This document shows, one piece after another, positions 1-5,307 of a stretch of 5,307 nt of DNA. Numbering within the stretch: the first letter of the stretch is position 1; each line of letters starts with the position of its first letter. Source of the stretch: a virus (Duplodnaviria > Heunggongvirae > Uroviricota > Caudoviricetes); IMG/VR virus record IMGVR_UViG_2778261689_000010. One strand, 5' to 3'. The notes below the pieces were generated by a model. That model was not told the DNA's origin. It ran no database searches and saw nothing but the letters and a program-made list of their open reading frames with translations. The position numbers and the translations under genes are program-made.

Positions 1-207
1 TCAGTCAACCACCAGGGAATAATCCTTCATATTATTATCGTGCTTCACCAACGCTGCCTCAATTGCCCTGAATGCTTCCAGAGACACCTTATGTTCTATA
101 CATGCAATTACAACATCAGGGTAACTCATAGAAATGGTGCTATTAAGCATATTTTTTACACGAATCAGATCCACGGAGGGATCATCAGCAGATTGTTCTT
201 TATTCAT
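1..207 (-). CDS. ybcW: Small prophage protein of unknown function, YbcW-like (68 aa)
   Basis: Complete minus-strand ORF: ATG at 207-205, stop TGA at 3-1. GGAG Shine-Dalgarno (revcomp of 215-218) sits 7 nt upstream of the ATG. Sequence recognised from memory as DLP12 YbcW, and its position beside ybcV/bor fits that prophage. Confidence 0.7.
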
Positions 208-369
208 TTTGTCGCTCCATGCGCTTGCTCTTCATCTAGCGGTTAAAATATTACTTCAAATCTTTCTGTATGAAGGTTTGAGCACGTTGGCCTTACATAC
301 ATCTGTCGGTTGTATTTCCCTCCAGAATGCCAGCAGGACCGCACTTTGTTACGCAACCAATACTATTAA

Positions 370-398
370 TTGAAAACATTCCTAATATTTGACATAAA
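370..398 (+). promoter_or_regulatory. Candidate sigma70 promoter for the YbcV-like gene: -35 TTGAAA (370-375), 17-bp spacer, extended -10 TGaCATAAA (390-398)
   Basis: Hexamer match and spacing read directly from the sequence, about 95 bp upstream of ATG 493. The region is AT-rich, so a chance match is possible. Confidence 0.3.
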
Positions 399-492
399 TC
401 ATCAACAAAACACAAAGAGGTCAGACCAGATTGAAGCGATAAAAACGATAATGCAAACTACGCGCCCTCGTATCACATGGAAGGTTTTACCA

Positions 493-903
493 ATGGCTCA
501 GGTTGCCATTTTTAAAGAAATATTCGATCAAGTGCGAAAAGATTTAAACTGTGAATTGTTTTATTCTGAACTAAAACGTCACAATGTCTCACATTATATT
601 TACTATCTAGCCACAGATAATATTCACATTGTGTTAGAAAACGATAACACCGTGTTAATAAAAGGACTTAAAAAGGTTGTAAATGTTAAATTCTCAAGAA
701 ATACGCATCTTATAGAAACGTCCTATGATAGGTTGAAATCAAGAGAAATCACATTTCAGCAATACAGGGAAAATCTTGCTAAAGCAGGAGTTTTCCGATG
801 GATTACAAATATCCACGAACATAAAAGATATTACTATACCTTTGATAATTCATTACTATTTACTGAGAGCATTCAGAACACTACACAAATCTTTCCACGC
901 TAA
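493..903 (+). CDS. ybcV: DUF1398-like prophage protein, YbcV-like (136 aa)
   Basis: The ORF-track frame 370..903 begins at TTG. The first ATG with a good Shine-Dalgarno (GGAAGG at 479-484, 8-nt spacer) is 493, giving 136 aa ([11 protein letters not shown]...), which matches my recollection of K-12 YbcV. ATG 451 is an alternative start without a Shine-Dalgarno. Stop TAA at 901-903. Confidence 0.7.
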
Positions 904-1193
904 ATCATAACGTCCGGTTTCTTCCGTGTCAGCACCGGGGTGTTGGCATAATACAATACATGTACGCGCTAAACCCTGTGTGCATCGTTTTTAATTATTC
1001 CCGGACACTCCCGCAGAGAAGTTCCCCGTCAGGGCTGTGGACATAGTTAATCCGGGAATACAATGACGATTCATCGCACCTGGCATACATTAATAAATAT
1101 TAACAATATGAAATTTCAACTCATTGTTTAGGGTTTGTTTAATTTTCTACACATACGATTCTGCGAACTTCAAAAAGCATCGGGAATAACACC

Positions 1194-1487
1194 ATGAAAA
1201 AAATGCTACTCGCTACTGCGCTGGCCCTGCTTATTACAGGATGTGCTCAACAGACATTTACTGTTCAAAACAAACAGACAGCAGTAGCACCAAAGGAAAC
1301 CATCACCCATCATTTCTTCGTTTCTGGAATTGGGCAGAAGAAAACTGTCGATGCAGCTAAAATTTGTGGCGGCGCAGAAAATGTTGTTAAAACAGAAACC
1401 CAGCAAACATTCGTAAATGGATTGCTCGGTTTTATTACTTTAGGCATTTATACTCCGCTGGAAGCGCGTGTGTATTGCTCAAAATAA
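1194..1487 (+). CDS. bor: Bor outer-membrane lipoprotein (lambda Bor / Iss family, serum-resistance moron), 97 aa
   Basis: Near-identical to lambda Bor over its full length (MKKMLLATALALLITGCAQQTF...ARVYCS). Signal peptide plus lipobox LITGC. Convergent with Rz, as in lambda. Confidence 0.92.
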   Translation: MKKMLLATALALLITGCAQQTFTVQNKQTAVAPKETITHHFFVSGIGQKKTVDAAKICGGAENVVKTETQQTFVNGLLGFITLGIYTPLEARVYCSK

Positions 1488-1518
1488 TTGCATGAGTTGC
1501 CCATCGATATGGTCAGCT

Positions 1519-1980
1519 CTATCTGCACTGCTCATTAATATACTTCTGGGTTCCTTCCAGTTGTTTTTGCATAGTGATCAGCCTCTCTCTGAGGGTGAAA
1601 TAATCCCGTTCAGCGGTGTCTGCCAGTCGGGGGGAGGCTGCATTATCCACGCCGGAGGCCGTGGTGGCTTCACGCACTGACTGACAGACTGCTTTGATGT
1701 GCAACCGACGACGACCAGCGGCAACATCATCACGCAGAGCATCATTTTCAGCTTTCGCATCAGCTAACTCCTTCGTGTATTTTGCATCGAGCGCAGCAAC
1801 ATCACGCTGACGCATCTGCATGTCAGTAATTGCCGCGTTCGCTAGCTTCAGTTCTCTGGCATTTTTGTCGCGCTGGACTTTGTAGGCGATTGCGTTATCA
1901 CGGTAATGATTGACCGCCCATGACAGGCTGACGATGATGCAGATAATCAGAGCGGATATAATCGCGGTTACTCTGCTCAC
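1519..1980 (-). CDS. rzpD: Rz i-spanin (inner-membrane spanin), 153 aa, GTG start
   Basis: Near-identical to lambda Rz ([10 protein letters not shown]...[10 protein letters not shown]): N-terminal TMD followed by coiled-coil. The ORF-track start at 1992 is also GTG. I prefer GTG at 1980-1978 because it aligns with the lambda Rz N-terminus and forms the GTGA overlap with the endolysin stop (1979-1977). Confidence 0.88.
1578..1760 (-). CDS. rzoD: Rz1 o-spanin lipoprotein (60 aa), embedded in the +1 frame inside Rz
   Basis: ATG at 1760-1758. Translation [22 protein letters not shown]...[29 protein letters not shown] is near-identical to lambda Rz1. Lipobox VVGC and proline-rich periplasmic segment. 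Fully nested in Rz in a different frame. Confidence 0.88.
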
Positions 1981-2360
1981 TGTTGCCCCCACAAACAGAC
2001 TTCACGCTCAATCTCACGACGAGTCATCAGGCCTTTCCATTGCTTACCGCCAGCGTATGTCCAGCGACGCAGCTGATCACATGCGACTTTGATATACGGG
2101 TTAATTTGTCTGGCGACAGTGGCAAGGTCTTTATTCAAGAGTGCTTTGCATTCTGCTTTGGTATACGTTTTACCGAGCATGATGTCTTTTCCGGTGTGTC
2201 CGTGACATACAGTCCATACACCAACAATATCTTTGTATGGTATGTAGCTGACACCTTCCAGACCATCGTTACCACTTGGGCCAGTGATTAACACTGATGC
2301 TATAGCAATTGCTCCGCCACCAATAGCAGCAGCAACGGCTTTTCGTAATGATGGAGGCAT
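1977..2360 (-). CDS. rrrD: SAR endolysin (phage 21 R / RrrD family, T4-lysozyme fold), 127 aa; internally shortened and probably defective
   Basis: ATG at 2360-2358 overlaps the holin stop (TAATG). N-terminal signal-anchor-release segment [20 protein letters not shown]. Catalytic triad at E35, D44, T50. C-terminus ...[28 protein letters not shown]. Stop TGA at 1979-1977 overlaps the Rz GTG. The conserved central block of the lysozyme fold is absent between ...NPYIKV and ACDQLRRW. Confidence 0.85.
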
Positions 2361-2575
2361 TATTCACCTCTCGCAGCCTTGCGCTTATCTTCTTTAATCT
2401 TGAAATAAAGGTTTGTCAGGTACGTCAGCAGGCCAAATACCAGGCTACCCAGCACACCTATTGCTGCCCACTGTGAGGGAGTGACTTTATCTAGCAGCTG
2501 TAAAAACCAGTACCCGGCACTACCTGCTGAGGTGCCATAGGCGACACCCGTTGTTAACTTATCCATGGATTTCAT
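2360..2575 (-). CDS. essD: Class II pinholin S (phage 21 S21-type), 71 aa, with dual-start motif (Met1 antiholin / Met4 holin)
   Basis: ATG at 2575-2573 with GAGGTG Shine-Dalgarno upstream. Second in-frame ATG at codon 4 (2566-2564), giving the MKSM dual start. Two TMDs and a charged C-terminal tail [13 protein letters not shown]. Stop TAA at 2362-2360. Sequence matches phage 21 S / K-12 EssD from memory. Confidence 0.9.
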
Positions 2576-2685
2576 AACCCCACCTCGCAGACAAAGCGGG
2601 TGTAAATTGAGGGAATACTACGAAACGTAACAGACTCGGAGTCAGTGAATAACTCAGGTATTGGGTTATCAGCTAATATCGAGAC

Positions 2686-2720
2686 TCAAAAAATGGAAAA
2701 ACCCGCTCGACGGCGGGTTT
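2686..2720 (-). terminator. Candidate intrinsic terminator on the minus strand (possible tR' of the late operon), 124 nt upstream of the holin start
   Basis: Minus-strand reading: AAACCCGC-cgtcga-GCGGGTTT followed by TTCCATTTTTT. The GC-rich core stem is only 5-6 bp, so strength is uncertain. No comparable T-tract on the plus strand. Confidence 0.45.
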
Positions 2721-2725
2721 AAGCT

Positions 2726-3147
2726 GTGTGACGAAGTAACCACTCTTAACAGCATAACCAATTTTTTACGTACGTAAACCACTAAATGATATTTGAGAGA
2801 ATGCTACCGAGTATTGAAAACACCACTACAAATACATAAGCAAATCTCAACAAATAACCAAAAAATAATTTCCAGTGTTATTTTTAGCCGGTTTAAATTG
2901 AACCTTCAAATTATAGAGCACTTATAAATAACAGCCGTTAATATAAATTGGCTAATAGATTTATTTTTATTCAGCCAAGAGCCATGAATAGGATTCGATA
3001 GAAAAAAGTTCAGATAAAAATAGAGATCTACTTCACAAATCAAACGAGAAACCAAAACTTACATCTTGAAATAATCACATTGATTAGATGAATATTTATC
3101 GCGCAGTGACATCATTTTTTAATAATAGTTCAAAAAAAGGGCTCACG
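2726..3147. promoter_or_regulatory. AT-rich divergent control region between holin (minus) and porin (plus); must contain the porin promoter and may contain the Q-dependent late promoter pR'
   Basis: About 420 bp of strongly AT-rich non-coding DNA with many -10-like hexamers, for example a perfect TATAAT on the minus strand (revcomp of 2910-2915) and TTGAAA at 3066-3071 on the plus strand. No -35/-10 pair with good spacing could be fixed by eye. Confidence 0.4.
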
Positions 3148-4245
3148 ATGAAAAAATTAACAGTGGCAATTTCTGCTGTAGCTGCATCAGTACTAATGGC
3201 GATGTCTGCTCAGGCAGCTGAAATTTATAATAAAGACAGTAACAAGCTGGATCTGTACGGGAAAGTTAATGCTAAGCACTACTTCTCCTCTAATGATGCA
3301 GATGATGGTGATACTACTTATGCCCGTCTTGGCTTCAAAGGTGAAACCCAAATCAACGATCAACTGACTGGTTTCGGTCAGTGGGAATATGAATTCAAAG
3401 GCAACCGCGCTGAATCTCAAGGTTCCTCCAAAGATAAAACCCGTCTTGCCTTCGCTGGCCTGAAATTCGGTGACTACGGCTCCATCGATTACGGCCGTAA
3501 CTACGGTGTAGCATACGACATCGGTGCGTGGACTGACGTCCTGCCAGAATTCGGTGGTGACACTTGGACTCAAACCGACGTGTTCATGACTCAACGTGCA
3601 ACTGGTGTTGCAACCTATCGTAACAACGACTTCTTTGGTCTGGTTGATGGTCTGAACTTTGCTGCTCAGTACCAAGGCAAAAACGATCGTAGCGATTTCG
3701 ATAACTACACTGAAGGTAACGGTGATGGCTTCGGTTTCTCTGCTACCTATGAATACGAAGGATTCGGTATCGGTGCAACTTATGCGAAATCTGATCGTAC
3801 CGACACTCAAGTTAATGCAGGGAAAGTTCTTCCTGAAGTATTTGCTTCCGGTAAAAATGCAGAAGTTTGGGCCGCAGGTCTGAAATATGACGCTAACAAC
3901 ATTTACCTGGCCACTACCTATTCTGAAACCCAGAATATGACTGTATTTGCTGATCACTTCGTTGCTAATAAAGCCCAAAACTTCGAAGCTGTTGCACAAT
4001 ATCAGTTCGATTTCGGTCTGCGTCCGTCCGTTGCTTACCTGCAATCTAAAGGTAAGGATCTTGGAGTATGGGGCGATCAGGACTTAGTCAAATATGTTGA
4101 TGTAGGTGCAACCTATTACTTCAACAAAAATATGTCTACTTTCGTTGATTACAAAATCAACCTGCTTGACAAAAATGACTTCACTAAAGCACTCGGTGTA
4201 AGCACTGATGACATCGTTGCTGTAGGTCTGGTTTACCAGTTCTAA
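3148..4245 (+). CDS. nmpC: General diffusion porin of the OmpC/OmpF family, prophage-encoded (NmpC / Lc / OmpD-like), 365 aa precursor
   Basis: ATG at 3148 with AAAAGG Shine-Dalgarno region. Signal peptide [23 protein letters not shown], with cleavage before AEIYNKD. Porin hallmark L3-loop motif PEFGGD. Alternating beta-strand pattern and C-terminal ...VYQF with terminal Phe. Uninterrupted reading frame to TAA at 4243-4245. The ORF-track start at 3088 is an unsupported in-frame extension. Confidence 0.93.
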
Positions 4246-4261
4246 TCTGATTACGAAAAAG

Positions 4262-4295
4262 ATATGTTGCGGGAGGCGTTGCCTCCCCAACATAT
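4262..4295. other. Long imperfect stem-loop (about 14 bp with one bulge, 5-nt loop) just 3' of the porin stop; possible minus-strand intrinsic terminator
   Basis: ATATGTTG(C)GGGAGG-cgttg-CCTCCCCAACATAT. On the minus strand the hairpin is followed by CTTTTT (revcomp of 4256-4261). On the plus strand it is followed by AAGTGGC, with no U-tract. Confidence 0.35.
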
Positions 4296-4383
4296 AAGTG
4301 GCTCCCTCAAGCCACTTCCTTTAGAAGCACAACCTTGCTTCTAACTATATAAACCTTCTGTTATATATTACCCTTTATTTTTG

Positions 4384-4410
4384 GGGGCGTCTCAACGCCC
4401 CATTTTTAAT
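4384..4410 (+). terminator. Rho-independent terminator on the plus strand (porin transcript)
   Basis: GGGGCGT-ctca-ACGCCCC: 7-bp GC-rich stem (4384-4390 / 4395-4401) followed by ATTTTTAATAATTTTT. The minus-strand reading has an A-rich tail, so it is unidirectional. Confidence 0.7.
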
Positions 4411-4434
4411 AATTTTTAGTAAACAATTGGCATA

Positions 4435-4818
4435 TTAATTAGAGTTATTAACAACGATATCCATCTCTAACCGGATATCTAATGCCATTAACATCCCTTC
4501 AATTATGCCCTCAGCCTTCTGTAACCTTTTCCCGATATAACCATCAGAGCAGCAATGCTTACCTGCCAGTGACATGAATGTCATACCGACTACATAATAA
4601 TCTACTAATAAATCGTGCAAATCGCTGTTGTTCTTTTTCAGACGGGCCATGCACCCGCAAATGATCATCGCGTCATCGTCACAACATTGCGGGCGAGATT
4701 TTACTTTTGAAGTAATTAATCCCTTAAAACCGGCGGCAATGGACGACCAGGTCACATCTTCATGATTATTAGCCGCCCACGCTCCCCAACGCTCAAGAAC
4801 CATCTGAATATCACGCAT
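4435..4818 (-). CDS. quuD: Late-gene antiterminator Q (phage 21/82-type, QuuD-like), 127 aa
   Basis: ATG at 4818-4816 preceded by GGAG Shine-Dalgarno (GGAGTAAGTTGATG). The ORF-track start at 4833 is a TTG with no Shine-Dalgarno. Cys-rich putative zinc-binding motifs ([19 protein letters not shown]). Stop TAA at 4437-4435. Gene order rusA-ylcG-Q is typical of this prophage family. Confidence 0.85.
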
Positions 4819-4903
4819 CAACTTACTCCACAAAAATCAGACCAGAACGCCAATTACAAGCAAAAATCAACAAAACAGTATTAGTTGATTGTTATCTCTG
4901 ACT

Positions 4904-5041
4904 TCATACTCCTGCTCCTGTCAGGGTTTTGGCGTAATTCTTCAGTATTCGGTAATCGGTCAAAACAGAACCGGGGAAACGATATAAGCGCAGACGCCCC
5001 CAGCGGTGGCGAAGAAGTTCTGCCATATTAAACTCAAACAT
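4904..5041 (-). CDS. ylcG: Small protein YlcG-like (45 aa), not in the supplied ORF track
   Basis: Translated by hand from the minus strand: ATG at 5041-5039 overlaps the rusA stop (TGATG). [45 protein letters not shown], stop TGA at 4906-4904. Matches my recollection of K-12 YlcG and its position between rusA and Q. Confidence 0.6.
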   Translation of the reverse strand: MFEFNMAELLRHRWGRLRLYRFPGSVLTDYRILKNYAKTLTGAGV

Positions 5042-5307
5042 CATTCATTCCCCATTTCGGTGATGGTCAGTTCCAGCCTCCCACCTTTGGTAACAGGCAT
5101 CTTCACAACGCGGTAATCAACGACCTGAGCATCATCCAGCCAGAAACCTGCTTTAGTGAGTGCGTCAAAAGCGGCTTTTTGCAGATTATCCAGGTCACGG
5201 CGACGGCGATCCGGCATGTGGCACTCAATGCGGATTTTCACAGGCATAGCCAGGCCGATATCCAGCATTGCGTTTTTAATGATTCGGGCGACGTTATCGC
5301 GGTATGC
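5041..5307 (-). CDS. rusA: RusA Holliday-junction resolvase, C-terminal about 88 codons (5' end lies beyond the window edge)
   Basis: Minus-strand frame open from the window edge to stop TGA at 5043-5041. The ORF-track product ...[75 protein letters not shown] matches the RusA C-terminus, including the acidic catalytic region. Confidence 0.85.

Follow-up and report, generated by a model that had tools for sequence, protein, structure and literature searches.

The closest described relatives of the gene discussed here are the SAR endolysins that work together with a pinholin. In such systems the endolysin is exported by the Sec pathway, remains tethered to the inner membrane through its SAR helix and is released when the pinholin depolarizes the membrane (PMC6116005). 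For R21, the endolysin of phage 21, the account cited in PMC6116005 describes activation as release from the membrane, after which the SAR helix refolds into the body of the enzyme. The catalytic triad of the P21 (3HDE) and DLP12 (4ZPU) endolysins is tabulated as E35/D44/T50 (Table 3 of PMC8228626), and PMC9239132 likewise defines the motif as E-X8-D-X5-T. Three parts make up the T4L-like endolysins: the catalytic loop, the connector helix and the C-terminal helix bundle. Peptidoglycan is bound in the cleft that separates the loop from the bundle; in T4L, Gly107 is conserved across the family and Met102 sits in the core (PMC8228626).

The DLP12 endolysin belongs to a lysis module that is transcribed in K-12 and affects OMV production and the release of peptidoglycan, and deletions of single genes and of two genes of this module lead to different phenotypes (PMC7918800). 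Mutants of K-12 that lack rrrD/ybcS, alone or together with its neighbours, are viable but differ from the wild type in OMV/BEV production and peptidoglycan content (PMC7918800; PMC12287860). The module has been proposed to be domesticated for peptidoglycan turnover, biofilm and vesicle production (PMC7918800; PMC12287860).

Our analysis concerns a window of 5,307 nucleotides (the whole stretch of DNA that was analysed). Very probably, the feature under study in this window is the rrrD (ybcS) gene of DLP12, a defective lambdoid prophage, and has lost 114 bp in frame through a spontaneous deletion. A six-frame ORF list together with a Pfam scan recognized a lambdoid late-gene region. A megablast search of 5426 complete E. 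coli genomes gave 100% identity over the entire window for two strains, L9 (chicken, China) and EC-07 (fish meat), whose chromosomes contain it. Compared to K-12-type DLP12 in complete E. coli genomes (megablast), the identity is also 100% once indels are set aside. The annotated genes are ybcW, ybcV, bor, rzpD, lysozyme/rrrD, essD, porin/nmpC, quuD, ylcG and rusA. In window coordinates, the features are the following:

5041-5268, minus strand: RusA, in part (PF05866).
4435..4818, minus strand: quuD, the Q-type antiterminator that controls the cassette, annotated with 127 aa and 384 bp, the mechanical ORF reaching 4833 (PF06530, E = 4e-53; WP_001204791.1, as in K-12).
3088-4245, plus strand: porin, nmpC (PF00267).
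2360..2575, minus strand: essD, a phage-21-type pinholin of 71 aa with the dual start MKSM (PF04971 'Bacteriophage P21 holin S', E = 2e-35; WP_000839596.1, as in K-12).
1977..2360, minus strand: the rrrD remnant, a phage lysozyme of 127 aa (PF00959; WP_072844174.1, 'lysozyme' in L9).
2084..2095, minus strand: the deletion junction with one hybrid repeat copy, ATATCAAAGTCG (from the alignment and a simulated deletion).
1519..1980, minus strand: rzpD as annotated, the inner-membrane spanin (Rz homologue), 153 aa with a GTG start, the ORF spanning 1519-1992 (PF03245, E = 1e-53; WP_000092242.1, as in K-12).
1578..1760, minus strand: rzoD, the outer-membrane lipoprotein spanin (Rz1 homologue) of 60 aa, inside rzpD in another frame (PF06085, E = 4e-20; called as a gene in L004).
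1194-1487, plus strand: Bor (PF06291).
370-903, plus strand: DUF1398 (PF07166).

In gene order and, outside the indels, in sequence the region agrees fully with that of K-12, which places the gene in the DLP12 lysis module essD-rrrD-rzpD/rzoD. The cognate pinholin gene (essD) lies directly upstream, which is the arrangement of R21-type SAR endolysins. The RefSeq accessions of EssD, RzpD, Bor, QuuD, YbcV and YbcW are identical between L9 and K-12 MG1655, and within the DNA the coding sequence of RzoD is 100% identical to that of K-12-type strains. An earlier note on this DNA, which had judged the holin, the spanins and Q to be intact, was right in this respect. It also spoke of an otherwise complete lysis cassette. 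This is correct for the neighbouring genes, but the cassette resides in a defective DLP12 whose right end, from nohD to envY, has already been lost. Rfam at gathering thresholds gave no match over the window, and a promoter and terminator scan showed nothing relevant at the rrrD junction. With both scans empty at the deletion site, an ncRNA or other feature overlapping it was rejected.

The rrrD ORF runs from 2360 to 1977 on the minus strand, from ATG to TGA, and encodes 127 aa. The reference for the alignment, K-12 rrrD, has 498 bp and 165 aa. Pairwise alignment of DNA and protein leaves a single gap relative to K-12 rrrD, of exactly 114 nt or 38 codons, which corresponds to residues 93-130. 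Outside the gap the window allele equals K-12 rrrD at every position (127 residues, 384 nt). The remnant therefore consists of RrrD residues 1-92 joined to residues 131-165. The codon junction between V92 and A93 corresponds to window positions 2085 and 2084, and the breakpoint is ambiguous over the dinucleotide CG (window 2085-2084), such that the last base kept is 2086, 2085 or 2084.

What the earlier note had observed in the letters is fully borne out: an ORF intact at both ends, a SAR anchor, a triad at E35/D44/T50 as in phage 21 R-type enzymes, a conserved C-terminal segment, overlaps with the holin stop and the Rz start, and a junction at nt 2084/2085. The sizes it gave, references of about 165 aa and a loss of roughly 38 codons (about 114 bp), turned out to be exact. 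The retained residues 1-92 contain the SAR helix, the catalytic E35/D44/T50 and the connector helix. They are identical to those of RrrD (4ZPU) and R21 (3HDE), including the N-terminal, weakly hydrophobic, Gly/Ala-rich and uncleaved SAR helix; in the structure models, this N-terminal SAR part forms helices at 3-15 and 17-26. The 127-aa translation contains E35-x8-D44-x5-T50, in full E35-GVSYIPYK-D44-IVGVW-T50, the catalytic motif of GH24 (Glu-x8-Asp/Cys-x5-Thr). At the DNA level, the essD stop and the rrrD start share one base (TAATG, window 2360), and the rrrD stop overlaps the annotated rzpD start as GTGA (window 1980-1977). Since the deletion is in frame, coupling to rzpD via GTGA is kept.

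The missing block is also visible to a profile. On full-length RrrD, PF00959 matches in one stretch (residues 34-156, profile positions 3-125, 155.2 bits). On the 127-aa protein it matches in two stretches, with 81.5 bits, which exceeds the gathering cut-off of 22.3; the best stretch covers residues 34-95, or profile positions 3-64 of 125. The earlier note had proposed a GH24 profile as a check, and the profile is indeed split in two on the remnant and continuous on the full-length protein. A contiguous match to the whole profile, as used to recognize GH24, is hence lacking in the 127-aa protein. The RefSeq/PGAP label of WP_072844174.1 is 'lysozyme', although a quarter of the domain is absent, and the entry carries no pseudogene flag.

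One could argue that 127 aa is the ancestral form or the size of a normal short member of the family. Among 5.8 billion proteins searched, 1214 relatives were found, 120 of which were listed. Among the matches listed, nearly all relatives are 165-190 aa long and carry the block; the few shorter ones are mostly partial or located on very short contigs, and none of the 120 has a similar, deleted architecture. When 29 of these were aligned, among them sequences from Escherichia, Salmonella, Citrobacter, Klebsiella and Kluyvera, the missing block showed little or no variation at most of its positions. Since almost all listed relatives have 165-190 aa and the block is conserved across genera, the deleted state is derived. 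We therefore rejected the idea of an ancestral or normal short form: the relatives among the matches listed contain the block, which is also covered by the Pfam model. The earlier note had named references of about 127 aa as the observation that would speak against a deletion; among the matches listed, the relatives are almost all of the longer size and contain the block.

What does the protein lose? In a profile-profile alignment of the RrrD family with T4 lysozyme (hhalign), the missing block aligns to T4L residues ~91-129, and E35 pairs with E11. As the earlier note had stated, a helical block of the conserved lysozyme core is missing, namely the equivalent of T4L ~91-129. Both Gly107 and Met102 of T4L lie within this range. 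As a full-length AlphaFold model we used that of the homologue P0004, which is 98% identical to RrrD; it superposes on 4ZPU with a TM of 0.86. Its helices are at 68-89 (the connector), 96-109, 111-115, 118-124, 128-137 and 152-160, and its confidence is highest at residues 71-130, block included. The deletion removes the helices 96-109, 111-115 and 118-124 and the first turn of 128-137, all of which belong to the C-terminal bundle. The complete C-terminal helix bundle, which together with the catalytic loop forms the substrate cleft in GH24, is not present in the remnant. We infer that the lost residues 93-130 form the hydrophobic core of the C-terminal lobe and one wall of the peptidoglycan cleft.

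Structure prediction points in the same direction. The 127-aa protein reaches a mean pLDDT of 48.6 and a pTM of 0.32 in AlphaFold, with everything after residue 83 below 50, against a pLDDT of 72.6 and a pTM of 0.73 for full-length P0004 at the same alignment depth and with the same homologues; these values are based on a shallow alignment (30 sequences, at least 75% identical) and are supporting evidence only, AlphaFold being no predictor of stability and a weak proxy for deletion mutants. The models argue that the remnant does not fold like its parent. Most likely, the 127-aa remnant cannot fold into an active muramidase and the window carries a null allele of rrrD. Loss of RrrD function is a prediction, and it is the best inference.

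One could also argue that the 127-aa product is newly functional, either as a tethered catalytic lobe of minimal size whose muralytic activity is residual or altered, or as a SAR-anchored decoy against the pinholin or other SAR endolysins. The open frame keeps the SAR domain, the full E-x8-D-x5-T motif and the conserved C-terminal segment, and PGAP annotates a 'lysozyme' and not a pseudogene. The remnant also still has the Arg pair aligned with the Glu-positioning arginine. The open ORF, all three catalytic residues and the Arg pair leave some room for residual or altered activity. We nevertheless consider a new function very unlikely. Three helices and part of a fourth are gone, family-invariant positions included, and the matched-alignment model collapses to a pTM of 0.32 with its C-terminal part below a pLDDT of 50. 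Nor is there a similar architecture among the matches listed (120 of 1214 relatives), or sequence divergence that would indicate time spent under new constraints. The suggestion of the earlier note that the enzyme is altered in its function finds no support, and the matched structure predictions argue against a parent-like fold.

If rrrD is a null allele, what would this mean for the cell? Since the SAR helix is kept, Sec export of the remnant and its tethering to the inner membrane should be unaffected. The EssD pinholin could still depolarize the membrane. The spanins should be unable to complete lysis, because the wall is not degraded without an active endolysin. Expression of rzpD/rzoD should be free of polarity, as the deletion is in frame. 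By analogy, a carrier strain would be expected to phenocopy K-12 mutants without rrrD/ybcS, in which the turnover of peptidoglycan and the production of vesicles are changed.

The origin of the deletion can be read from the K-12 gene. K-12 rrrD contains only one direct repeat of at least 9 bp, ATATCAAAG, whose copies start 114 nt from each other (positions 266 and 380 of the gene). The extended copies are ATATCAAAGTCG and ATATCAAAGGCG, which match at 11 of 12 positions (ATATCAAAG(T/G)CG). In the window allele there is a lone ATATCAAAGTCG, after which the sequence continues as it does behind the second repeat copy. This remaining copy is a hybrid. It has the mismatch base of the upstream copy, and the crossover falls within the CG that follows. 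In a simulation, the removal of 114 nt from position 276, 277 or 278 of K-12 rrrD recreates the window allele exactly. The earlier note had advised inspecting the junction for microhomology, and the two ATATCAAAG repeats that bracket the deletion in K-12 rrrD are just that.

By itself, the presence of a repeat is unremarkable, since about 32% of composition-matched 498-bp shuffles hold some repeat of at least 9 bp. The argument for slippage is that the repeat coincides exactly with both breakpoints and with the length of the deletion. All marks of slipped-strand deletion are found: repeats at both ends, a spacing equal to the deletion length, and one copy left. We propose that slipped mispairing between the two ATATCAAAG copies at replication would have led to the loss of one repeat period and left the hybrid copy behind. 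Apart from the slippage step itself, the origin of the allele is established, and to judge from the sequence the pattern is the signature of classic slipped mispairing at short direct repeats. As the repeat spacing of 114 equals 3 x 38, the deletion had to leave the reading frame open. Hence, the preservation of the reading frame needs no selective explanation.

Deletions between direct repeats could in principle also be produced by mis-assembly, for example through repeat collapse, and the short gene would then be a sequencing or assembly artefact. For a repeat of only 9 bp this is hardly conceivable, because assembly from reads would not collapse one so short. In addition, the identical allele is found in two complete genomes of different source and in many drafts (NCBI, ENA, Logan). 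We give an artefact practically no chance: it is ruled out by the occurrence of the same allele in many independent assemblies.

The distribution of the allele is narrow. An 80-nt junction probe has an uninterrupted match in only two of the 5426 complete genomes, L9 and EC-07. In the other records among the matches listed the probe is split into two pieces spanning 194 nt, which corresponds to full-length rrrD. In a large protein collection, the exact 127-aa sequence occurs on 59 contigs with several NCBI accessions and is the sole member of its 90%-identity cluster; an index of encoding contigs places the protein in 92 blocks. All 24 of the 24 contigs examined have the same DLP12 context, and three carrier contigs, compared with L9 over 11-13 kb, show 1-2 SNPs. 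Isolates with the allele come from chicken, fish meat and other sources. The carrier lineage is a rare, food-animal-associated E. coli. With one sequence in the cluster, one context and 1-2 SNPs, the allele is genuine, of single origin and clonal. We saw no recurrent rrrD deletion in the 5426 complete genomes, and a homoplasic deletion was rejected in view of the single sequence in the 90% cluster, the single genomic context and the two occurrences in 5426 complete genomes.

In all carriers, DLP12 ends where a remnant of nohD is joined to one of envY. There are 10 complete genomes with this junction; full-length rrrD is annotated in at least four of them (LD27-1, YZ22MPE54, TUM12357 and A134_1EC). 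Since only two of the 10 junction genomes carry the rrrD deletion, the latter is younger than the nohD-envY loss. The rrrD deletion would thus have occurred once and recently, in a sublineage that was already without the nohD-envY end of DLP12, and would have been inherited clonally since. It is part of the progressive, ordinary decay of a cryptic prophage.

Could the deletion have been favoured by selection? It would disarm a potentially suicidal endolysin while keeping the translational coupling, the pinholin and the spanins, which the host is reported to use for envelope and vesicle physiology. The in-frame loss indeed leaves GTGA coupling to rzpD and all neighbours intact, the allele has been passed on stably (it is present on 59 contigs in 92 blocks, and its isolates stem from chicken, fish meat and further sources), and the DLP12 lysis module is transcribed and influences OMVs and peptidoglycan release, with phenotypes that vary with the genes deleted (PMC7918800). 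We nevertheless regard selection as unlikely. The deletion has a single origin and does not recur in 5426 complete genomes, its frequency is very low (2/5426), and a deletion between the only long direct repeats of the gene, in frame by virtue of their spacing, is an expected spontaneous event. The nohD-envY deletion shows that there is other decay in the same lineage. The allele contains no substitutions on which selection could be tested, and its persistence in many isolates is compatible with both neutrality and benefit. The earlier note considered the enzyme selectively disabled; one event of repeat slippage, clonal inheritance and no sign of selection lend no support to this view.

A combination of these ideas is that the remnant has been retained as a tethered SAR protein, selected to disarm DLP12 autolysis or to act as a decoy or dominant-negative towards pinholin-triggered activation of SAR endolysins, with the envelope and vesicle roles of the pinholin and the spanins left intact. 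We find this hard to believe. If it were true, the selected remnant would show how a bacterium has edited, in nature, a phage lysis module that had been domesticated.

Under the reading that we prefer, spontaneous deletion followed by clonal inheritance, the value of the finding is modest: it provides an annotation caveat, a natural knock-out and an order of decay. WP_072844174.1 should not count as a functional endolysin. The isolates L9 and EC-07 would represent a natural non-polar rrrD knock-out in the wild, which could be used to test whether the proposed role of the DLP12 lysis module matters outside K-12. The order of decay in one lineage is the loss of nohD-envY first and the loss of rrrD second. 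The gene, the protein structure, the regulation and the prophage are all already well characterized, and a repeat-mediated in-frame deletion is textbook decay of a cryptic prophage.

How does the locus compare with known systems? The nearest is RrrD (YbcS) itself, the K-12 DLP12 endolysin (PDB 4ZPU). The locus is the same, with the neighbours essD, rzpD/rzoD, bor and quuD, and so are the SAR domain and the triad. Compared to RrrD of K-12, the window allele is without residues 93-130 and hence without most of the C-terminal helix bundle. R21 of phage 21 (3HDE, active and full length; 3HDF, inactive and truncated) differs from RrrD by two residues. The regulatory logic of R21/S21 is shared, and the window has a cognate dual-start pinholin upstream. 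However, R21 is a full-length protein of a viable phage, whereas rrrD in the window is internally deleted and belongs to a defective prophage. With T4 lysozyme, the archetype of GH24, the rrrD remnant has in common the fold family and the motif, E11/D20/T26 being equivalent to E35/D44/T50. Residues ~91-129 of T4 lysozyme, the C-terminal core helices with the L99, M102 and G107 positions, are absent from the remnant. Finally, the rrrD case resembles the RecA-independent, slipped-strand deletions between short direct repeats in bacteria: it is alike in its repeats, in their spacing and in the single copy retained. Set against typical short-repeat deletions, there is nothing unusual about rrrD, the one detail being the hybrid nature of the retained copy.

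A second deletion, larger than the 114-bp in-frame loss in the endolysin gene rrrD, lies beyond the window on its annotated locus, L001 (which has its own numbering):

L001 about 9348-9765, outside the window and ~2.7 kb past its ybcW end: nohD-envY junction, from the annotation

Here a remnant of nohD, which encodes the terminase small subunit, is joined to a remnant of the AraC-family gene envY. This deletion takes away the right end of DLP12 and, when set against the K-12 map, appY as well; ompT would presumably be gone too. The nohD-envY junction is present in 10 of the 5426 complete genomes, only two of which (2/10) have the rrrD deletion as well.

The lineage with the rrrD deletion has diversified further through IS-mediated rearrangement. 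This follows from the draft-assembly contig L004, another carrier of the rrrD deletion, in which an insertion element is found together with altered downstream genes:

L004 12895-13592 (GCA_024755025.1): IS1 element adjoining ybcH

Instead of nfrA, which lies downstream in the remaining carriers, L004 has other genes (PTS/agaI-like).

The outer-membrane spanin gene is called unevenly across the records:

1578-1760, minus strand: rzoD, embedded outer-membrane spanin (Rz1 family, E = 4e-20)

It is unannotated in the RefSeq record of L9, one of the complete genomes with the rrrD deletion, and in the MG1655 record that we used; the L004 draft assembly calls rzoD but leaves rzpD uncalled. These differences are an annotation inconsistency only. 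For two further genes, mechanically called ORFs exceed the annotated ones:

370-903, plus strand: ybcV, ORF of 177 aa from a TTG, compared with 136 aa annotated
4435-4833, minus strand: quuD, ORF of 132 aa from a TTG, compared with 127 aa annotated

A promoter and terminator scan of the window returned two hairpins resembling intrinsic terminators:

2699-2720, minus strand (that of the lysis genes): hairpin ~125 nt upstream of essD
4384-4401, plus strand: hairpin in the gap that separates quuD from the end of nmpC

The first of these is a candidate tR'-type terminator for read-through by QuuD.

The porin gene nmpC is located between quuD and the lysis genes, on the opposite strand to both:

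3088-4245, plus strand: nmpC, annotated CDS of 1098 bp (WP_000737280.1)

When its annotation is compared with that of K-12, nmpC is intact in the window's copy of DLP12, which means that this copy encodes a potentially functional NmpC porin. In K-12, by contrast, an IS5 element sits at the 3' end of nmpC and the annotated porin is shorter.

Follow-up and report, generated by a model that had tools for sequence, protein, structure and literature searches.

A probable Q-dependent late-gene control cassette upstream of the holin gene in a DLP12-type prophage

The minus-strand segment 2779-2688 of the DNA analyzed here (a stretch of 5,307 nucleotides, hereafter the window) is very probably the Q-dependent late-gene control cassette of a lambdoid prophage of the DLP12/PA-2 type. 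The window corresponds to the late region of DLP12 (qsr'), a prophage of E. coli, and its nmpC porin gene is intact; E. coli chromosomes and the part of phage 434B that derives from DLP12 match it at 100% identity. The late-gene switch of DLP12 is an already known system of a very well-studied E. coli prophage. In the mechanism that we propose, a weak constitutive sigma-70 promoter (TTTACG/TATGCT), hereafter abbreviated as pR', would initiate at A2744, and without Q the RNA would stop about 49-57 nt further on, at the terminator in 2720-2688, so that the holin, endolysin and spanin genes would remain silent. The Q protein encoded in the window, QuuD, is expected to load on polymerase at pR', given its homology to Q21 and Q933W, probably through both a palindrome (-31 to -24) and the conserved initially transcribed segment; polymerase would then be terminator-resistant and proceed into essD and the remaining late genes.

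The holin gene essD (2360-2575, minus strand; ATG at 2575), encoding a class II holin/antiholin of the phage 21 type (Pfam PF04971, E = 2e-35; annotated in 434B and MG1655), is the first late gene, and the porin ATG lies at 3148. The gap between them (2576-3147) had been described as unusually long and AT-rich. Its length of 572 bp and its GC content of 34.4%, compared with 42.6% in the window as a whole and 43-52% in the genes on either side, bear this out, but the AT-richness is not uniform: only the porin-proximal part, 2780-3147, is truly AT-rich (29.3% GC), whereas the holin-proximal part with the hairpin and the promoter, 2576-2779, has 43-44% GC. The lc porin region of PA-2 (GenBank J02580) shows 94% identity across the entire 572-bp gap. 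Between the terminator and the holin gene runs an untranslated leader (2576-2687, minus strand), in which our scan found no further terminator-like site on the same strand and which shares no homology with the 933W StxS region; ribosome-binding sites for two holin starts are situated at about 2577-2586, according to the RBS features of the 434B record. An Rfam search of the whole window returned no covariance-model match at E <= 1.

Most of the holin-proximal cassette can be recognized by homology. Positions 2779-2697 align with 933W L009 1166-1247 (77% over 83 bp), which the 1999 GenBank record of 933W presents as pR', qut and rho-independent terminator, directly after Q. The -35 hexamer TTTACG (2773-2778, minus strand) falls in this alignment on the -35 end of what 933W labels the 'pR' putative late promoter' (L009 1167-1194), and the -10 hexamer TATGCT (2751-2756, minus strand), separated from it by a 16-bp spacer, is homologous to TATCAT in 933W; the pattern nAnnnT is retained at the -10 position in nearly all of 69 variants. 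The pR' promoter is one of only three relaxed sigma-70 candidates on the minus strand of the gap, and is missing from a standard promoter scan because only 8 of its 12 consensus positions match; it is a weak promoter.

Its start is nonetheless visible in vivo. Cappable-seq of K-12 places a transcription start site (TSS) at U00096.2 576,452 (+ strand), equivalent to NC_000913.3 577,229 and to the minus-strand A at 2744 of the window, 7 nt past the -10 hexamer. For placing the Cappable-seq starts on the window we take the offset from U00096.2 to U00096.3 to be +777, a conversion corroborated by the finding that both converted starts fall exactly 7 nt beyond a -10-like hexamer. The 2744 start is present in uninduced K-12 cells, with a score of 1.7, and a constitutive promoter that is active without Q thus lies upstream of the late genes. 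A complete lack of minus-strand starts within 2726-3147 would have spoken against late-gene control in the gap; there are two such starts, at 2744 and at 3115.

Downstream of the start, from +3 to +18, the transcript contains a segment with a small inverted repeat, GTGGTTACTTCGTCAC (2727-2742, minus strand), that is kept in 8 of 8 aligned phages, porin-less ones included, and part of whose equivalent in 933W is labeled 'qut'. This segment may be a pause or Q-loading element; its invariance across the variants from viral contigs is not independent evidence, since the same motif served as search pattern. A sigma-dependent pause close to the promoter is presumed; no pause element could be assigned, as no convincing -10-like hexamer is conserved across variants within +1 to +25 (TACTTC/TACATT), and the genome-wide dataset of sigma-70 pausing (Sun et al. 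2021) has no entry for the pR' locus.

The transcript then meets the hairpin that had been noticed on the minus strand, and the distance of 124 nt given for it is exact when counted from the end of the stem (2699) to the holin ATG (2575). The hairpin, 2720-2699, reads AAACCCGC-cgtcga-GCGGGTTT and is followed by TTCCATTTTTT (to 2688), the whole forming a tR'-like intrinsic terminator (2688-2720, minus strand) with one U5 run at 2701-2697 and a second run, U6, at 2693-2688. It ranks second among the terminator-like sites in a scan of the window, which has eight such sites compared with 3.8 +/- 2.1 in shuffled sequences, a count that is unremarkable by itself. Folding of the region, as the preliminary description had advised, gives -12 kcal/mol (z = -3.0), with just 1 of 200 shuffles equally stable, and the element containing the hairpin recurs, conserved, in 363 phage records and in over 120 viral contigs. 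Moreover, in K-12, which has the same sequence, a published RNA 3' end at MG1655 577,277 corresponds to 2696, directly after the U5 run; RNAtag-seq/TRS data report it as a premature 3' end in the 'essD 5' UTR' (adjusted p 0-0.003, three libraries), 2696 being the dominant position in a range of 2698-2690. Despite the modest count across the window, the local fold, the conservation and the 3' end in vivo together set this hairpin above chance. An intrinsic terminator is therefore present between pR' and the first late gene, and most of 63 leader variants have a hairpin with a T-run at about +42 to +66, some of them with stems unrelated in sequence.

Several observations qualify the strength of this terminator. 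Variants of the PA-2 type carry a mismatch in the stem (GCTGG) that weakens the fold to -6.7 kcal/mol, and the 3' end at 2696 could stem largely from the stronger TSS at 3115 instead of pR'. The efficiency of the hairpin is uncertain because in the Stx phages of strain Sakai transcription passes the homologous hairpin, at least in part, and ends at a second terminator, at +258. The 3'-end supplement of Adams et al. (2021) has no entry for the locus upstream of essD. We also considered the hairpin as a terminator of the + strand and rejected this, since it is followed by only three T in that orientation and no gene of the + strand ends at the site.

The antiterminator expected to overcome this termination is encoded upstream on the same strand by quuD (4435-4818, minus strand), a late antiterminator Q of the Q21/Q933W family (Pfam PF06530, E = 3.5e-53). 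QuuD is 78% identical to Q933W and 29% identical to Q21 (E = 4e-11), and its sequence matches the Q21 structures 6jnx and 6p18. Q proteins of this family load on promoter-near paused sigma-70 complexes, and a phage Q-type antiterminator is stated to govern the DLP12 lysis operon (PMC7918800, citing Rueggeberg 2013). The expectation that pR' and tR' lie inside the holin-porin gap is upheld by the homology of the block to 933W, by the K-12 start at 2744 and 3' end at 2696 and by the fact that, wherever a Q was detected in related contigs, the block is accompanied by one of the same family upstream, and the data support a Q that acts at a distance, across a porin gene of opposite strand. The distance had been put at about 1.9 kb; the intervening porin is as described, and the measured values are 1,656 bp from the Q stop (4435) to the -35 hexamer (at 2778) and 2,074 bp from the Q start to the TSS. 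Hence pR' does not immediately follow Q, a separation that is a positional variant and no different mechanism.

As a candidate Q-binding element we propose the palindrome ACGTACGT (2775-2768) with the adjoining A6 tract (2767-2762), which together occupy about -31 to -18 (2762-2775, minus strand), in agreement with the position of the Q-binding element (QBE) of phage 21. Across 10 Q clusters, the palindrome overlapping the -35 hexamer and spacer tracks the lineage of Q, while the downstream leader is nearly invariant. Shared inheritance could yield the same pattern.

The pairing of the block with Q was then compared across phages and viral contigs. The order Q-porin-block-holin is shared by 36 sequenced phages. 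Among 120 viral contigs containing the block, selected with the initially transcribed motif as search pattern, 96 have a detectable Q of the Q21/933W family, and in every one of these (96/96) it lies upstream on the same strand; the remaining 24 mostly have little upstream DNA. Q and block are 21-100 bp apart in 24 of the 96 contigs and 630-2,480 bp apart in the other 72, with cargo between them that is mostly on the opposite strand. The comparison indicates that Q and its target site need not adjoin.

In DLP12 the intervening DNA can be delimited at both ends. Homology to porin-less relatives ends at 2779/2780, and DNA homology to the 933W Q gene ends at 4486. The left part (2780-3147, 29% GC) is the AT-rich region upstream of the porin, found only in porin-carrying phages; it presumably holds the nmpC promoter, and a putative CRP site is located at 3020-3040 when the PA-2 annotation is mapped onto the window. 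The intact porin gene nmpC follows (3148-4245, + strand, opposite to the late operon; Pfam PF00267, E = 5e-157, and annotations), and the right part (4246-4485) comprises the nmpC 3' UTR (ipeX region) and the replaced 3' end of Q, with a spacer limited to porin-carrying phages. The scan places a + strand terminator at 4384-4407 in this 3' UTR, and K-12 data contain ipeX-associated 3' ends. The gene order would have originated from a 933W-type arrangement, in which the -35 hexamer overlaps the Q stop, by the presence here of an insert of about 1.7 kb (2780 to about 4485) that carries a porin gene on the opposite strand along with an upstream region and a terminator belonging to it; Q would consequently act in trans over the 1.66 kb that separate its stop codon from the promoter.

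The left part of the insert also contains a strong promoter reading in the late direction (3115-3127, minus strand), with a -10 hexamer TATTAT at 3127-3122 and a TSS at A3115 (Cappable-seq U00096.2 576,081). Its score is 90, compared with 1.7 for pR', and its transcript opens with AUG. Being located within the insert, this promoter is missing from porin-less relatives. By eye only, a GAACT-N16-TCACT sequence, weaker than the RpoE pattern used in the scan reported below, can be seen near 3131-3105.

The 3115 start is the basis of an alternative interpretation, according to which it is the Q-responsive promoter (possibly the RpoE-linked 'essDp'), the hairpin is an attenuator in a 540-nt essD 5' UTR and the 2744 promoter is a weak relic. 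The difference between the Cappable-seq scores of the two starts agrees with this interpretation, as does a '-121 to +650' reporter, which would end within essD when counted from about 3115 and deep in rrrD when counted from 2744. The essD promoter was reportedly described by Rueggeberg in 2015 as RpoE-dependent, a description that may mean either the 2744 or the 3115 start. Cited literature ties both Q and RpoE to the essD promoter. However, the 3115 promoter belongs to the insert and is missing from all porin-less relatives with the same Q family and block, nothing near 3115 resembles the lineage-specific palindrome or the conserved leader, and the family of QuuD acts on paused sigma-70 complexes near the promoter. 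An RpoE scan of the gap for GGAACTT-N15-17-TCTGA/TCAAA (at least 5/7 and at least 4/5 matches) found no good motif. We thus regard 3115 as unlikely to be the promoter to which Q responds.

It is more improbable still that pR' lies right after Q, within 4434-4246, and that Q-modified polymerase runs antisense through nmpC to the holin, the essD hairpin being incidental. This would restore the canonical lambdoid gene order, and a hairpin on the minus strand (4290-4264), with ATATCTTTTT behind it, could pass for the terminator. Yet the scan detects no promoter-like site on the minus strand of 4246-4434, the K-12 Cappable-seq lists no late-strand TSS from the quuD stop to the nmpC stop, and the spacer is without homology to any annotated pR', and on these grounds a promoter next to Q was rejected. 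In addition, the spacer occurs only with the porin, as part of its 3' UTR/ipeX, and the conserved block lies at varying distances behind Q in the 96 contigs with a detected Q. In Stx2a_1447 the equivalent gap, from the Q stop to the convergent neighbor gene, measures just 21 bp and therefore leaves no space for a Q-adjacent promoter.

There is hardly any chance that 2724-2744 is instead a CRP site and the region porin regulatory DNA, as in the 1986 PA-2 record, with a hairpin insulating the porin from the lysis genes: the CRP-binding sites of J02580 do map to 2724-2744 and 3020-3040 and the first includes a TGTGA half-site, but on direct reading its second half-site is poor with respect to the CRP consensus, and 2724-2744 coincides with +1 to +21 of the mapped transcript and is kept in hundreds of porin-less phages, always downstream of the Q gene.

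Three proposals may be combined, tentatively and with somewhat less than even confidence in their conjunction; they exceed what our literature search turned up. One is that Q proteins of the 933W/DLP12 branch may recognize a short palindrome on the -35/spacer region of pR', unlike the direct repeats of Q21; the palindromes ACGTACGT, ACGATCGT, GCGTACGC, GCGGTCCGC, GGAATTCC and others are each found with one Q lineage. Another proposes that the junction between Q stop and pR' is a recurrent hot-spot of cargo insertion, with Q routinely acting in trans over 0.6-2.5 kb; most of the cargo found there is encoded on the opposite strand, with porins, the Kiwa defence system, a PDC-S20 KAP NTPase and an HNH nuclease as examples. 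Finally, the DLP12 cargo is proposed to bring a strong outward promoter (TSS 3115), against which the terminator would double as an insulator that prevents expression of the lysis genes.

The cassette would govern whether DLP12-type prophages make holin, endolysin and spanins, and biofilm and vesicle phenotypes of E. coli K-12 have been connected with the lysis genes of DLP12. Locating the Q-responsive promoter at 2778-2744, apart from the stronger, cargo-borne start at 3115, shows which promoter to mutate, and the distinction between the two starts may help to interpret earlier publications on the 'essD promoter'. The viability of phage 434B, which has the whole DLP12 segment and an IS5 within nmpC, lends indirect support to Q-dependent read-through. 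The lineage-specific candidate Q-binding sites could be tested for the Q933W family, which is of medical relevance and controls Shiga toxin.

Among known systems, phage 21 had been suggested for alignment with 2576-3147, but it turned out to share the layout without DNA similarity in the control region; 933W, H-19B and Sakai Sp5 are the informative comparators; the Q of phage 82 has been reported as a separate family. Phage 21 resembles DLP12 in having a Q of PF06530 and homologous downstream lysis genes (88-93% DNA from the holin ATG on). The layout of its late control region (pR'21, QBE, SDPE, tR') corresponds as well: the Q site falls between -35 and -10, where the candidate element of DLP12 has a matching position, and the terminator ends about 50 nt past the start. 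It differs in that its Q is only 29% identical, its Q site is a direct repeat (ATTGAGCA/AATGAGCA) whereas the DLP12 candidate is a palindrome, pR'21 comes directly after Q, and tR' is separated from S by two tRNA genes. The pR'-qut-tR' region of lambda (6S RNA) has the logic proposed here for DLP12, with a constitutive promoter, an early stop and Q-dependent read-through into S, R and Rz, but its Q belongs to an unrelated family (PF03589) and adjoins pR', and its leader is 194 nt long. PA-2 (J02580) has the same locus and the same porin-holin arrangement, with a 16-bp insertion in the holin leader and the stem mismatch in the terminator, and its record annotates CRP sites only, neither late promoter nor terminator.

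The closest likeness is to the region from pR' and qut to the first terminator in the Stx phages 933W, H-19B and Sakai Sp5 and Sp15, which there forms the 5' end of the StxS locus. These phages have in common with DLP12 the TTTACG -35 hexamer, the 16-bp spacer, a TATnnT -10 hexamer, the start nucleotide, a near-identical +1 to +21, a GC hairpin with U-tract at about +26 to +48 and a Q that is 78% identical. In lysogens of the Sakai Stx phages, dRNA-seq places the PR' start near Q, 258 nt upstream of the 3' end found by Term-seq, and the Term-seq-defined tR' is the second terminator, at +258; the A homologous to 2744 fits this PR' start, since it gives exactly the published 258-nt transcript. 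The Sakai homologue of the DLP12 hairpin is thus the first of two terminators and is at least partly read through, whereas DLP12 has one. In 933W the 258-nt RNA ending at the second terminator is processed to the 74-nt sRNA StxS; no such PR'-tR' RNA with a 3' 74-nt sRNA is expected in DLP12, where the homology stops at 2697 and no second terminator precedes essD. The palindromes differ at their center (ACGATCGT in 933W, ACGTACGT in DLP12), and the 933W -35 hexamer overlaps the Q stop whereas the DLP12 Q lies 1.66 kb off across the porin cassette. The downstream cargo differs as well: tRNAs and stx in 933W, and directly the holin gene in DLP12.

The window corresponds to the late region of DLP12 (qsr'), a cryptic lambdoid prophage of E. 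coli, in reverse orientation and with nmpC intact; several E. coli chromosomes match it with 100% identity. The minus strand carries rusA, ylcG, the Q antiterminator gene quuD (4435-4818), the holin gene essD (2360-2575), a lysozyme gene and the spanin genes rzpD/rzoD; the nmpC porin gene (3148-4245), borD and ybcV lie on the plus strand. The lysozyme gene (1977-2360) has 127 codons, versus 165 for rrrD of K-12, and shows a 114-bp in-frame deletion with its junction near 2085/2086, between 9-bp direct repeats (ATATCAAAG), by which 38 residues of the catalytic domain are lost; this variant of DLP12 probably has an inactive endolysin.

The preliminary description placed the late promoter pR' and the terminator tR' in the holin-porin gap (2576-3147), with Q acting from a distance past the opposite-strand porin gene, a proposal that is now supported by homology to phage 933W, by mapped transcript ends and by association with Q. 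QuuD belongs to Pfam family PF06530, the Q21/Q933W family, and is 78% identical to Q of the Shiga-toxin phage 933W and 29% identical to Q21. When the minus-strand hairpin of the gap and its upstream flank were used as query, 363 phage records matched, and in 933W-type phages the match sits at the very end of the Q gene, a stretch which the 933W GenBank record (1999) labels 'pR' putative late promoter' (TTTACG-16 bp-TATCAT), 'qut' and 'possible rho-independent terminator'. The equivalent block of DLP12 (2779-2697, comprising pR', leader and hairpin) aligns base for base with that of 933W: the -35 element TTTACG (2778-2773, minus strand), the -10 element TATGCT (2756-2751, minus strand) and, downstream of the latter, a conserved GTTAAGAGTGGTTAC segment followed by the hairpin.

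In pairwise BLAST of the 933W Q-to-stx locus against the window, the shared segments are only Q (4820-4486) and the block. Between them lie 88 bp in 933W and 1,706 bp in the window, so 2780 to ~4485 is an insert; it holds nmpC together with the AT-rich stretch upstream of it and its 3' UTR. The spacer that separates nmpC from Q is confined to porin-carrying phages. From the alignments, this porin cassette appears to have replaced the 3' end (last codons) of a 933W-like ancestral Q: the DNA homology with 933W Q ends at 4486, and the 933W record annotates a Q933W that is 30 residues longer than QuuD. (Of note, TTTACGTACGTAA at 2778-2766 is similar to the stop-codon region of 933W Q, TTTACGATCGTAA.) The nmpC 3' UTR itself (4246-4434, the ipeX region) contains a hairpin at 4264-4290, followed on the minus strand by ATATCTTTTT, and a plus-strand terminator at 4384-4407; K-12 3'-end data have ends downstream of both, each labelled ipeX.

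The gap had been described as unusually long and AT-rich; it does measure 572 bp with 34.4% GC, compared with 42.6% for the window, but its AT-richness is confined to 2780-3147 (29.3% GC), the 204 bp on the holin side having 43-44% GC. The minus-strand hairpin (2720-2699) reads AAACCCGC-cgtcga-GCGGGTTT and then TTCCATTTTTT, lies 124 nt ahead of the holin ATG as reported earlier (the distance being counted from the end of the stem), folds at -12 kcal/mol (z = -3.0) and ranks second among the terminator-like sites of our scan; the window has no match to any Rfam model. At about +42 to +66 most leader variants, including divergent ones with unrelated stems, carry a GC hairpin with a T-run behind it, and this retention where the stem sequence is unrelated argues that selection acts on termination itself. 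PA-2 (L002) and at least 16 viral contigs have GCTGG for GCGGG in the 3' arm of the stem (equivalent of window 2704), with a weaker fold of about -6.7 kcal/mol; the holin leader of PA-2 also has a 16-bp insertion at window 2621/2622.

The K-12 sequence of DLP12 is identical here, and U00096.2 coordinates were converted with an offset to the current record that we take to be 777 bp, by which 576,452 becomes 577,229. In the K-12 Cappable-seq data of Ettwiller et al., a plus-strand start is tabulated at U00096.2 576,452, the converted position of which is window 2744. Among the significant premature 3' ends of the TRS study (Nat Commun 2023, Supplementary Data 3) is one in the 'essD 5' UTR', dominant at 577,277 and quoted with the sequence AGAGUGGUUACUUCGUCACACAGCUUAAACCCGCCGUCGAGCGGGUUUUUCC, which corresponds to window 2696, the first base past the U5 run. 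Sy et al. mapped by dRNA-seq the PR' start of two Sakai Stx phages, with an RNA 3' end 258 nt downstream; in the Sakai sequence, exactly 258 nt extend from the A seven bases after TATCAT, the homologue of window 2744, to the last U of a second terminator.

Two minus-strand starts are thus on record between 2726 and 3147, so existing data answer the refuting condition of the preliminary description, the absence of any such start there. pR' is weak, with 8/12 consensus positions and a Cappable-seq score of 1.7, versus 90 for the start at 3115, which lies inside the porin cassette seven bases past a TATTAT -10 element (3127-3122). RNA from 3115 would also meet the hairpin, so pR' need not be the only source of the 3' end at 2696. 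Its far greater strength would favour 3115, not 2744, as the Q-responsive promoter, a reading we consider very improbable because the 3115 promoter is cargo-borne and missing from porin-less relatives that have the same Q family and block. The 3115 start diverges from nmpC, 33 bp from its ATG, and its RNA, which has AUG at its 5' end, could encode a leaderless ORF of 18 codons. Earlier work on DLP12 may have described this start as 'essDp'. In that work Q_DLP12 reportedly raises transcription of the lysis genes, and RpoE is reportedly involved. A reporter fragment given as '-121 to +650' fits numbering from ~3115 better than from 2744. Further late-strand starts in the K-12 Cappable-seq data (converted coordinates) are at 4591 in quuD (score 9), at 4103 and 3743 antisense to nmpC, and at 2289 and 2225 inside the lysozyme gene. 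One 'CRP site' of the PA-2 record (1986) maps to 2724-2744, where the late leader has its positions +1 to +21; phages without porins conserve this segment too, so its reading as a CRP site is unlikely.

Returning to pR' at 2744, a pattern scan for the conserved leader retrieved at least 120 viral contigs. Among the matches listed, a Q of the Q21/Q933W family was detected in 96 of 120, each time upstream on the same strand; in most of the remaining 24 the block has little DNA ahead of it. The distance from Q to the block in the 96 contigs listed is 21-100 bp in 24 and 630-2,480 bp in 72, the inserts lying on the opposite strand save for two types (6 contigs) among these matches. In Stx2a_1447 the Q stop lies just 21 bp from a convergent neighbour, so pR' cannot adjoin Q there. 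Cargo at the Q-pR' junction, among the matches listed (L011-L130), includes porins (~34 contigs), Kiwa KwaA+KwaB (L020), a PDC-S20 KAP NTPase (L029), an HNH/PDC-M68A-like protein (L057), NA37 proteins, an alpha/beta hydrolase and a lipoprotein; the junction looks like a cargo and defence hot-spot.

Over 69 variants the leader is nearly unchanged at positions outside the search pattern, and an 8-11 bp palindrome, which overlaps the -35 element and spacer and adjoins an A or T tract (2762-2775 in DLP12), differs between Q lineages while remaining constant within them. It reads ACGTACGT in the DLP12 Q lineage, ACGATCGT in that of 933W, GCGTACGC in the Stx2a_1447 type, GCGGTCCGC, GGAATTCC and TTCGTTACGAA each in two related clusters, and TGTTATAACA in one cluster. 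Because its position matches that of the Q-binding element of phage 21, we consider it a candidate Q-binding element of the Q933W branch; co-inheritance of Q and site could also explain the pattern. The palindrome differs in symmetry from the sites of Q21, which binds direct repeats. Specialist interest, if any, would lie in these palindromes and in the cargo hot-spot.

The feature is otherwise an element of a known type, in a prophage that is among the best studied: its homologue was annotated in 1999, public datasets already contain the ends of its transcript, and control of the DLP12 lysis operon by Q has been published. Phage 21, proposed earlier as comparator, shares the layout of the control region but not its sequence, and its lysis genes are 88-93% identical to those 3' of the DLP12 cassette. 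No sigma-dependent pause element could be assigned from the leader variants and the sigma-70 pausing dataset. In the Sakai phages the homologous hairpin is passed, at least partly, on to the second terminator at +258 that defines the sRNA StxS; our scan and the 933W comparison found neither a second terminator nor a StxS homologue in DLP12, the cassette of which falls outside the StxS family. The adjacency of Q and pR', a descriptive trait of the canonical cassette, is absent in DLP12, and their separation is a positional variant common to most relatives sampled. The DLP12 cassette is a sequence homologue of that of 933W/H-19B and would work in the manner of the textbook Q/pR'/tR' switch.

Follow-up and report, generated by a model that had tools for sequence, protein, structure and literature searches.

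Intact nmpC of the cryptic prophage DLP12 as a probable autonomous porin unit between the Q gene and the late promoter region

The window, as the whole analysed stretch of 5,307 nucleotides is called here, contains a porin gene located between the antiterminator gene Q and the lysis genes of a lambdoid prophage, on the strand opposite to both. This position raises the question whether the gene is a complete and expressible part of the prophage, and how it is related to the late transcription unit of its neighbours. The outer-membrane porin gene nmpC/lc of DLP12 and PA-2 has been known as a prophage gene since the 1970s–80s. Our reading, held with high confidence, is that the window carries the intact nmpC of DLP12 as an autonomous porin unit, with ipeX in its 3′ untranslated region (3′ UTR) and a location outside the late operon.

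Nucleotide comparison revealed that E. coli strain L9 carries the entire window on its chromosome with 100% identity. The L9 counterpart is located inside the cryptic prophage DLP12, with tRNA-Arg/intD on one side and nfrA on the other. K-12 MG1655 is otherwise the same as the window but carries an IS5 insertion and differs by a 114-bp deletion in rrrD and two point differences; NCM3722, which has no IS5, differs by the rrrD deletion and one point difference. The deletion belongs to the window, where the lysozyme (endolysin) gene rrrD is missing 114 bp, or 38 amino acids in frame, and is absent from both MG1655 and NCM3722. Across positions 2084-5307, a stretch that takes in Q as well as the nmpC coding sequence with its promoter region and 3′ UTR, the nucleotide identity with NCM3722 is 100%, as is that of the NmpC proteins.

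The genes quuD, essD, rrrD, rzpD, bor, ybcV and ybcW flank the porin gene both in the window and in K-12 DLP12. On the minus strand, quuD (4435-4818, Pfam Phage_antitermQ) encodes a Q antiterminator of 127 residues, and essD (2360-2575), an S21-type holin gene identified by Pfam Phage_holin_2_1 and annotation, is the first late lysis gene. The holin, lysozyme and Rz/Rz1 genes, assigned by gene order and Pfam, follow one another from 2575 down to 1519. The preliminary description, made from the letters of the window, had proposed the NmpC/Lc type of lysogenic-conversion arrangement with a homologue of the DLP12 gene. The arrangement is borne out, but the word “homologue” proved too weak; judged by the identity to L9, the window is DLP12 itself and the porin gene is DLP12 nmpC in its uninterrupted form. 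The gene resides intact in DLP12 (qsr'), a cryptic lambdoid prophage that occupies the E. coli tRNA-Arg gene argU.

The nmpC coding sequence occupies positions 3148-4245 (+) and consists of 1098 nt, or 365 codons, read from ATG to TAA without interruption. Its product, a porin precursor of 365 residues (WP_000737280.1), was identified from the open reading frame, Pfam, NCBIfam and the annotation of the gene as “porin” in strains L9 and NCM3722. The Pfam model PF00267 (Porin_1) matches with 523.1 bits (E 5e-157) over profile positions 1-337 of 337; with a gathering cut-off of 23.7 bits, this is far beyond chance. The NCBIfam OmpC subfamily model is also passed (529.8 bits, cut-off 484), and the scores for the PhoE equivalog NF007544 (502.3, cut-off 599) and the OmpF equivalog NF007446 (474.5, cut-off 583) stay below their thresholds. 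A Shine-Dalgarno sequence, AAGGG, can be read at 3137-3141 (+), with a spacing of 6 nt to the ATG. A signal peptide of 23 residues (3148-3216, +), annotated at the equivalent position of the PA-2 record J02580, ends in ...SAQA (A-x-A type) and is followed by the mature N-terminus AEIYNKD; the solved mature OmpC chains in the PDB align from residue 24 of the query. The complete gene with its own Shine-Dalgarno sequence, signal peptide and unbroken frame, as first described, was therefore recovered in every part.

An alternative reading of 385 residues from the ATG at 3088 was rejected, as it would bury the signal peptide and is used in no annotation; RefSeq and the PA-2 record both begin the porin at the equivalent of 3148. 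Two antisense open reading frames within the gene, at 3193-4044 and 4084-4293 (the “ORF1” of PA-2), were taken as spurious.

The protein carries the features of a general porin throughout its length. All six constriction residues of OmpF (K16, R42, R82, D113, E117 and R132) are conserved in the alignment, the PEFGG motif of loop 3 is present at precursor residue 133, and the C-terminus, ...VGLVYQF, ends in the beta-signal phenylalanine aligned to F340 of OmpF. Since the sequence is 68% identical to, and aligns end to end with, solved OmpC and OmpK36, a trimeric beta-barrel of 16 strands is the predicted fold. By sequence, NmpC belongs fully to the general porins and to the NmpC/Lc prophage-porin group, for which pore activity would be expected; the gene is real and almost certainly functional. 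Sec-dependent export and removal of the signal peptide would yield a general diffusion porin of 342 residues belonging to the NmpC/Lc/OmpD clade.

The disruption of nmpC by IS5 in K-12 is textbook knowledge and was mentioned in the preliminary description. The statement is correct, and junction sequences allow the site to be given exactly. The target of the K-12 MG1655 element IS5B is the CTAA at window positions 4184-4187 (+), which is unoccupied here. The insert in MG1655 measures 1199 bp, made up of IS5 (1195 bp) and the 4-bp CTAA duplication, in agreement with the annotation of NC_000913.3. It exchanges the last 18 residues of NmpC for EGANKSLI, with loss of the C-terminal strand and the terminal phenylalanine. 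A search for IS5 ends across the window, with up to 3 mismatches allowed, gave 0 matches. Among 5426 complete E. coli genomes, 760 have the 116 nt across the site without interruption. In this respect K-12 MG1655 is the atypical case.

The relation of the porin gene to late transcription depends on the location of the late promoter. Homology to annotated features of phage 933W indicates a late promoter block (pR'-qut-tR') at 2697-2779 (-). The 933W pR', qut and first terminator align at 2779-2697 only (77% identity, E 1e-12), and a late promoter directly downstream of Q, as in lambda, was rejected on this ground. The -35 element TTTACG (2778-2773) and the -10 element TATGCT (2756-2751; TATCAT in 933W) are in register on the minus strand, and a tR' hairpin with a T-run at 2720-2699 (-) was also matched by the terminator scan. 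With a mean pairwise identity of 0.99, the block is the most conserved non-coding segment of the module. For DLP12, the lysis genes have been treated as one operon, governed by a Q-controlled regulatory region of its own immediately ahead of essD (PMC7918800). As pR' would lie between the porin gene and essD, late transcripts starting there would not cross nmpC; by their positions the gene and the S-R-Rz lysis operon are divergent, and nmpC stands outside the late transcript, not antisense within it. The opposite-strand placement between Q and S, noted at the outset, is confirmed, with the refinement that the inferred late promoter separates the porin gene from S.

The limits of the inserted segment can be drawn by comparison with relatives. 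The Stx1a phage Stx1_121427 has a Q region of 89.5% identity, and its pR' block lies within 88 nt after Q; in 933W as well, the block comes within about 88 nt of Q, in contrast to 1.7 kb in the window. QuuD and the Q protein of 933W share 77% amino acid identity and are alignable up to ...RLEMD (residue 120, window position 4459). Behind this point the tails are unrelated, namely IVVNNSN in the window, a stretch of 24 residues in 933W and ADCLR in Lambda_4B5, where the slot is occupied by a lipocalin gene on the opposite strand. The quuD codons past residue 120 (4435-4458) thus fall on the variable, cassette side. From these alignments, the porin cassette is placed at about 2780-4458, between the body of Q and pR'. 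Two features expected of a moron are present: the flanks are adjacent in the insert-free relatives Stx1_121427 and 933W, and the gene has its own terminator (4384-4407, +).

The 5′ regulatory region of nmpC, delimited by composition, comprises 368 bp at 2780-3147 (+) and is AT-rich, as originally stated, with a GC content of 29.3% against 42.6% for the whole window. It is 92-99% identical across eight phage and prophage modules. A sigma-70 consensus scan of 2780-3147 gave no promoter, and manual inspection revealed only weak candidates. Alignment with the PA-2 record places a candidate CRP site, ATAGAGATCTACTTCACAAAT, at 3020-3040 (-), 108-128 nt upstream of the nmpC ATG (J02580 misc_binding 1363-1383). 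A second CRP-like candidate, CTGTGTGACGAAGTAACCACT, is located at 2724-2744 (+) (J02580 misc_binding 1067-1087), a position shared in part with the initially transcribed sequence of the inferred late promoter. Both sites derive from the 1986 GenBank annotation of PA-2 lc, and their match to the consensus is partial. CRP dependence of nmpC in the source strain may be supposed from these sites; the promoter would probably be activated by cAMP-CRP and the porin would rise under carbon limitation. The induction of NmpC by carbon limitation in NCM3722 (PMC8144880) is consistent with the annotated CRP sites.

The closest relatives of NmpC are porins of phages and prophages. In a protein search of a phage collection, the porins of DLP12, 434B, mEp332 and others showed 99-100% amino acid identity, and those of the viable temperate phages Chlobot, mEp332, PhiR26_1, Kati and Turner 99.2-99.7%. 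Lc of PA-2 (J02580) differs by 4 substitutions (98.9% identity, 98.8% for the mature protein), and a second group of alleles, found in ev207, Perceval, 4C10 and others, is about 91% identical. In a neighbour-joining tree NmpC groups with Lc, and the chromosomal OmpD-type porins form the next clade; their mature identity to NmpC is 82.7% in Salmonella arizonae, 82.1% in Citrobacter and 79.9% in Enterobacter.

These relationships bear on two readings that would give the gene another origin or another status. It could be a chromosomal paralogue of ompC, ompF or phoE that merely stands beside phage remnants, a reading for which the NCBI pipeline offers some ground by calling close alleles “porin OmpC”, in line with the OmpC subfamily score. 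The mature identities to the K-12 proteins are, however, only 70.2% for OmpN, 68.5% for OmpC, 66.4% for PhoE and 63.8% for OmpF, against 98.8% for PA-2 Lc, both equivalog scores (PhoE and OmpF) fall short, and a Q-porin-S module in the same order occurs in 36 sequenced phage genomes (complete and mostly viable). The mature identities and the slot in these phages already refute the chromosomal reading, to which we assign practically no probability; the affinity with prophage porins, anticipated in the preliminary description, is upheld. The gene could also serve active lysogenic conversion by a viable, inducible phage such as PA-2, instead of being a domesticated gene of a defective prophage. 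This would agree with the intact Q, holin and spanin genes of the window and with the 96-99% identity of the module to that of viable phages, e.g. mEp332, PhiR26_1, Chlobot and Kati. It is nevertheless extremely improbable, given that the identical L9 locus is devoid of head and tail genes and retains the terminase as a fragment only, that the endolysin gene has lost 38 codons and that the element matches the cryptic DLP12 annotated in NC_000913.3.

The remaining alternative concerns expression. An intact nmpC might be transcriptionally silent, for example through H-NS acting on the AT-rich upstream region, and then contribute no porin; the 29% GC of that region and the failure of the scan to give a consensus promoter would fit such a state. 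Published expression data speak against it and make silence quite unlikely. Absolute proteomics attributed about 2% of the proteome to NmpC in NCM3722, the strain identical to the window over 2084-5307, which is 200 times the level in an MG1655 strain (PMC8144880); the expression has been ascribed to the absence of the IS5 insertion (PMC3045373). NmpC was assigned to the carbon-limitation sector, its level increasing when carbon becomes limiting; with nmpC disrupted, the level of OmpC is more than 10-fold higher (PMC8144880). The Perceval allele is expressed as a moron in LF82, 10-fold above the local prophage background (PMC9928086). The ability of a host to express the porin, suggested at first from the intact frame, is thus published for an allele that matches the window letter by letter in NCM3722. 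Expression from an otherwise silent prophage would imply that nmpC has its own promoter, and the preferred reading of nmpC as an autonomous unit would have it transcribed rightwards from a promoter within the 368-bp AT-rich region. In E. coli B the gene is reportedly “quiescent”, as it is termed in the title of one paper.

The 3′ UTR of nmpC extends over 163 nt (4246-4408, +) and contains the hairpin cluster reported on the 3′ side of the gene, which could be resolved into four hairpins (4262-4295, 4296-4317, 4321-4344 and 4346-4367) followed by the terminator. The fold has an energy of -62.9 kcal/mol, with z = -8.4 relative to shuffled sequences. The intrinsic terminator found by the terminator scan, GGGGCGTCTCAACGCCCC followed by ATTTTT, is located at 4384-4407 (+). 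A plus-strand terminator was accordingly present as claimed, though 139 nt past the stop codon and not directly after it. All 7 pairs of its stem are invariant among 9 distinct homologues, and the entire 3′ UTR is identical in PA-2.

In the primary paper, ipeX is reported to lie between the nmpC stop codon and the terminator. ipeX is a 167-nt RNA of DLP12 produced within the porin transcript (PMC12197685), and it represses ompC and ompF (PMC5069750; PMC3333887). On the basis of position, sequence identity to PA-2 and the literature, the hairpin cluster corresponds to ipeX and is more than a terminator region; its regulatory activity is that given in the literature. An Rfam scan of the whole window at a permissive E of up to 1 returned no match, in a database that has no ipeX family. 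Analysis of covariation in 11 homologues, which are too similar to one another for the purpose, gave one compensatory pair, a result equalled in 113 of 500 shuffles. Released within the porin transcript, ipeX would lower OmpC and OmpF post-transcriptionally, so that expression of nmpC would exchange the porins of the host instead of merely adding one.

On the minus strand, at 4254-4295, the first hairpin (H1) is followed by CTTTTTC and represents a candidate terminator, recognized from the minus-strand fold and sequence, that could stop transcripts leaving Q. The terminator scan missed it because of a bulge in the stem.

The conservation of the module is uneven. Across eight modules the mean pairwise identity is 0.996 for the signal-peptide codons, 0.986 for the body of Q and 0.984 for S, compared with 0.89 for the codons of the mature porin. 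Variable residues of NmpC cluster at 182-190, 219-232, 268-272 and 340-352, where OmpC and OmpF show indels; these are presumably surface loops.

Taking together the junction and the 3′ hairpins, we tentatively propose, as a possibility that we regard as rather doubtful, that the porin cassette (about 2780-4458) is exchangeable. Its right junction would lie inside the last codons of Q, with the Q tail varying according to cargo, IVVNNSN with the porin and ADCLR with the lipocalin. The 3′ hairpins would play a dual role; on the plus strand they would serve as the ipeX regulator and terminator, and on the minus strand as an insulator keeping transcripts of the Q gene from running antisense into the porin gene. 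The diversification of the porin surface-loop codons between flanks that stay about 99% identical lends the proposal some backing. If it were true, each swap of cargo would rewrite the C-terminus of Q and set the distance between Q and pR', which might tune the timing of late gene expression.

The gene and its location, the IS5 story, the expression of nmpC and its response to carbon limitation, as well as the ipeX 3′ UTR, are already known, and an intact allele is of little weight as a discovery, since its strong expression and the displacement of OmpC have been described before. What is added here is that the window has been recognized as DLP12, together with the exact IS5 site, the position of the cassette limits with respect to pR' and the tail of Q, and the lysozyme deletion. 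The placement of pR' is a useful correction for transcription models of the region. In a strain with the intact allele, NmpC is probably a major porin under carbon limitation, with OmpC reduced, and such a shift between NmpC and OmpC affects permeability to antibiotics, the phage receptors available and the heat tolerance that has been reported.

Among the known systems, nmpC of K-12 DLP12 (b0553) shares locus, prophage and allele with the window. PA-2 comes next, with an identical 3′ UTR, an upstream region that is about 97% identical and has the same annotated CRP sites, and the same neighbours, the porin gene being flanked by the end of Q and, at its opposite side, by a lysozyme gene (ORF2 of J02580) and Rz. 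It differs in being a viable phage, in an extra segment of 16 bp between S and the pR' block, and in a histidine of Lc at the position of OmpF R82, where NmpC of the window keeps the arginine. The OmpD-type porins of Salmonella, Citrobacter and Enterobacter form the sister clade (80-83% mature identity) and are alike in length class and constriction residues. In contrast to nmpC, the Salmonella OmpD-type gene has housekeeping neighbours on the chromosome and no phage genes around it, the neighbours encoding a molybdopterin oxidoreductase, an EamA transporter, an MFS transporter and a TetR regulator; the signal peptide of these porins is different (MKLKLVAV...), and on cursory inspection their genes apparently do not possess an ipeX 3′ UTR. 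OmpC, OmpF, PhoE and OmpN share with NmpC the Pfam family, the constriction-zone residues, PEFGG and the C-terminal YQF. However, their genes lie on the chromosome, paired with micF or micC, and the mature proteins are only 64-70% identical to NmpC.

The Stx phages, including 933W, with the order Q-pR'-tRNA-stx, resemble the window in having the same Q family and a homologous pR'-qut-tR' block, and likewise carry accessory genes between Q and S. The difference relates to the position of the cargo with respect to the late promoter. In the Stx phages it follows pR' on the late strand and forms part of the late transcript, whereas in the window it lies upstream of the inferred pR', on the opposite strand and with a terminator of its own.

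The late promoter block of the module, comprising pR', the qut region and a terminator, is located at 2697-2779 (-) and has been recognized by homology to the features annotated in phage 933W. With a mean pairwise identity of 0.99, it is the most highly conserved of all non-coding blocks in the module. The Q gene and the late promoter are thus separated by 1.7 kb, with the porin between them. The "CRP site" annotated in phage PA-2 (window 2724-2744) overlaps the initial transcribed region of this block.

The highest divergence within the module is found in the mature porin codons (window 3217-4245), the remaining parts being 94-100% identical across the compared loci L096-L101. Porin residues 1-148 are nearly invariant, and the amino acid differences are concentrated in four patches: 182-190, 219-232, 268-272 and 340-352. 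Such a patchy distribution suggests loop diversification or mosaic recombination. The Lc porin of PA-2 possesses His at residue 99, in contrast to the window porin, OmpF (R82) and OmpC, which share a conserved constriction-zone Arg. The remaining three differences between Lc and the window porin, Q149G, A151T and V154F, are closely grouped. The differences of Lc may represent real variation or errors of the 1986 sequence.

The porin module is also carried by other phages. In phage PhiR68_2 (L098, 845-1988) it is otherwise near-identical, with the porin gene annotated as two "OmpD" CDSs. When the upstream one of these CDSs is translated as annotated, starting at the ATG that corresponds to window 3088, stop codons are met, which suggests a putative frameshift in this gene. 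A laboratory stock of phage 434, isolate 434B (L006, 2208-5799), possesses the Q-nmpC::IS5-S segment of the K-12 DLP12 prophage, IS5 included. This segment, 100% identical to the window, was evidently acquired through recombination with the cryptic prophage of the host; according to the 434B record, the crossover took place in ylcG.

Two open reading frames run antisense to the porin gene: 3193-4044 (-), of 283 aa, and 4084-4293 (-), of 69 aa, the latter being "ORF1" of the 1986 PA-2 record. Neither of them is present in current genome annotations, and both are probably spurious. The ybcV reading frame (DUF1398) may be read in two forms, a long one at 370-903 (+) with a TTG start at 370 (177 aa), and the RefSeq one at 493-903 (+) with a start at 493 (136 aa); within the 177-aa form, the Pfam domain starts at residue 49.

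The SAR-endolysin gene rrrD (1977-2360, -) carries an in-frame deletion of 114 bp with the junction at 2084-2095, flanked by imperfect direct repeats CG[A/C]CTTTGATAT. The RrrD protein has thereby lost residues 93-130 (DIPETT...GDIKG), and 127 of its 165 aa remain. Among the best 25 genome matches, the deletion is common only to strains L9 and EC-07. In the source strain, the lysis cassette is probably non-functional.

At one end of the prophage in strain L9 (L001, 10836-11253), a partial AraC-family regulator pseudogene, with the annotation note "thermoregulation of ompA, ompC, lamB", overlaps a fragment of the terminase small-subunit gene. At the same end in K-12 MG1655, nohD, aaaD and tfaD are located beyond ylcI. 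The comparison of these gene arrangements implies a deletion at this end of the L9 prophage.

The Q proteins agree as far as ...RLEMD, after which their C-terminal tails (window 4435-4458, -) differ according to the cargo. In Lambda_4B5 (L094, 1802-2326), the slot held by the porin in the window is occupied by a different gene, encoding a lipocalin (Blc) and located on the opposite strand.

Follow-up and report, generated by a model that had tools for sequence, protein, structure and literature searches.

What is the dense cluster of stem-loops doing in the short gap between two convergent genes of a lambdoid prophage, a porin gene and the antiterminator gene Q? The window analysed here, a stretch of 5,307 nucleotides of Caudoviricetes DNA (IMG/VR record IMGVR_UViG_2778261689_000010), is identified from its ORF list as the junction within the late region of a lambdoid prophage of the DLP12/PA-2 type, in reverse orientation, and the interval in question, 4246-4434, is the exact spacer between the stop codons of the two convergent genes. 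An initial annotation had described four consecutive hairpins there and had taken the apparent terminators of the two genes to be interleaved and not shared. The genes of the window are these:

1194-1487, plus strand: bor, from the ORF list.
Minus strand, with S at 2575-2360: Rz/Rz1, R and the phage-21-type holin gene S, from the ORF list, S belonging to the P21 holin family by Pfam.
3148-4245, plus strand: an intact porin gene of the nmpC/lc type, with its stop codon at 4243-4245, from the ORF list (Pfam Porin_1, E 4.7e-157).
4435-4818, minus strand: the antiterminator gene Q (QuuD), convergent with the porin gene (Pfam PF06530, Phage_antitermQ, E 3.5e-53).
Minus strand: rusA, from the ORF list.

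Homologues of the porin gene are annotated nmpC in K-12, lc in PA-2 and porin in phage 434B; IS5 splits the K-12 and 434B copies 58 bp before the stop codon (window 4187/4188), and the gene is whole here, so that the window is not K-12 DNA itself despite its identical spacer. The Q protein matches solved Q21 structures and belongs to the Q21 family, its gene being annotated quuD in K-12. A tRNA and tmRNA scan found none. A 69-aa ORF at 4084-4293 on the minus strand, antisense to the 3' end of the porin gene and starting inside hairpin 1, carries the label 'ORF1' or 'hypothetical protein' in the sequence records of PA-2 and 434B; with no Pfam match and an antisense position in the porin gene, it is probably spurious and was treated as such.

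The interval is, with high probability, the already described ipeX locus, the structured 3' UTR that ends the message of a prophage porin gene, known as nmpC in DLP12 and as lc in PA-2. The RNA was reportedly described by Castillo-Keller, Vuong and Misra in 2006. Reviews present IpeX as a 167-nt RNA of the cryptic prophage DLP12 that is made from the porin promoter within the porin transcript and then processed, and that lowers OmpC and also OmpF, this repression having been reported both in multicopy and in PA-2 lysogens. At the sequence level, K-12 MG1655, other K-12 strains and phage 434B, into which DLP12 DNA has been taken up, match 281 bp in and around the interval at 100% identity, and the lc sequence of PA-2 (J02580) does so over 273 bp. 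The K-12 record (NC_000913.3) has the interval between nmpC fragment 2 (ends 574529) and quuD (ends 574339), and in the PA-2 record it comes directly after lc.

4246-4407, plus strand: IpeX RNA, the porin 3' UTR (identity, published description, Term-seq 3' end and fold).

The tail measures 162-163 nt when counted from the stop codon up to 4407/4408, where its 3' end maps, compared with the 167 nt published. It thus shares with the ipeX of DLP12 and PA-2 its sequence, without any difference, its strand, its neighbours, its place after the nmpC/lc stop codon and about the same length, whereas the porin gene in front of it is intact here and interrupted by IS5 in K-12. IpeX is also detectable as an accumulating RNA in K-12 transcriptomes. 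Because the NC_000913.3 feature table has no ipeX feature at these coordinates, and because a search of the whole window against Rfam 15 at E<=1 returns no family, the equation with ipeX is based on the identical sequence, its position, and the length and description given in the literature; the missing RefSeq entry and Rfam family may also be why readers and annotation pipelines would miss IpeX. The locus itself is not new, and its value in this respect is that a real regulatory RNA could be recovered from hairpin density alone.

An inverted-repeat search recovered all four hairpins where the initial annotation had put them, and together with the fold it added a fifth that had been overlooked:

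4262-4295, both strands: hairpin 1, with an outer stem 4262-4272/4285-4295 and an inner stem 4271-4277/4281-4287.
4296-4317, plus strand: hairpin 2, 8 bp with the loop CCCUCA at 4304-4309, a structural module of IpeX.
4321-4344, plus strand: hairpin 3, 9 bp, a structural module of IpeX.
4346-4352/4361-4367, plus strand: hairpin 5, an A/U-only 7-bp stem with the 8-nt loop ACCUUCUG at 4353-4360.

Hairpin 1 is imperfect, as had been described, but its stem comprises 15 bp and a single bulged C (4270) where about 14 bp had been counted, and hairpin 2 is perfect on the plus strand over 8 bp (4296-4303/4310-4317), one more than the 7 bp first given. The perfect 9 bp of hairpin 3 (4321-4329/4336-4344) and the perfect 7 bp of hairpin 4 (4384-4390/4395-4401) were found exactly as described. 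Hairpins 2 and 3, for which the initial annotation saw no obvious role as terminators, both lie within the published IpeX.

Folding of both strands gave energies far better than those of shuffled sequence. On the porin strand, the RNA 4246-4412 has a minimum free energy (MFE) of -62.9 kcal/mol, compared with -30.4 +/- 3.2 for its shuffles (z -10.1, reached by 0 of 200), and the Q strand of the interval folds with z -5.9. The individual hairpins 1-4 also exceed their own dinucleotide shuffles, with z of -7.4, -6.2, -5.6 and -3.4 on the plus strand and -6.1, -4.9, -4.7 and -3.5 on the minus strand; hairpin 1 is stable in either direction (-23.3 kcal/mol on plus, -21.3 on minus), and hairpin 4 folds at -13.9 kcal/mol. 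The loop of hairpin 2 is complementary to UGAGGG, a motif that forms the ompF Shine-Dalgarno sequence and also occurs in the ompC leader; a match of 6 nt is expected by chance.

The two U-tracts that had been read as marking opposite directions of termination are indeed confined to one strand each: ATTTTTAATAATTTTT, which includes AUUUUU, follows hairpin 4 on the plus strand only, and CUUUUUCG, running from 4261 down to 4254, lies beside hairpin 1 on the minus strand only.

4384-4407, plus strand: intrinsic terminator of the porin/IpeX transcript, hairpin 4 and its U-tract (terminator scan, fold and Term-seq).
4254-4261, minus strand: the U-tract CUUUUUCG beside hairpin 1, a candidate Q-strand terminator (sequence read and fold).

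Published 3' ends bear on the first of these directly. K-12 minus-strand 3' ends reported by Adams et al. 2021 (eLife 10:e62438, supplementary file 1) were converted by the relation window = 578774 - K-12 coordinate, which was verified against the 61-mers printed in the table. The ends at K-12 574367/574366(-) correspond to window 4407/4408, at the end of the AUUUUU 3' of hairpin 4 (eLife 10:e62438), and hairpin 4 is also listed by the terminator scan; it is the working terminator of the porin/IpeX transcript, as its anatomy had suggested. A further 3' end at K-12 574476(-) falls at window 4298, three nucleotides past hairpin 1 (eLife 10:e62438). Because the plus strand has no U-tract there and the end lies 3 nt beyond a stem of -23 kcal/mol, we read it as exonuclease-protected or processed, probably where hairpin 1 shields porin message that has been cleaved or trimmed by an exonuclease. 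The same study places a Rho-dependent termination region at K-12 574331(-), window ~4443, just inside Q in the antisense direction (eLife 10:e62438, file 2), which would be a back-up stop for porin-strand read-through beyond the IpeX terminator.

On the other strand, hairpin 1 followed by CUUUUUCG probably fits an intrinsic terminator for unmodified transcripts leaving Q, and we regard it as a candidate. It is missing on the minus strand from the terminator scan list, probably because the tool disallows bulged stems. The K-12 Term-seq tables show no Q-strand 3' end near hairpin 1, and are uninformative on this point since the cultures were not grown to induce Q. If hairpin 1 does terminate Q-strand transcription as well, the two transcription units overlap over ~4254-4407 (about 150 bp) and do not end at one common terminator, the interleaved arrangement originally proposed.

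How IpeX acts has been called unknown in the literature since 2006, and reviews state that it lacks complementarity to ompC or that its action does not involve base pairing. We compared IpeX with the K-12 ompC and ompF leaders by windowed and segment duplex analyses, which replaced full-length RNAduplex runs of IpeX against its targets after these had returned meaningless whole-molecule duplexes.

4348-4380, plus strand: candidate seed, complementary to ompC mRNA -31..-3 (duplex prediction and shuffles).

Within this segment, 4352-4366 (AACCUUCUGUUAUAU) pairs with ompC -21..-7 (AUAUAACAGAGGGUU) over 15 contiguous positions, 14 of them Watson-Crick and one G.U, covering the Shine-Dalgarno sequence; a contiguous run of 15 bp was reached by 5 of 1000 dinucleotide shuffles. 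Beyond a 5x1 internal loop, 4372-4379 (CCUUUAUU) pairs with ompC -30..-23 (AAUAAAGG) over another 8 bp. The duplex of the IpeX segment with ompC has an energy of -26.7 kcal/mol, compared with -22.5 for the 5' end of MicC on the same leader, at opening costs of 4.7 and 5.9 kcal/mol, and this value was reached by none of 2000 shuffles of either partner (z -5.5 and -5.2). The pairing region is also the most accessible part of IpeX, formed by the hairpin 5 loop, with a mean paired probability of 0.11, and by the U-rich linker ahead of the terminator. Pairing with the ompF leader was not above chance (-16.0, z -0.65), and the phage porin's own leader, used as a control, paired weakly (-10.0).

These predictions would make IpeX a conventional antisense regulator, in which 4348-4380 pairs with ompC -31..-3 across the MicC site and the Shine-Dalgarno sequence, the duplex being long enough to function without Hfq. 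We hold this model tentatively, at somewhat under even chances: it conflicts with the reviews, which deny complementarity to ompC, and the primary authors may already have tested and excluded pairing. One source describes IpeX as Hfq-independent for at least one target and another has Hfq needed for at least some targets; pairing that is extensive with ompC but poor with ompF would be consistent with these differing accounts of the need for Hfq. The closest parallel is MicC, a chromosomal antisense sRNA that blocks ompC translation, since IpeX is predicted to bind the stretch of the ompC leader that MicC binds and contains both MicC seed blocks, GUUAUAU and CCUUUAUU, in unchanged order, while also covering the Shine-Dalgarno sequence. 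Beyond these two blocks IpeX has no homology to MicC, which is a free-standing gene, whereas IpeX is the 3' UTR product of a phage gene and its pairing is a prediction. If the model is true, it overturns the textbook view that IpeX and ompC lack complementarity and makes the phage RNA a convergent mimic of the MicC seed. If anything here adds to the literature, it is this complementarity, which offers a simple, testable mechanism.

In the mapped and published part of the scheme, transcription starts at the porin promoter, runs through the porin gene and hairpins 1-3 and stops at hairpin 4 and its U-tract. The tail accumulates as IpeX and, as published, reduces OmpC and OmpF synthesis, so that a lysogen swaps host porins for the phage porin. 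Hairpins 1-3 may serve as stability or processing modules, and the weakly structured 4346-4383, made up of the A/U hairpin loop and the U-rich linker, may be the working part, which would pair with the ompC ribosome-binding region at -31..-3 over 23-27 bp and block translation like MicC, the predicted pairing with ompF being much weaker. On the opposite strand, hairpin 1 and CUUUUUCG would halt transcripts from Q before they entered the porin gene in antisense.

Enterobacterial sRNAs derived from 3' UTRs include CpxQ and SroC. Like these, IpeX shares the terminator of the upstream mRNA, is released from that mRNA and carries a U-rich stretch and a terminator hairpin at its 3' end; unlike them, it is longer, has four extra hairpins and has a reported Hfq-independent effect on at least one target.

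The element was found in 2510 of 5426 complete E. coli genomes, with a median of one copy and a maximum of three per genome, always beside the porin gene and quuD. This constant setting, usually once per genome, excludes a dispersed repeat of the REP/BIME or MITE kind. The element is therefore present in nearly half of complete E. coli genomes, where OmpC levels affect antibiotic entry and phage adsorption.

Variation was assessed in 120 copies from IMG/VR, GTDB genomes, RefSeq E. coli and phages, representing 28 distinct variants that are 89-100% identical. Compensatory double changes were found for none of the hairpins among the 28 variants; covariation support is absent because all of the variants are at least 89% identical, and the structure is compatible with the variation but unproven by covariation. 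Polymorphisms in hairpin 1 fall in the loop (4278) and at the bulge (4270, deleted twice), and those in hairpin 4 only at the loop positions 4391-4394. The stem of hairpin 2 is intact in 25 of the 28 variants and has single changes in the other three, and in hairpin 3 the common A4325G retains the pair as G.U while loop position 4331 varies. The CUUUUUCG U-tract (4254-4261, minus strand) is altered in three of the 28, and further recurrent polymorphisms lie in the spacer past the terminator. Overall, variable columns were not significantly fewer in stems than at unpaired positions (Fisher p = 0.10). A helix that closes the MFE fold, 4254-4259/4378-4383, was considered as a conserved feature and rejected, as it is broken in divergent variants.

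At 14 loci the porin is 85-88% identical to that of the window and IpeX is 96-100% identical, so that the tail is much better conserved than its gene. This points to a mosaic porin, to selection acting on the tail, or to a tail that was kept when porin alleles were exchanged. It is this pattern, with IpeX kept at 98.8-100% identity behind porin alleles that differ by ~15%, together with the significant match to the ompC ribosome-binding region, the detection of the RNA in K-12 transcriptomes and the publication of the same sequence as an RNA that represses both host porins in multicopy as well as in lysogens of PA-2, that makes it improbable that the hairpins are transcription punctuation only, two interleaved terminators plus incidental structure with no functional RNA product, even though hairpins 4 and 1 have terminator anatomy and covariation provides no evidence for functional structure.

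If both terminators work, their overlap would also allow an antisense relationship, in which the 3' tail of lytic Q transcripts, extending to hairpin 1 and fully complementary to IpeX, removes IpeX, or the reverse. Such an arrangement would link porin control to the lysis-lysogeny state, and the good folding of the minus strand is in keeping with it. We nevertheless treat it as speculation and consider it very unlikely, because the K-12 Term-seq data, from cultures not grown to induce Q, document no Q-strand end or antisense RNA here, and an N-modified polymerase would ignore hairpin 1.

Returning to IpeX as the tail of the porin transcript, its relation to late transcription depends on where the late promoter lies. 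A search with the spacer between the porin gene and S showed that the minus-strand sequence 2779-2697 corresponds to what directly follows Q in many Stx phages, the Q proteins of which are 78-81% identical to QuuD.

2697-2778, minus strand: late-promoter segment pR' (homology to VT2-Sakai, conservation after Q and terminator scan).

In VT2-Sakai, to which the segment aligns at 80% identity, the annotated features are a 'putative late promoter', a 'putative Q-utilization' and a 'possible rho-independent terminator'. On the minus strand the segment contains the promoter elements TTTACG (-35, 2778-2773) and TATGCT (-10, 2756-2751), a leader that is conserved, and a terminator hairpin with a U-tract (2720-2699), which the terminator scan lists as well; the K-12 Term-seq tables have no 3' end at this pR' terminator.

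A scan of species-representative genomes yielded 30 loci with QuuD-type Q genes. The promoter-leader block lies 30-50 bp past the Q stop codon in porin-less E. coli, Shigella flexneri, Trabulsiella, Pantoea, Citrobacter, Xenorhabdus and Providencia, and only DLP12-type loci carry further DNA between Q and this block, namely ipeX in reverse complement, the porin gene and 368 bp from upstream of the porin. Homology with the Q genes of porin-less loci ends ~20-25 nt before the Q stop codon, which means that the cassette spans ~2780 to ~4458. Judged by these alignments, the porin-ipeX cassette is a reverse-oriented insert between Q and pR'.

Like the lambdoid morons bor, lom and stx, the porin cassette is a cargo gene inside the late region with its own promoter and terminator. 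In contrast to stx, which lies downstream of pR'/tR' and is Q-dependent, the porin cassette is reverse-oriented between Q and pR' and late transcription never crosses it. This corrects the map: because the cassette lies between Q and the late promoter, porin-IpeX would be expressed independently of late transcription, unlike stx.

IpeX also resembles the leader RNAs of pR', namely StxS of Stx phages, which is a processed product of a 258-nt pR' transcript, and 6S RNA of lambda, as all are short, structured, located beside Q and ended by intrinsic terminators; IpeX differs in being on the opposite strand and in starting at the porin promoter, with the pR' homologue located at 2778-2697. This resemblance had prompted the alternative that the interval, lying directly downstream of Q as in lambda and with a Q-strand U-tract on hairpin 1, is itself pR'-qut-tR', with hairpin 1 as tR' and the porin a downstream moron like stx, a reading that is refuted and retains next to no probability, because a promoter scan finds no sigma-70-like promoter on either strand of 4246-4434, nothing there resembles the porin-less relatives, in which the late segment begins shortly past Q, and the homologue of the VT2-Sakai late promoter, qut and terminator sits on the other side of the porin gene. 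In phage PhiR40_1 a different reverse-strand ORF (990-1436 of the sequence examined) occupies the same insertion site as the porin-ipeX cassette, which suggests a recurrent insertion point for cargo.
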